Source: Armatimonadota bacterium
Lineage (GTDB): Bacteria > Armatimonadota > Fimbriimonadia > Fimbriimonadales > GBS-DC
Length of the DNA stretch: 43,271 nt
Assembly: GCA_037444405.1 (NCBI GenBank)
Contig: JBBIML010000022.1
Location: 1 to 43,271 of the forward strand
Reading direction: 5' to 3'
Shown here piece after piece: positions 1 through 43,271 of the stretch. The translations under genes were made by a program, and so were the position numbers. The notes below the pieces were generated by a model. The model saw nothing but the letters and a program-made list of their open reading frames with translations, did no database searches and was not told where the DNA came from. Positions within the stretch are counted from its first letter, which is position 1. Each line of letters begins with the position of its first letter.

Positions 1-908
1 CGGTACGCTCCAGCCGCGAGCTGCAGGAGTTCCTGAAACAGCTGGCGCAAACTCACCCCAAAATCCTGCTCAATCGGCTGGCGCGCAATGCAGGGCTGGA
101 TCAACTCTTGCGCGAAGCCAATCCAGAGGTTCAGCTGAGCGGTGTGGAGCCATTGATTTTTGTGCTGCGCAGCCGCAAATCGCCTGCCGAGCTGCGCCTG
201 ATTCGCGCCGCCATCAACGCCACCATCGAAGCGCATCGGGCGACCGCGCGCACCATCGCGCCCGGCTTGCATGAGTATGAGCTGGAGGCGGTCATTCAGG
301 CGGCGTTCCGCCGACACGGCTCCGAGCGCGACGCCTTTCCCTGCATCGTTGGCTCCGGACCCAACAGCTGCATTCTGCACTATAACGCGAACCGTCGGCG
401 CATGCAGGCGGGCGAGCTGGTGGTGGTGGACATCGGCGCAGAATACAGCTACTACGCTGCGGACATCACGCGCACCTATCCCGTGTCGGGCAGGTTCACC
501 CCGCGCCAACGCGAGCTCTACCGAGCCGTGCTGGAAGCCCAGAAAGCTGCCGAACGCGCCGCCAGACCCGGCGTCACTTTGCGCGAGCTGGACCGAATCG
601 CTCGCGAGAGCCTGCGCAACTCGCCCCTGCGCGCCAGAGACACCGACGGCAAAGAGTACACGCTGGATCATTTCTTCCGACACGGACTGGGACACTCGCT
701 GGGAATGGATGTGCATGACCCCGAAACGGGTCAGCCCCTGCAACCTGGCGCGGTGTTCACGATCGAACCTGGCGTCTACATCCCCACCGAGAACATCGGC
801 ATCCGCATCGAAGACGACTACCTGATGACCGAGCGCGGGGTCATCAAGCTGAGCGCGGCGCTGCCCTCCGACCCCGACGCCATCGAACGCATGATGAAAC
901 GCCGTTAG
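1..908 (+). CDS. Xaa-Pro aminopeptidase (peptidase M24), 5'-truncated by the window
   Basis: Frame open from the window start. M24 metal-ligand motifs VDIGAEY..YAADITRT, HGLGHSLGMDVHD, TIEPGVY, GIRIEDD. Confidence 0.92.
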   Translation, partial: VRSSRELQEFLKQLAQTHPKILLNRLARNAGLDQLLREANPEVQLSGVEPLIFVLRSRKSPAELRLIRAAINATIEAHRATARTIAPGLHEYELEAVIQAAFRRHGSERDAFPCIVGSGPNSCILHYNANRRRMQAGELVVVDIGAEYSYYAADITRTYPVSGRFTPRQRELYRAVLEAQKAAERAARPGVTLRELDRIARESLRNSPLRARDTDGKEYTLDHFFRHGLGHSLGMDVHDPETGQPLQPGAVFTIEPGVYIPTENIGIRIEDDYLMTERGVIKLSAALPSDPDAIERMMKRR

Positions 909-950
909 CGGGTATCATCAGAGTATCTTTTTGCCTCAGGGAGGAGAACC

Positions 951-2867
951 ATGCGAACAGGATGGATAGTGTTGCTTGGACTGATGTTGTGCATGCCGTT
1001 AGGGCAGACCCAGCAAGAGGAAGATTTGCGCCAGCACTGGGCATATCAGGCAATAGAGCAGCTGCAGCGACTGGGCATTTTAGAGGGTTATCCTGACGGC
1101 TCGTTTCGTCCCAATCGTCCGCTGACCCGCGCGGAGTTCGCGCAGGCGGTGTCGCGCGCCTATCGCGCGATTGATGAACGGCTGCGCAATCTGCAGCGGC
1201 GGGTGGAGACGCTCGTTACGCCTGAACCGCCAGCCCTGCCCACCGACGAGCCACGCCAGCGCCGCATTCAGCGGCTGGAAGAGGCGGTACAGGAACTTCG
1301 AACCCTTCAGGAGGCGGTGCAGACGCTGGAGCGACTGATGCAGGCGGTGCGCACCGAGCGCGACACGCGCATCGAACAGATTCGCATGCTGAAAGAGGAG
1401 CTGCAGGCGCTCCAGCGGCGGTTCGAACAGCTCACCGCACGCTTCTCGTGGCGGGGCGACCTCACCTTCGGCGGCTACTCCACCCACAGCTTCGACGGAC
1501 GCAGCGCGTTCACCCTCAACGGCAATCCCATCAACCCCTCCGGCAGGTTTCTGCGGAGCAATGCCTTCGTTCAGGAGCTGGCGCTGACCGTTGAGGGACG
1601 CGCGAATGAGCGCGTGTCGGGGCGTGCCACCTTCATCATCGGCAACTACCTCTCCTATCTGCGCAGCCCCGCCCGTAACGCCGATTCGTTCCACAGCGCG
1701 CCTGACCCGTTCGTGCTTCAGAGCAACACCGATTTCGCCCTCTGGGAAGCCTATATTAAGACCGAACTGCCCCTGTTCGGGCGACAGGTCGATGTCTTGC
1801 TGGGACGACTGCCGCTGCGCTTCACGCGCTACACCCTGCAACGAATCGACCCCGATATCTATCTGGATGTTCCGCGCTATGATGATGGCGCGTTCCGTGT
1901 GGATGGCGTGCTGTTCGGCACAGGCGGCAACCGCTATCGGCTGAACCTGTTTTTAGCCAGCACGCATCGGCGCCGTTCTGCTGTGGCGCAGGCGTTGCAA
2001 ATCTTTTTCGCCAACCACAACGCCTCTGTCTCCGCGCCCGCCGACCAGATAATCGGCTTGCGAACGGAGTACAAGGCGGTGCGAGGCGAGGAGAATTTCG
2101 TCAACATCGGGCTGACCCTGTTCGCAGCAGGTATCGGCAGAGGCAACACCTTCCGCCACCTGACCAACCCGACGCAACCCGCTGACCGCGTGGATGTGCT
2201 GGGGCTGGATGTCAGCGGGCGATGGAGCAATATCCGATTCGGGCTGGAGTACGCGCAAAGCATCGTCTATGAGGGCGATAACCGCCGTGTCTCACGGAAC
2301 AACACTGCCTCGGATGCCTACGCCGAGTACGACTTCAGCGAGCGACTGGGCGGGCGACTGGGCTACCGCGAAATCCAGCCCTTCTTTATCGCGCCCGGCA
2401 ACTGGGGACGAATCGGCTACCTCTATAACCCATCCGACATTAAGGGCAGCTACCTGAACCTGCGCTATAAGGCATCCGACCGCCTGAACGCATCGATAAC
2501 TGCAGAGTTCTACACGGGCACTGCCAGGCTTCGACTGCCCCGGCGCGGCTACTTTAGCAGCGATAAGCTCAACCATTATCAGCTCGATGTCAGCTATCAG
2601 ATCAACCCGCGCTGGCAGCTGAATGTGAGCTATGAGAATGTGGTCTGGCGCATTCGTAGCCTCGTGTTCGGCGGAGCGCGCGGCAGACCCGAATGGAACT
2701 ATCTCACCCTGCAACTGAGCTACAATCTGGGCGAGAACACCGCGCTGAATATCCTGTACCAGTTCATCGATGCGAACGGCAAGGGCGTGCCGCAACTGAG
2801 CGGCGGTCCCGGCGCAACGGGCAACCGTGCGGGCGTCGCGGCGACCACTCTGCGCGTGCAGTTCTGA
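951..2867 (+). CDS. SLH-domain / coiled-coil / outer-membrane beta-barrel protein (OmpM/SlpA-like)
   Basis: RBS GGAGGAG. Signal peptide, SLH motif HWAYQAIEQL..LGILEGYPDGSFRPNRPLTRAEFA, heptad-rich coiled coil, alternating beta-strand C-terminal half ending in Phe (TTLRVQF). Confidence 0.85.
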   Translation: MRTGWIVLLGLMLCMPLGQTQQEEDLRQHWAYQAIEQLQRLGILEGYPDGSFRPNRPLTRAEFAQAVSRAYRAIDERLRNLQRRVETLVTPEPPALPTDEPRQRRIQRLEEAVQELRTLQEAVQTLERLMQAVRTERDTRIEQIRMLKEELQALQRRFEQLTARFSWRGDLTFGGYSTHSFDGRSAFTLNGNPINPSGRFLRSNAFVQELALTVEGRANERVSGRATFIIGNYLSYLRSPARNADSFHSAPDPFVLQSNTDFALWEAYIKTELPLFGRQVDVLLGRLPLRFTRYTLQRIDPDIYLDVPRYDDGAFRVDGVLFGTGGNRYRLNLFLASTHRRRSAVAQALQIFFANHNASVSAPADQIIGLRTEYKAVRGEENFVNIGLTLFAAGIGRGNTFRHLTNPTQPADRVDVLGLDVSGRWSNIRFGLEYAQSIVYEGDNRRVSRNNTASDAYAEYDFSERLGGRLGYREIQPFFIAPGNWGRIGYLYNPSDIKGSYLNLRYKASDRLNASITAEFYTGTARLRLPRRGYFSSDKLNHYQLDVSYQINPRWQLNVSYENVVWRIRSLVFGGARGRPEWNYLTLQLSYNLGENTALNILYQFIDANGKGVPQLSGGPGATGNRAGVAATTLRVQF

Positions 2868-2869
2868 AG

Positions 2870-2909
2870 CCCTCACCCCCAGCCCCTCTCCCACGCTGTG
2901 GGAGAGGGG
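2870..2909. repeat. Palindromic repeat family A (CCCTCACCCC-N-CCCTCTCCC..GGGAGAGGG), possible terminator
   Basis: CCCCTCTCCCAC-GCT-GTGGGAGAGGGG hairpin followed by TTTT just after the stop codon. Same unit recurs near 11019, 14887, 30663, 33825, 35057 and 41228. Confidence 0.85.
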
Positions 2910-2968
2910 TTTTGAAGCTCTCTCCCTCGTACGGGTAAGGGGGCATTTCGGGTATCATGCCCGTACCT

Positions 2969-4399
2969 ATGAGCGAGCTGCGCATCTACAACACGCTGAC
3001 GCGCCAGGAAGAGGTGTTCACACCGCGCGAGGCGGGCAGGGTCAGCATCTACGCCTGCGGGCTGACCCCCCAGGCGCCCGCCCATGTCGGACACATGCGC
3101 GGCGTGATTGTCATGGACATCGTGCAACGCTGGTTCGAACAGCTCGGCTACGAAGTGAACTTCGTGCAGAACTTCACCGACATCGACGACAAAATCATTC
3201 GGCGCGCCCAGGAGGAGGGCATCAGCACGCAGGAGGTCGCCGAAAAGTACAGCCGCATGTATATCGAGGACGCGCAGGCGCTGGGCGTGCGCCTGCCCCG
3301 ATTCGTGAAGGTCACCGAGCATATGCCCGATATCATCGAGATGGTGCAGCGCCTCGTGGAGTACGGCTATGCCTATGTGGTCGATGGCGATGTCTACTTC
3401 TCCGTCGAGAAGTTCCCTGACTATGGCAAGCTGTCGGGGCGCAGCATTGACGAGATGAAGGCGGGCGCGCGCGTGGAGGTGGACGAGCGCAAGCGCAACC
3501 CGCTTGACTTCGCACTGTGGAAAGCTGCCAAGCCCGGTGAACCCGCATGGGACAGCCCCTGGGGACCGGGGCGCCCCGGCTGGCACATCGAATGCTCCAC
3601 GCTCAGCCTGAAATATCTTGGCGCAGCGTTCGATATCCATGCAGGCGGGATGGACCTCATCTTCCCTCACCACGAGAACGAAATTGCGCAATCGGAAGCC
3701 TATCTGCGCTGTGAGATGCCGTTCGTGCGCTACTGGCTGCACTGGGGTCCCGTGCGCCTGAAGGAGCAGAAGATGTCGAAGTCGACGGGCGTGTTCGTGC
3801 CGATTCGCGAGTTGCGCCAGCAGTACGAGCCAGCGGTCATCCGCCTGTTTCTGCTGTCGGTCGCCTATCGCACGCCGCTGGAGTTCGCCTATGAACGGCT
3901 GGAGGAATCGAAGTCCGCGCTGGAGCGGGTGCGCACGGCGGTTCAGCGTGCCCGCGCCCTGCTGCGCACGCTGCCGCAACTCCCTGAACCCAACGAGAGC
4001 GTCGCCCAGCCCTACAAAGCGCAGTTCACCGAGGCGATGAACAGCGATTTCAACACGGCGCAGGCGCTGGCGGTTGCCTTCGAGCTGGTGCGCGAGCTGA
4101 ATCAGCGCCTCAGCGACTCAGAAAGCGCGGGCGTCGCGACGCAAGCCCCCGCGCTCGTCGCCCTGCTGGACGCCCTGCAGTGGATGATGGAGACGGTGCT
4201 GGGCATCCCGCTGACGCGCACAGAATCCATCGAGAGCGAGCTGCTCGATTCGCTGATGGCGCGCGTGATCGAGTGGCGCCAGCAACTGCGCGAGCGCAAA
4301 CTGTTCGATCTGGCAGACCGCATTCGGGATGACCTCAAAGCGCTGGGTATCCTGCTGGAGGACACCCCACAGGGCACGCTCTGGCGCCGCAAAGAGTGA
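2969..4399 (+). CDS. cysS: Cysteine--tRNA ligase
   Basis: HVGH (HIGH-type) motif, NFTDIDDKII, PGWHIECS, DIHAGGMDLIFPHHENE, KMSKS. Start put at 2969 because the ATG at 2957 overlaps the putative -10 TATCAT. Confidence 0.97.
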   Translation: MSELRIYNTLTRQEEVFTPREAGRVSIYACGLTPQAPAHVGHMRGVIVMDIVQRWFEQLGYEVNFVQNFTDIDDKIIRRAQEEGISTQEVAEKYSRMYIEDAQALGVRLPRFVKVTEHMPDIIEMVQRLVEYGYAYVVDGDVYFSVEKFPDYGKLSGRSIDEMKAGARVEVDERKRNPLDFALWKAAKPGEPAWDSPWGPGRPGWHIECSTLSLKYLGAAFDIHAGGMDLIFPHHENEIAQSEAYLRCEMPFVRYWLHWGPVRLKEQKMSKSTGVFVPIRELRQQYEPAVIRLFLLSVAYRTPLEFAYERLEESKSALERVRTAVQRARALLRTLPQLPEPNESVAQPYKAQFTEAMNSDFNTAQALAVAFELVRELNQRLSDSESAGVATQAPALVALLDALQWMMETVLGIPLTRTESIESELLDSLMARVIEWRQQLRERKLFDLADRIRDDLKALGILLEDTPQGTLWRRKE

Positions 4400-4429
4400 A
4401 CCCCTTGTGGGGCTGTGGGTGTTTGCCGA

Positions 4430-5992
4430 TTAATGCAGCTTGCCCACTGCTGACTCGACGGCGCGGCGCAGCTCGCCAGAGAGCATCAGCTCACGCACCG
4501 CCTGCACATCGGGCGCCAGAATCCTGTCCGCTTCCAGCGGCGGCACGACCGTGCGAATCGTCTGCAGAGCCGCTTTGACGCCAACGCCCGGCTCCAGCGG
4601 CTTGTGGAACTCCAGCGCCTGCGCCGCGTTCACCAGCTCAATCGCTATCACCCAGCGGGCGTTTTCCAGAATCATGCGCGCCTGACGGGCTGCCGTCACG
4701 CCCATCGACACATGGTCTTCCTGGTTCGCGCTGGTGGGGATCGAATCGACGGAGGCGGGATGCGCCAGCACCTTGTTCTCCGACACGAGGCTGGCAGCGG
4801 TATACTGGGAGAGCATCAGCCCCGAATGCAGACCGCTCTGGCGAGCTAAGAAGGCGGGTAGCCCCGACAGGTCAGGGTCAAGCATATACTCCACACGCCG
4901 CTCGCTGATGTTCGCCAGCTCCGCAATCGCGATTTTGGCGTAATCCATCGCCAGCGCGACGGGCTGACCGTGAAAGTTGCCCGCGGAGATGACCTCATCG
5001 CTGTCGGGGAACACGAGCGGGTTATCGGTGACACTGTTCATCTCGCGTTCGATCACCTCGCGCACATGGGCGAGCGCGTCGCGCGAGGCGCCATGCACCT
5101 GGGGAATACAGCGCAGGGAGTAGGCGTCCTGCACTTTCTCGCAGAACTCGTGCGATTTGTGGATGGCACTGTTGACGCACAGCTGGCGGATATTCGCGCA
5201 CACCTGCGCGGCGCCCGGATGGGGTCGCACCTGCGCGACTTTTGAATCGAAAGGTCGCAGGCTGCCCTTGAGTGCTTCGAGGCTCATCGCGCCCGCAATA
5301 TCGGCGAGCGTGCAGAGTTGCAGGGCGTCATAGACCAGCAGCGCGCCGACGGCGGTCATCGCCTGCGTGCCGTTGATGAGCGCCAGCCCCTCTTTGGCTT
5401 CCAGCGTGATCGGCGTTAGACCCGCAGCGCGCAGGGCGTCGCCTCCGTTCAGAATGCGACCCTCATATTCAGCCTCGCCCTCGCCAATGAGGGGCAGGCA
5501 CATGTGGGCGAGCGGGGCGAGGTCGCCGCTGGCGCCGACCGAACCCTGTGAGGGCACTATCGGATGCACGCGCCGATTGAGCATCTCCAGCAGCAGCTCG
5601 ATCACCTGCTCGCGCACGCCGCTGTAGCCGAGCGCGAGGCTCTGTGCACGGAGCAGCATCATCGCCCGCACCACCTCCGTCGGGAACGGCTCGCCCACGC
5701 CTATCGCGTGTGACAGCAGCAGGTTGCGCTGCAGCGTGCGGGTCTGATTGGGGCTGATGCGCTGGTTCGCCAGCTTGCCAAGCCCGGTGGTGACGCCGTA
5801 CACCGTGCGGTTTTCCGAGAGGATATGCTCCACATAGCGGCGGCTGGCACGCACGCGCTCGCGCGCCTCATCCGCTAATCGCACGGGCGCGTACTCGCGT
5901 GCCACACGCACCACATCCTCCACGCTGAGGGGACGCCCAGCGATGACCTGCGTCTCCAGCTGCGCCGCCTCCTCGCCACGCACAGTCGCCAT
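4430..5992 (-). CDS. hutH: Histidine ammonia-lyase
   Basis: VYGVTTGLG, MIO-forming GSVGASGDLAPL, KEGLALINGTQ, QDAYSLRC, GNFHGQP, ANQEDHVSMG. Start at 5992 or 5998. Confidence 0.93.
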   Translation of the reverse strand: MATVRGEEAAQLETQVIAGRPLSVEDVVRVAREYAPVRLADEARERVRASRRYVEHILSENRTVYGVTTGLGKLANQRISPNQTRTLQRNLLLSHAIGVGEPFPTEVVRAMMLLRAQSLALGYSGVREQVIELLLEMLNRRVHPIVPSQGSVGASGDLAPLAHMCLPLIGEGEAEYEGRILNGGDALRAAGLTPITLEAKEGLALINGTQAMTAVGALLVYDALQLCTLADIAGAMSLEALKGSLRPFDSKVAQVRPHPGAAQVCANIRQLCVNSAIHKSHEFCEKVQDAYSLRCIPQVHGASRDALAHVREVIEREMNSVTDNPLVFPDSDEVISAGNFHGQPVALAMDYAKIAIAELANISERRVEYMLDPDLSGLPAFLARQSGLHSGLMLSQYTAASLVSENKVLAHPASVDSIPTSANQEDHVSMGVTAARQARMILENARWVIAIELVNAAQALEFHKPLEPGVGVKAALQTIRTVVPPLEADRILAPDVQAVRELMLSGELRRAVESAVGKLH

Positions 5993-6049
5993 AGCCATAA
6001 AGATACCCCACCCGCTTGCAGGTGGGTTATAATGTAATAGCGAGGAGGC

Positions 6050-7696
6050 ATGGCTATGCGCAAATTGTGGCGAGCTATCGGTGTATGGGCGCTGAGCGGG
6101 ACGATTTTGACCAGCTGGGGTCAACCGCCTGCGATTCATCGCGAGGCGCCGGACGATCCCCATCGCCCCGGCACGGGCGAGTTTGCGCCCGCAGGTGGCA
6201 GCACCGTTCAGCGCGGACCCTATATCAGTCGGCAGGTGAATGTAAGCGCGGCAGGCACCAATATTCAGGGCGACGCCGCCAACGAACCCTCAATTGCCGT
6301 CGATCCGACGAATCCCAACCGGATCGTGATTGCGTGGCGCCAGTTCGACACTATCACCTCCAACTTCCGTCAGGCAGGCTGGGCGTATAGCCACGATGGA
6401 GGTTTGACCTGGACATTTCCCGGCGTGCTGGAGCCGGGCGTGTTCCGCAGCGACCCGGTGGTGCGCGCCGACGCGAACGGCGTTTTCTATTATATGAGCC
6501 TGCGCGGCGACTTCACCTGTCAGGTGTTTCGCTCCTTCGATGGCGGCGTAACCTTCCCGGAGCGCTACAACGCCTACGGCGGCGATAAGGAGTGGTTCAC
6601 CATCGACCTGACCAATAGCATCGGGCGAGGCAATCTCTACCTGGCATGGAGTACGGCAGCAAGCAGTACGGGCAACCGCACCTTCACTCGCTCCACCAAT
6701 GGGGGCGTTGCCTGGCTCGATCCCATCAGCATCCCGAACTCTCCCATCTGGGGCACGCTTGCGGTCGACTCCGACGGCACGCTCTATATCGGCGGCGTCT
6801 CATCCTCGCAGTGGCCCCAGTTCTATCTCGTGCGCTCCTCCAACGCGCGCGATCGCACCCAGACGCCCACCTTCGACCTGAGCCAACCTGTGAACCTCAA
6901 CGGCACCCTGCGGTACGGCACCGGACCCAATCCGGGCGGGCTGCTGGGTCAGGTCTGGATCGATGTGGATCGCTCCAACGGTCCCTATCACGGGCGGCTC
7001 TACTTCCTCTGTTCGGTCAATCCGCCAGGCAGTGACCCGCTAGATGTCTATCTGGCGTTCAGTACGGACAGGGGCGCCACATGGAGCGCACCCATTCGCG
7101 TGAACGATGACCCGCCCGCCAGCAACGCCTGGCAGTGGTTCGGCACCCTATCGGTGGCGCCCGACGGGCGCGTGGATGTCATCTGGTACGACACGCGCAA
7201 CGACCCCAACGGGCTGCTGTCGGAGTTGCGCTACACCTGCTCCTTCGATGGCGGTTTAACCTGGATGCCCTCCATCCCCATCAGCCCTGCCTTCCACCCA
7301 CACATCGGCTGGCCCAACCAGGACAAAATCGGCGACTATATCGATATGGCGTCGCTGGAGGCGGAGGCGCTCATCGCCTATGCCGCCACTTTCAACGGCG
7401 AGCAGGATGTCTACTTCGTGCGCGTGGGCGACTGCAACCAGAATGGCATCCACGACGCGCTGGACATCGCCACCCGCCGCTCCACCGACCGCAACCGCAG
7501 CCAGATCCCCGACGAGTGTGAAACGCGCCCGGGCGATGTGGACTTCGACGGCTGTGTGGACGATAGCGACCTGCTGAGCGTGCTGCTTGCCTTCGGTCGC
7601 ACAGGCGACGGCTTGATGGAGGACCTGAACGGCGACGGTGTTGTGGACGATGCCGACCTGCTGCTGGTGCTGTTCAACTTCGGGCAGGGCTGTTGA
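6050..7696 (+). CDS. Secreted BNR/Asp-box (sialidase-like beta-propeller) protein with C-terminal dockerin-like domain
   Basis: RBS GAGGAGG and signal peptide. Asp-boxes SHDGGLTW, SFDGGVTF, STNGGVAW, STDRGATW, SFDGGLTW. Tail GDVDFDGCVDDSDLL...DLNGDGVVDDADLL. Confidence 0.85.
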   Translation: MAMRKLWRAIGVWALSGTILTSWGQPPAIHREAPDDPHRPGTGEFAPAGGSTVQRGPYISRQVNVSAAGTNIQGDAANEPSIAVDPTNPNRIVIAWRQFDTITSNFRQAGWAYSHDGGLTWTFPGVLEPGVFRSDPVVRADANGVFYYMSLRGDFTCQVFRSFDGGVTFPERYNAYGGDKEWFTIDLTNSIGRGNLYLAWSTAASSTGNRTFTRSTNGGVAWLDPISIPNSPIWGTLAVDSDGTLYIGGVSSSQWPQFYLVRSSNARDRTQTPTFDLSQPVNLNGTLRYGTGPNPGGLLGQVWIDVDRSNGPYHGRLYFLCSVNPPGSDPLDVYLAFSTDRGATWSAPIRVNDDPPASNAWQWFGTLSVAPDGRVDVIWYDTRNDPNGLLSELRYTCSFDGGLTWMPSIPISPAFHPHIGWPNQDKIGDYIDMASLEAEALIAYAATFNGEQDVYFVRVGDCNQNGIHDALDIATRRSTDRNRSQIPDECETRPGDVDFDGCVDDSDLLSVLLAFGRTGDGLMEDLNGDGVVDDADLLLVLFNFGQGC

Positions 7697-7701
7697 ACGA
7701 G

Positions 7702-7801
7702 GTAGGGGCGCACAGCCGTGCGCCCGAAGATGAAGATGCCAACCGCCTGCGCGAAATCTGCTATTGAACGAGGGTGGGGGCGACGCATGCGTCGCCCCTA
7801 C
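7702..7801. repeat. Inverted pair of GTAG-type REP-like palindromes (family B)
   Basis: GTAGGGGCGCAC-AGCC-GTGCGCCC at 7702-7725 and GGGGGCGACGCATGCGTCGCCCCTAC at 7776-7801. Confidence 0.8.
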
Positions 7802-7839
7802 CTGTTGAAACCGTTGCACCATCTGCCGTGTAGACTGTT

Positions 7840-8913
7840 ATGGAGGTTACGATGACACAACGGCGGATGGCGCAGATATGGCTTATGGGGCTGGTCGCGC
7901 TGGCAATCAGCCAGCAGCCGCCCAGAAGCGTGATCGATTTCGAACGCGAGGAGCATGGCTGGTTCGTGCTACCGGGCGCGGACGGCAAGGTGGAACGCAC
8001 CACGAACGCGAACGATGTCAAAAACGGAAAGTACGCCCTGCAATACACCTACACCGTCGCGCAGGGCAAGTTCAACGCGATTGCGCGCCTGGAGCCAGAG
8101 AGCTGGGCGCAGGGCTTTCGATTTTGGGTCAAGACTGACCGACCCACGATGCTGGTGTTCATGGTGTCGGAGGAGGGCGGGGAACGCTGGCAGGTGCCCT
8201 TCTGGTGCGGGCACAACGAGTGGCAGCAGGTGACGCTCGCGCTCAGCGACTTCACCCAGGCGGACGATAGCCAGCCCCAGAACGGCAAGCTCGACATGGA
8301 GCGCGCGGAGGGCATCGGCATCATCGATGCGGGCGCGCTGCTCGCCGCGACGCCCGAAGCCGCCCCCCTCTTCGGCGAGATGCGCGGCACGCGCCTGCTC
8401 TGGCTGGACGACTTCGAGTTCCTGGCGCAGCCACCTTCCCGCAAAGCGAGCCGCGAAATGCTGGACGACTTCCAGCGCGACTACCTGATGTGGTTCGCCA
8501 CGCAGGGCGTGCGCATCAAGCCGACAGCTGGCGGCATGCAGGTGGAATACAAACAGGAGAACCCATGGCTGCTGGCAGTGGCGCGCCCCCTGCCAAAGGG
8601 CGCACTCGCCGACGCCAGAGGACTGCAGATTACCCTGCAGGTCAGGAACGCCACCACGCTCGCCGTGGCGCTGGAAGAGGAAGATGGCGAGCGATGGATG
8701 GCGAGCCGACCAGTGGGCGGCGAGGACAAACCCGAAACGCTCCGTTTCGAATGGAGCGCGTTCACCATCACCGATGACACCAAAGGCAAGGGCGACGGCA
8801 AGCTGACACCCGCCAGAGTGAAACTGCTCTCGCTCATCGATATGGGCGTGCTGACAGGCGAAGCTCAACCTGCCAACCGCTGGCTGGTGCGGGAGGTCAA
8901 ACTGGAGCGATAG
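7840..8913 (+). CDS. Secreted protein with two CBM11/CIA30-like carbohydrate-binding domains
   Basis: Signal peptide. Internal duplication (FMVSEEGGERW / VALEEEDGERW; NGKLD / DGKLT) and WQQVTLALSDF. True start may be 7852. Confidence 0.6.
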   Translation: MEVTMTQRRMAQIWLMGLVALAISQQPPRSVIDFEREEHGWFVLPGADGKVERTTNANDVKNGKYALQYTYTVAQGKFNAIARLEPESWAQGFRFWVKTDRPTMLVFMVSEEGGERWQVPFWCGHNEWQQVTLALSDFTQADDSQPQNGKLDMERAEGIGIIDAGALLAATPEAAPLFGEMRGTRLLWLDDFEFLAQPPSRKASREMLDDFQRDYLMWFATQGVRIKPTAGGMQVEYKQENPWLLAVARPLPKGALADARGLQITLQVRNATTLAVALEEEDGERWMASRPVGGEDKPETLRFEWSAFTITDDTKGKGDGKLTPARVKLLSLIDMGVLTGEAQPANRWLVREVKLER

Positions 8914-8915
8914 CG

Positions 8916-9455
8916 ATGTTTTCCGATGAATGGCTGGTGGCACGCTGTCTGCAGGGCGACTCGTCGGCGTTCGATCGCCTGATGGAGCGGTATCGCGATC
9001 GGGTCTTCTCGCTGGCGTTCCGCATGCTGGGCGATGCGACATGGGCAGAAGATATGAGTCAGGAGGCGTGGCTGCGAGCCTACACGCGGCTGGGACTGTA
9101 CGATGCGTCCCAGCCGTTCGCCACATGGCTGCTTTGTCTGACGGCGCGGCTGTGCCTGAACGCGCTGCGCGACCGCCGTGTGGAGCGCGAGCGACTGGAG
9201 CGGGCAGCCAAAGCGATGCCGCCAGCGCCAACCGTTGAGGAGCTGCTCTATGAGCGCGAGCGCCAGCGCACGCTCCAGCGGCTGCTGCTGCGCCTGCCCG
9301 CCGAGCAACGGGTCGCCCTGCTGCTGCACTACACCGAAGGGCTGCCGCTCAGGGCGGTCGCCGAACAGCTCGGCGTGCCCATCGGCACGGTCAAAACATG
9401 GCTCCATCGCGGGCGCGAACAGCTCCGACGGTGGATCGAGGAGGAACGCGGATGA
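8916..9455 (+). CDS. ECF RNA polymerase sigma factor (SigW/RpoE-like)
   Basis: GDSSAFDRLMERY, AEDMSQEAWLRAY, FATWL (region 2); LPAEQRVALLL...VAEQLGVPIGTVKTWLHRGR (region 4). Confidence 0.93.
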   Translation: MFSDEWLVARCLQGDSSAFDRLMERYRDRVFSLAFRMLGDATWAEDMSQEAWLRAYTRLGLYDASQPFATWLLCLTARLCLNALRDRRVERERLERAAKAMPPAPTVEELLYERERQRTLQRLLLRLPAEQRVALLLHYTEGLPLRAVAEQLGVPIGTVKTWLHRGREQLRRWIEEERG

Positions 9456-9772
9456 ACCCTATCAACCCGATAGATGTGGAGCAACTGTTGCGCAATCTAC
9501 CAACCCTGCCCGCGCCAGCACACCCCCGTAGCACGGGCATCCTGCCCGTGACCCGCATGGGGGCGAGCGCCGCGCCGAACCCTGCGCTGCTCATCATGCT
9601 GTGGCTGCTGCTACTGCTGCCGACGGCGTGGCTGCTGATGCAGGTTCCGCCCAGCCTGCCCGCTGAAACGGCGTTTCAGGCGACGCCTTATCCCGCATGG
9701 CAGGGGCTGCTACACGACGCGCAACAGGCGCTCCAGACAGGATGGCAACTGATTCAGGAGGTGCTGAGTTGA
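9452..9772 (+). CDS. Small single-pass membrane protein, candidate anti-sigma factor
   Basis: ATGA overlap with the sigma stop codon, EQLLRNLP..PAP N-terminus, one hydrophobic segment. Confidence 0.6.
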   Translation: MNPINPIDVEQLLRNLPTLPAPAHPRSTGILPVTRMGASAAPNPALLIMLWLLLLLPTAWLLMQVPPSLPAETAFQATPYPAWQGLLHDAQQALQTGWQLIQEVLS

Positions 9773-10284
9773 AATCGGATGCCGACTGGATGGGATTGGT
9801 GGTGCTTTACCTGTCGCTGGTGGCGGTCGCGCTGGTGAGCCTGATGCTGCGGGGCGCACGGGCGCAGGCGCACATCCGCGCGATTCGCGAGCAGGGTCGG
9901 ACGCTCTTCTGGCGCGGGTTCGCGGTGACCATCACCGCTGCCCTGCTGATCCTGCTACTGGGCGCACTGAGCGAGAGCCTCAAAAAGGCGGGCGACACCC
10001 GCGCCACCCAGCTGGTCGGGCTGATTGCCGCCGCGATTGTGCTGGCGTATCTGCTGCTCGCGTTGCTGGGCTTCGGCAGTGTGGCGGTGGTGGTGGGCGA
10101 TTCGGCGGCGCAACTGTTCGGCTGGCGCGACCTGAGTGCGGGCTGGTGCAGCGTGCTGGGCTGCGCAATCATCCCACTGGTCGTGTGGATCCCGCTGTTC
10201 GGCTGGGCGCTCGGCGTCTACTGGCTCTCGCTCGCTATCGGCGGGCTGTGGAGCCAATCACAGGTCGCTCCCGATTCCACCTAA
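9769..10284 (+). CDS. Multi-pass membrane protein
   Basis: TTG start overlapping the upstream TGA, RBS AGGAGG, about five hydrophobic helices, WIPLFGW motif. Confidence 0.7.
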   Translation: MKSDADWMGLVVLYLSLVAVALVSLMLRGARAQAHIRAIREQGRTLFWRGFAVTITAALLILLLGALSESLKKAGDTRATQLVGLIAAAIVLAYLLLALLGFGSVAVVVGDSAAQLFGWRDLSAGWCSVLGCAIIPLVVWIPLFGWALGVYWLSLAIGGLWSQSQVAPDST

Positions 10285-12495
10285 CGGCTGACCGAACTGC
10301 CCGTAGCCGAAGCGCGAGATGGACGGCAACGCCTTCAAGCGCACAAATATCAGCAGGCTCCGATCCCGACGGAAGCCGAACGGATTGTCAATATAGCGAA
10401 TCTCCAGCTCGGCGCAGTGCAGGTCATAGGTCAGCAGCAGGTGGCGCCCCTCGAAGCGGTTCAGATAGCCGTTATACTGCAGGATGCTGGAGATTCGGAC
10501 TCGCCCCCACTGCAGGGCGTCTAATCGGGCAAAGATATTGCCCCAGCGATGGCGTTGCGGGTCATAGCGTGCCGAGAGTGCCAGCCGCGAGTCGCCGAAC
10601 TGCCAGAGCAGATCGGTCAGCAGGCTGGTGAACCGCCCGCGATTGGGGTCGTAACTGCTTTGCGTGCGCCAGCGCAGCCACTGCGCCGGGCTATATTCCA
10701 GATTGAGGTTGAGCGGACTCCATGCGTCGCGCCCCTGCTTGCGCGCCAGCAGGTCATAGGTGGTCAGCGCGGCGAGGCTCCAGCCGCCGCCCAGCGCCCA
10801 GCGCAGGTCGGCGCTCAGCAGATTGTAGCTGCCCGTTCGATCCAGTCCGAGCGGCGAATAGCCATGCGGTCGCAGGTAGTTCCAGCGTAGCGCGAGGCTC
10901 GATCGCGCGCCCAGCTCATAACGCCCCTCTAATGCCGACTGCAACAGATATTGCGCCGTCTGGTCGCTATAAAAGGTCTGCCGAAAGCCATAGAGCCAGT
11001 TCAAGCTCCAGCGCGAGACCCCCTCACCCGTATCCTCTCCCCCACTGGGGGAGAGGGTTAGCTTGGCTCCCTCTCCCCGCTGGGGAGAGGGTCGGGGTGA
11101 GGGGTTAAATCTTCCCTGCAGTTCGAAGCCGACGCGCTCGCGGGTGAGCCGTGTCGCGCCCCCTTCGGCAAACCGCCCGACGCTGAGGCGCAGGCTGGCG
11201 TCCAGCCCGTTCAGACCCCACCAGCGTGCGGGCGCGCTCAGGCTCAGCTCTGGCAACCGTTCCAGACCCCCAGAGAAGGCGGGCATATTGCCGATGGGCA
11301 TCAGCCGCTGATACTCCATCTCCAACCGTGCGCCCGACAGGTCATAATCGAGCAACGCGCGGGTGTTCCACTGGCGCAGACCGCCGGTGGAGACGCCCTC
11401 CGACAGGCTCATCGTCTCCAGATAGTCGCCCGATAAGTTCCAGCGCAGCCTCCCCATCGCGCGCGAATCGCTCAGATTCAACGCGCGATTGATACTCTCC
11501 AGCGTGCCGATGAGATTCCGATTCTCGTTGAAGCTCAGGCGGGTCTGACCGCTCGCGCTGGGCAGCATCCAGTCGGTGCGCAGCGACCACGCCGTGCTGT
11601 CGGCAAAAATCAGATAGCTGTTGCGGCGGTAATCAGCGCTCCAGCTGGTCTGCAGTCGCCCGAACGCCTGCTGATGTTGCCACCGCCCCGTGAGGCTGTT
11701 CGTGTTGAGCGTGCGGTCGCGCAGGAAGTAGAGGTTCAGCAAGCCGCGCGAATATTGTTGAAGCAGATTGATGCCCAGCCCCTTACGCTGCATCAGGTCG
11801 AACCGCACGCTACCGATTGCCCCGCGCATCAGCAGGTAGGCAATCGCATATTTGAGGTAGAGTCCCTCCTCTTCCGAGAAGCCCGCTTCGGGCAGAGGCG
11901 ACGATTCGCCCGTTTCACGCAGGGGCACGACCACATAGGGCAGGGTGAACAGGGTGCGTCCCAGCACCTGCAGGCGCACATGGCGCAGCACAGCGCGCTG
12001 ACCCGCCGTCGCCTCCATGCGCTCCGCCTCCCACTGGTAGTGCGGATGCTCGAGATCGCAGGTGGTCGCCTGCAGGTGGCTGCCCTGCACGGTGTTCTCT
12101 TTGCCCTGCAGTTGCCCGCCGCGAATAAAGAGGCTGTCTAACAGGCGATGATTGAGGAAGACAGGCTCCAGCCGTGCGCTGCCGCGCCACAGCTCCCAGT
12201 AGTGTTCGCGCGTGTTCAGCAGCAGTTGCTCGCCCTCGGCGCGGACGCCGTTGCCTGTCAACGACACCCCACCCTGAAACAGATAGTTGCCGGAGCGGGT
12301 GGAGCCTTCGGCGCGGGCGCCCGAGAGCAGGTAGTCGCGCCAGCGGGCTTCGATCCGCTCCGCCTGCAGCGTGCCATCCGCCTGCCAGCGGAAAGCCTCC
12401 ATGCGCAGAATCTCTACCGGCTCCCGCTCCTGCGCCAAGAGGGTTGCGAAAGCGCCCACCAGCCATAGCGCGCCTATCCAGCGAACAATCCCCAT
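10258..12495 (-). CDS. LPS-assembly protein LptD-like outer-membrane protein with an in-frame repeat insertion
   Basis: Signal peptide (MGIVRWIG), OstA-like N-terminus, TTCDLEHPHY, TLFTLPY..PL, PEAGFSEEEGLY, ERLPEL, YDLHCAE. Confidence 0.75.
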   Translation of the reverse strand: MGIVRWIGALWLVGAFATLLAQEREPVEILRMEAFRWQADGTLQAERIEARWRDYLLSGARAEGSTRSGNYLFQGGVSLTGNGVRAEGEQLLLNTREHYWELWRGSARLEPVFLNHRLLDSLFIRGGQLQGKENTVQGSHLQATTCDLEHPHYQWEAERMEATAGQRAVLRHVRLQVLGRTLFTLPYVVVPLRETGESSPLPEAGFSEEEGLYLKYAIAYLLMRGAIGSVRFDLMQRKGLGINLLQQYSRGLLNLYFLRDRTLNTNSLTGRWQHQQAFGRLQTSWSADYRRNSYLIFADSTAWSLRTDWMLPSASGQTRLSFNENRNLIGTLESINRALNLSDSRAMGRLRWNLSGDYLETMSLSEGVSTGGLRQWNTRALLDYDLSGARLEMEYQRLMPIGNMPAFSGGLERLPELSLSAPARWWGLNGLDASLRLSVGRFAEGGATRLTRERVGFELQGRFNPSPRPSPQRGEGAKLTLSPSGGEDTGEGVSRWSLNWLYGFRQTFYSDQTAQYLLQSALEGRYELGARSSLALRWNYLRPHGYSPLGLDRTGSYNLLSADLRWALGGGWSLAALTTYDLLARKQGRDAWSPLNLNLEYSPAQWLRWRTQSSYDPNRGRFTSLLTDLLWQFGDSRLALSARYDPQRHRWGNIFARLDALQWGRVRISSILQYNGYLNRFEGRHLLLTYDLHCAELEIRYIDNPFGFRRDRSLLIFVRLKALPSISRFGYGQFGQPLGGIGSDL
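11018..11105. repeat. Head-to-head doublet of palindromic repeat family A inside the LptD-like CDS
   Basis: CCCCTCACCCGTATCCTCTCCCCCACTGGGGGAGAGGG ... CCCTCTCCCCGCTGGGGAGAGGGTCGGGGTGAGGGG, translated as NPSPRPSPQRGEGAKLTLSPSGGEDTGEGV. Confidence 0.9.
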
Positions 12496-12561
12496 CCGTG
12501 CGCCTATATTGTAGACGCTTGAGCCAACAGAAAAAGGCTCGCTTATGGTACAATCCCCCCG

Positions 12562-13206
12562 ATGGACGCGCTGACGCAGGTGTTCGAGCTCTTTTTGCAT
12601 ATCGATCGCCATCTGGAGAGTGTGGTGCGCCAGTATCATAACACGACCTATGGCATTCTGTTTCTGATCGTCTTTATGGAGACGGGGCTGGTCGTGACGC
12701 CCTTTTTGCCAGGCGATTCGCTGCTGTTTGCGGCGGGCACGCTGGCGGGCAAAGGCATGCTGGACATTCGCACGCTCTATCTCGTGCTGCTGATCGCGCC
12801 CCTGTGCGGCGATAATGTGAACTACTGGATTGGGCGGCTGATCGGGCATCGGCTGGTGCAGAGCCAGCGCGTGCGCCTGATTCGCAAGGAGCATTTAGAT
12901 AAAACGCACGCTTTCTTTGAGAAGTACGGTGGCAAGACGCTGGTGATTGCCCGCTTCGTGCCGATTGTGCGCACGATGGCGCCTTTCGTAGCGGGGCTGG
13001 GCGCGATGACCTACCCCCGATTCCTGATGTTCAGCCTGCTGGGCGCGTTCCTGTGGGTTACCATCTGCACCCTCGCCGGCTACTACTTCGGCAGCATTCC
13101 CCTCATCAAAAACAACTTCTCCATCGCCATTCTGGCGATTATCGCCCTATCGCTGATGCCTGCCATGATTGAGTATCTGCGCCACAGGCGACAGGTGCGT
13201 GTGTAA
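12562..13206 (+). CDS. DedA family membrane protein
   Basis: FMETGLVVTPFLPGDSLLFAAG, FFEKYGGKTLVIARFVPIVRT. Confidence 0.95.
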   Translation: MDALTQVFELFLHIDRHLESVVRQYHNTTYGILFLIVFMETGLVVTPFLPGDSLLFAAGTLAGKGMLDIRTLYLVLLIAPLCGDNVNYWIGRLIGHRLVQSQRVRLIRKEHLDKTHAFFEKYGGKTLVIARFVPIVRTMAPFVAGLGAMTYPRFLMFSLLGAFLWVTICTLAGYYFGSIPLIKNNFSIAILAIIALSLMPAMIEYLRHRRQVRV

Positions 13207-13207
13207 A

Positions 13208-14587
13208 TTAGTACGGTTCAAAATGGCAGCTGAAGTGGCGCAGGAAAGGCGTCTGCCATGTGATGCGATAGCCGCGCAGCTGGTCGCGTCGGGCATACAC
13301 ATTCAGGATCGCCTCCACCACATAGTCCACATGGCTCTGGGTGTAGACGCGCCGCGGGATGGCGAGGCGCACCAGCTCCTTGCGGGCGGGAATCTCCTGA
13401 CCCGTTTCGGGGTCCACTTTGCCGAACATCACGGAGCCAATCTCGCTGCTGCGGATGCCGCCCTCGCGATAGAGTTCGACCACCAGCGACTGTCCCGGAT
13501 ATTGCAGGGGCGGGATGTGGGGCAACATCAGCCCTGCGTCGATGTAGATGGCGTGTCCGCCAGGCGGCTGCACAATGGGCACGCCCTCGCGCGCGATATG
13601 CTCGCCCAGATAGCGCACCGATGCCAGCCGATACTGCAGGTAATGCTCGTCCAGCACCTCCTGCAAGCCGATCGCCATCGCCTCCAGGTCGCGCCCCGCC
13701 AGCCCACCATAGGTCGGGAAGCCCTCGGTCAAAATCAGCAGTTCTTTCTCCTGCTGGGCTAACTGGTCATCGTTGGTGCAGAGGAATCCGCCGATGTTCG
13801 CCAGCCCATCTTTTTTGGCGGACATGGTGCAGCCGTCGGCGTAAGAGAACATCTCGCGCACGATCTCGCGGACGCTCTTCTGCTGATAGCCTGGCTCGCG
13901 CAGCTTGATCAGATAGGCGTTTTCGGCGAAGCGGCAGGCGTCGATGTAGAGCGGGATGCCGTGGCGGCGGCAAATCTGGCTCACCGCGCGGATGTTCGCC
14001 ATCGACACGGGCTGACCGCCACCGGAGTTGTTCGTGACGGTGAGCATCACCAGCGGGATGCGCTCCGCGCCCACCTCCCGAATGAGCCGCTCCAGCGCAC
14101 TGGTGTCCATGTTGCCCTTGAAGGGATGGGGCGTCTGCGTGTCGTTCGCTTCCGCGCAGGGCAAATCGACCGCAACGCCGCCCAGATATTCGATGTTAGC
14201 GCGGGTGGTGTCGAAGTGGGTGTTGTTGGGAATCACGCTGCCGGGTTTGCACACCAGCGAGAACAGGATACGCTCGGCGGCGCGACCCTGATGCACGGGG
14301 ATCACATGCTTGAAGCCGAAAATCTCGCGCACGACCGACTCAAAGAAGTAGAAGCTGCGGCTGCCCGCGTACGATTCGTCGCCGCGCATCACGCCCGCCC
14401 ACTGGTCCGCGCTCATCGCCGCCGTGCCCGAATCGGTCAGCAGGTCGATCAGCACATCGTCGGAGCGCACCAGAAACAGATTGTAGTGGGCGCGTTGCAG
14501 AATCGCCTCGCGCTCTTCAGGGGTGGTCATCCGGATTGGCTCCACCACCTTGATTCGGAACGGCTCAATAATCGTTCGGAACGGCAT
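13208..14587 (-). CDS. tnaA: Tryptophanase (PLP-dependent beta-eliminating lyase)
   Basis: EPFRIKVVE, IDLLTDSGT, HQGRAAE, RFAENAY. PLP-lysine motif MSAKKD and LRHF are tryptophanase-like (tyrosine phenol-lyase has SGKKD and LRFF). Confidence 0.85.
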   Translation of the reverse strand: MPFRTIIEPFRIKVVEPIRMTTPEEREAILQRAHYNLFLVRSDDVLIDLLTDSGTAAMSADQWAGVMRGDESYAGSRSFYFFESVVREIFGFKHVIPVHQGRAAERILFSLVCKPGSVIPNNTHFDTTRANIEYLGGVAVDLPCAEANDTQTPHPFKGNMDTSALERLIREVGAERIPLVMLTVTNNSGGGQPVSMANIRAVSQICRRHGIPLYIDACRFAENAYLIKLREPGYQQKSVREIVREMFSYADGCTMSAKKDGLANIGGFLCTNDDQLAQQEKELLILTEGFPTYGGLAGRDLEAMAIGLQEVLDEHYLQYRLASVRYLGEHIAREGVPIVQPPGGHAIYIDAGLMLPHIPPLQYPGQSLVVELYREGGIRSSEIGSVMFGKVDPETGQEIPARKELVRLAIPRRVYTQSHVDYVVEAILNVYARRDQLRGYRITWQTPFLRHFSCHFEPY

Positions 14588-14662
14588 AACGGCTCCCTCG
14601 CCATCAAGAATATACCCTTAACCAGCCACTCCTTCAAGGAACTGCGCGGGATCAACAATACT

Positions 14663-14856
14663 ATGACGCCACACCCTTCGCTCACGGAACAGAGGGAGAA
14701 CAGCTTCCGCCAGCTCGTGGAAACCGAAGCCGACGCCCTCGCCCAGCAAATCGGGTTTGTCCAGCGCCAACGCAAACTCACCGGTGTGCGGCGTCGGAGG
14801 CGTCCTGCGACCTTTCAGTTGCTGCTTGGAGAAGGAGGCTTAAATTGATGCCAATG
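14663..14856 (+). mobile_element. Internally deleted IS4-family (IS231-like) remnant
   Basis: Short ORF 14663-14848 with ADALAQQIGFVQRQRKLTG (transposase N-terminus-like) joined to RRRPATFQLL..LN*. Followed by CTTAAATTGATGCCAATG, resembling an IS231-type terminal repeat (recalled, not searched). Confidence 0.6.
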
Positions 14857-14931
14857 CCCGACCTGCCTGCGTAGGAAGAGAAAGCGCCCTCACCCATACC
14901 CTCTCCTCCGCCTGCGGGGTACACTCCTGAT

Positions 14932-15546
14932 ATGATTGGCTGGCTGAGTGGGGTTGTGCGGGCGATTGAGGGCGAGCGGGTGCTGATCGAGGTGCAGGGT
15001 GTCGGCTACGAGCTGCGCCTGCCTGCCGCCCTGCGCGAGCAGCTGCCCCCGCCCGGCGAACCCATCAGCCTCTATGTGCGCACGCTCTTCAACGAAGAGG
15101 AGGGCATCACCCTCTATGGCTTCGCCGACGCCTGGCAACGACGCCTGTTCGACCTGCTCATCACCGTTGGGGGCGTCGGTCCCAAGCTCGCGTTGAATCT
15201 CATGAGCGCGACGGAGCCGACCACGCTCGCCCGCGCGATTGCGCTCAGGGACACCCGCATGCTGCGCACGCTGCCGGGCGTCGGCACCAAGCTCGCCGAG
15301 CGGCTCGTGCTGGAACTCTCCGAAAAGGTCGCCGAACTCGCCTTTGAGGAGCGCATCGAGCGGCTCAAGGCTGCCACACGCGCCGCCGCGACCGATCTGG
15401 AGGCGCTTGTTGCGGGGCTGGTTCAGCTCGGCTACTCGCGGCGCGACGCCGCGAGCGCGGTGCAGTCTGCCCTGCAGGAGAACCCCGACGCCGATGAGCA
15501 GACGCTTATGCGCCTCGCGCTTTTGAAGCTGGCTCCGAAACGGTAG
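14932..15546 (+). CDS. ruvA: Holliday junction branch migration protein RuvA
   Basis: MIGWLSG, VQGVGYE, TLYGF, LITVGGVGPKLAL, LPGVGTKLAERLVLEL, LVQLGY. Confidence 0.96.
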   Translation: MIGWLSGVVRAIEGERVLIEVQGVGYELRLPAALREQLPPPGEPISLYVRTLFNEEEGITLYGFADAWQRRLFDLLITVGGVGPKLALNLMSATEPTTLARAIALRDTRMLRTLPGVGTKLAERLVLELSEKVAELAFEERIERLKAATRAAATDLEALVAGLVQLGYSRRDAASAVQSALQENPDADEQTLMRLALLKLAPKR

Positions 15547-17908
15547 GCGCCGTGGGGCGCAGCCACCGCCAGAGCCGCCGACGCGGACGCCACCGCCGCG
15601 GCAGCACCATCGGCAACGGCTGGGCATACAGTCGCGCCAGCGCGAACTTCGCATCCCGCGCCCGCCGAACCGCCGCCAGCAGACCGCCCACCAGCGCCAG
15701 CGGCGGACCCAGCCACACCAGAATCGTGAACGGCTTGTAATAGACCTCCAACGGGATCACCCAGCGCGGCACAGTCTCCGGTCTGCCCGGCACCATCAGC
15801 AGCCGGAACTCCACCAGCCGCTGATTTACATCCATCTCGCCAATCACCAGCACCGCGCCGTCGGGCAAAGTTGCGGGCACAGGCACAACGCCCCCTTGCG
15901 AGACCAGCCGAAACGGTTCGACCTCGACGGGCTTCTGCCAGTCGGACTTGCTGACTCGCACCTTCGCTATCGCGCGGAAGCCCTCCTGACCCATCGCCGC
16001 GCCGCCCGCCCGCAAATCCACAAAGCGCAGGGTGTAATCGCCGACCTGTATCCGCTCGCCCTCGTGCAGGCGGGCAATCAGCGGGCTGGCGTCCACCTGC
16101 GGCGGCGCAAAAAACGACACATACAGGTCGTGATCCCACCAGCGGCGAATCCAGGGCCACACCACACTGTTGTTCTCGGCGCGGCGCCGATCCAGATAGA
16201 AGCGCGGCTCGGCGATGAACTTCTCGCCATGGCGCGCGACCTCCAGCCGAACCCGATTGAACTTATCGAAGCGCGGGTCGCCGAACCGCTCCGAATCGCC
16301 CGTCATGCCCAGATAGCGCCAGCGGTAGCCGAACGCCAGCGTGTCCTGACCTTGCATAATCACCACCTGCTGCTTGCCCTCGTAGGCGTTGGACAGGATC
16401 AGCCCGATGACGCCGATTGCCAGCCCCGCGTGGGTCAGGAAGCCGCCCACCGTGACGCGCGACGCCTGCACCCGCCGCCAGATCGCGCCCAGATTGGAAT
16501 AGAAAGCAAAGCTGAGCAGCACCACAATAAAGAGCGTCAGCGGCTCCTGAAAGCCCAGAAAGTACAGCCCGAAGCCGGTCGCGACCGCCAGCAACCAGCT
16601 TTTGGTCAGCCGCTGCAGAATATCGTCCAGGCTCATTCCTGACCAGCGCAACATCGGCGCCGCCGCCAGCACAATCGCCGCAATCACCACCCACGGCGCA
16701 TGCACCTGATTGTAAAAGTCCGGCTTCAGCGAGACTGGCTCCCCGCGAAAGAGCCTGGCAATCAGCGGGTACGAAGTGCCCACCAGACTGACAAGCGCGG
16801 ACAGGATGAGCAGCGTGATGCCCCAGCGCACGGCAGCCTCGCGCGAGAAGCCACGCACTTTGACTGCCGACGGCGGCGCGGGCATCTGCCGATACCGCCA
16901 GCCCCACAATCCCAGCGTGAGCAGCAGCCCACCCCCCAGCATGGCAATCAGAATGCCGAGCGCGCTCTTCGCCAGCGCGTCGAACGAATGCACCGATACC
17001 TCCGCCAGCACCCCACTGCGCGTCAGAAAAGTGCCGTACACAAACAGCAGGAACGGAATCGCGCACAGCAATGGGTTCCAGCGCGCCATCCGCCCGCGAT
17101 TGATCTGCAGCATCAGCCCATGGACTGCCGCCGCCATAAACAGCCAGGGGAAGTAGGAGGTGTTCTCCACAGGGTCCCATGCCCAGAAGCCGCCCCAGCC
17201 GAGCGTCTCATACGCCCAGTAGCCGCCCAGCGCCAGCCCGAAGCCCAGCATCGTCGCCGCGTAAATCGCCCACGGACGCACCCGAATCGCCCACTCCTCG
17301 TATTCGTTCCGCCAGAGCGCCGATAGCGCGTAGGCGAACGGAACCGCTAATGCCGCGAAGCCCGCAAAAATAATTGGCGGGTGAATCGTCATCCAGATGT
17401 TCTCCAGTGAGGCGTTCAGCCCGATGCCGTCGCGCGGCGGGAAGTTCGCTCGCAAAAAGGGCGCGTCCTCTGGCGGGGGCGGCAACGGCGCGAACGGACT
17501 CTGATACGCCAGAATGCCCATCAGGCACAGCACCAGCGCCGAGTAGACGGTCATCACCCAGCGTTCGTAGCCGCCCGCCGTGCGCATCAGCAGCAGCCCG
17601 TACAGCCCTGTCCAGATTGCCCACAGCAGGAAACTGCCCTCCTGACCCGCCCACGCGCCCGCTATCTTGTACCAGAGCGGCAGCGACCGCTCGCTGAAAT
17701 TGAACACATATTGCAAATCGTAGCGCCCTGTGATGAGCGCGTACTGCAGAACCGCCTCCGTCGCCAGAATGAAAACGAAGGCGAGCCCGAACGCCCGCCG
17801 CGCCCACCGAAGGGAACCTTCACCCCGCCGAATGCTGATTGCGTAGAGCGCGGTCGCCGCGAAAGCGAACAGCGCGCCCAGCCAGACCACGAGATAGCCT
17901 GTCAGCAA
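15506..17908 (-). CDS. ccmF: Cytochrome c-type biogenesis heme lyase CcmF
   Basis: WAGQEGSFLLW, IHPP, WAYETLGWGGFWAWDPVEN, GTFLTRSG, SVHSF. Confidence 0.95.
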   Translation of the reverse strand: MLTGYLVVWLGALFAFAATALYAISIRRGEGSLRWARRAFGLAFVFILATEAVLQYALITGRYDLQYVFNFSERSLPLWYKIAGAWAGQEGSFLLWAIWTGLYGLLLMRTAGGYERWVMTVYSALVLCLMGILAYQSPFAPLPPPPEDAPFLRANFPPRDGIGLNASLENIWMTIHPPIIFAGFAALAVPFAYALSALWRNEYEEWAIRVRPWAIYAATMLGFGLALGGYWAYETLGWGGFWAWDPVENTSYFPWLFMAAAVHGLMLQINRGRMARWNPLLCAIPFLLFVYGTFLTRSGVLAEVSVHSFDALAKSALGILIAMLGGGLLLTLGLWGWRYRQMPAPPSAVKVRGFSREAAVRWGITLLILSALVSLVGTSYPLIARLFRGEPVSLKPDFYNQVHAPWVVIAAIVLAAAPMLRWSGMSLDDILQRLTKSWLLAVATGFGLYFLGFQEPLTLFIVVLLSFAFYSNLGAIWRRVQASRVTVGGFLTHAGLAIGVIGLILSNAYEGKQQVVIMQGQDTLAFGYRWRYLGMTGDSERFGDPRFDKFNRVRLEVARHGEKFIAEPRFYLDRRRAENNSVVWPWIRRWWDHDLYVSFFAPPQVDASPLIARLHEGERIQVGDYTLRFVDLRAGGAAMGQEGFRAIAKVRVSKSDWQKPVEVEPFRLVSQGGVVPVPATLPDGAVLVIGEMDVNQRLVEFRLLMVPGRPETVPRWVIPLEVYYKPFTILVWLGPPLALVGGLLAAVRRARDAKFALARLYAQPLPMVLPRRWRPRRRLWRWLRPTAPTVSEPASKARGA

Positions 17909-17914
17909 CGCCGT

Positions 17915-18292
17915 TCACCTCCGCGCCGACTGCTGCTCGCCCTGATACTTGCTGGGGCACTTGACCAGCATCTCGCGCGCCTCAAACACGCCGTTTTTAT
18001 AATCGCCAATCACCACCACCTGTGTTGCCGCCTCAAAATTGTTCGGCTTGCCCTTCGGATAGACCACCCGCAGCACGCCCGTCTCATCTTTGCCCTCAAA
18101 GGTGAGCGTCATCGTCTTAATATCGAACCGAATGCTCTCTTTGATGGGGGTGAGTGCGACATGCACATTGCGCGGATGGCGCTCCAGATCGCGAACCTTC
18201 ACATAGGGGCTGGTGTTCTCCACAAAGGCGCGCACGGTGAACACAAGCCCCACCACGATCAAAGCCAGAATCAGCAGATTGCTCCATCTCAT
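17915..18292 (-). CDS. ccmE: Cytochrome c maturation heme chaperone CcmE (CxxxY type)
   Basis: N-terminal membrane anchor, C-terminal LVKCPSKY, adjacent to ccmF. Confidence 0.9.
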   Translation of the reverse strand: MRWSNLLILALIVVGLVFTVRAFVENTSPYVKVRDLERHPRNVHVALTPIKESIRFDIKTMTLTFEGKDETGVLRVVYPKGKPNNFEAATQVVVIGDYKNGVFEAREMLVKCPSKYQGEQQSARR

Positions 18293-18320
18293 CGTCGATC
18301 CCTGTTCCAGTATACCCACC

Positions 18321-19796
18321 CTACAGCATGCTCACGAAGCGTTCTGTCTCGCGCGTGTAGGTGCTGAACGGGTCGCGCATATCGACCTGACGATTGCGGT
18401 CGACATACACAATATCCCAGTCGATGTAGTAGCGGTTGTAGCGTCGTTCGGCGAGGCGCTTGATGATGTAGCCGCGTGCGGCGGCGCGGGTGTTCTGCGG
18501 CGGTGTGGTGATGGCAGCTTCAATCTGCACATCGTCCACCAGCCGCTTCACCTCGCCCATCTGCTGCAGCGCGTAATACAGCCCCTGATCGGGGTGAATG
18601 TTGTGATACTCCAGATCAATCGAATGGAGCGCGTCGTCGCCCCATTGCGCGCCCGTCTCCTCCATATAGGTGCGCAGCACCTTCAGCTTGATCAGCCAGT
18701 CGATTCGGTCTTCCAGCTTTTCGGGGTCGGTTTCGAGCATATCCAGCACATACTCCCACTCCTGCAGCACCCAGTCGGTTTCGGGGTCGCGCCCCGCGAA
18801 TCGGCGTTGCGCCAGTTGCAGATAGATGCGCTGGAGGTCGATCGCGCTGATGGTGCTGCCGTCGAGCATCTGCACAATCCATTTGCGGGTGGGGTCGCGC
18901 GAGACGCTTTTGAGCGTGTGCAGAGCGTCCTGCAGGCGCAGCCAGTTCGGCAACGCGCGCGCCTCCGCCAGGTCCAGCACGAGGCAGGTCGTGCCCAGCT
19001 TGAGCGCCATCGCGTACTCGCTCATGTTGCCCTCGCCGAACAGCAGGTGCAGGCGCTGATAGTTCTGGTAGCCGTACACGCTATCCCACTTCGGATTGAT
19101 AATCGCGCGATTGAATCGCACGCGGGAGGCGTTCTCGCGCACAATATGGTCAGCTCGCTGCGAGAGCTGATAGGTCACCGTTGGGTCTGGCTCCACATTG
19201 TACACATTGGAGACCCAGATGAAGTCGATGGGGTGGTCTGCCATCTCGGAGAGGGAGGGTCGGAAGCCGGCATGTTCGAGGCGATGCCCGCCCACGCGCC
19301 CCGCGCCCGCAAAAATCTGCCGCGTGGTCAGAAACGGCAGCACCGTCTTGTGCCAGTCGGAGGGCAGGCGGTCATCGGTGCGGATCAGATAGTTTTCGTG
19401 GCAGCCGAAGGTGTGCCCCGCGAAGTGGTCAACATTGTTGTTATGGAAGCTGACGCGCTCTTCCCAGCCCAGCCCGCGCAGGATGTCGACGATGATGCGC
19501 TGACCCGCTTTTTCGTGGCGCACGAGGTCGAACAGGCTGGCGCATTCGGGCGTGGCGTACTCTAAGTGGCTGCCGACGGCATCGATGTAGAGCCGCCCGC
19601 CATTAATGAGGAACCCGCCGCTGCGGGCAGGCTCGAACGCTTCGTCGCGCGCCGTGAGGTCGATCAAGCCGAGTTTCGCCTTGTGAAAGGCGTAGTTTTT
19701 GACGGCTTCCACCACGGTCTCGGAGGTGCCGATGCGCTCATCGCGCACGAAGCAGCCGAACTCCGTCTCTATCCCAAAGATACGGCGACCGATCAT
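18321..19796 (-). CDS. pafA: Pup/UBact--protein ligase (PafA family)
   Basis: RIFGIETEFG, NGGRLYIDAVGSHLEYATPEC, GCHENY, QLSQRADH, IDLEYHNI; lies in the proteasome cluster. Confidence 0.9.
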   Translation of the reverse strand: MIGRRIFGIETEFGCFVRDERIGTSETVVEAVKNYAFHKAKLGLIDLTARDEAFEPARSGGFLINGGRLYIDAVGSHLEYATPECASLFDLVRHEKAGQRIIVDILRGLGWEERVSFHNNNVDHFAGHTFGCHENYLIRTDDRLPSDWHKTVLPFLTTRQIFAGAGRVGGHRLEHAGFRPSLSEMADHPIDFIWVSNVYNVEPDPTVTYQLSQRADHIVRENASRVRFNRAIINPKWDSVYGYQNYQRLHLLFGEGNMSEYAMALKLGTTCLVLDLAEARALPNWLRLQDALHTLKSVSRDPTRKWIVQMLDGSTISAIDLQRIYLQLAQRRFAGRDPETDWVLQEWEYVLDMLETDPEKLEDRIDWLIKLKVLRTYMEETGAQWGDDALHSIDLEYHNIHPDQGLYYALQQMGEVKRLVDDVQIEAAITTPPQNTRAAARGYIIKRLAERRYNRYYIDWDIVYVDRNRQVDMRDPFSTYTRETERFVSML

Positions 19797-19820
19797 TGTT
19801 TTTCACCCCGGCGTGTGTAT

Positions 19821-19846
19821 GTGGGGCGCGGGAACCGCGCCCCTAC
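19821..19846 (-). repeat. GTAG-type REP-like palindrome (family B) between prcA and pafA
   Basis: GTGGGGCGCGG-GAA-CCGCGCCCCTAC. Confidence 0.75.
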
Positions 19847-19862
19847 ACGCTCACACGCTCTA

Positions 19863-20615
19863 TTATAGACGACGCAGGTAGCCCTGCAGCTGTTCCGCGG
19901 GCACGATTCGGAACCGATTCTCGCGCAGGGTCTGGCGTTCCAGGATGCCCACTTCCAGCTGGGCGTCCTGCAGTTCCTCGCGCAGGCGGTCACGCGCCTG
20001 CGATTCACCAATCTGTTCCGCCTCTTCCTGGCTGGCTGCCTCTTTTGCGATGCCCCACGCCATCAGTGCGATAGGGATTACCTTCTCGAAGGTGGGCGTG
20101 CTGGCAAGCGACTCGCGAAGATAATTGTTCGTCAGCTCTTCGGCGTGGCTTGTGCCGGCGATGGCGGCGAACCGCTCGGACGGCATGAACTCGCCATCGT
20201 AGTTGAGGATATAGAACAGGTCGCTGTCGGGTGTGGCGTGCAGCTCGGCGAACAGGGCGCGCACCACAAAGGGCGTGGTGAGTGGGTCGCCGAACGCCTT
20301 CTTGAGCGCGGGGCTGAGCGCGAAGCCCACCACCCGCTGCACCGTTACATCATCAGGGCTGCGCACGAAGCCCTCCTGATGCGCGAAATCGATCGCCGCC
20401 AGCCGCAACGACTCCACATCCGCCTGATTGCCCATCGCCGAGAACATCAGGCGGTCATAGATTTCGAACACCTTGCGCCCGCGTCGGCGCGTGGTCAGCA
20501 GCAGGATGCCGTTATCGTAGCTGATGCCAATCACGGGGCTGCCCGCCTGCAAGCGATTGCGGATATACTGGGCGCGTTGCTGAATGTTCTCCTGAAAGTC
20601 GTAGGGTGTAAGCAT
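19863..20615 (-). CDS. prcA: 20S proteasome alpha subunit
   Basis: TPYD, KVFEIYDRL, DVESLRLAAID, LEVGILER; follows prcB. Confidence 0.92.
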   Translation of the reverse strand: MLTPYDFQENIQQRAQYIRNRLQAGSPVIGISYDNGILLLTTRRRGRKVFEIYDRLMFSAMGNQADVESLRLAAIDFAHQEGFVRSPDDVTVQRVVGFALSPALKKAFGDPLTTPFVVRALFAELHATPDSDLFYILNYDGEFMPSERFAAIAGTSHAEELTNNYLRESLASTPTFEKVIPIALMAWGIAKEAASQEEAEQIGESQARDRLREELQDAQLEVGILERQTLRENRFRIVPAEQLQGYLRRL

Positions 20616-20618
20616 CGG

Positions 20619-21440
20619 TTAGCCTCCGCGCAGGGAGTTCACAAGGTCTTTGAGCGTCGATTCGGGCACTTCGAACACGCCCTCGCGGTTCACATAGCGG
20701 GCGGTGGGCAGCACTTTGTCGATGCCGCCCGTCGCGGCATCCAGATCCGCCGCGATATCGAGCAGCAGCAGCGCCTCCTGCAGCACCTCTTCCAGGGGGC
20801 GCTCGCTGAAGGCGCCTTTGGTGCGGGCGATATAGTCGAACACGCCGCGGATACGCTCTGCGCCGGAGCCAGCCGCGCCGAAGTCGGGCGTTTCGAAGCG
20901 GGCACCGCTCGCATCAAAGAAGAAGATGCGCCCCGCGTCCTGGTCGGGGTCGTACGCGCTCAAAATGGGGATGAACAGCCCGATCCCGCTGAGCGCGTTC
21001 GGCAGGTTGGACGCCAGCACGCGGCTCACCTCCTGCAGTTTGCCGTCGAGGCTCATCGGCTGCAGCTGGCTGCGAGCGTAATATTTGAAGGCGTGTCGCA
21101 GGTAGCGCACCACCTCCATCGCCCGCCCGTACGCGCCCGCAATCGCAATCAGCGTCGAGTCATCGAGCGGGATAATCTTATCGGCGCGGTCGTACATCAC
21201 GGCGTTCGCGGCGGTGGCACGGCGGTCGCCCACATTCAGCACGCCGCCTTTGAACTTCACCGCGATCACGGTGGTGCCGTGGATCTCCAGCAGGGTCGGT
21301 GTGGACGCGACGGGCGTCTCGGTCGCGGGCGGACTGACGGCGCGAGCAGTATCGGCGCTCGCGAACAGGGGGAGTGTCATCCCCGTCTGCACCTGCCACT
21401 CTTTCAGCAGGCTCGCAAAATCGCCCTGATGCGCTCCCAT
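20619..21440 (-). CDS. prcB: 20S proteasome beta subunit with propeptide
   Basis: Propeptide then HG/TTVIAV catalytic Thr, GDRRATA, GSGA, DAATGG. Alternative GTG start at 21449. Confidence 0.94.
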   Translation of the reverse strand: MGAHQGDFASLLKEWQVQTGMTLPLFASADTARAVSPPATETPVASTPTLLEIHGTTVIAVKFKGGVLNVGDRRATAANAVMYDRADKIIPLDDSTLIAIAGAYGRAMEVVRYLRHAFKYYARSQLQPMSLDGKLQEVSRVLASNLPNALSGIGLFIPILSAYDPDQDAGRIFFFDASGARFETPDFGAAGSGAERIRGVFDYIARTKGAFSERPLEEVLQEALLLLDIAADLDAATGGIDKVLPTARYVNREGVFEVPESTLKDLVNSLRGG

Positions 21441-21441
21441 G

Positions 21442-21630
21442 CTACTCACCGCTGCGCTGGCGATAGCGGCGCGCCTGCTCAGGATCGATGCGCCGCATGC
21501 GCTTCAGCAGCTCGTTCGTTTCGGGTCGACGCACATCGGGGCGTGAGGGACCATCCCCATCGCTCCCCGGTTTGGTCAGCGGCTCCTGTGGAATCGGGCG
21601 CCGCAATCGTTCTTCCGCTTGCCAGATCAT
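21442..21630 (-). CDS. ubact: Ubiquitin-like protein modifier UBact
   Basis: 62 aa with a disordered N-terminus. ELLKRMRRIDP..ARRYRQRSGE ends in the R[ST]G[EQ] signature. Located between dop and prcB. Confidence 0.92.
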   Translation of the reverse strand: MIWQAEERLRRPIPQEPLTKPGSDGDGPSRPDVRRPETNELLKRMRRIDPEQARRYRQRSGE

Positions 21631-23129
21631 GATGATTGAACCTCCTTGACCATCCTGACGAAGGTCGTGATATCGGGAGCCGTCGTCAGACGGCGGCTCA
21701 GCTCGCGCAGGTCTATCTCAATCAATCGGCTCAGATCGAGCCGTGCGCTCTGATTGCCATCGCGCAACAGGATCCGCTCCCAGTTGAGTGTTTCAATCTG
21801 CTCCGCGAATCGCTGGATGCACAGCCCGCGAATGGCGGCGCGGGTGTCTAGCGGCGGCTGATGCACCGCCTGCTCAATCGCCTCCGTGCTCACCAGCGTG
21901 AGCATCTGACCCTGCTCCACCAGCGCGTAATAGAGACCCTGTTCGGGGTCCACATTATGATACTCCAGATCGAGGGCAAAAAGTGCCGGGTCGTCCCACG
22001 AAAGCCCCTCCGATTCAACATAGAGGGTCAACAGTTGCCGCTTGGCAACCCAGTCGATACGGTCGGCGAGCCGTTCAGGGTCCGTCTCCAGAAGGTCCAG
22101 CACGGTTTGCCATTCGCGCAGCAGCCAGTCGGTCTCGGCGTCGCGCCCCGCGAATCGCTCGCTCGCCGCCTGCCAGTAGGCACGCTGGATATCAATCGCG
22201 CTCATGGCGCCCATATCGGTCTCCACCAGCCATTTGAGGTCGGTGTCGCGCGAGAGGCGTTGCGCCTCGCGCACAGGGTTCGGAATGGAGAGCGGGGTGC
22301 GCCAGCCCAATTCGGTGAGGTCCAGCACGAGTGCGGTTGTGCCCACCTTGAGCGCGGTGGCATACTCGCTCATGTTCGCGTCGCCGCAGATGACATGCAG
22401 GCGCCGGTAGCGGCGCATCGGCGCGTGTGGCTCGTCCCGCGTGTTGAAGATGGGGCGCCGATAGAGCGTCTCCACATTCATAATGTCCATATAGAAGTCG
22501 GCGCGCTGCGAGAGCTGGAACGGCACGCGCGGGTTCGGCTCCGCCTCGACGCCCACCTTGCCCGCGCCCGCATAGAGCATGCGCGTCACCAGAAACGGGA
22601 GCATGTTCGCCACCAGCACCTCGAACGGCACCTCGCGCGTCGTTGAGTAGCTCTCGTGGCAGCCGTAGCTGCTGCCATGATGGTCGCTGTTGTTCTTGTA
22701 GAGGGTCAGGCGGTTGCCTGTCTGGCGTTCGTAGGCGCGGGCGCATGCAAGCACGATGCGCTCGCCTGCCTTATCGTGCGCGATTAAATCCAGCAGGCGT
22801 CGGCATTCGGGGGTGGCGTATTCGGGGTGGGCGTGGTCATTATAGAGCCGTGCGCCGTTGCCCAGCGCGTGGTCGGAGCGCACCTCACGCTCCGAAAGCG
22901 GCACGGGATGCTCGCGTTCAATCTGCGCATCGTGAGGGTCCACTTCCAGATGCTCCACGCGGAAGCCGCGCATATCGCGGCGAGGGTCTTCCAGGCGATA
23001 GTCCCAGCTTCGCACGGCGGGCAGGGGGCAACTGCGCACCACGCCAACCGCTTCCATCAGCTGGTCTGCGACCCCTCGACCCTCCACATATAAGCCGTAC
23101 TCGGTCTCAATACCCGTCAGGCGTTGCAC
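21627..23129 (-). CDS. dop: Depupylase/deamidase Dop family protein
   Basis: GIETEYG, NGARLYNDHAHPEYATPEC, YKNNSD..GSSYGCHE, RRPIFNTRDEPHA, RRLHVICGDAN. GTG start 6 nt after TATAAT. Confidence 0.92.
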   Translation of the reverse strand: MQRLTGIETEYGLYVEGRGVADQLMEAVGVVRSCPLPAVRSWDYRLEDPRRDMRGFRVEHLEVDPHDAQIEREHPVPLSEREVRSDHALGNGARLYNDHAHPEYATPECRRLLDLIAHDKAGERIVLACARAYERQTGNRLTLYKNNSDHHGSSYGCHESYSTTREVPFEVLVANMLPFLVTRMLYAGAGKVGVEAEPNPRVPFQLSQRADFYMDIMNVETLYRRPIFNTRDEPHAPMRRYRRLHVICGDANMSEYATALKVGTTALVLDLTELGWRTPLSIPNPVREAQRLSRDTDLKWLVETDMGAMSAIDIQRAYWQAASERFAGRDAETDWLLREWQTVLDLLETDPERLADRIDWVAKRQLLTLYVESEGLSWDDPALFALDLEYHNVDPEQGLYYALVEQGQMLTLVSTEAIEQAVHQPPLDTRAAIRGLCIQRFAEQIETLNWERILLRDGNQSARLDLSRLIEIDLRELSRRLTTAPDITTFVRMVKEVQSS

Positions 23130-23175
23130 GGGGTTATTATACCCCACCTGCGGGTATACTTCAGCGTCGAAATCG

Positions 23176-25086
23176 ATGCTGGGTCGTGTCTGGCGGTTGC
23201 TGATCGGTCAGCCGTTATCGACGCGCCGCGCGCGTCATGAGCGGCTCGCTGTGTGGCTTGCACTGCCTGTGTTCGCCTCGGATGCCATCTCCTCATCGGC
23301 TTACGCGACGGAGGAGATGGTGATGGTGCTGTGGGCGACGGGTGAGGCGGGATTGAAGCTGGCGTTCCCCATCTCGCTGGCAATCGTGGCGCTGCTGTTT
23401 ATCGTGGTGTTCTCCTATCGTCAGACAGTTCATGCCTATCCGCAGGGCGGTGGCGCGTTCAATGTGGCGCGTGAGAATCTGGGCGAGTTCTGGGGTCTGC
23501 TGGCGGCGGCGGCGCTGCTGGTGGGCTATGTGCTGACCGTCGCGGTGAGCATCGCGGCGGGCGTGAACGCGATTGTGTCGGCAGTGCCTGCACTGTTGCC
23601 CTATCGCGTGCCGCTCAATGTGCTGTTTATCGCCTTCATGACGCTGGTGAACCTGCGCGGCGCGCGTGAATCGGGCTATGTGTTCGCCCCGCCGACCTAC
23701 GGCTTCGTGCTGGTGTTCGGCGTGCTGATCCTGCTCGGTCTCTGGCGCGGCTTCACGGGCGATTTACAGCCCGCGCCCTACTTTGGCGCGACCACAGGGC
23801 TGAGCCTGATGGTGATTGCGCTCGCGTTCGCGCGTGGTTGCGCCGCGCTCACGGGCGTGGAAGCCATCTCCAACGGCGTGCAGGCGTTCAAACCGCCCGA
23901 ATCGCGCAATGCGGCGACCACCCTGCTGCTGATGGCGTTCATTCTGTCGGGGTTGGTGCTGGGCATCACCTACCTTGCCAGCCACTATCAGGTGGTGCCG
24001 CGCGTGGAGAACGGTCAGATCGTGGAGACGCTCAACTCGCGACTGGCGCGCACCATCCTGGAGGGCACGCCGTTCGAGTGGTTCTACTATCTGGTGCAGA
24101 TTGCCACGATGGCGATCCTGGTGCTTGCCGCCAACACCGCCTACGCCGACTTCCCGCGCCTGAGTTCGATTCTGGCGAACGCTCGCTATGCCCCGCGCCA
24201 GTTAGCCAATCTGGGCGACCGACTGGTGTTCAATAACGGTATCCTGCTGCTGGGTCTCGTGTCCGCTCTGCTGATTATCTACTTTCGGGGCGACACACAC
24301 TCGCTGATTCCGCTCTATGCGGTGGGTGTGTTCATCTCGTTCACGCTTTCGCAGGCGGGGATGGCGCGTCGTTTCCTGCGCGTGCGTCCACCACGCTGGC
24401 AACTGGGCATGCTCATCAACGGCTTCGGCGCAACCGTCACCTGCATGGTGTTCCTTACTCAGCTAATAGTCAACTTCCGCTATGGCGCGTGGATGACCGT
24501 CGTCGCGATTGGCACGCTCATCTACCTGATGTACAGGGTGCATGAGCATTACATGCAGTTGCGGGTTCAGCTGCGCCCCGATGAGCAGGCGCCTGCATCG
24601 GGGGTGCGCCGCCATCGCGTGCTGGTGCTGGTGCCCAGCGTGCATCGGGGCGTGCTGCAGGCGCTCGATTACGCCCGCCAGATCGCCCCAACCGACCAGA
24701 TCGAAGCCCTGCATGTGAATGTGGACCCGCGCCCGCCCGCCATCTACCGCCGCGTGCTGCGCCGCACCAAAGATGAAGCCACCCTCCAGCTCGTTACCCC
24801 CGCCGCCGAAAAAATGCAGCAGGAGTGGCACCGCCATGTGCCCGACATCCCCCTCAAAATCATCGATTCGGAACACCGCTCGCTCGTTGAACCCATCGAG
24901 GACTATATCGACGAGCTGATCAAACGCGAGCAACTGGATTTGCTGACCGTGATTATCCCGGAGTTCTATCCGAAGCGGTGGTGGCACCACTTACTGCACA
25001 ATCAGTCGGCGTGGATGCTGCGCCTTGCCCTGATGCGCAAGCCGAAGGTGGTCGTCACCACCGTGCGCTACTTCCTGGAGCGATAA
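23176..25086 (+). CDS. APC family permease (KimA/YdaO-like, probable K+ transporter)
   Basis: LPVFASDAISSSAYATEE, SYRQTVHAYPQGGG, NLRGARES, ALTGVEAISNGV, FPRL, PLYAVGVF, cytoplasmic tail WWHHLLHNQS. Confidence 0.9.
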   Translation: MLGRVWRLLIGQPLSTRRARHERLAVWLALPVFASDAISSSAYATEEMVMVLWATGEAGLKLAFPISLAIVALLFIVVFSYRQTVHAYPQGGGAFNVARENLGEFWGLLAAAALLVGYVLTVAVSIAAGVNAIVSAVPALLPYRVPLNVLFIAFMTLVNLRGARESGYVFAPPTYGFVLVFGVLILLGLWRGFTGDLQPAPYFGATTGLSLMVIALAFARGCAALTGVEAISNGVQAFKPPESRNAATTLLLMAFILSGLVLGITYLASHYQVVPRVENGQIVETLNSRLARTILEGTPFEWFYYLVQIATMAILVLAANTAYADFPRLSSILANARYAPRQLANLGDRLVFNNGILLLGLVSALLIIYFRGDTHSLIPLYAVGVFISFTLSQAGMARRFLRVRPPRWQLGMLINGFGATVTCMVFLTQLIVNFRYGAWMTVVAIGTLIYLMYRVHEHYMQLRVQLRPDEQAPASGVRRHRVLVLVPSVHRGVLQALDYARQIAPTDQIEALHVNVDPRPPAIYRRVLRRTKDEATLQLVTPAAEKMQQEWHRHVPDIPLKIIDSEHRSLVEPIEDYIDELIKREQLDLLTVIIPEFYPKRWWHHLLHNQSAWMLRLALMRKPKVVVTTVRYFLER

Positions 25087-25092
25087 CCGCCG

Positions 25093-25518
25093 ATGGCACG
25101 CACAATTCTGATGGCATATCGGGGCACGGAGGAGGATCGGCGGGTTCTGCGCTGGCTCTGCCGCCTGACCAGGCAGACCCGCGCCAACCTGCGGCTGGTC
25201 TATGTGCTGACCGTGCCGTTCAGCGAGCAGGTCGACGCGCCCGAACCGACAGGCTTACAGCAGGCGGAGCAGCTGCTGCTGGAGGCGGAGCGCATCGCCG
25301 AGCGCGAGGGCGTGATTGCCGCCGCCGATATTGTGCAGGCGCGCGACGCGGGCAGCGGGCTGGTCTCCGAAGCGGAGGAGCTGGATGTCGACCTGCTGGT
25401 GCTGACCGACCGTCGCCATTTGCTGCCGCTGGAGAACCCGCTCGGCTACGGCACGGTCGCCTATGTGCTGCGCCACGCCCCCTGCCCCGTCTGGGTCTGC
25501 TACGAACCCATCTCATAG
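25093..25518 (+). CDS. Universal stress protein (Usp domain)
   Basis: ILMAYRG...DLLVL...GTVAYVLRHAPCPVWV. Confidence 0.9.
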   Translation: MARTILMAYRGTEEDRRVLRWLCRLTRQTRANLRLVYVLTVPFSEQVDAPEPTGLQQAEQLLLEAERIAEREGVIAAADIVQARDAGSGLVSEAEELDVDLLVLTDRRHLLPLENPLGYGTVAYVLRHAPCPVWVCYEPIS

Positions 25519-25549
25519 CCAGGAGCAGGGTAAACTGTATGGGGAGCCT

Positions 25550-26617
25550 ATGGACGCGCACGACTATGCGAATCGGGTCTACCTGTCCGCTATAGAGGCG
25601 GCGAAGTTTCTGGGCGTCTCCGTGCGCACCGTTCACCGTCTCGTAATAGAAGGACGCCTGCCAGCGTTCGTCGCTGCCAGCGGGCAAAAACGCTTCCGAT
25701 TGCGCGACCTCGAAACACTCAAACAGAACCTCGCCTGGCTCACCAGTCTCCAGCAGCAGCCGTCCCTGTCAGAAAGCACCACGCTGACCCTCAACGGCAC
25801 AACCCAGCGAATCTATGTCAAAAATGCGCAATCGATGAAAGAGATTGAGGACAACAGCATCCATCTGGTCATCACTTCACCCCCCTATTTCAGCACGAAA
25901 ATGTACGCCCGCGAGCCTATCGAGGGCGATCTCGGTAATATCCATTCGCTGGAGGAGTGGCTCGAACAGATTGCCCTGGTCTGGCAGGAGGTCTATCGCG
26001 TGCTTCAGCCAGGGCGCAAAGCCTTCATCAATATTATGAATCTCCCCATCCGAATGGCAGATGGCAGTTTTCGCACGCTGAACCTGATGGGCAAAACCAT
26101 CGACCTGTGCGAGCGAATCGGCTTCATTTTCAAGCGCGATATTGTGTGGCACAAAACGAACTCTGTACGGGCACACTTCGGAACTTATCCCTACCCTGGA
26201 GGCATCCTCATCAATCATATGCATGAGTTCATTCTGGAGTTTGAGAAACCCGAACCTAAAGGCTTCAAGAAATATGCGCATCTCACCGAACGGCAGCGTG
26301 AGGAATCGAAACTTGACAGGGAGTTCTGGATTATGCTCAAAAAGAGCGATGTGTGGCTCATAAAGCCTGAAGGCAGTGGCGATCAGCGCAATCATGTGGC
26401 GCCATTCCCCTATGAGTTACCCTACAGGCTCATTAAAGCTTACAGTTTTGTGGGCGAAACGGTGCTGGACCCGTTCATGGGTTCAGGCACAACACTGCTG
26501 GCATGCATCGATCTGCGTCGGAACGGCATCGGGTACGAGATCAACCCGGAGATCGCGGCAGAAGCCGTTAATCGCCTGCGCAACCGTCAAATCTCTCTGT
26601 TAGAAGATATAGAGTAA
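25550..26617 (+). CDS. Beta-class N4-cytosine/N6-adenine DNA methyltransferase with N-terminal excisionase-type HTH
   Basis: EAAKFLGVSVRTVHRLVIEGRLPA HTH. TSPPY (motif IV) precedes VLDPFMGSGTT (motif I). HVAPFP. Confidence 0.92.
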   Translation: MDAHDYANRVYLSAIEAAKFLGVSVRTVHRLVIEGRLPAFVAASGQKRFRLRDLETLKQNLAWLTSLQQQPSLSESTTLTLNGTTQRIYVKNAQSMKEIEDNSIHLVITSPPYFSTKMYAREPIEGDLGNIHSLEEWLEQIALVWQEVYRVLQPGRKAFINIMNLPIRMADGSFRTLNLMGKTIDLCERIGFIFKRDIVWHKTNSVRAHFGTYPYPGGILINHMHEFILEFEKPEPKGFKKYAHLTERQREESKLDREFWIMLKKSDVWLIKPEGSGDQRNHVAPFPYELPYRLIKAYSFVGETVLDPFMGSGTTLLACIDLRRNGIGYEINPEIAAEAVNRLRNRQISLLEDIE

Positions 26618-26639
26618 AACTTTTTTATGAGGTGAAAGA

Positions 26640-27398
26640 ATGGCACAACGATGGGAAGATATAGAACACAAGATTCGCTTGATGAACACTTTGCTTGATG
26701 AGATTGAACTGAGCGTGGAGCAGGTGGTCAGCAAATATCCCGATAGTGAATTTTTGCTGCGATTGCTCGGATTGGTTGACTCGTGGACAGAAGACGATCG
26801 GAAAATTCTTGAAGAAAAGATTACAGGCACACGTCACCACCGCAATCATCGCGACGCGCGCACCTATGCTGCCAATGTGGTATTGGGATGGGTTATGCAA
26901 GATGTGGTGATACAGCAGTTGCGCAAATCAGGTTATGAGTGTGAGCCTGCAGGTGCAGATGCCCAGCGGCAACTTCTGCGTGGGCATCAAATCTCGGAAG
27001 AAGCCGACCTGCGCCTTCAAACACCCGCAGGCGAAATCTGGTGGCTGGATGTGCTAACAGACTATCCCACCCAAAAAGGTGCTTTATCCTACTGGAAGCA
27101 AACAAACAGATGCGATCTGCGCGACCAGAAATTCCAGCGCTTAGCTGAGAAGATTAAAGGAGGAGACCGGGCAGGCTTAATCGGTATCTCTACAGGCACT
27201 AAAAGTTATTTTGGATTAGAAATCACGGAAGAGATTGTGCAGGAGCTGCGGTCTCCCCCACCACGCAACAGGCGCATTTACCGCGTCGAGACGCACTGGC
27301 CATTCGGCGGTAAGCCCGCTATCACGCTTAATTTGCGACTTTTGCAAGTGCCCTTTTACCCTTTCAAGAACTTCCCTGCTGGGCTACCTTTCTTCACA
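26640..27398 (+). CDS. Putative restriction endonuclease (PD-(D/E)XK-like) with no stop codon, reading in frame into purC
   Basis: RBS GAGGTG, directly downstream of the methyltransferase, more AT-rich than the flanks. Pattern GWVMQD...EEADLRL...WLDVLTDY. The ORF continues to 28337. Confidence 0.5.
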
Positions 27399-28337
27399 AT
27401 GGTCAAAGAAACCCAACTTCCTCTGCCGCTTTATACGCGGGGCAAGGTGCGCGACACTTACGCGCTGGACGATGCCCTGCTGATGATTACCACCGACCGC
27501 CTCTCGGCGTTCGATGTGGTGCTGCCGACGCCCATCCCTGACAAGGGGCGCGTTCTGAACGGTCTCAGCGCGTTCTGGTTCCATCGCTTCGAACCGTGGA
27601 TGCCCCATCACCTGATCAGCACCGACTGGAGCGCGATTGCCGACGCGCTTCAGCGAGTGGGCGTGCCCGATGTGGACGCCTATCGTCCCCTGCTGATAGG
27701 GCGCACGATGCTGGTGCGACGGGCGAAGCCGTTCCCTGTGGAGTGCGTCGTGCGCGGCTACCTCGCTGGCTCGCTCTGGAAAGAGTATCTGCAGGCAGGC
27801 GGCGCCCAGCGCGAGCAACCCGTCACCCTGCACGGTATCCACCTGCCCGCAGGACTGCGCGAATCGGAACGCCTGCCCGAACCCATCTTCACACCCGCCA
27901 CCAAAGCCCACAGCGGACACGACGAAAATATTTCCTTTGAGCAAATGGCGCATATCGTCGGCGCAGACTACGCCCGCCAGCTGCGCGAGTTGAGCCTGCG
28001 CCTCTACCACGAGGCTGCCGAATACGCGCTCGCGCGCGGCATCATTATCGCCGACACCAAGTTCGAGTTCGGTCTGGATGACGGCGGGCGTATTCTGCTG
28101 ATTGACGAGGTGCTGACGCCCGATTCCTCACGCTTCTGGGATGCCGCGCTCTATCAGCCCGGTCGCGCCCAGCCCAGTTATGATAAGCAGTTCGTGCGCG
28201 ACTACCTCGAATCGATCGGTTGGAACAAGCAACCGCCCGCGCCGCCTCTGCCGCCCGACATCGTGCAGAAAACCGCCGACAAGTATCGCGAAGCCTATCG
28301 CCGCCTGACAGGCGAGCCGCTGCCACCTGCCGAATAA
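27399..28337 (+). CDS. purC: SAICAR synthase
   Basis: RGKVRDTY, TDRLSAFD, PVECVVRGYLAGS, FTPATKA..GHDENI, IADTKFEFG, DEVLTPDSSRFW, DKQFVRD. Confidence 0.96.
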   Translation: MVKETQLPLPLYTRGKVRDTYALDDALLMITTDRLSAFDVVLPTPIPDKGRVLNGLSAFWFHRFEPWMPHHLISTDWSAIADALQRVGVPDVDAYRPLLIGRTMLVRRAKPFPVECVVRGYLAGSLWKEYLQAGGAQREQPVTLHGIHLPAGLRESERLPEPIFTPATKAHSGHDENISFEQMAHIVGADYARQLRELSLRLYHEAAEYALARGIIIADTKFEFGLDDGGRILLIDEVLTPDSSRFWDAALYQPGRAQPSYDKQFVRDYLESIGWNKQPPAPPLPPDIVQKTADKYREAYRRLTGEPLPPAE

Positions 28338-28365
28338 GCAGGGGCGCATGGCGATGCGCCCCTAC
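28338..28365. repeat. GTAG-type REP-like palindrome between convergent genes, possible bidirectional terminator
   Basis: AGGGGCGCAT-GGCG-ATGCGCCCCTAC. The GH116 stop TAG is the TAG of its GTAG. Confidence 0.8.
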
Positions 28366-30602
28366 CCCACCAGCGACCAAGCGGACATGCAGCGTGCGTA
28401 GTAGCTGCCGCATTCTGGCTCGTTGAAGGGGTTGCGTCGCGCGCCATCATGGCGGGCGCGCACCGCCTCCACCACCGCCTGCGCCTCTGCCTCCAGCCCG
28501 TAATCCAGCAGCAGCCGCGCAAACAGATACTCCAGCCCTGTCCAGCACTCCGCCCAGTAGGGAAACGGCACTGCGGGACGCCCCCCACGCGGATAGGAGC
28601 AGATCAGCACGCCCGACTCGTCGCCCAGCGCGTAGGTGCGCATGTGGTTGTAATGCCGATGGAATCCGCGACGGAAGTTGAAGCGATAGATGGAACGCAG
28701 CGCCTGAACGATATGATCCCGCCGCAGCAGGTCGCCCAGCCCGACCCGGTTCGCCTTGTATTGACCCACCAGCTGATCGATCAGGCAGCCGTCGCCCACC
28801 TGATAGTGCTGGCAGAGCGGGTCATCGGGCTGGAGCGCGGTCGTCATCGGATGGGGCGGCTCCTGCGGTCGCTGAAACCGCTGAACATAATAGTCGCCGT
28901 TGAACAGGTTCGCGTCCATCCACTGGCTACCCTGCTCAAAGAGTCGCCGGCATTCGCGGGCGAAGGCGGCATCGCCGATAACGAGCGCCATCTGCTCCAT
29001 CGCCCGCAACGCTGTTAGATACCATGTGCCACACGAGGGATTGGGTCCGAAAAACTCCACATCGTAGGTGTTGTGCTGGGCGCCCTCCATCACGCCGTCC
29101 CGATTGGCGTCCCACCCGCCGGGCACCCAGGCGAAGGCGAGCAGTTGCTTCAATGTCGGATAGACCTGTCGGAGCCACTTTTCATCGCCTTCGCGCCGAT
29201 ACTGCTGATAGGCGCGCACAATCAGCCCCATCTGTCCATCGGCGGCGGCGCGGTTGAAGCGTGCTGTGCCCGGCGGCAGGTCGAGCCGAAAGCGGTGCGC
29301 CCCGTCCGCTGTCAGCCCGTAGCGCAGATGGCTCTCCAGCATCGAACGGTGAAGGTCCGGGAAGAGCGCGCACAGCGCCTCCTCGTAGTTCCACACATGC
29401 GTGCAGGAGCCATAACAGCAGCCCGTCGTCGCATTACAGCCCTCGAAGGCGCAAAAAGTGCCATCCTCCAGCCGGAAGCAGGTCGGGCTGCGCAACACGC
29501 TCAGGCAGTTGAGCGCCGATTCGGCGAAGGCGGGGTGCCGGGCGCGCTTAATGACCGAGCGCACGAACGCCAGCGTTCGCTGCTCCAGCTCCGACAGGCG
29601 CGGGATGACCGCCTGCGCCACCGTTAGCGCGTCGCGGAACCGTAGGGCATAATGGTTGCGCACGATGGGGTCGTCGCGCTCGCTGCCCTGCCACCAGCCC
29701 AGCTCGCGCAGGTCGCGGTACGGGAAGTGCCAGCAGAGCAGGAACCGCGCCGTCTGCTGGCTCTTTGCGGGCAGGTCGAACGGCACGGAGAGCGAGCTGT
29801 TCCAGCCATGCTCGTCGCTGGGCGGGCACGGCTCATCGGGCGCCGCATCGGCAATCGCCCCGTCAGTCAGCAGGGTATCGATCAGTCCGAGCAGTTCGCG
29901 GTTCCATGCGCGGTCGCGGAACGCCCATCGGCGCGCCGCCACCGCCGGGCGTTCGCTCAGCAGGGCGAGCGTGCCCCAGCGCGGCGACCGCTGCTCCGGC
30001 TCCTTGCAGAAAAGAAGCCCCTGCCAGCCTGCCACCTGCGCGAACTCTGTACGATTGCCGCGCAGGTCGCTCACGACCCCATCACTGCCGATGAAGCTGG
30101 TCAGCACAAAAGTCAGCGACACCGCGAGCGGCGCAGAACCCCGATTGGATACCTGCACGCTAAGCATGCCAAACGGCAGGCTGGAATCGTCCGTCGCTTC
30201 GGGGATGAGCGGGTTGAAGGCGGTGAGGGCGACCTCGATGGGCAGGCTCGGATCACGCAGGTGGACGCGCCCGAACGGGTACGCCGATTCGAAACTCACT
30301 GCCCGCATGCGCGGGATACCGCCCAGCGCCTGCGGCACGCCGTGATCGGCGTCCAGATGGAGCCGTGTGATGCCCTCCAGCACGCGCAGATAGGTCTGCC
30401 CGCGCGGCGTGCGAACCCACAGCAGCAGATGGGCGTAAGGCGGTCGCCAGCCCCGATGCGGACGGCTCATCAACTGCCAGTCGGTGAGTGCACCATCGCC
30501 TGTGAGCGCGAAGCAGCCCGTGCCGATGCCGCCCACTGGCATCGCTATCGCCCGCAGGCGCGAGCGCCCATATCGCGCCACCACTGGAAAATCGCGCGCC
30601 AT
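28362..30602 (-). CDS. GH116 family glycoside hydrolase (non-lysosomal glucosylceramidase-like)
   Basis: MPVGGIGTG, CYGSCTHVWNY, AADGQMG, QHNTYDVEF, GCLIDQLVGQ, ECWTGLEY, NPFNEPECGSYYAR. Confidence 0.92.
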   Translation of the reverse strand: MARDFPVVARYGRSRLRAIAMPVGGIGTGCFALTGDGALTDWQLMSRPHRGWRPPYAHLLLWVRTPRGQTYLRVLEGITRLHLDADHGVPQALGGIPRMRAVSFESAYPFGRVHLRDPSLPIEVALTAFNPLIPEATDDSSLPFGMLSVQVSNRGSAPLAVSLTFVLTSFIGSDGVVSDLRGNRTEFAQVAGWQGLLFCKEPEQRSPRWGTLALLSERPAVAARRWAFRDRAWNRELLGLIDTLLTDGAIADAAPDEPCPPSDEHGWNSSLSVPFDLPAKSQQTARFLLCWHFPYRDLRELGWWQGSERDDPIVRNHYALRFRDALTVAQAVIPRLSELEQRTLAFVRSVIKRARHPAFAESALNCLSVLRSPTCFRLEDGTFCAFEGCNATTGCCYGSCTHVWNYEEALCALFPDLHRSMLESHLRYGLTADGAHRFRLDLPPGTARFNRAAADGQMGLIVRAYQQYRREGDEKWLRQVYPTLKQLLAFAWVPGGWDANRDGVMEGAQHNTYDVEFFGPNPSCGTWYLTALRAMEQMALVIGDAAFARECRRLFEQGSQWMDANLFNGDYYVQRFQRPQEPPHPMTTALQPDDPLCQHYQVGDGCLIDQLVGQYKANRVGLGDLLRRDHIVQALRSIYRFNFRRGFHRHYNHMRTYALGDESGVLICSYPRGGRPAVPFPYWAECWTGLEYLFARLLLDYGLEAEAQAVVEAVRARHDGARRNPFNEPECGSYYARCMSAWSLVG

Positions 30603-30662
30603 AAGCCAGAACTTCTGCCTGCATCCCGCCTTCCCTGCCTGTCAGCATGGTTGCGGTGAGCG

Positions 30663-30749
30663 CCCTCACCCCCAGCCCCTCTCCCCCAACTCCTCTCTCG
30701 TGCTGTGAGCGATGGGAGTCTAATCCCTCTCCCCAGTGGGGGAGAGGGA
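30663..30749. repeat. Palindromic repeat family A, composite intergenic copy
   Basis: CCCTCACCCCCAGCCCCTCTCCCCC ... TCCCTCTCCCCAGTGGGGGAGAGGGA. Confidence 0.8.
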
Positions 30750-30753
30750 GTTA

Positions 30754-33700
30754 TTAGCCTCTTTCCCCCACCTGGAGCGATTGGAGCGCCGTCAGCACGG
30801 TCAGGAGCGTCTCCAGCGGCTGGGCGGTGAGAGGCAGGCTCATCTTTTCGGGGCGTGTGCGGATAAAGGCAAACTGCCGCTGCAACGCCGTCTGCCAGCG
30901 CGCTTTCAGCCGCCGTTCAGGCTTGAAATCAACTATCAGCCGATTGCCCTCTGCCTGCAGGCTGGCGGCGCCCACCGCATGCGCCAGAATGCGCACCTCC
31001 ATAATGCGCAACAGGTTGCGCACGGTCGGCGGCAACTGCCCGTAGCGGTCGCGCAGCTCGCGCACGAGGTCTTTCAGCTCCTCGCGTGTGCGGCTGCCCG
31101 CGATGCGCTTGTAGTAGCCCAGCCGTTGCGCCACATCGGGGATGTAATCGGCAGGGATGTAGGCGTCTACCGGCAGCTGGGCGGGCGGCAGCTCCTCCTG
31201 CAGGGGCGCATCCAGCGACCAGTGCGTCTCCCCGTTGCGCAGGTGGCGGATGGCGTCGCGCAACATCGCCTGATAGAGTTCGAAGCCGACCATGCGCATC
31301 GCGCCATGCTGTTCCTCGCCCAGCAGGTTGCCCGCGCCGCGGATTTCGAGATCGCGCATCGCCAGTGCGAAGCCCGAACCCAGATGGGAGAACTCCCTGA
31401 GCGCCTGCAGACGCTCTTCTGCCTTCTCGCTGAGCTTGCCCGCTTTGAACAGGAAGTAGGCGTACGCCTGGCGGTCACTGCGCCCGACGCGCCCGCGCAA
31501 CTGATAGAGCTGCGCCAGCCCGAACCGCTCCGCGCCCTCCACAATCAGCGTGTTCACATTTGGCATGTCCAGCCCGTTCTCGACAATCGTCGTGCTGACC
31601 AGCACATCGTAGCGGTGCCGATAGAAGTCCAGCACCGTCGCCTCCATTCGGGCGGCAGGCATCTGCCCGTGCGCGACTGCGATTCGGGCGCCGGGCACCA
31701 GCCGCTGGAGCCGCTCCGCCACATGCTGGATGCCCTGCACGCGCGGCACCACATAGAACACCTGCCCGTCGCGCTGGAGTTCACGCAGAATCGCTTCGCG
31801 CACCGTCCACTCCGTGTAGGGCAGAACATAGGTGCGGATAGGGAGCCGCCCCGGCGGCGGGTCGGTGATGAGGCTCATATCGCGGATCTCGGTGAGCGCC
31901 ATATAGAGCGTGCGCGGGATGGGCGTCGCGCTCATCGTCAGCACATCGACCGCGCCGCGCAACTGCTTGAACCGCTCCTTCTGCATCACGCCGAACCGCT
32001 GCTCCTCATCGATAATCACCAGCCCCAGATTGTGAAACTGCACATCTTTAGAGAGCAGGCGGTGCGTGCCGATGACCATATCGATGGCGCCCGTCTTCAG
32101 CCCGTGCAGGATGCGCCGCTGCTCGGCAGGCGTGATGAGCCGGCTCAACAGCGCGACCTGGATGCCGAACGGTTCGAACCGCTCGGTGAAGGTCTGCCAG
32201 TGTTGATACGCCAGCACGGTGGTGGGGCACAGCAGGGCGACCTGTCGACCCGACATGATGGCTTTGAAGGCGGCTCGCAGGGCGACCTCCGTCTTGCCGA
32301 AGCCCACATCGCCCACCAGCAGCCGATCCATCGGATGGGGCGATTCCAGATCGCGCTTGACCTCCTGAATCGCCTGCATCTGGCTGGGCGTTTCGAGGTA
32401 AGGGAAGCCCGCCTCCATCTCCTGTTGCCAAGGTGTGTCGGGGTCGCAGGGCGGGCGGGTCGCCTTCTCGCGCAGGGCATAGAGGCGCACCAGCTCCTGC
32501 GCCACCTCCTTCGCCCTGCGGCGTGCCTGCGCCACGCGGCGTGTCCACAGCGCACTGTTGAGCCGATGGATTTCGGGCGGCTTATCATCGGGCGCAATAT
32601 ATTTCTGAATGCGGTCTAACTGGTCTGTCGGCACATAGATGCGGTCGGGGTGCGCGTACTCAATCAGCAGGTAATCGCGCTTGACCCCATCGCGCTCCAG
32701 CGTGGTCAGTCCGCGAAAGATGCCGATGCCGTGATAGAGATGCACCACATAGTCGCCGGGCTGGAGGTCCATAATGGAGGTGATGGGCACGCCCTCGTTA
32801 AATCGGCGGGGCGGCAGGCGCAGGCGATTGCGCTCGAACAGCTCCGCGTCGGTGATGAGCGCGAACCGCTGGCTGTCCCACACGAAACCACCGCCCAGAT
32901 TGCCCCGCCAGAGCAGCAGCGGGCGCGACGCCCCATCGGTTTGGACTGCGGAAGCGGGGCTTCCGCACTCCATATCGGTGTCCATGAAGGGCAGCTCCGC
33001 CTGGCGCAGGGCGTGCTTCACCTGATTGGGGCGGTCGGTCGCGATAACAATCTGGTAGCCTGCCTCGTGCCAGCGGCGCAGGCTGTTCCACAGGTCAGGT
33101 AGCCGCCCGCGCGTCGTCTCCAGCGAGCGCGTGCCAATCGGGATACCGCCCTCGCTGGTCAGCACCAGCGTGCGCGCATGCAAATCAAGCTTCTGAATCG
33201 GCTCCAGATAGGCGTCCGCCTGGAGCGGGATAATATCGCCGCGCGATGCACGCGACGCCAACGCTTGCTGAAGGTCGTCCATCAGCCGCTCATATGCCAT
33301 CTGCAGGCGGAGCGGCTCCTCCAGAATCAGCACCGCATCGGCGGGCAGGTAGTCCAGCAGGCAGGCGCGCTCCACCACCAGCCACGGCAGATAGAGTTCC
33401 AGCCGGTCAAACGGCGCGCCCTGCGACAGGGGATGCAGGTCCGCCTCCAGATTTTCGCGCAGAGCGGGTTGCAGAGCCTTCGGCTGGAGCGCGATCCGGG
33501 CTTCCCATTCGGCGCGGATGCGTTCGGCAAGCTCCGGATTGCCCATCGGCACCTCGCGGGCGGGCGGGATGCGCACCACGCGCAGGCTGGCGACCGATCG
33601 CTGCGTGGCGGGGTCAAAACGGCGGATGCTAACAATCTCATCGCCGAAGAACTCGATGCGCACAGGTGCATTCGCACCCATCGGGAACACATCCACAATC

Positions 33701-34308
33701 CCGCCCCGCCGCGCGAACTGACCTGGCAACCGCACTGGCTCCTGATGCTCATAACCGCTCACCATCAGCTGCTGGATGAGCGCGTCAGGGGAAATGTAGG
33801 GCTGGGGCGTCCCGCCTCGCAATGCCCCCTCACCCGCACCCTCTCCCCCAAAAGGGGAGAGGGGTTCGGATGCTCCCTCGCCATCCTCAACAGCGGCGAG
33901 GGCTAACAGCAATCGTTCAAACATCGCGGGGGGCATCGTGCGTTGCAGGGCGGCAGCAAGCGGAGCAATCACGATGACCGATTCGCCCCGATAGAGCGCC
34001 CGCAGCGCGCGCACTCGCTCATGCAGAACCTCCAGCTCCACACCTGTCGGCTCCATCACGGGCGTCAAACCTGATGGCACACGCATCAGGCGCGATTCGG
34101 GGACGCCGAGCCGCAGCAGGATCGCCAGCCACTGCTCGGCGCGCTCCAGCGAGGGGGTCAGAATCAGCACAGGGGCTTGCTGGTCAGCCATCAGCGCTGT
34201 TGTCAGCACAGGCGCCGACTCCGAACACACCTCGCGCCACACCAGCGGACGACCCCCATCCCACTCAGGCAATCCACCCCGCAACGCCTGTAGCCAGACG
34301 GGCAACAT
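30754..34308 (-). CDS. mfd: Transcription-repair coupling factor Mfd with two in-frame repeat insertions
   Basis: [85 protein letters not shown]-terminus. Confidence 0.97.
32942..32972. repeat. Palindrome family C inside mfd
   Basis: TGGACTGCGGAAGC-GGG-GCTTCCGCACTCCA, translated as [11 protein letters not shown]. Confidence 0.7.
33796..33902. repeat. Composite family A + GTAG-type repeat inside mfd
   Basis: GTAGGGCTGGGGCGTCCCGCCTCGC, CCCCCTCACCCGCACCCTCTCCCCCAAAAGGGGAGAGGGG and CCCTCGCC..GGCGAGGG, translated as [36 protein letters not shown]. Confidence 0.85.
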
Positions 34309-34471
34309 GCAACTATAGAGTGTACCTGAGCGGCTTGAGTGTCCCGACCAGGCAAGCAGGGGCGAGACGCACCTGCCACGATAGCCGACGCAGGTCAACT
34401 GACCCTTCAGTCGATTCCGGGCAGGAGAAGCGAGCGGGTGAGCGAATCATGAGCAACGGAGGTGAGCAACG

Positions 34472-34876
34472 ATGGGATTTCCATACAAGGACGCGGAGCA
34501 GGCGAAGGCGTTTGTGCTGGGATTCATTGAGCGACTGCGCGCGGTGGATGTGATCCGGGAGGGCTGGCAGAAGCTCGATATGCTCATCGCCATCCACATC
34601 CGTCAGCCCGATATCGACTTCTGGATCGACACGCGCGGGGGCAAGCTCGAACTCTGCACCGAAAAGCCTGAAGGCGAGGAGGAAGCCGCGCTGACCCTGA
34701 CCGCCGACCTGTTCCACAAACTCTACACGGGTCAGGAGAACGCGATGATGGCGTTCACACAGCGCAAGATTCAGCCCAGAGGGCGCGTGAGCGGCATCAT
34801 GCAGCTGACCAGCACCATGCCGCAGGCGGTGGCGGTCTATCGGGAGTACCTCAAGGAGCGCGGGCTGGAACCCTAA
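34472..34876 (+). CDS. SCP2 sterol/lipid-binding domain protein
   Basis: RBS GGAGGTG. LTLTADLFHKLYTGQENAMMAFTQRKIQPRG is an SCP2-like pattern. Confidence 0.75.
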   Translation: MGFPYKDAEQAKAFVLGFIERLRAVDVIREGWQKLDMLIAIHIRQPDIDFWIDTRGGKLELCTEKPEGEEEAALTLTADLFHKLYTGQENAMMAFTQRKIQPRGRVSGIMQLTSTMPQAVAVYREYLKERGLEP

Positions 34877-34882
34877 AAAAGA

Positions 34883-34959
34883 TGGTAGCCCCAGGGGGAT
34901 TCGAACCCCCGTCCTCCTGGCTGAGAACCAGGCGTCCTAGACCGCTAGACCATGGGGCC
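34883..34959 (-). tRNA. tRNA-Glu (CTC)
   Basis: Cloverleaf GGCCCCA..GTCTAGCGGTCTAGGAC..CCTGG TTCTCAG CCAGG..GGGGG TTCGAAT CCCCC TGGGGCT ACCA, with encoded CCA. Confidence 0.97.
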
Positions 34960-34973
34960 ACCCGACGCCTTAC

Positions 34974-35004
34974 ATAATACCCTATATCCCCTATGTCTTG
35001 TCAA
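34974..35004 (-). promoter_or_regulatory. Putative sigma70 promoter of tRNA-Glu
   Basis: TTGACA (35004-34999) and GG-TATTAT (34979-34974); the 19-nt spacer is longer than usual. Confidence 0.5.
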
Positions 35005-35011
35005 GGGGTCG

Positions 35012-35147
35012 GAGGGCTGTTCGAAAATTTGGGGCATAATATCGACCTGAGTGAAGCCCCCTCACCCCAACCCTCTCCCCTGCAGGCGGGGGAGAGGGTA
35101 CGGGTGAGGGGCAGCCTTGCCTCTGGTTGGATTTTTCGAACACCCTC
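35012..35147. mobile_element. MITE of about 136 bp with terminal inverted repeats, 8-9 bp target-site duplication and internal family A palindrome
   Basis: Left end GAGGGCTGTTCGAAAATT; right end reverse complement GAGGGTGTTCGAAAAAT. Flanking direct repeat AGGGGTCG at 35004-35011 and 35148-35155. Internal hairpin at 35057-35111. Confidence 0.8.
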
Positions 35148-35172
35148 AGGGGTCGGTAAAATGAGGCCCCTT

Positions 35173-36486
35173 TTATGGGCGGGCGCGATACTTCTCGTAG
35201 AGCCGAATGTGCTTGCTGGTCATCTCGATGGGGCGCCCAGCAATCCACACCTGGCGCACCTGCGTGCGGATGTCCAGCGGGTCGCCCGTGGTGAGAACGA
35301 GATTCGCGTCTTTGCCGGGTTCAATCGTGCCGAGCCGATGCTCCAGCCCCAGAATGCGCGCAGGGTAGAGCGTGATGGCTTTCAGACCCTCTTCATAGGG
35401 CAATCCGAAGGCGACCGCCGTCGCCACATGGTAAGGCAGGTTGCGCACATTGCTGTCATCCGCGCTGGCAATGCAAAACAGCACGCCCTTCTCGTGGAGC
35501 AGGCGCGGCTCGGTAAACGGCTCGTCATACGGCGCGTCCTCGCTGCGAGGGAGCTGATGCACGCGCTGTAAGATCACGGGCACACCCTTTTCGCGCAGTA
35601 AGTCGGCGACTTTCCATGCCTCGTCGCCACCCACAATCACGATTCGCACCTTCTCTTCCTCCGCCCAGCGGACGGCTGCCTGAATGCCCAGCGCACTGGT
35701 AACGCGCACAAACAGCGGCAGCCTGCCCTCCAGGATGGGTAGCATCGCTTCGAAGCGCGGGTCGCGCTCGTGCAGGGGTACGCCATCTTTGCCTTCGGTG
35801 CTACGAGCGCGGGCGTAGCGGCGCGCGCTCTCGAAAAACTCACGCAGCGGTCGCATGCGGCTCTCCCAGTCGCGCAGACGCGACTCCGCCGACTGACCCG
35901 CCTCGCCCGACGGCGATGGGAAGTTCACAAAGACCCCAATCGGTGTCTTGAGGCACATGTCTTCCCATGTCCAGCCGTCCAGATTGATCACGCAGCCCAT
36001 GCCCGACAGCACGCCGCCGCTGGGCGCGACCACCGCCGTGGTGATACCGTTCACACGGGCGACAGGGATCAGCTCCGAATCGGGGTTGATGGCGATTTCG
36101 GCGCGCACATTCGGGTTGAACGCGCCCGTCTCGGCGGTATCGTTGGTGGCAGGCACGGAGCCGACCTCGGTCAGCCCCAGCGTGGTGCTGGCATCGATGA
36201 AGCCCGGATAGAGGTGCAGCCCCTTCGCATCGTACACCTGCGCGTCGGGCGGCACGCTCACCTGCGCGCCCACTGCCTCGATGCGCCCGTCGCGAATCAG
36301 CACCGTCGCGCCCTCTATCGTCGCGCCACTGATCGGATGAACCGTCGCATTAACAATCGCGTAAACGCCCTTCGTGGTGAGCGGTCGCTCGCGCGACGCC
36401 GTGTACACGGGTCCCAGCGAGCTGCCAGACCCATCCCACGCCAAGCCACCAAGCCATAAACCCAGCATCCAGAGCCATACACGCAT
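35173..36486 (-). CDS. Secreted amidohydrolase-superfamily protein
   Basis: Signal peptide, VLIRDGRIEAVG, DAKGLHLYPGFID, GITTA, AITLYPARILG...GTIEPGKDANLV, GDPLD. Confidence 0.88.
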   Translation of the reverse strand: MRVWLWMLGLWLGGLAWDGSGSSLGPVYTASRERPLTTKGVYAIVNATVHPISGATIEGATVLIRDGRIEAVGAQVSVPPDAQVYDAKGLHLYPGFIDASTTLGLTEVGSVPATNDTAETGAFNPNVRAEIAINPDSELIPVARVNGITTAVVAPSGGVLSGMGCVINLDGWTWEDMCLKTPIGVFVNFPSPSGEAGQSAESRLRDWESRMRPLREFFESARRYARARSTEGKDGVPLHERDPRFEAMLPILEGRLPLFVRVTSALGIQAAVRWAEEEKVRIVIVGGDEAWKVADLLREKGVPVILQRVHQLPRSEDAPYDEPFTEPRLLHEKGVLFCIASADDSNVRNLPYHVATAVAFGLPYEEGLKAITLYPARILGLEHRLGTIEPGKDANLVLTTGDPLDIRTQVRQVWIAGRPIEMTSKHIRLYEKYRARP

Positions 36487-36634
36487 AGCGAATCGTCCTT
36501 TTCGCGCCCCGAAGCCACTCTCCTGCAAAAACGCACTGCAAAACCCGATAATTAATCGGGAACCTGACGCGCCAGCGCACCGACAGAAGGCATGCGGATA
36601 GGGTACAATAGAATGGTGTGGAGGACGAAGCGGA

Positions 36635-37039
36635 ATGAAGAAGATTCTGGTGGTAGATGACGAGCGACACATTGTGCGCCTGATTCAGGTGAACCTGGAG
36701 CGTCAGGGCTATCAGGTCGTCACGGCACACGACGGGAAGGAAGCGCTGGAGAAGGTGGCTTCCGAGAAGCCCGATCTGGTCGTGCTGGATGTGATGATGC
36801 CCTATATGGACGGTTTTGAGGTCCTGCGCCACCTGCGGCGCGATCCGGAGACGGCGGAGCTGCCCGTGATTATGCTGACCGCGAAGGCGCAGGACATGGA
36901 TGTGTTCCGCGGGTATCAGGAAGGCGTCGATATGTACCTAACGAAGCCGTTCAACCCGCAGGAGCTGCTGGCGTTTGTGCGACGGATTTTCCGCGCACGC
37001 GAGACAGGTGAAGATGGTGAAAGCCGCTACCAACTCTGA
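36635..37039 (+). CDS. Stand-alone response regulator receiver protein
   Basis: KILVVDDE, DLVVLDVMMP, PVIMLTAK, YLTKPF; no output domain. Confidence 0.95.
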   Translation: MKKILVVDDERHIVRLIQVNLERQGYQVVTAHDGKEALEKVASEKPDLVVLDVMMPYMDGFEVLRHLRRDPETAELPVIMLTAKAQDMDVFRGYQEGVDMYLTKPFNPQELLAFVRRIFRARETGEDGESRYQL

Positions 37040-37241
37040 CGGTCGCGCTCGTTGCTGGTATGGCTGGATGCTCGGCGCAGCGGTGATTACCGCCGCGATT
37101 ACCGCGCTGGCGGTCTATCGGCGCGTGCAGGAGCGCCACGCGCAGCCCGAATATCGCGCGGAGCGCGCCTACCAGCGCGGGCTAAAACAGGTGCAGACGG
37201 TGGAGGAGCGCATCCCGCGCTGGCTGGCGGAGCGCAGCTGA
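37014..37241 (+). CDS. Small hypothetical single-pass membrane protein
   Basis: Hydrophobic WMLGAAVITAAITALAVY followed by a charged helix; fills the gap between the regulator and purA. Confidence 0.55.
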   Translation: MVKAATNSDGRARCWYGWMLGAAVITAAITALAVYRRVQERHAQPEYRAERAYQRGLKQVQTVEERIPRWLAERS

Positions 37242-37306
37242 GCGCCCGCCAGAACCCTTTCGCAACGCGACACACCCAGCCCCATCGCTATTCATGGAGG
37301 CACAGC

Positions 37307-38575
37307 GTGGCGGTTAAAGTGGTGGTGGGCGCCCAGTGGGGCGACGAAGCCAAAGGCAAAATCGTCGACCTGTTCGCACAGGATGCCGATTTTGTCGTAC
37401 GCTACGCCGGCGGCAGCAACGCCGGACACACCGTCTGCACCGATGGACACATCTACAAGTTCCATCTGATCCCCTCTGGCATTCTGCACCCGCAGGTGAC
37501 GCCTGTGATCGCCGACGGCGTGGTGGTGGATTTGTGGGCGCTGGAGTCGGAGGCGGACGCGCTGGCGGAACAGGGCATCGATGTCTCGCGCCTGCGCATC
37601 GGGCTGGGCGCGCACCTGACCCTGCCCTACCACCGTATGCTGGACGAGCTGAGCGAATCGCGCGCCGACGGGCGGCTTGGCACCACCCGCCGCGGCATCG
37701 GACCCACCTACGCCGACAAAGCCGCCCGAATCGGGCTGCGCATGGCAGACCTACTGGACCCTGAACGCTGTCGAACCCGCCTGCTGCGCGTGCTGACCAC
37801 CCGCAACGCGACCTTCCAGCAGGTGTATCACGCGCCGCCCCTCGACGCCGACGCGTTGCTAACTGAACTGATGCGCCTTGCGGAACGGTGGCGGGCATGC
37901 CTGGTGGATGTGCCTGCCCTGCTGATGGACGCACTGGATGCAGGGCGTGAAATCGTGCTGGAGGGCGCGCAGGGAACCCTGCTCGATCTGGATTACGGCA
38001 CCTACCCCTATGTGACCTCGTCGCATCCGGTGGCGGCAGGCGCATGTCTGGGCACGGGCATCCCGCCGCGCCGACTGGACGAAATCTGGGGCGTGGCGAA
38101 AGCCTACACCACGCGCGTGGGCGAGGGACCCTTCCCGACGGAGCTGGCAGACGAGGTGGGCGACTATATTCGCGAGCGCGGGCGCGAGTATGGCACCACC
38201 ACCGGGCGCGCCCGCCGCTGCGGATGGCTCGATCTGGTCGCCCTGCGCTACGCCGCCCGAATCAACGGCTTTGATGTGCTGGCGATTACCCTGCTCGATG
38301 TGCTGTCGGGGCTGCCGGCGCTTCGAGTCTGCACCGCCTACAGGCTGGGCGGGAGGCTTACGGAGCGGTTTATCCCCGACGGCTTCACCCTCGCCCGCTG
38401 TGAACCCGTCTACACCGAGCTGCCAGGCTGGCAGGAGGACATCAGCGACTGCCAGCGGCGCGACCAGCTGCCGCAAAACGCCCAGCGCTATCTGGAGTTC
38501 ATCGAATCGTATGTGGGCGTGCCGATCCGAATCATCTCCGTCGGCGCCAGCCGCGAACAGACCATCCGCTGCTGA
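37307..38575 (+). CDS. purA: Adenylosuccinate synthetase
   Basis: GGAGG RBS then GTG. GAQWGDEAKGK, GGSNAGHT, GTTRRGIGPTY, EGAQGTLLD..GTYPYVTSS, EYGTTTGRARRCGW. Confidence 0.97.
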   Translation: MAVKVVVGAQWGDEAKGKIVDLFAQDADFVVRYAGGSNAGHTVCTDGHIYKFHLIPSGILHPQVTPVIADGVVVDLWALESEADALAEQGIDVSRLRIGLGAHLTLPYHRMLDELSESRADGRLGTTRRGIGPTYADKAARIGLRMADLLDPERCRTRLLRVLTTRNATFQQVYHAPPLDADALLTELMRLAERWRACLVDVPALLMDALDAGREIVLEGAQGTLLDLDYGTYPYVTSSHPVAAGACLGTGIPPRRLDEIWGVAKAYTTRVGEGPFPTELADEVGDYIRERGREYGTTTGRARRCGWLDLVALRYAARINGFDVLAITLLDVLSGLPALRVCTAYRLGGRLTERFIPDGFTLARCEPVYTELPGWQEDISDCQRRDQLPQNAQRYLEFIESYVGVPIRIISVGASREQTIRC

Positions 38576-38636
38576 TTCTGTGGCAGGAGTGTCGCGCTAA
38601 TCGTCGAATCGCTGGGGCGAGAGCGAGGAGAGGCAG

Positions 38637-39353
38637 ATGCTGATACCGATACGCGACCATAACCCGACGCGTCGGTTCCCTATCGTCACGGTGGCGCTGA
38701 TAGTGGTCAACACCATCGTGTTCCTGATGCAGCAGTTCGACCCGCACATCACGCTCTACTACTCGGCGATACCCGCGGAGGTGCTGCGCAATCAGCCCGG
38801 TGTCATCTATGTGCCTGTGGAGGTGATGCCGGGCATCATTCAGCGTGTGCCCATCGAGCGCGAGGTTGCGCCCCAGATCACCATCTTCACCTCGATGTTT
38901 TTACACGGCGGCTGGCTGCACCTGATTGGCAACATGTGGTCGCTGTGGATCTTCGGCAACAATGTGGAGGACACGCTTGGGCACTGGCGCTACCTGATTC
39001 TGTATATTGTGTGGGGCTATCTGGCGGCGTGGTCGCACATTTTGCCGAACATGAACTCGAATGTGCCGGTGGTGGGCGCGAGCGGCGCAATTGCGGGCGT
39101 GATGGGCGCGTACGCGCTCCTCTTTCCGCATGCGCGATTGGACTGCATGCTGCTTTTTTTCGTGCTGACCTTCGTGGAGGTGCCCGCGATCTTCTTTCTG
39201 GTGTTCTGGTTCGTGTCGCAGTTCTTTGTGGTGTCGCCCGGGATTGCCTATCTGGCGCATATTGGGGGTTTCGTGGCGGGCTGGGTGACCATCAAACTGC
39301 TGGGCGGTCGCGACGCGCTGCTGCCCCGCCGCCGCTACTGGGACGATTACTGA
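38637..39353 (+). CDS. Rhomboid family intramembrane serine protease
   Basis: SMFLHGGWLHLIGNM, GASGAIAG, AYLAHIGGF. Confidence 0.95.
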   Translation: MLIPIRDHNPTRRFPIVTVALIVVNTIVFLMQQFDPHITLYYSAIPAEVLRNQPGVIYVPVEVMPGIIQRVPIEREVAPQITIFTSMFLHGGWLHLIGNMWSLWIFGNNVEDTLGHWRYLILYIVWGYLAAWSHILPNMNSNVPVVGASGAIAGVMGAYALLFPHARLDCMLLFFVLTFVEVPAIFFLVFWFVSQFFVVSPGIAYLAHIGGFVAGWVTIKLLGGRDALLPRRRYWDDY

Positions 39354-39748
39354 TTCAGGCTGAAAGCGTGAGGGAGCAACTCGGCTAAGGTGTAGCGTGC
39401 CACGAGGCGTTCCGGGGTGGCAATCAGCACGGGCACAGCCTGCGGGTTCGGGGTGAACTCCATCAGCACCTGCCGGCATGCGCCGCAGGGTGTGCCGCCA
39501 TCCACTGTGACGACCGCCAGCGCCACGATTTCGCGCGCGCCTTCGGCAACCGCGCGAAAAACGGCGGCACGCTCGGCACAGATGCTCAGCCCATAGCTGG
39601 CGTTCTCCACATTACAGCCCGTGAAGATTCGCCCGTTGGCGGTGCGGATTGCCGCGCCGACCGCATAGTTCGAATAGGGCGCATAGGCTCGCTCGCGCGC
39701 TTGCCGCGCCGATTCGATCAGCTCCTGCTCCTCCGGGCGAAGGCTCAT
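39347..39748 (-). CDS. cdd: Cytidine deaminase
   Basis: AYAPYS, GCNVENASYG, CAERAA, PCGACRQ. Confidence 0.96.
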   Translation of the reverse strand: MSLRPEEQELIESARQARERAYAPYSNYAVGAAIRTANGRIFTGCNVENASYGLSICAERAAVFRAVAEGAREIVALAVVTVDGGTPCGACRQVLMEFTPNPQAVPVLIATPERLVARYTLAELLPHAFSLNQ

Positions 39749-40080
39749 TCGTCGTCCCCTGAATCGTCCGTCGCGCCCGCCAGCTCCTCTTCGAACATGG
39801 CTTCCATCTCGGCGGGGTCTTCGTCCATCGCCGCGCTCATCTCGCGCAGGAAGCTGCGCATCGTGCGGGGATCATCGGGGTCGCCTGCCATCTCCATGCG
39901 GTCGGCAAGGTCGTCCAGCATCTGGTCTTCGGTGCGCAGGCGGGCGACGCGCGACACGAGCCGCCGCGACTGCTGTGCCCCGCAGTGCGGGCAGGTCTGC
40001 GGCTCGTCCCGCTCCGCGATGCTCAACAGCAGCGTGAACCGTCGCCGACACGCCTGACACCGATACTCATACAGCGGCAT
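39745..40080 (-). CDS. FmdB family zinc-ribbon protein
   Basis: MPLYEYRCQAC...CPHCG. Confidence 0.9.
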   Translation of the reverse strand: MPLYEYRCQACRRRFTLLLSIAERDEPQTCPHCGAQQSRRLVSRVARLRTEDQMLDDLADRMEMAGDPDDPRTMRSFLREMSAAMDEDPAEMEAMFEEELAGATDDSGDDE

Positions 40081-40081
40081 A

Positions 40082-41008
40082 TCAGCCCATCACCTTCTGG
40101 ATGGTCTCTTTCAGCACGCCTGCCGAGCTTTGCAACACCGCCCGCTCCTCGTCGCTGACCGAAATCTCGACGATTGCCTGCACGCCTGTGCGCCCCAATC
40201 GTGTGGGCAGGGAGAAGCACACATCGCGGATGCCGAGCGCGCCCATCTGCAGGGTGGACACGGGCAGAATCTGGCGGCTGTCCCGCGCAATCGCGTTCAC
40301 CACCTCGCAGATGGCGACGCCGACCGCGTAGCCCGCACCGCCCTTGAGCCGAATGACCTCCGCGCCGCTGCGCCGCGTGAAGTCGAAAATCGCGTCCATC
40401 TTCTCCCGGCTGTAGCCCGGGTAGTCTTTGAGGGGCACGCCCGCGATGGTCGCGCTGCTCCAGATGGGCACCATCGAGTCGCCATGCTCGCCCAGAATGA
40501 GCGCGTCCACATCGGTGGCTGCCACCTGGAAATATTCCGCTAACAGCGAGCGGAATCGGCAGGTGTCCAGCACCGTGCCCAGCCCGATCACGCGCTCGGC
40601 GGGCAGTCCCGACTCTTTGACCGCCAGATAGGTCAGCACATCGACGGGGTTGGACACCACCAGCAGGATGGCGTCCGGGGCAAGCGACACGGCGCGCAAC
40701 GAGCCGAGAATCTCGCGGAACAGCCCCACATTGCGGTTGATCAGCTCCAGTCGGCTCTCGTCAGGTCGACGGCGCAGCCCGGCGGTGATAATCACCATGT
40801 TCGCGCCGTCGAGCGCGTCGTAGTCGCCCGCATAGATTCGGATGGGTTGCGACATGGCGGCGCCGTGGCGCAGGTCTAACGCCTCGCCTTCTGCCGCCTC
40901 ACGATTCACATCCAGCAACACGATTTCGGAGACCGCGCCTCTGAGTTGCAGGGCATAGGCGGCGTTGGAGCCGACCCGCCCGCCTCCACCCACAATACCA
41001 ACCTTCAT
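40082..41008 (-). CDS. L-lactate/malate dehydrogenase family protein
   Basis: GGGGRVGS, TAGLRRRPDESRL, VSNPVD, GTVLDTCRF, GEHGDS. Confidence 0.92.
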   Translation of the reverse strand: MKVGIVGGGGRVGSNAAYALQLRGAVSEIVLLDVNREAAEGEALDLRHGAAMSQPIRIYAGDYDALDGANMVIITAGLRRRPDESRLELINRNVGLFREILGSLRAVSLAPDAILLVVSNPVDVLTYLAVKESGLPAERVIGLGTVLDTCRFRSLLAEYFQVAATDVDALILGEHGDSMVPIWSSATIAGVPLKDYPGYSREKMDAIFDFTRRSGAEVIRLKGGAGYAVGVAICEVVNAIARDSRQILPVSTLQMGALGIRDVCFSLPTRLGRTGVQAIVEISVSDEERAVLQSSAGVLKETIQKVMG

Positions 41009-41075
41009 CCCATAGCCCTCCAGAAAAGGAGTATACCTGATAGCTGCCAGAGCGGGTATAATTCACTGGGACAGC

Positions 41076-41150
41076 GAGCCGGTAGCTCAGGGGCAGAGCA
41101 GCGGCCTTTTAAGCCGTTGGTCGTGGGTTCGAATCCCACCCGGCTCACCA
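41076..41150 (+). tRNA. tRNA-Lys (TTT)
   Basis: GAGCCGG TA GCTC..GAGC A GCGGC CTTTTAA GCCGT..GTGGG TTCGAAT CCCAC CCGGCTC ACCA; TATAAT at 41057-41062. Confidence 0.97.
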
Positions 41151-41227
41151 TGCAATTGCCACATCGTTGAGAACCCCTCTACTCATACCCGCTCCGCTCT
41201 GACAAAGGGGGAGAGGTTTTTTTGTGC

Positions 41228-41252
41228 CCCTCTCCCACCGCGTGGGAGAGGG
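41228..41252. repeat. Palindromic repeat family A downstream of tRNA-Lys
   Basis: CCCTCTCCCAC-CGC-GTGGGAGAGGG, nearly identical to 2883-2909; a degenerate partner lies at 41174-41216. Confidence 0.8.
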
Positions 41253-41298
41253 CAGGGGGCAAGATACAGAATGGGTATCATGCAACAGGTGTTGAACG

Positions 41299-41949
41299 AT
41301 GAAACGCACGGGGTTCACCCTGATTGAGCTGCTGGTGGTGATAGCGATTATTGCTGTGCTGGCTGCGTTGCTGTTCCCTGTGTTTGCGACGGCGCGTGCC
41401 AAAGCCCGCCAGAGCCAGTGCCTCTCCAACCTGCGCCAGATCGGGATGTCCATCGAAATGTACGCCACCGACCACGACGACCTCTATCCGTTCGCGGTGG
41501 ACCCGACCGACTACTACACGCCTCAAATCTGGCGCGACCACCCGCAATGGCAGCAACTCATCCCCTTTATGCCCTTTTTGCACGAGGTGTTGCAACCCTA
41601 TCAGAAGAGCCGCGAAATCTGGCGATGCCCCTCCGACATCGGCTACACGATTCAGGACTTCACGGGCGAGCCGTTTGACACCCGCCCCTCTTCCTACGAG
41701 CGCTACGGCACCAGCTACCTGTTCCGCACCGAGATTGCCTTCCGCCAGATGCGCGTTGGCAGTTTCCAGTACAGTTCCCAGATTAACATGCTGTTCGATG
41801 GCACGGGCAAGTGGCACGGCAGTAAGAGCTGGTTCTCGGACGAATATCCGCCCGATCCCGGCTACCGCTACAACTGCCTGTTCGCCGACCTGCATGTGAA
41901 AAACATCACGCTGGAGGAGATGTGGCGCGCATGGAACACCCCGCTTTGA
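41299..41949 (+). CDS. Prepilin-type N-terminal cleavage/methylation protein with H-X9-DG-like C-terminus (DUF1559-like)
   Basis: [48 protein letters not shown]. Confidence 0.9.
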
Positions 41950-43271
41950 TCCTGCGAGCGAACTGGGTGCTGCCCATCAGCAGCGAGCCGTTGCCGGATG
42001 GCGAGGTGGTGGTGGAAAACGGGCAGATTGCGGAGGTGCGCCCGCGGAGCGGCACGCGCAAGGCAAACGATGTGCTGGATTTTGGCGATGCGATTCTGAT
42101 GCCGGGGCTGGTGAACGCACACTGCCATCTGGAATACACCGCTCTGCGCGGGCTGAACGACCGCGTGCCCTTTTTCGCATGGATTCGGGCGCTGGTGGAG
42201 CTGAAGGCGCAGACGCCCGCCGACCTCTGGCTGCCCTCTGCGATGCTGGGCGCCGCCGAGTGCATCGCCAGCGGCATCACTTTCATTGCTGACAGCACCG
42301 ATTCGGGTGTGAGCGCGGAGGTGCTGGCGCGAAGCGGACTGCGCGGGCGCGTCTATCAGGAGGTGTTCGGCATCGAGCCAGAACCCGACGACGAGACCAT
42401 CCTGAAACAGCTGGAGGCAAAGCTCGACGCCCTGCGCAAGACGCTGGCGAAGCATGAGGCGACGGCGCGCGTGTCGCTGGGCGTCGCGCCGCACGCCGTC
42501 TACACTGTACGCGACAGCCTGCTGAAGGCATTGGTGCGGTACGCCCGCGAGCAGAGCCTACCGCTCAGCATTCACGCGGCGGAATCGTCGGAGGAGGTCG
42601 CACTCACCCGTTCGGGTTCGGGCGCGTTCGCCGAGCTGTTCGCCCAGCGCGGGATCGACTATCTGCATCCGCGCGTGCCGCCCGTAGAGTACCTGCATCA
42701 GGCGGGCGTGCTGGGCGCGGATACGCAGCTGGTGCACTGCGTGCGGGTGGAGCCGTACGAGATGCGCCTGATCGCCGAGCGCGACGCGGCGGTGGCGCAC
42801 TGCCCGCGCTCCAACGCGCGCCTGCTGACGGGCATCGCGCCGATTTATGAGCTGCGACGGCGCGGCGTGCGCATCGGGCTTGGCACCGACAGCGTGGTCA
42901 GCAGCGGCAGTTTTGACCTGTGGGAGGAGTTGCGTTTTGCGGCGCTGGCGCAGCGAGCGCACGCTTACACCGCCCAACCAAGCTGGCACGACTGGGTAGC
43001 AATCGCCACCTTAGAGGGCGCACGCAGTCTGGGGCTTGCCGAACAGATTGGCTCGCTGGAGGTGGGCAAGCGCGCCGATGTGATTGCCGTGCGCACCCAT
43101 CGCCTGGCGTTCAACCAGATGCCCGACCCGTACGCCGCGCTGGTGCTGGTCGCCCGCAGTGAGGATGTCGCCCTCACGATGGTGGAGGGCGCCATCCTCT
43201 ATCAGGACGGCGCCTGGCACACCCTCGAAGCAGATGCATTTGCTGGTTTCGCCCGAAGTACTGCACCTGAA
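41946..43271 (+). CDS. Metal-dependent nucleoside deaminase (MTA/SAH or aminodeoxyfutalosine deaminase-like), 3'-truncated by the window
   Basis: Not in the ORF track because it has no stop in the window. TTG overlapping the upstream TGA, then [44 protein letters not shown]. Confidence 0.85.

Follow-up and report, generated by a model that had tools for sequence, protein, structure and literature searches.

The window, that is, the whole 43,271-nt stretch of Armatimonadota DNA analysed here, carries on its minus strand a gene whose product is LptD-like by its predicted fold, and within this gene lies an inverted pair of short palindromic repeats that keeps the reading frame. The locus is laid out as follows.

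10258 to 12495, minus strand (read 12495 to 10258): the lptD-like gene of 745 codons, whose start (MGIVRW...) resembles a signal peptide
11020 to 11104: an inverted doublet of two BoxC/TMECO-type units, tails outward, in frame in the lptD-like gene
11021 to 11057, minus strand: unit 1, a hairpin, then TAC, then GGGTGAGGG; encodes ..LTLSPSGGEDTGEG..
11058 to 11068: the 11-nt spacer between the units, 2 positions of which differ from the copy in the sister species G002
11069 to 11103, plus strand: unit 2, CCCTCTCCC-N5-GGGAGAGGG-N3-GGGTGAGGG; the coding strand encodes ..PSPRPSPQRGEG..
11106 to 11017, minus strand: 30 codons quoted in an earlier note on this DNA, translation NPSPRPSPQRGEGAKLTLSPSGGEDTGEGV, about 28 of them repeat-encoded

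The host gene is intact and its substitution pattern looks selected. Its listed ORF extends upstream to 12894, overlapping a plus-strand gene there. Third-position G+C peaks in the gene's frame in our ORF analysis, and between this genome (G000) and G002 codon positions 1, 2 and 3 diverge by 4.2, 2.9 and 8.2%. The protein has 49 homologues, and 40 of the 41 related genomes contain a match. The LptD fold combines a periplasmic beta-jellyroll with a 26-strand barrel, and the AlphaFold model of the protein (mean pLDDT 75.6; 28 DSSP strand segments counted) shows an N-terminal beta-sandwich and a very large barrel. Nearly all top-ranked Foldseek matches of the model were LptD chains, with a best E of 1.6e-19 and a TM of only 0.34-0.36, and the VIA fold comparison placed LptD chains on residues 25-719 with Z of 17-22 and 520-560 residues aligned. 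The Pfam LptD profile (PF04453) scored 15.6 bits at the gene, below its 22.4 cut-off, and this was its sole match in the genome. A whole-protein Pfam scan returned 0 families at E<=0.1, and a profile search of the homologue alignment against the sequences of solved structures gave nothing beyond Kelch matches at chance level (E 0.008 or weaker).

The doublet itself is an 85-nt, G+C-rich stretch. An inverted-repeat search finds 34-nt arms at 11020-11053 and 11071-11104 that are 79% complementary, and two perfect inner hairpins are nested in it, at 11034-11044/11046-11056 and 11069-11078/11082-11091. The predicted folding energy of the stretch is -73.2 kcal/mol as RNA (z -5.6) and -34.2 kcal/mol as DNA (z -4.7). 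Rfam applied to 10700-11400 returned only sub-threshold microRNA-precursor look-alikes, at no more than 29 bits against gathering scores of 68-95. The ORF stays open through 11020-11104, as the earlier note had described for an inverted doublet that does not break frame; of the 30 codons it quoted, about 28 are encoded by the repeat. These residues are rich in Pro, Ser, Gly and Glu (the stretches spanning the insert read ..RFNPSPRPSPQR.. and ..GEDTGEGVSR..) and, judging from the open frame, are presumably translated. In the AlphaFold model, insert residues 467-493 have a pLDDT below 50 and lie between strands 450-463 and 497-508. The model and the LptD fold matches agree with the proposal that the insert lies where one strand of the barrel is joined to the next.

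Low-coverage short-read contigs break at the repeat in runs X2-X4, and many contigs from other repeat copies pile up on 11019-11104, so that reads misjoined at the repeat, or a dead gene, could be suspected. We regard this as barely credible. A second assembly of X1, a run that may be from the source sample, has one contig that spans 10700-11500 with 0 differences, and in X2, a second sample of the same study, a contig covers 10700-11113, again with 0 differences; no contig in the assemblies of the study's runs joins across the site without the element. The junction is thereby reproduced. None of the four runs listed for the study is an RNA run. The independent genome G002 also carries an insert at the same codon within a full-length ORF, the ORF is open over 745 codons here, and third positions are the most divergent.

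By its sequence the element belongs to the BoxC/PIT/TMECO family; PIT stands for potential intrastrand triplex, and BoxC is a short palindromic repeat long known from intergenic spaces of E. coli. The published TMECO/BoxC/PIT consensus is 5'-CCCTCNCCC N3-6 GGGNGAGGG N3 GGGNGAGGG-3' (Holder et al. 2015, PMC4666352). Unit 2 fits it exactly, with N5 and N3, and unit 1 fits it with one mismatch in a stem block (GGGAGAGGA) and 7 nt between the fixed blocks. Of 5426 E. coli genomes, 4604 matched a 90-nt query. Its best single unit (query positions 50-87) is 94.7% identical to E. coli copies over 38 nt, in six E. coli genomes the match extends over 94% of the doublet at 77.3% identity, and the doublet in the E. 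coli wcaA-wzc spacer has the same architecture as that at 11020-11104. No annotated feature lies beneath the E. coli matches listed. The suggestion that the repeat represents an independent, undescribed family therefore falls. We found no report of in-frame BoxC/TMECO copies in the literature searched, outside which most subscription journals lie, and the words 'intragenic' and 'within genes' are absent from the available part of Holder et al. 2015 (PMC4666352).

Further copies are scattered over the window, where the pattern CCCTCTCCC-N2-12-GGGAGAGGG occurs 6 times against 0 in each of 100 shuffles, and the 9-mer CCCTCWCCC 22 times against 0.59 expected.

2870 to 2908: a single unit between ORFs, starting 3 nt past the end of the upstream ORF
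30663 to 30748: a decayed doublet between ORFs, its first unit without the 3' arm, with an intact hairpin at 30725-30748
33827 to 33902, minus strand: a second in-frame copy, made up of one unit and a degenerate hairpin, within the gene for Mfd (TRCF) at 30754 to 34398; its translation includes a 21-residue stretch
35059 to 35110: a unit between ORFs that has a tail on either side
41228 to 41252: a bare hairpin between ORFs

The repeat is thus a DNA-level element that is also intergenic, as had been proposed from the copies at 2870, 30663-30748, 35059 and 41228; their placement between ORFs rests on crude gene calls. The copy in Mfd had escaped the earlier note. This gene matches the Pfam families TRCF, DEAD and UvrB_inter, and its coding score is positive on both sides of the repeat. 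At the same site G002 has a longer array, and the relatives G001, G003 and G012 have no repeat.

A genome scan with the repeat, which the earlier note had called for, extended this picture. Using gene calls from a crude codon-usage caller that takes the longest ORF, we counted 140 strict units (consensus fits with at most one mismatch per block), of which 76 lie between ORFs, 7 across ORF ends and 57 inside ORFs. The coding score exceeds 20 on both flanks for 34 units in 22 genes, including the lptD-like gene; the other 23 of the 57 lie close to the end of an ORF or score weakly on a flank, and could be located outside genes. Pfam families were found in all 21 other host ORFs, and the hosts of in-frame units include Mfd, UvrD, CarB, LigA, MutL, Mur ligases, an M16 peptidase and SMC. 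The inserts in Mfd, the M16 peptidase and UvrD are common to G000 and G002 and are absent from G001, G003 and G012 where the site is covered. At least 29 of 145 clusters contain two or more hairpins, often a 'GTA-linker' unit paired with a 'CCCTGCC-linker' unit. Exact hairpins number 99 in G000 and 309 in G002.

The repeat blocks are under constraint at the DNA level. In the comparison of G000 with G002, 13 of 324 positions (4.0%) in the 9-nt blocks are different, a smaller share than at third codon positions (254 of 3462, 7.3%; Fisher p 0.023). Loops and spacers differ more (31 of 222, 14%; p 0.001), a divergence that may be inflated in multi-copy arrays, where the alignment may pair non-orthologous units.

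Among the 49 homologues of the lptD-like protein, the repeat peptide is present in two, those of G000 and G002, and absent from the other 47, so that the more distant orthologues do lack the insert as predicted. In G002 the insert occupies the same site and is doubled, with two doublets 28 nt apart, which makes it 111 nt longer than in G000. G001 and G003 have unrelated sequence at the site, and the homologue P0012 has an unrelated insert at the same place; no empty site was found in a very close relative. We measured the inter-strand segment by regular expression, which was possible in 38 homologues. It is 19-21 residues long in 24 of them and 28-40 in 11, and reaches 59 residues in P0012, 42 in G000 and 79 in G002. 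The expected clean indel of about 30 residues is therefore seen only roughly, the site being a length-variable segment of 19-79 residues.

Such variability could mean that the insert is an adaptive loop, a flexible and variable part of LptD kept, for example, to alter a surface recognised by phages or antimicrobial peptides, with changes in array length under selection. The range from 19 to 79 residues across the family and the unrelated insert in P0012 would fit this, and phage receptor-binding proteins are seen on LptD in solved structures, according to their entry titles. There is also a reading-frame bias, 17 of the 34 in-gene units being read as ..LSPxGGEGxGEG... Nevertheless, the same peptide occurs in cytoplasmic enzymes (CarB, LigA, UvrD, Mfd and the Mur ligases), and therefore nothing about it is specific to LptD. 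Loops and spacers outpace third codon positions in divergence, which looks like an absence of protein constraint. Strand parity, with the connection following the 14th of 28 strands on the side of short turns, suggests a periplasmic position and not a surface one, as judged by strand order in the model. Taken together, we consider an adaptive loop unlikely, and the insert is probably functionally neutral.

What spreads the repeat is a separate question. No mobiliser was identified in G000, and no cargo gene recurs between neighbouring units among 13 unit pairs spaced 150-3000 nt apart in this genome. Two inverted imperfect palindromes resemble a REPIN, the doublet mobilised by RAYT (a tyrosine transposase associated with REPs, a Y1 enzyme of IS200/IS605 type), and intragenic REP dimers encoding 20-30 residues have been described (PMC3733652, in the part available). 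The genome does contain one Y1_Tnp gene (C8:179059-179838). Yet no repeat lies within 1.5 kb of it, none of the six Y1 loci in G000 and its relatives (0/6) has a hairpin, and the GTAG/CGTC tag is absent from the unit ends. Of 41 genomes, 36 have the Y1 gene at roughly one copy, irrespective of how many repeats they carry (0 to 309). With Y1 loci free of repeats and copy number unrelated to repeat number, mobilisation by RAYT is largely refuted, and we judge it very improbable.

A second candidate concerns spread only. The doublets could be leftovers of a selfish element with a repeat-flanked gene for a DUF559 endonuclease (Vsr-like, PD-(D/E)XK), the nuclease having spread in frame into genes, together with the repeats, before being lost here. 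In relatives, a CCCTCNCC..GGNGAGGG hairpin lies within about 300 nt of 10 of 25 DUF559 loci (5/8 and 5/17 in two sets), in contrast to the 0/6 Y1-transposase loci. The association is seen even in hairpin-poor genomes: two of the 3 hairpins in G026 and two of the 13 in G018 flank the DUF559 gene, and one of the 5 in G027 lies about 70 nt from one. DUF559 domains also occur in frame beside repeats in a MurD-like ORF (G018), a YbeY-like ORF (G023) and a large methyltransferase-like ORF (G001). Against this, a DUF559 match is absent from G000, which is 98.9% complete, and from G002 despite its 309 hairpins; six of the nine genomes with at least 65 hairpins (G000, G002, G012, G017, G020 and G024) have no match. 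No hairpin is near 15 of the 25 DUF559 loci, and in G028 there are 4 DUF559 matches but 0 hairpins. G000 and G002 carry different numbers of units, yet DUF559 is seen in neither, and E. coli carries the repeat, but a control search for DUF559 there gave no match. We know of no biochemical link between DUF559 and the repeat, and found none in the literature searched, outside which most subscription journals lie. Spread by such a nuclease is a possibility we hold tentatively, on balance improbable.

A broader version of this idea is more doubtful by a small degree. BoxC/TMECO would be the non-autonomous ends of a selfish DUF559-nuclease element that colonises genes in frame; after loss of the nuclease the repeats would remain as translated loops that grow and shrink, and the loop in the lptD-like gene would be one such scar. 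To our knowledge, BoxC/TMECO in E. coli has been unexplained for some thirty years. If the idea were true, essential proteins in some lineages would steadily acquire new peptide segments in this way.

Our preferred reading, to which we assign a probability of roughly 0.85, is that a non-autonomous BoxC/PIT/TMECO doublet entered the ancestor of G000 and G002 and is carried in frame in the lptD-like gene as a tolerated passenger. The repeat's family membership, its in-frame position, the orthologue distribution, the genome-wide pattern and an intact host gene with a selected-looking substitution pattern are observed directly. In this model, the element would have entered the part of the gene that encodes the connection of variable length joining two strands of the barrel, and would have done so in an ancestor shared by G000 and its sister G002, once the lineages of G001 and G003 had split off. 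It would be read as a flexible Pro/Ser/Gly/Glu-rich peptide, tolerated rather than designed as a loop, and would survive because it is effectively a multiple of three, has no stop in the frame used and adds length at a site where extra length is tolerated. Similar in-frame entry probably took place at about 20 other conserved genes of the genome, and units would later have been gained and lost at occupied sites. As for arrival, we would guess that it depended on a hairpin-directed process, by nuclease or recombination, and that the gene responsible is now gone from G000.

Essential genes in another phylum can thus house a repeat that has been described from E. coli as strictly intergenic, and the genes affected here serve envelope biogenesis, DNA repair and nucleotide synthesis. 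For LptD, the result points to an inter-strand position in the barrel where lengths of 19 to 79 residues are tolerated. For annotation, odd Pro/Gly-rich inserts in conserved proteins would then not be errors. The finding bears on how proteins gain loops and on what spreads BoxC/TMECO, for which the partial DUF559 link in relatives offers a testable candidate.

Compared with known systems, the host protein resembles LptD (PDB 8h1r, 9kn3, 5iv9, 4q35 and others) in its predicted beta-sandwich and very large barrel, and LptD chains are its best fold matches over nearly the full length. It differs from the solved LptD chains in sequence, with about 10% identity and no OstA/LptD Pfam match above cut-off.

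The element can be set beside the Rickettsia palindromic elements (RPEs), which we take, without comparison to RPE sequences, to be a different sequence family. RPEs lie in frame in genes that still function, add short peptides and are also intergenic (Ogata et al. 2000, as cited in PMC3733652 and PMC3184786); a table in the latter gives a length of about 105-146 bp. The G000 repeat is likewise both intergenic and in frame in intact genes, with distant orthologues lacking the insert. In contrast to the RPEs of an obligate intracellular alphaproteobacterium, it is an 85-nt doublet whose units are 35-37 nt long, and the genome that carries it is of the free-living type and comes from a subsurface metagenome. 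Rickettsia, which the earlier note had named as precedent, is not the sole one: intragenic REP dimers in ORFs encode 20-30 residues, and the genes concerned, UvrD among them, often serve DNA repair or replication (Di Nocera et al. 2013, PMC3733652, in the part available). Inserts here are also found in UvrD, Mfd, MutL, LigA and SMC. Unlike the RAYT-linked REPs tagged with GTAG/CGTC, the units here have neither tag and the Y1 transposase gene is not flanked by repeats.

With BoxC/PIT/TMECO the element shares the pyrimidine block, short loop, purine block, 3-nt linker and second purine block, as well as the inverted doublets of two unit types, the variable loops beside conserved blocks and the lack of an adjoining mobility gene. 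E. coli MG1655 has 23 copies, every one of them intergenic, and five inverted pairs of two unit types, and the repeat was counted in 262 proteobacterial genomes (PMC4666352, in the part available). The host here is a member of the Armatimonadota and not a proteobacterium, and at least 34 of 140 units lie in frame in conserved genes; it is the habit that differs from E. coli BoxC, not the sequence family.

The earlier note had reported a palindromic doublet lying in frame within an lptD-like gene, and its account of the sequence, the inverted arms and the ORF translation was borne out. The doublet, two inverted units each made of a hairpin and a tail, sits within a minus-strand ORF, and translation across it gives the peptide that was quoted. 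The hairpin pattern CCCTCTCCC-N2-12-GGGAGAGGG occurs six times in the window versus 0 in 100 shuffles, and the 9-mer CCCTCWCCC 22 times versus 0.59 expected. Folded as RNA, the insert forms a long hairpin (-73.2 kcal/mol, z -5.6) that a ribosome would have to open.

Repeat-bearing features of the window
12495..10258, minus strand: lptD-like gene, 745 codons, with a signal-peptide-like start
11020-11104: inverted doublet
11020-11053 and 11071-11104: its arms, 34 nt each, 79% complementary
11034-11044/11046-11056 and 11069-11078/11082-11091: perfect small hairpins, one within each arm
33827-33902: another in-frame copy of this repeat, within the N-terminal region of Mfd (TRCF; ORF 30754..34398, minus strand), unlisted in the earlier note

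The proposal that these repeats form an independent, undescribed family did not hold, as the unit fits the published consensus of BoxC (also PIT or TMECO), an E. coli short palindromic repeat, and resembles E. coli copies. In Holder et al. 2015 (PMC4666352), this consensus is CCCTCNCCC N3-6 GGGNGAGGG N3 GGGNGAGGG; the 23 copies of E. coli MG1655 are 'always located intergenically', five inverted pairs there each combine one type A and one type B unit, and 262 proteobacterial genomes hold 3610 copies, with no mobility genes found nearby. The unit at 11069-11103 is an exact fit. By BLAST, the 90-nt doublet matched 4604 of 5426 E. coli genomes (best unit, 94.7% identity over 38 nt), no annotated feature lay beneath the E. 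coli hits listed, and one strain has a similarly built doublet in its wcaA-wzc spacer. Judged by consensus and similarity, the repeat is BoxC/TMECO, that is, a described family. Many units in the source genome (G000) show an extra conserved flank, ..CTGAGTGAAGCC ahead of the tail or its complement behind (G000:C22:35047-35058, C7:174904-174915, C6:202448-202459), and others have ..GGCATC behind the tail. It is possible that what moves exceeds the published 37-nt motif and comes in subfamilies.

The stretch around the doublet is present in four DNA runs of one study, a subsurface metagenome; RNA runs were absent from the listing. A contig from X1, possibly the source sample, runs the full 801 nt with 0 differences, and one from X2, a second sample, covers 10700-11113, also with 0 differences. 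Contigs from low-coverage samples end at the repeat, and none from the four runs joins across the site without the doublet. Because the run contigs reproduce the junction and the independent genome of the sister species (G002) has the insert, misassembly is unlikely.

We took the host gene from 12495 because codon-position signal is lost in the 133 upstream codons of the listed 878-codon ORF, which also overlap a gene on the plus strand. This upstream part (12496-12894, minus strand) clashes with a plus-strand ORF at 12562-13206, whose product by eye resembles a DedA-family membrane protein; owing to the overlap, our crude gene caller dropped this plus-strand gene. In the protein collection, 49 homologues were found, from Armatimonadota/Fimbriimonadales bins and annotated at best as 'LPS-assembly protein' or 'hypothetical', and 40 of 41 related genomes contain a match to the gene. 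A whole-protein scan returned no Pfam family; the gene is the sole match to Pfam LptD in the whole genome, below the cut-off (15.6 vs 22.4 bits). An AlphaFold model built on a 19-sequence alignment (mean pLDDT 75.6, pTM 0.47) predicts an N-terminal beta-sandwich (27-191) and a large barrel (228-720). LptD chains filled nearly all top ranks in Foldseek (E to 1.6e-19, but TM only 0.34-0.36), and VIA-align gave LptD Z 17-22 with 520-560 residues aligned across 25-719, the runners-up being MtrB and TonB-dependent receptors (Z ~16). The name LptD-like is supported by the predicted fold, not by sequence. In the model the insert (residues 467-493, pLDDT <50) lies between strands 450-463 and 497-508, after strand segment 14 of 28 in DSSP order. 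Other connections after even-numbered strands are mostly 2-4 residues long, the pattern expected of periplasmic turns, which favors a periplasmic insert loop, a placement that follows strand order rather than coordinates.

Repeat-type peptides occur in two of the 49 homologues, those of G000 and G002, which are 89% identical overall and 92-94% in two separately matched pieces. The loop segment between conserved ..QG and ..RQTFYSD could be measured by regex in 38 homologues.

Length of the loop segment in 38 homologues
19-21 residues: 24 homologues
28-40 residues: 11 homologues
42 residues: G000 protein
59 residues: P0012, a homologue with an unrelated insert
79 residues: G002 protein

The G000 DNA reads ..TTTAAC, doublet, GGTCTCG.., while that of G002 has a first doublet, 28 nt, and then a doublet matching that of G000; the G002 insert is longer by 111 nt, again a multiple of three. 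Since the extra doublet differs in loops and spacer, it is no fresh tandem copy of its neighbor. At this site the sequences of the congeneric G001 and G003 (~76% identical) are unrelated, which places the origin of the insert in the ancestor of G000 and G002, with array size changing afterwards. P0012 has a different insert, ~40 residues (..MVNGRDAQATLGTGETPKPQ..), in the same inter-strand connection (columns ~541-640 of A1, the alignment of homologues), and a ..GQDARATE.. stretch in its N-terminal region. This suggests that repeats have landed in the connection more than once.

The G000 genome (2.68 Mb, 40 contigs, 62.5% G+C) contains 140 units that match a three-block pattern, each block being allowed one mismatch, and 145 looser clusters. 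Our caller, which takes the longest ORFs by codon-usage log-odds, gave 2084 genes that take up 88% of the genome. Repeats are ~4.5-fold enriched in the non-coding 12%, yet one quarter are read through.

Placement of units in G000
Between ORFs: 76
Overlapping an ORF end: 7
Inside an ORF: 57, of which 34 units in 22 genes have a coding score >20 on both sides; the other 23, close to ORF ends or weakly scored on a flank, are possibly extragenic

Besides the lptD-like gene, all of the host ORFs (21/21) contain Pfam families.

Host ORFs of in-gene units
Two Mur ligases, LpxK, Lnt, O-antigen-ligase-like protein
Histidine kinase
M16 peptidase (four units), GH20 glycosidase
UvrD, Mfd, MutL, LigA, SMC (three units)
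2-oxoacid dehydrogenase E2 protein, GlnE, CarB
GHMP kinase, biotin/lipoate ligase family protein
TPR protein, DUF5693 and YfhO-like proteins

Inserts fall between Pfam domains in the E2 linker, the MutL linker and LigA (ahead of the BRCT domain), and within a domain match in UvrD, GlnE and LpxK. Aligned orthologues of Mfd, the M16 peptidase and UvrD share their inserts between G000 and G002, with arrays mostly longer in G002, as at Mfd 33827-33902; wherever the site is covered, the inserts are absent from G001, G003 and G012, a related genome. Elsewhere in G002 the lptD-like loop peptide has 24 matches, of which 13 fall in open frames of at least 300 residues. Reading frame is biased: 17 of the 34 in-gene units read ..LSPxGGEGxGEG.. 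and seven ..PSPxPSP..GEG, and the stop codon in GGG TGA GGG rules that frame out. Another family of short repeats, with a small hairpin, GGGCAGGATGCCC-NN-GCTAC, occurs at 9528-9547 (minus strand) and at G000:C12 ~3440-3460 (L024); 22 genome copies lie within 2 mismatches of one in the M16 peptidase, which is in frame as ..GQDARAT.. and absent from G001, G003 and G012.

Divergence between G000 and G002 was counted over the four genes compared, with the caveat that the alignment may pair the wrong array units.

Differences between G000 and G002
Codon position 1: 79/3459 (2.3%)
Codon position 2: 55/3456 (1.6%)
Codon position 3: 254/3462 (7.3%)
9-nt repeat blocks: 13/324 (4.0%)
Loops, linkers and spacers: 31/222 (14%)

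The blocks diverge less than third positions (p 0.023) and the stretches between them more (p 0.001). Mis-pairing possibly contributing, this fits DNA blocks that are constrained or homogenized and a peptide that is, as such, unconstrained.

Of greater interest is the question of which agent spreads BoxC/TMECO repeats. The exact hairpin is distributed unevenly among 41 genomes from this order.

Exact hairpins per genome
G002 309, G023 160, G020 137, G012 124, G024 102
G000 99, G029 93, G034 69, G017 65
G003 27, G001 19, many others 0-5

Identity as a REP of the kind mobilized by RAYTs (REP-associated Y1 tyrosine transposases) is ruled out, the repeat having no tag and flanking no transposase. 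Spread by a RAYT/REPIN mechanism also fails: Y1 genes are present in 36 of 41 genomes regardless of repeat number, 0 of 6 Y1 loci have hairpins, and no repeat lies within 1.5 kb of the G000 gene. This gene, the sole Y1 (IS200/IS605-type) domain of G000 (C8:179059-179838, minus strand, L021), has a C-terminal fusion tail similar, by eye, to sigma-70 region 4; most relatives have similar genes in about one copy, with open frames of ~250-330 residues. No recurrent cargo gene was found between units in G000. The best lead, a tentative and rather improbable one, is that genes with DUF559, a Vsr-like endonuclease domain, spread the repeats. In relatives, a BoxC-type hairpin lies within ~300 nt of 10 of 25 DUF559 loci, even in hairpin-poor genomes (G026, two of 3 hairpins flanking DUF559; G018, two of 13), and the domain is found in frame, beside repeats, within MurD-like (G018, L056), YbeY-like (G023, L058) and methyltransferase-like (G001, L059) ORFs. 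The L059 ORF has 1107 residues and adjoins a fourfold tandem ..HQHPHPPTPLLQ.. repeat. However, 15 of the 25 loci have no hairpin nearby, six of the nine genomes with at least 65 hairpins have no DUF559 match, and none was found in G000 or G002, whose differences DUF559 is unable to explain unless it was very recently lost or lies in unassembled DNA. A subset of DUF559 genes therefore travels with BoxC-type repeats, which is a real lead.

Within an incomplete coverage of the literature, we found no report in print of in-frame BoxC/TMECO units within genes or of BoxC/TMECO in Armatimonadota; the words 'intragenic' and 'within genes' are absent from Holder 2015 (PMC4666352). The earlier note's reading of a coding palindrome of the Rickettsia palindromic element kind was upheld: those elements behave as the BoxC repeats do here, a likeness of behavior. 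The same in-ORF coding behavior is shared by GTAG/CGTC-tagged REPs, some of which, according to Di Nocera et al. 2013 (PMC3733652), form dimers within ORFs that code for 20-30 residues, repair genes being frequent hosts, and more examples are covered in the review by Delihas 2011 (PMC3184786). In a different phylum and an LptD-like gene, a described repeat family thus behaves as other palindromic repeats are known to.

Follow-up and report, generated by a model that had tools for sequence, protein, structure and literature searches.

A UBact-proteasome locus of an Armatimonadota bacterium and a tyrosine-free ATPase tail that may follow its own docking code

Introduction

Two described systems stand closest to the locus analysed here: the UBact-proteasome system and the actinobacterial Pup system. 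The founding UBact paper is that of Lehmann, Udasin, Livneh and Ciechanover (BBRC, 2017). Our literature search found no experimental work on any UBact system. For the Pup system, we used as references the family models of PafA (TIGR03686), Dop (TIGR03688), Mpa/ARC (TIGR03689) and PrcB/PrcA (TIGR03690/1), together with PDB entries 4b0t, 4b0r, 5kwa and 3h6f.

In eukaryotes and bacteria, the penultimate tyrosine is regarded, in one account (PMC8755798), as the main determinant of engagement between AAA ATPases and the 20S core. For Mtb, a preprint (bioRxiv 10.1101/249060) reports that the Y of GQYL contacts R26 of the alpha subunit and the Leu carboxylate contacts K52, and that R26A or K52A abolishes degradation driven by PafE, the activator on which this was tested, not Mpa. 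Nearly all alpha subunits have Lys52 (PMC12288473), which for that reason is weak evidence when taken alone. A beta-hairpin forms a second contact between ATPase and core (PMC9599533).

Locus Identity and Organization

The window is a stretch of 43,271 nt (GCA_037444405.1, contig JBBIML010000022.1, forward strand numbering) from an Armatimonadota bacterium. ORF calls on it agreed with the earlier note, which had described five co-oriented, tightly packed genes in the order dop-ubact-prcB-prcA-pafA (Table 1). All five lie on the minus strand, and the junctions are overlaps or 3 nt gaps, except for a gap of 66 nt between prcA and pafA. The 62-aa modifier ending RSGE was confirmed in the sequence and scored 87.2 bits against NF033388 (cut-off 35) and 81 bits against PF20513 (cut-off 27.8). 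The dop and pafA products both matched PF03136, of which the whole genome has exactly two genes, and both prc products matched PF00227. These family models, together with named close homologues from Fimbriimonadales/Armatimonadota, bear out the assignment to an Armatimonadota UBact-proteasome locus. UBact was present in 55/61 related genomes of the order, so the locus is not a chance pattern.

Table 1. Positions of the genes and the promoter-like box, with the basis of each call
Feature	Position	Strand	Description	Basis
pafA-like ligase	18321..19796	-	491 aa	PF03136, TIGR03686/TIGR03688 scores, residues, model
prcA, proteasome alpha	19863..20615	-		gap-free pocket-segment alignment to Mtb PrcA 3h6f
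prcB, proteasome beta	20619..21449	-	GTG start; ATG 21440 as alternative	TIGR03690, PF00227, motif positions
ubact	21442..21630	-	62 aa, basic, RYRQRSGE end	NF033388, PF20513, SD
dop	21627..23129	-	500 aa, GTG 23129 start	PF03136, TIGR03688, PDB match, model
TATAAT -10-like box	23136..23141	-	6 nt 5' of dop GTG	
arc (ARC/Mpa)	G000:C6:34755-36446	-	563 aa; separate contig C6 of this genome	

The locus is an ordinary member of the catalogued UBact-proteasome system. It shares with that system a tag above both cut-offs, an R[ST]G[EQ] end, an Armatimonadota host, dop, prcB, prcA and pafA as neighbours and an ARC/Mpa-type ATPase in the genome; it differs only in that arc is unlinked. With the actinobacterial Pup system it shares gene set and order, enzyme fold, catalytic residues, E/Q logic, a Thr1 protease and alpha Lys52. 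In contrast to that system, all five proteins scored under the equivalog cut-offs, and the Pup family models gave zero matches to the tag, which is basic with an SGE end, whereas Pup is acidic with a GG[EQ] end. Further differences are the [VI][VI] end of the ARC (GQYL in the Pup system), the replacement of alpha R26, G23 and F68, the hairpin RNGGV (ANGDK in the Pup system), and a ligase with an insertion and another alpha-loop; a search for Bpa/PafE in this genome found none. A search for viral prcA relatives returned 29 pattern matches, of which 0 were confirmed.

The ORF finder placed the dop start at GTG 23147, upstream of the TATAAT box. We preferred GTG 23129, as the earlier note had proposed, because the box lies 6 nt before it and a TANNNT box is kept at the equivalent position in nine loci (6/6 of family f1 and 3/3 of family f2 among those shown). 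The box is likely the leaderless promoter of the dop operon, judging by its placement and conservation. A two-hexamer promoter scan of the locus gave 0 sites, and terminator-like sites were at chance level only. The ubact gene has an AGGAGG 10 nt upstream, and its start overlaps the dop stop as ATGA.

The five-gene order is variable, with pafA, prcA or both sitting elsewhere in many relatives. In other families arc is placed ahead of the other genes within a single operon (first in 20/20 loci, which were picked for that adjacency). The idea that the core particle is missing in some families was ruled out, prcA and prcB being merely dispersed.

The UBact Tag and Dop

The C-terminal 30 aa of UBact carry a net charge of +5, and those of six Pup tags carry -5 to -8. 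The terminal residue was E in 53 and Q in 30 of 83 Armatimonadota genomes, and it switches even within the family of this locus (16 E, 8 Q), with Dop retained in both states. The terminal Glu is thus ordinary, and it was ruled out as a special feature. The proposal that it removes the need for deamidation and leaves Dop mainly a deconjugase is reasonable but describes ordinary, Pup-like E/Q lability. The SGE-lysine remnant suggested as a mass-spectrometric signature is correct, with a computed tryptic mass shift of +273.096 Da on Lys.

The dop product scored 515.8 bits against PF03136, and its score against TIGR03688 (452.9, under the cut-off of 492.3) exceeded that against TIGR03686 (345.4). 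Its best PDB match was Dop 4b0r (E 4e-107), and its model had a pLDDT of 93. It has a full Dop loop (WDYRLEDPRRD, with a stretch of 86 aa from ETE to RLY), catalytic Asp98 followed by D-H-A (RLYNDHAHPEY), GhExE, and R231 as the essential Arg of NTRDEPH. With these hallmarks, it is likely a Pup-ligase-family deamidase/deconjugase that removes the tag.

The PafA-Like Ligase

The pafA product scored 426.3 bits against PF03136 and nearly equally against TIGR03686 (302.6) and TIGR03688 (289.8), both under cut-off. PafA enzymes are marked by the absence of a Dop loop and by F54, V-G-S after the catalytic Asp, H188, D439 and a basic R207. The product has the PafA-type residues F62, G75, H217 and D459, catalytic D72 within DAVGSH, and K236 at the substrate-binding R207 position. 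Its Dop-loop region measures 58 aa, against 86 in the Dop of the same locus (~29 aa shorter) and 44 in Pup PafA. Loop length and diagnostic residues support the dop and pafA labels as given.

A very unlikely alternative is that this product is a second hydrolase, a bifunctional enzyme, or a Dop derivative apart from actinobacterial PafA with another substrate choice. The near-equal model scores would fit that reading, and so would the structure, a PafA/Dop fold (pLDDT 88, TM ~0.8) that Foldseek placed equally near Dop and PafA. The same holds for the ~30-aa insertion ahead of QLSQR, the divergent NTRDEPH region (NPKWDS) and the alpha-loop SRVRFNR, in which two conserved Thr of PafA are absent and the modelled segment is non-helical (pLDDT ~67-70). 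Quick trees of 44 and then 27 of 118 rows, drawn from groups other than actinobacteria and outgroups, point the same way, since in the maximum likelihood tree the four enzyme groups separated according to tag type and not according to function (SH-aLRT 98-99). However, a single clade of all ligases was not rejected (AU test, p = 0.12), the PafA-specific F was found in 49/49 sequences, H in 37/49 (Y in the remainder) and D in 38/49, the R207 position was basic in 49/49, the G beside the catalytic Asp is kept, and ~29 aa of the Dop loop are missing. Given the alpha-loop without its Thr pair and helix and a fold as near Dop as PafA, the assignment as a ligase, which we prefer, draws on the diagnostic residues and gene order. 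The UBact ligase may have a Dop ancestor and an origin independent of actinobacterial PafA.

The ATPase Tail and the 20S Core

The earlier note missed the tyrosine-free tail, the single unusual trait here, because the ATPase is encoded on another contig. This ARC matched TIGR03689 (E 2.5e-135), its best PDB matches were Mpa, and its Walker A/B motifs, pore loop and arginine finger are intact. Its C-terminus is RRTII, not GQYL. The same kind of end (VI, II, IV or VV) was found in 98/98 Armatimonadota ARCs from 21 families, with Tyr at position -2 in 0/98; among long ORFs of this genome, [VI][VI] ends occurred in 13/1662 (0.8%). Complete UBact-adjacent ARCs from five other phyla (Nitrospirota, Nitrospinota, Verrucomicrobiota, Latescibacterota and Gemmatimonadota) were without the tyrosine in 52/52 cases, ending in II (26), VI (11), VV (6), IV (6), TI (2) or AV (1). 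In one Nitrospirota branch, two ARCs linked to UBact (loci L428 and L429) end in AIE and QIE, so the Val/Ile motif is not absolute. Pup-type ARCs in Nitrospirota ended in GHYL (26) or GHYF (5; n = 31). A search of 50% clusters gave ARC relatives with many other tails, as entries without genome context that stand outside this tally.

With the penultimate Tyr absent, the UBact-type tail is not an HbYX tail, in contrast to PAN and Rpt. The 11S activators (PA26/PA28) dock without HbYX, and a separate loop opens the gate. They offer a precedent for tyrosine-free docking but have an unrelated, ATP-independent fold.

The prcB product scored 136.5 bits against TIGR03690 (under cut-off) and has a 58-aa propeptide, an HG|TT cleavage site at residue 59, and Thr1, Asp17 and Lys33. 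In the alpha subunit, K48 corresponds to Mtb K52, A24 stands at Mtb R26 and R21 at Mtb G23. The K52 position was Lys in all UBact-type alpha subunits (78/78 and 72/72, together 150/150) and in 30/30 of the Pup type. The R26 position was basic in 1/78 and 5/72 (6/150) of the UBact type versus 30/30 of the Pup type, the latter from Nitrospirota. At the G23 position, UBact-type subunits had R (68/78) or Q (72/72) and Pup-type subunits G (30/30); at F68 they had Q, P or S and Y (30/30), respectively. Five of the 78 retain Gly at G23; these are Armatimonadota subunits, despite the Val/Ile tail of every Armatimonadota ARC read. The beta-hairpin is R[NS]G in the UBact variants seen most often and ANGEK in the Pup type. 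The mycobacterial Tyr-Arg26 contact is thus missing from the sequences of both ATPase and alpha subunit, and the tyrosine-free tail together with the loss of the tyrosine-gripping residue suggests that the UBact family likely has its own motor-proteasome docking code.

Reasoning from sequence, we consider it probable that the products of the operon are a UBact tag, a likely PafA-like ligase, a likely Dop remover and a 20S core which, with the ARC of contig C6, tag lysines and feed the proteasome via a Val/Ile-pair tail instead of GQYL. By analogy with the Pup pathway and from the catalytic residues, PafA and ATP would attach UBact, through the side chain of its terminal Glu, to a substrate Lys. 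Here, where the terminal Glu makes deamidation unnecessary, the main task of Dop would be to take off and recycle the tag; in relatives ending in Q, Dop would also deamidate it. ARC would take hold of the basic tag and unfold the protein that carries it. The partner of the ARC C-terminal carboxylate would be the invariant alpha Lys48 (Mtb K52), resembling the contact with a conserved alpha-ring Lys described for PAN, Rpt, PA26 and Blm10. A pocket of R/Q at Mtb G23 and Q/P at Mtb F68 would take the Val/Ile pair, likely replacing the Tyr-Arg26 contact. A predicted complex of three PrcA chains with the last 30 ARC residues (score 0.08, mark 0.32, run without controls) speaks neither for nor against this.

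Tagging could also proceed as proposed while the ARC tail is not used for docking, ARC acting as a stand-alone unfoldase of tagged proteins or docking by the beta-hairpin only, with a Val/Ile end that serves ring fold-back or another partner. We regard this as unlikely. The tyrosine essential to known ATPase docking motifs is missing, arc lies apart from the prc genes in this order, and Mpa is known for a tail that tucks into the ring, all of which would suit such a reading. Yet ARC and prcA strictly co-occur (each in 90/161 genomes of the phylum, with the same family pattern), both share one operon in many families, and the alpha subunit has a matching loss of the tyrosine partner. Moreover, only the final two residues of the ARC tail are conserved, and the linker ahead of them is variable but nearly constant in length (30-36 residues from the conserved DW motif to the tail, similar to the 38-41 of Pup-type ARCs). 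Other activators were also not found in this genome, where no ORF of at least 100 aa ends in G-x-Y-[LF].

The search for a second activator covered 18 ORFs with [VI][VI] ends, of which 8 were scanned along with one HbYX-like ORF. Seven of these nine encode enzymes or transporters of ordinary kinds; one, with stops in 5/5 relatives, is probably a shadow ORF, and one was found in just 1/5 relatives.

Dual Systems in Nitrospirota

Two alpha subunits were found in 23/41 proteasome-bearing Nitrospirota genomes, and Pup and UBact systems were read together in single genomes (G206, G210, G237 and G310). In such genomes, two codes would hold each ATPase to its own core. In our estimate, the chances are about even that UBact proteasomes in at least six phyla use a non-HbYX code, consisting of a beta-branched C-terminal pair and an alpha pocket without the Tyr-binding Arg, and that Nitrospira-like nitrifiers thus run two insulated systems, one with acidic Pup and GHYL and one with basic UBact and II/VI, the UBact ligase possibly being separately Dop-derived.

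Somewhat unlikely, in our view, is that the two codes are real without being orthogonal, having diverged by neutral drift in one lineage, so that Pup and UBact ATPases and cores mix freely. K52 is common to both types, as such mixing would allow. Most UBact phyla sampled also have a single system (e.g., nearly every positive Armatimonadota genome gave a single ARC match and a single alpha match), and insulation cannot maintain the motif there. Against free mixing stand the three pocket positions and the hairpin, which differ sharply by type, and the occurrence of both types side by side in the Nitrospirota genomes counted above.

Discussion

The tyrosine-free tail and altered pocket are, on the sampled sequences, apparently undescribed traits of the whole UBact family. 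We found no description of the tail and pocket in the searchable literature, the founding UBact paper aside. Their match is probably one ancient switch, since all ARCs and alpha subunits of the UBact type probably form a single lineage, and need not reflect repeated co-evolution.

A natural, phylum-spanning family that lacks both the tyrosine in the ATPase and its partner in the alpha subunit would allow a direct test of the requirements for gate opening. This is relevant because wild-type Mpa and the 20S core have not been robustly reconstituted. If the two codes are orthogonal, UBact parts could provide a second, independent channel of targeted degradation for laboratory bacteria, and orthogonality would account for the maintenance of two proteasomes in nitrifiers.

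Locus and distribution

The five co-oriented genes and the 62-aa modifier ending RSGE described in an earlier note were both found, and the locus belongs, as an ordinary case, to the known UBact-proteasome system. All five genes lie on the minus strand at 18321-23129, the ubact product passes the NF033388 and PF20513 cut-offs, and the named close homologues of PrcA come from Fimbriimonadales/Armatimonadota. The ubact ORF has a Shine-Dalgarno sequence and overlaps the dop stop. We took GTG 23129 as the dop start because a TATAAT box lies 6 nt upstream and a TANNNT box occupies the equivalent position in 9/9 loci compared from two families (f1 and f2); the dop transcript would then be leaderless.

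Genes of the UBact-proteasome system (G000, the window's genome; C6, another of its contigs; L001, the fetched arc locus)
Gene	Location	Strand	Remarks
dop	21627-23129	minus	GTG start at 23129
ubact	21442-21630	minus	62 aa, ends RYRQRSGE
prcB	20619-21449	minus	
prcA	19863-20615	minus	
pafA	18321-19796	minus	
arc (ARC/Mpa homologue)	G000:C6:34755-36446 = L001:1450-3141	minus	563 aa, outside window, ends RRTII

Several features adjoin these genes. The divergent starts of dop and an amino-acid permease gene are just 46 nt apart, with -10-like boxes on both strands (23130-23176; TATAAT minus, TATACT plus). The stretch 19797-19867 has a TATAAT that overlaps the stop codon of prcA and, after it, a GC hairpin (GGGGCGCG...CGCGCCCC) ahead of pafA; this may represent an internal promoter or else a small repeat, and it had no counterpart within the 75 nt compared at the same-genus locus L068. 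The cytochrome c maturation genes ccmE and ccmF (15506-18319) follow pafA within a few bases on the same strand. Farther away, a 565-aa ORF (26640-28337) carries purC (SAICAR synthase) at its end, its first 250 aa have no family match, and a DNA methylase gene (25463-26617) precedes it; it may be a restriction-enzyme-like gene reading in frame into purC.

The genome is 98.9% complete and holds two PF03136 genes, both those of the window. Across 61 genomes of the order, counting genome G054, UBact was detected in 55, PF03136 in 59 and ARC in 58; phylum-wide (161 genomes), ARC and prcA were each detected in 90, with the same family pattern. The full gene order is kept in the window's genus, and pafA or prcA is relocated in many relatives. 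The order arc-dop-ubact-prcB-prcA(-pafA) was seen in 20 loci, which were selected for arc-prcA adjacency.

Two other loci stand out. At locus L211 (G084:C4, 4603-4957), two UBact-like ORFs lie in tandem between dop and prcB; each ends QRSGQ, and the front part of the second is divergent and Pro-rich. Locus L226 (G066:C18, 2-4990), in an Armatimonadota genome, is a second, highly divergent arc-dop-tag-pafA module with 27-33% identity to the window's system. Its small ORF ends KQRGGQ and had no NCBIfam match, its ARC ends YMSLA, and no prc genes were seen in the fetched stretch.

Tag terminus and enzyme roles

The terminal Glu is directly encoded, from which the earlier note had argued that no deamidation is needed and that Dop would act mainly as a deconjugase. 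The lack of any need for deamidation follows the Pup precedent described in PMC12288473. This reasoning is sound but ordinary, and the terminal residue is labile: tags end in E in 53 and Q in 30 of 83 Armatimonadota genomes, and in 16 and eight cases, respectively, within the window's family. A scan with a Thr-type UBact pattern gave 68 E and 52 Q in other phyla (at least 120 loci). Among the matches listed, 80 loci had flanks, and Dop adjoined 46/53 E-type and 19/27 Q-type tags, several loci lacking an adjacent Dop being short contigs.

The two enzymes were told apart by diagnostic positions given by Hecht et al. (PMC7947786). The first gene encodes a complete Dop loop (86 aa from ETE to RLY), D-H-A following the catalytic Asp, and NTRDEPH, and it scores best with Dop (family models, PDB). 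In the last gene the loop is down to 58 aa, accompanied by DAVGSH, H217 and D459. Its F62 is F in 49/49 UBact ligase rows, whereas Dop has V/I/L and similar; K236 occupies the position of R207, described as substrate-binding in PMC10465538, and is K or R in all 49. Neither group varies at any of the ATP-binding and catalytic positions checked. Four points speak against calling this enzyme simply PafA, and the rival reading is that the enzymes are mislabelled: the alpha-loop lacks its threonines, the segment is non-helical in the predicted model (pLDDT about 67-70), an insertion sets the GxGR-SQR spacing at 47-48 aa in 26/26 Armatimonadota rows vs 14-21 in Dop and Pup PafA, and Foldseek ranked Dop and PafA structures alike. 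The pafA product is likely a ligase. In quick, unrooted trees without an outgroup (44 and 27 of 118 rows), the enzymes clustered according to tag type (SH-aLRT 98-99), but a single ligase clade was not rejected by the AU test (p = 0.12).

ARC tail and alpha pocket

The ARC of this genome matches Mpa best in the PDB, and has intact Walker A/B motifs, pore loop and arginine finger. The gene has a TATAAT box and a GAGGAGG site of its own. In 98/98 Armatimonadota genomes (21 families), ARCs read to the stop codon, excluding the divergent second copy of G066, end in VI (52), II (26), IV (14) or VV (6); as background, 13 of the 1662 long ORFs that a crude gene set gives for the window's genome have such tails. 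Among the matches listed for other phyla, 52 complete UBact-linked ARCs, leaving aside truncated and two frameshifted ones (L239, L295), end in II (26), VI (11), VV (6), IV (6), TI (2) or AV (1), with records L240, L260, L283 and L294 assigned to groups by sequence likeness. Two more (L428, L429) end AIE and QIE. None of the tallied ARCs has a tail tyrosine. Because the distant cluster representatives P0127, P0143, P0151 and P0166 also end in II or IE (RTIE, RGII, DNII, RNII), such tails may extend past the phyla sampled. The arginine-finger motif is LRPERIDR, not LRPGRIDR, in 55/98 Armatimonadota ARCs.

In M. tuberculosis, the GQYL tyrosine is described as binding PrcA R26 and the carboxylate K52, Ala mutation of either blocking PafE-driven degradation (bioRxiv 10.1101/249060); Mpa is described as using the same pockets and a beta-hairpin (PMC8755798, PMC9599533). 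A gap-free alignment places R21, A24 and K48 of our PrcA at G23, R26 and K52. As a control we used Pup-type systems from Nitrospirota plus a single Nitrospinota genome (30 best-scoring alpha loci, 31 ARCs ending GHYL (26) or GHYF (5)); one set, when checked, passed actinobacterial equivalog cut-offs. Lys fills the K52 position in 78/78 subunits from Armatimonadota, in 72/72 of the other UBact-type ones (among the matches listed, as for all 72 below) and in 30/30 of the best-scoring Pup-type ones. The R26 position is basic in 1/78, 5/72 and 30/30. At G23, Armatimonadota mostly have R (68/78), with G in 5, other UBact-type subunits Q (72/72) and Pup-type G (30/30); at F68 the residues are Q (76/78), P (67/72) and Y (30/30), respectively. 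The hairpin most often reads R[NS]G in UBact-type ARCs, against ANGE[KR] in those of Pup type, and the pore loop is MWLG in Armatimonadota but KYVG in Pup-type ARCs. Neither Bpa nor an ORF of at least 100 aa ending G-x-Y-[LF] was found in the window's genome.

On these genes, motifs, tails and pocket substitutions, the pafA product would ligate UBact-Glu to lysines in an ATP-dependent reaction and Dop would remove it. ARC would capture the tag, whose C-terminal half has a charge of +5; part of the ARC coiled coil averages -3.8 in Armatimonadota but just -0.6 in other UBact phyla. The Val/Ile tail of ARC would then dock with its carboxylate on alpha Lys48. A rival reading leaves ARC undocked. 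The main caution over docking through the Val/Ile tail is that UBact-type systems probably form a single lineage, so that the match of tail and pocket counts as one event, no matter how old or well preserved.

Two proteasome alpha subunits in Nitrospirota genomes

An alpha subunit was found in 41 of 101 Nitrospirota genomes; 23 have two, and 22 have two ARCs. The dual-alpha genomes are G206 (a Nitrospira defluvii record; L266, L412) and 22 others. Both systems were read in four (G206, G210, G237, G310), where one operon is Pup-type (GHYL/GHYF) and one UBact-type (II, IV or IE). In such genomes the UBact proteasome would be insulated from Pup proteasomes; a rival reading takes the docking codes to be non-orthogonal, the Lys at K52 being common to both types.

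The founding UBact paper, Lehmann et al. 2017, may already refer to genomes in which Pup and UBact loci occur together.

Pup-like systems outside Actinobacteria were noted by Iyer et al. (PMC2588565), and in PMC5666114 the subunits from Armatimonadetes, Nitrospirae and Verrucomicrobia are described as forming a cluster of their own among proteasomes. Both Pfam and NCBIfam list UBact, which the review PMC11354881 names once; a term search returned no mention in the reviews PMC12288473 and PMC8223512. Among the papers listed by full-text searches of the open literature, we found neither an experimental UBact study nor a statement of the tyrosine-free ARC tail. The locus as such is ordinary; the new and testable point is a proposed family-wide, tyrosine-free docking code.

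Follow-up and report, generated by a model that had tools for sequence, protein, structure and literature searches.

Within the window, by which we mean the whole stretch of 43,271 nucleotides analysed, a single 565-codon ORF with an ATG start runs from 26640 to 28337 on the + strand. The ORF listing and the base composition bear out the initial annotation, which had described 253 AT-richer codons followed by a complete PurC: GC content is 0.502 (0.522 at third codon positions, GC3) in the first 253 codons versus 0.630 (GC3 0.757) in the purC part, and the genome has a GC content of 0.625. The annotation had also placed a DNA methyltransferase gene ahead of this ORF, and Pfam does detect HTH_17 and N6_N4_Mtase upstream. 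The features of the locus are as follows:

25093..25518, + strand: usp, encoding a universal stress protein (Pfam Usp 1.3e-19; GC 0.678), the host gene bordering the islet at left
25550..26617, + strand: M gene, encoding HTH_17 and a beta-class N6_N4 DNA methyltransferase (Pfam; PADLOC; GC 0.532)
26103..26112, + strand: 10-nt word within the M gene, the left end of the deletion shared by G002, the sister species, and run X4
26629..26635, + strand: Shine-Dalgarno-like stretch GAGGTGA, 4 nt 5' of the R start codon
26640..27398, + strand: R part, aa 1-253, a predicted PD-(D/E)xK nuclease-like domain without a stop of its own (homologues and AF2 model)
26901..27131, + strand: presumed catalytic core with D88, D123 (the 'PD' position), D137, R161, and K164 (conservation)
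27387..27407, + strand: fusion junction, ...GLPF-FT / M-V-K-ETQ..., lacking both a stop and a Shine-Dalgarno-like stretch
27399..28337, + strand: purC part, aa 254-565 and the stop, SAICAR synthetase (Pfam; NCBIfam; sole genomic copy)

The PurC part starts at M254 (27399-27401). Its matches to SAICAR_synt (PF01259; aa 265-532, 254.8 bits against a cut-off of 20, profile positions 2-230 of 233) and to the NCBIfam purC model NF010568 (aa 255-559, 401.8 bits against a cut-off of 251, profile positions 6-294 of 297) cover both profiles almost in full, and so a complete PurC begins at this methionine, as had been proposed. Among solved structures, yeast SAICAR synthase is the nearest (1.7e-80). There is one copy of purC in the genome, and the four other purine-synthesis genes tested, purB, purE, purH, and purF, all score above cut-off and have no internal stops. 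The PurC part is 95.8% identical in amino acids to its G002 counterpart, with a dN/dS of 0.176; polarised changes number 5 nonsynonymous and 10 synonymous in this lineage and 2 and 6 in the G002 lineage, with 13 ambiguous. Judged by these substitutions purC is under purifying selection, and from this selection and the intact pathway we infer that PurC is still functional.

For the first 253 residues a restriction endonuclease had been suggested. By sequence, they matched nothing in Pfam, NCBIfam, PADLOC, PHROGs, or the PDB sequences, and no described restriction-enzyme family in those libraries. No Pfam family was reached at E up to 1, the Hjc family (PF01870) included, making the likeness to Hjc one of fold only, and of 44 distant relatives scanned none had a Pfam match over the cut-off in the nuclease part. 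The Protein Atlas returned unnamed clusters only, together with weak leads (PDDEXK_14 and Hjc at 0.90). The search for homologues of this part found 40, 37 of which are 250-269 aa long, and at E up to 0.001 the family comprises 294 representative clusters. The AF2 model of the part (pLDDT 89.3, pTM 0.88) contains a PD-(D/E)xK nuclease core with the arrangement alpha-beta-beta-beta-alpha-beta, seen with both Foldseek and VIA-align, so the nuclease fold expected for this region was recovered in the model. Foldseek ranked Hjc resolvases first (E 1.4e-4, TM of target 0.63-0.67) and placed SfiI, BglI, and DpnI lower in the list. VIA-align gave Z 9.4 for Hjc 1gef (rmsd 2.6, 114 aligned), Z 8.7 for the RecU-like 1y1o, and lower Z for restriction enzymes (BglI 6.7, MspI 6.7, SfiI 6.2, NhoI 6.1, and SwaI 6.1), values of 6-7 being ones that, by the tool's own warning, may reflect common arrangement alone. 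The model also has an extra helical N-terminal domain of about 75 residues, which Hjc lacks. On the strength of the model, the N-terminal part is a putative nuclease of a family described by none of the libraries searched.

Conservation was assessed over 52 sequences reaching down to about 20% identity. D88, D123, and K164 are invariant, as is R161; D123 stands within a literal P-D or A-D, and position 137 is always D or E, the aspartate of the window's copy being replaced by glutamate in distant relatives. Two positions after residue 137 there is no Lys, i.e., the lysine expected in (D/E)xK is missing from its usual place, and K164 or R161 is a candidate substitute. In the AF2 model, D88, D123, D137, R161, and K164 would all fall on elements of the predicted fold.

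The ORF upstream is open from 25463 to 26617, with ATG 25550 as the likely start, and relatives of the M protein align from aa 28 onward. It matches Pfam N6_N4_Mtase (1.2e-43, 150.1 bits against a cut-off of 26.7, profile positions 1-219 of 221), Pfam HTH_17 (2.6e-10), and PADLOC MTase_II (2.8e-59). SPPY (25877-25888) comes before FMGSGTT (26474-26494), which is the motif order of the beta class. We take SPPY to point to N4-cytosine methylation, and after 2zie the nearest named solved relatives are cytosine-N4 methyltransferases. The M gene is full-length in the window and is separated from the R gene by 22 nt. We fetched 51 loci, of which 28 hold a full-length nuclease relative; upstream sequence amounts to 482 nt or more in 26 of them (and to at most 172 nt in the other two), and in all 26 a methyltransferase gene abuts the nuclease gene upstream with a gap of -21 to +23 nt, stop and start codons of the two cassette genes overlapping in relatives. 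This bears out the association with methyltransferases on which the initial annotation partly relied. The methyltransferase is like that of the window in 10 loci and has the reversed motif order in 16. Strict linkage to methyltransferases throughout its core of close relatives makes this nuclease family a candidate for a new group of Type II restriction enzymes.

The structural matches lend themselves to a different reading, in which the N-terminal part is another kind of nuclease, such as a junction resolvase or repair nuclease, that travels with methyltransferases without being a restriction enzyme. Hjc and RecU resolvases are its top structural matches (Z 8.3-9.4), above all restriction enzymes, and the absence of sequence matches to known restriction-enzyme families in the libraries searched fits as well. 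Restriction enzymes, however, are notoriously diverse in sequence, and the helical N-terminal domain sets the protein apart from Hjc. The adjacency to a methyltransferase gene in every informative locus, with two methyltransferase architectures, also argues for restriction, as does the joint removal of parts of both genes in several remnants of the cassette, which is to be expected if the nuclease is toxic. We consider a non-restriction role very unlikely, and continue with a restriction-like nuclease.

All the nuclease relatives found are free-standing, and in all 17 whose 3' ends were inspected a stop occurs 1-13 codons past a conserved GLPF. The window's copy continues from GLPF-FT-M directly into PurC with no stop. 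No purC was found beside nuclease relatives in the 51 fetched loci, and among 5.8 billion proteins the only longer form of the nuclease was the window's own protein.

A fusion seen once, in a 40-contig metagenome assembly, might be an artefact of assembly or sequencing, and we compared the junction with assembled contigs from one study, which stand in for raw reads and from which rare variants may escape. In run X1, possibly the source of the genome, one 8470-nt Logan contig spans 25300-28500 with 0 differences, and in run X2, which comes from a different sample within that study, a 255-nt contig at depth 9 spans 27294-27548, again with 0 differences; run X3 has no listed contig across 27399. 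The region 27350-27400, where a stop or indel would undo the fusion as first annotated, contains neither in these contigs, and the assemblies of the two samples are identical letter for letter over the junction. Further, GLPF and the purC ATG share a reading frame, the other frames offer no nearby stop that would give a nuclease of normal length, and the sister species carries a remnant of the same cassette beside purC. As such, the likelihood of an artefact appears next to negligible. A restriction-like nuclease and a purine-synthesis enzyme are, as read from this frame, encoded as one protein.

The sister species gives some indication of how the stop was lost. The nuclease gene was not found in three same-genus genomes, and the low-GC islet was not found in two of them, the third having a deletion remnant. 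The blastn alignment of G002 with the window breaks at 26113 and resumes at 27407: in G002, the methyltransferase gene is truncated at window position 26113 and followed by 34 nt and then by purC with a Shine-Dalgarno-like leader. Run X4 has the same joint. The G002 purC leader resembles that of G001, and both contain the 10-nt word that marks the deletion end; the copy of this word at 26103..26112 is the sole exact one in the window. The intact purC leader in the sister species suggests that the stop was probably lost in a later small deletion and not at the original landing. The initial annotation had an R-M islet land in front of purC and the nuclease lose its stop; of this, the islet and the stopless nuclease are supported by the fold, the methyltransferase link, and the unique fused form, and the timing of the stop loss is better placed after the landing. 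In the history that we propose, the last ancestor shared by the window's species and G002 would have carried the cassette ahead of a purC whose leader was still intact. A small deletion in the window's lineage would then have taken out the last nuclease codons and the stop, the leader of purC together with the ribosome-binding site, and a few codons at the start of purC. With the leader lost, an in-frame join would have kept a sure route to PurC. This deletion history draws on two relatives.

A search for target duplications or terminal inverted repeats flanking the islet yielded only short, low-identity, chance-like repeats. Three other leads were set aside. The location of usp and purC on different G001 contigs might have marked the islet as a rearrangement breakpoint; it is uninformative, as gene order near purC and its right-hand neighbour varies generally. 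The stretch 23121-26113, at 88% identity to G002, was considered as an imported segment bearing the cassette; its divergence resides mainly in kup (87.7% amino acid identity), with usp at 97.2%. Palindrome avoidance could not be assigned to the cassette.

On balance, the locus is probably a two-gene Type II R-M cassette between usp and the sole purC whose nuclease, having no stop, is read through into a nuclease-PurC protein. Ribosomes starting at ATG 26640, behind GAGGTGA, would pass through the seamless junction into purC, and the product would be a 565-residue protein with two independently folding domains. The full-length model is consistent with this, showing two folded domains and a low-confidence stretch at aa 250-266 (pLDDT < 50), with a pTM of 0.53.

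PurC could instead be made mainly as a free protein from the internal ATG 27399, the read-through protein being a minor or unstable by-product of no importance. This ATG sits in the usual start region of PurC, 3 codons before ETQLP in the window as against 5-8 codons in relatives. Of the 189 ORFs whose starts are nearly unambiguous, just 61 (32%, versus 10% in the control) are preceded by GGAG or GAGG, leaving most genes of this genome without a Shine-Dalgarno sequence, and the RNA surrounding ATG 27399 folds only weakly (-7.7 kcal/mol, z +0.89). With few Shine-Dalgarno sequences genome-wide and so weak a fold, Shine-Dalgarno-independent initiation of free PurC at this ATG is quite possible. 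Even so, because the nuclease part contains no stop, every ribosome that translates the nuclease goes on into PurC. A Shine-Dalgarno-like stretch lies before purC in three of the four relatives examined (G001, G002, and G004), and the window has none. The -10-like box TACCTT that had been pointed out does occur at 27385-27390, with 8 nt between it and the ATG, but the promoter role implied for it is unsupported, with 3 of 6 letters in common with TATAAT; a consensus scan, in which the consensus may not be that of the host, found no promoter-like site on the + strand in 24900-28600, the region before 27399 included. The same scan, a weak test in this respect, detected no terminator separating the nuclease part from the purC part. 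If PurC were mainly free, an out-of-frame join would have served equally well, which is weak evidence given that an in-frame join has a chance of 1 in 3. Taken together, we see predominantly free PurC as possible but on the unlikely side, and prefer read-through as the main route.

Whether or not it is read through, the nuclease half might be dead or dying, in which case the locus would amount to an orphan methyltransferase and a purC with a long inert N-terminal leader. The cassette family decays often: five of 28 full-length copies are in two frames, loci L014 and L044 have internal deletions, and remnants are found in L045-L061, G002, and G011, with parts of both cassette genes gone together in several deletion remnants. 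It is also conceivable that a bulky C-terminal partner disturbs dimer formation. Nevertheless, the window's nuclease keeps 107 of the 111 columns with a conservation of 90% or more, the four misses being conservative, and all eight superfamily-invariant residues, with no frameshift, and its cognate methyltransferase is intact. The model shows a flexible 17-residue link, the nuclease domain in it is unchanged, and natural tails of up to 13 residues after GLPF are tolerated in the family. An inert leader seems to us unlikely, somewhat more so than free PurC. The fusion is a one-off so far, and its singleton status and the frequent cassette decay in relatives mean that the nuclease half may itself be heading for loss.

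A more far-reaching consequence of read-through would be metabolic addiction. Restriction genes are usually easily lost. If the sole PurC is translated via the nuclease start, selection for prototrophy would shield the nuclease, and the cassette with it, from decay; we regard this as quite doubtful, more so than a dying nuclease. Were it true, any nonsense mutation, frameshift, or deletion that silences the nuclease would also abolish purine synthesis, purC would additionally come under the control of the HTH-methyltransferase, and the R-M element would be stabilised by capture of the translation of a host gene, for which we found no earlier description in the literature searched. Dependence of PurC on nuclease entry would thus bar the host from the commonest routes of silencing the nuclease and entangle element and host. 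In this one genome the nuclease ORF would be the translational entry to an enzyme of an essential pathway, while elsewhere the cassette family is frameshifted or deleted independently. If the fusion is a neutral accident, it is a clean, dated case of a small deletion merging neighbouring genes. Apart from the fusion, the cassette family presents the same nuclease with two methyltransferases of reversed motif order.

The open-access literature searched yielded no precedent for a nuclease-PurC fusion or for a fusion of a restriction enzyme with a housekeeping gene, and we compared the locus with the known systems closest to it. Like an orthodox Type II R-M system, it consists of two neighbouring genes in the same orientation, the methyltransferase carrying PF01555 plus an HTH and its 253-aa partner a PD-(D/E)xK core, and it shows low GC content, a patchy distribution, and frequent decay via deletions removing parts of both genes. 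HTH-bearing methyltransferases of Type II systems are known from SsoII- and Ecl18kI-type control. In contrast to the orthodox systems, the window's nuclease matches no described restriction-enzyme family, carries its Lys off the canonical (D/E)xK position, has no stop, and bears PurC at its C-terminus.

Insertion of a Type II R-M system into an operon-like structure, with repeats spanning translation starts or stops at such insertions, has been described (Furuta, Abe and Kobayashi 2010, PMC2853133), and gene fusion is reported there as a by-product of R-M insertion. The window's cassette is likewise tightly packed between host genes, with start/stop overlap in relatives. However, the fusions in the portion of that paper drawn on here involve methyltransferase genes, with no fusion of a nuclease to a metabolic enzyme among the cases described in that portion, and the window has no flanking target duplication. 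In Type IIG/IIC enzymes, restriction and modification domains share one chain (PMC2853133), and a restriction nuclease domain is thus also found inside a longer multi-domain polypeptide; their partner, though, is the cognate methyltransferase, functionally integrated, whereas here the nuclease is joined to a biosynthetic enzyme unrelated to it, and the methyltransferase remains a protein of its own.

The core of the N-terminal part at aa 79-253 has its best structural match in archaeal Hjc (1gef and 2wcw; Z up to 9.4, rmsd 2.6-3.3), from which it differs in having 6-14% identity and no Pfam Hjc match, in being bacterial and methyltransferase-linked, and in its extra helical domain. Finally, natural PurC fusions offer a parallel for the other half of the protein. 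In long PurC proteins of about 650-670 aa (PF01594 and PF01259), PurC is C-terminal behind another domain in all 119 of those listed, and PurC therefore tolerates an N-terminal partner. The window's protein similarly ends in PurC, preceded by a large domain unrelated to it; the partner in the natural fusions, in contrast, is mostly PF01594 (AI-2E transporter family) and recurs in many records, whereas nuclease-PurC is a singleton.

The initial annotation proposed that a restriction-modification (R-M) islet had landed in front of purC and that its nuclease gene, having lost its stop, had become fused in frame to purC; the present analysis supports this core interpretation, and we consider the finding real. 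The two genes concerned are the following.

25463..26617 (probable start 25550), + strand: methyltransferase gene with HTH_17 and N6_N4_Mtase domains (Pfam)
26640..28337, + strand: nuclease-purC fused ORF, a single ORF of 565 codons

Two comparisons confirm the claim that a complete PurC begins at the ATG at 27399: the NCBIfam purC equivalog NF010568 spans residues 255-559 (profile positions 6-294 of 297, 401.8 bits, cut-off 251), and the closest solved structure for this part, yeast SAICAR synthase (1.7e-80), aligns from residue 8 as counted from M254. SAICAR_synt, at residues 265-532, is the sole Pfam family seen in the fused ORF. The first 253 codons are indeed AT-richer, with a GC of 0.502 (GC3 0.522) against 0.630 in the purC part (GC3 0.757) and 0.625 in the genome, and the low-GC stretch runs from just past the usp stop (25518) up to the purC ATG. 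The gene directly 5' of the fused ORF is a DNA methyltransferase gene, as had been noted: it has a GC of 0.532, covers the N6_N4_Mtase profile in full, is matched by PADLOC Type II methyltransferase models (2.8e-59) and encodes SPPY before FMGSGTT, i.e., the beta-class motif order. Judged by its sequence, the enzyme is an intact member of PF01555. Neither a target duplication nor a terminal repeat was found in the islet flanks.

Sequence searches of Pfam, NCBIfam, PDB sequences, PADLOC and PHROGs with the N-terminal part (residues 1-253) returned no matches. Among 5.8 billion proteins, 40 relatives were found, the full-length ones 55-74% identical, all unnamed or 'hypothetical' and 39 of them without a Pfam domain; 37 are 250-269 aa long. 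When 1.84 billion representatives were searched with a profile, 294 nuclease-family proteins were found at E <= 0.001 (129 at <= 1e-10), mostly of 210-250 aa, and none of the 44 scanned against Pfam exceeded a cut-off in the nuclease region. Topoisomerase-type zinc ribbons occur at the N-terminus of the distant relative P0149 (three stretches over the Pfam cut-off) and, more weakly, of P0165 (28.7 bits, cut-off 32).

The AlphaFold model of the N-terminal part, made with 38 sequences, is confident (pLDDT 89.3, pTM 0.88). Foldseek ranked Hjc junction resolvases best (E 1.4e-4, TM of target 0.63-0.67), with SfiI, BglI, DpnI and SPARDA nucleases lower, and VIA-align gave Z 9.4 for Hjc (rmsd 2.6, 114 residues), Z 8.7 for a RecU-like match and Z 5-6.7 for many restriction enzymes, BglI, MspI, SfiI, NhoI, SwaI, BsaWI and DpnI among them. 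From these matches, residues ~80-253 are predicted to form a PD-(D/E)xK nuclease core, preceded by a helical domain of ~75 residues at the N-terminus. This is in line with the nuclease fold that had been expected. R71, W84, D88, D107, R110, D123, R161 and K164 are invariant in 52 sequences, down to ~20% identity, with D123 lying within a literal P-D or A-D and position 137 being D or E throughout. The lysine usual in PD-(D/E)xK enzymes two places past the second acidic residue is absent from the family, and K164 or R161 is a candidate stand-in for it.

With junction resolvases heading the structural matches, a less likely alternative is that the N-terminal part is a nuclease of resolvase or repair type that only travels with methyltransferases. 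Its reading as a restriction enzyme comes from genomic context. Of the 51 loci retrieved with nuclease relatives, 48 are metagenomic and 3 genomic, and 28 hold a full-length copy. Upstream DNA of at least 482 nt is available for 26 of these 28 (for the other two, 172 nt at most), and in all 26 a methyltransferase gene of the PF01555 type adjoins the nuclease, at a gap of -21 to +23 nt; this bears out the suggested association and points to a family of restriction enzymes. The methyltransferase is 78-84% identical to that of the window in 10 of the 26 and is shorter, with the AdoMet motif before SPPY (a permuted architecture), in the other 16. At L022:2620-4286 and 15 similar loci (L013, L024, L026-L035, L037-L039), a nuclease of 59-64% identity accompanies a permuted 291-aa methyltransferase; in L022, the methyltransferase gene overlaps at its start with the stop of an ORF of 445 codons that lies upstream, and at its stop with the start of the nuclease.

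The cassette family also decays as R-M systems do. Five of the 28 full-length nuclease copies are split over two frames, the copies of L014 and L044 have internal deletions, and about 17 loci (L045-L061) retain just the last 35-50 nuclease codons (~100 in L048). In eight of the latter, the methyltransferase HTH codons (~28-64) stand 4-7 nt before the last ~50 nuclease codons, and in L058, the one translated, both remnants are in frame in an ORF of ~90 codons. Remnants lie, for instance, at L058:3387-3650 and L046:2420-2683, and that of L058 shares its downstream DNA with the intact alleles L016-L021. The related genome G011 has a cassette remnant at the place where G015, a family-level relative recorded as an uncultured Fimbriimonadales bacterium, has the full pair.

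All 17 loci in which the 3' end of the nuclease was read have a stop 1-13 codons past a conserved GLPF, and these relatives are free-standing; in the window, GLPF is followed by F, T and then the M-V-K-ETQLP of PurC, so that the nuclease has lost its stop as proposed. A search for longer proteins returned one match, the window's own 565-aa protein, and purC is near the nuclease in none of the 51 fetched loci; the fusion is thus far unique. Read support at the junction was assessed at the level of contigs. Run X1, from which the assembly may derive, has an 8470-nt piece among its Logan contigs that covers 25300-28500 without a difference to the window. A second sample of that study, X2, agrees at every position of 27294-27548, where it has a 255-nt contig of depth 9. 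No listed piece of X3 crosses 27399, and X4 holds a different allele, that of the sister species G002. This support, from contigs of one study rather than raw reads, is good, if not final. Correcting a simple sequencing error here could not yield a normal gene: the codons for the conserved C-terminus of the family share the reading frame of the purC ATG, and neither of the other two frames meets a stop close by.

In a search of 41 related genomes, the nuclease was found only in the window's own genome and G015, in full, and in G011 as the remnant; none of the three same-genus genomes yielded it. In G002, whose PurC is 95.8% identical, the order is kup, usp, the methyltransferase gene to window position 26113, 34 nt and purC, a form that X4 carries too. 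Those 34 nt include a Shine-Dalgarno (SD)-like stretch as well as the start of purC, 8 codons ahead of ETQLP, and are similar to the leader of purC in G001, a genome without the cassette. One further feature bears on this deletion.

26103-26112, + strand: 10-nt word at the deletion end, inside the methyltransferase gene, its only exact copy in the window

The word is common to the methyltransferase gene and the purC leaders of G001 and G002 (L006, about 1460-1490, and L010 on G002:C3, about 5195-5240, respectively), and short direct repeats seem to have mediated the G002 deletion. Before ETQLP, PurC has 3 residues in the window and 5-8 in G001, G002, G004 and G012. On the simplest reading, the common ancestor of the window's genome and G002 would have had the methyltransferase gene, a nuclease gene with its stop, and purC with its leader. 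In G002, recombination between the 10-nt copies would then have removed the 3' half of the methyltransferase gene together with the complete nuclease gene. In the window's lineage, the loss would have been confined, with approximate end points, to the end of the nuclease gene (its last codons and its stop), the purC leader and a few codons of purC. Separately, the kup-like gene (23176-25086) is 87.7% identical in amino acids to that of G002 and 86.9% to that of G003, while its neighbours (a 506-aa gene at 21627-23147, usp, purC and a 746-aa gene) are 95.7-97.8% identical to those of G002, which suggests that a kup allele was replaced by recombination in one lineage.

GAGGTGA stands before the nuclease start at 26640, the N-terminus agrees with the family, and ribosomes initiating there must continue into PurC. 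In the full-length model both domains are folded, and the low pLDDT of residues 250-266 (< 50) and a pTM of 0.53 predict two bodies on a flexible link. PurC tolerates partners at its N-terminus: among proteins of at least 547 aa, 872 or more match it at E <= 1e-20, and in all 119 listed long proteins other than the window's own it is C-terminal, mostly behind PF01594. This AI-2E transporter family forms with PurC a widespread architecture of ~650-670 aa (among P0188-P0306), and the long protein P0254 also has adenylosuccinate lyase domains. The fused ORF could plausibly encode a functional restriction enzyme that bears PurC as a tail, as the N-terminal part retains 107 of the 111 columns whose conservation among 36 relatives is 90% or higher (the four misses are conservative) and the methyltransferase is intact.

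Free PurC may also be initiated at the ATG at 27399. An SD-like stretch precedes purC in three of four relatives but not in the window; nevertheless, GGAG or GAGG occurs at -18 to -4 in just 61 of 189 near-unambiguous ATG-start ORFs of the genome (control 18 of 189), so that most genes would start without one and initiation independent of an SD is apparently frequent here; moreover, the RNA folds only weakly around 27399 (-7.7 kcal/mol, z +0.89). As for a separate transcript, the TACCTT described as a -10-like box is present at 27385-27390, but a promoter role is without support: it shares three of six places with TATAAT, and a scan of 24900-28600 found no promoter-like site on the + strand.

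The genome (98.9% complete) has one purC copy only, and its purB, purE, purH and purF are all above cut-offs and free of stops. Between it and G002, purC dN/dS is 0.176; polarised with G001 and G012, the changes number 5 nonsynonymous and 10 synonymous in the window's lineage and 2 and 6 in that of G002 (13 ambiguous overall), and no relaxed constraint on purC was seen. Because purine synthesis would be translated through the nuclease gene, the fusion could shield that gene from loss, although we think this improbable. Genome-wide, ACGT (O/E 0.03), GGCC (0.03) and CTAG (0.05) are extremely avoided, as are, less strongly, several 6-nt palindromes, GTGCAC (0.12), ACGCGT (0.15), GAGCTC (0.16) and CTCGAG (0.19). 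The sole ACGT of the 43-kb window falls within the nuclease part, and the window positions noted for these avoided words are 26831 and 27298.

As far as sequence and model allow, the cassette would be like an orthodox Type II R-M system in its working. With Type II enzymes the N-terminal part shares its predicted fold and its family the genomic context, while it belongs to none of the described nuclease families in the databases searched. Furuta et al. 2010 (PMC2853133), in the parts considered here, report an operon-like structure with a Type II R-M insertion, repeats that extend across the start or stop of translation, and gene fusions involving methyltransferase genes; in those parts we found no fusion of a nuclease to a metabolic enzyme, nor a precedent in the open-access literature searched. 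The nuclease-PurC fusion is a new domain architecture made from known kinds of parts and found once.
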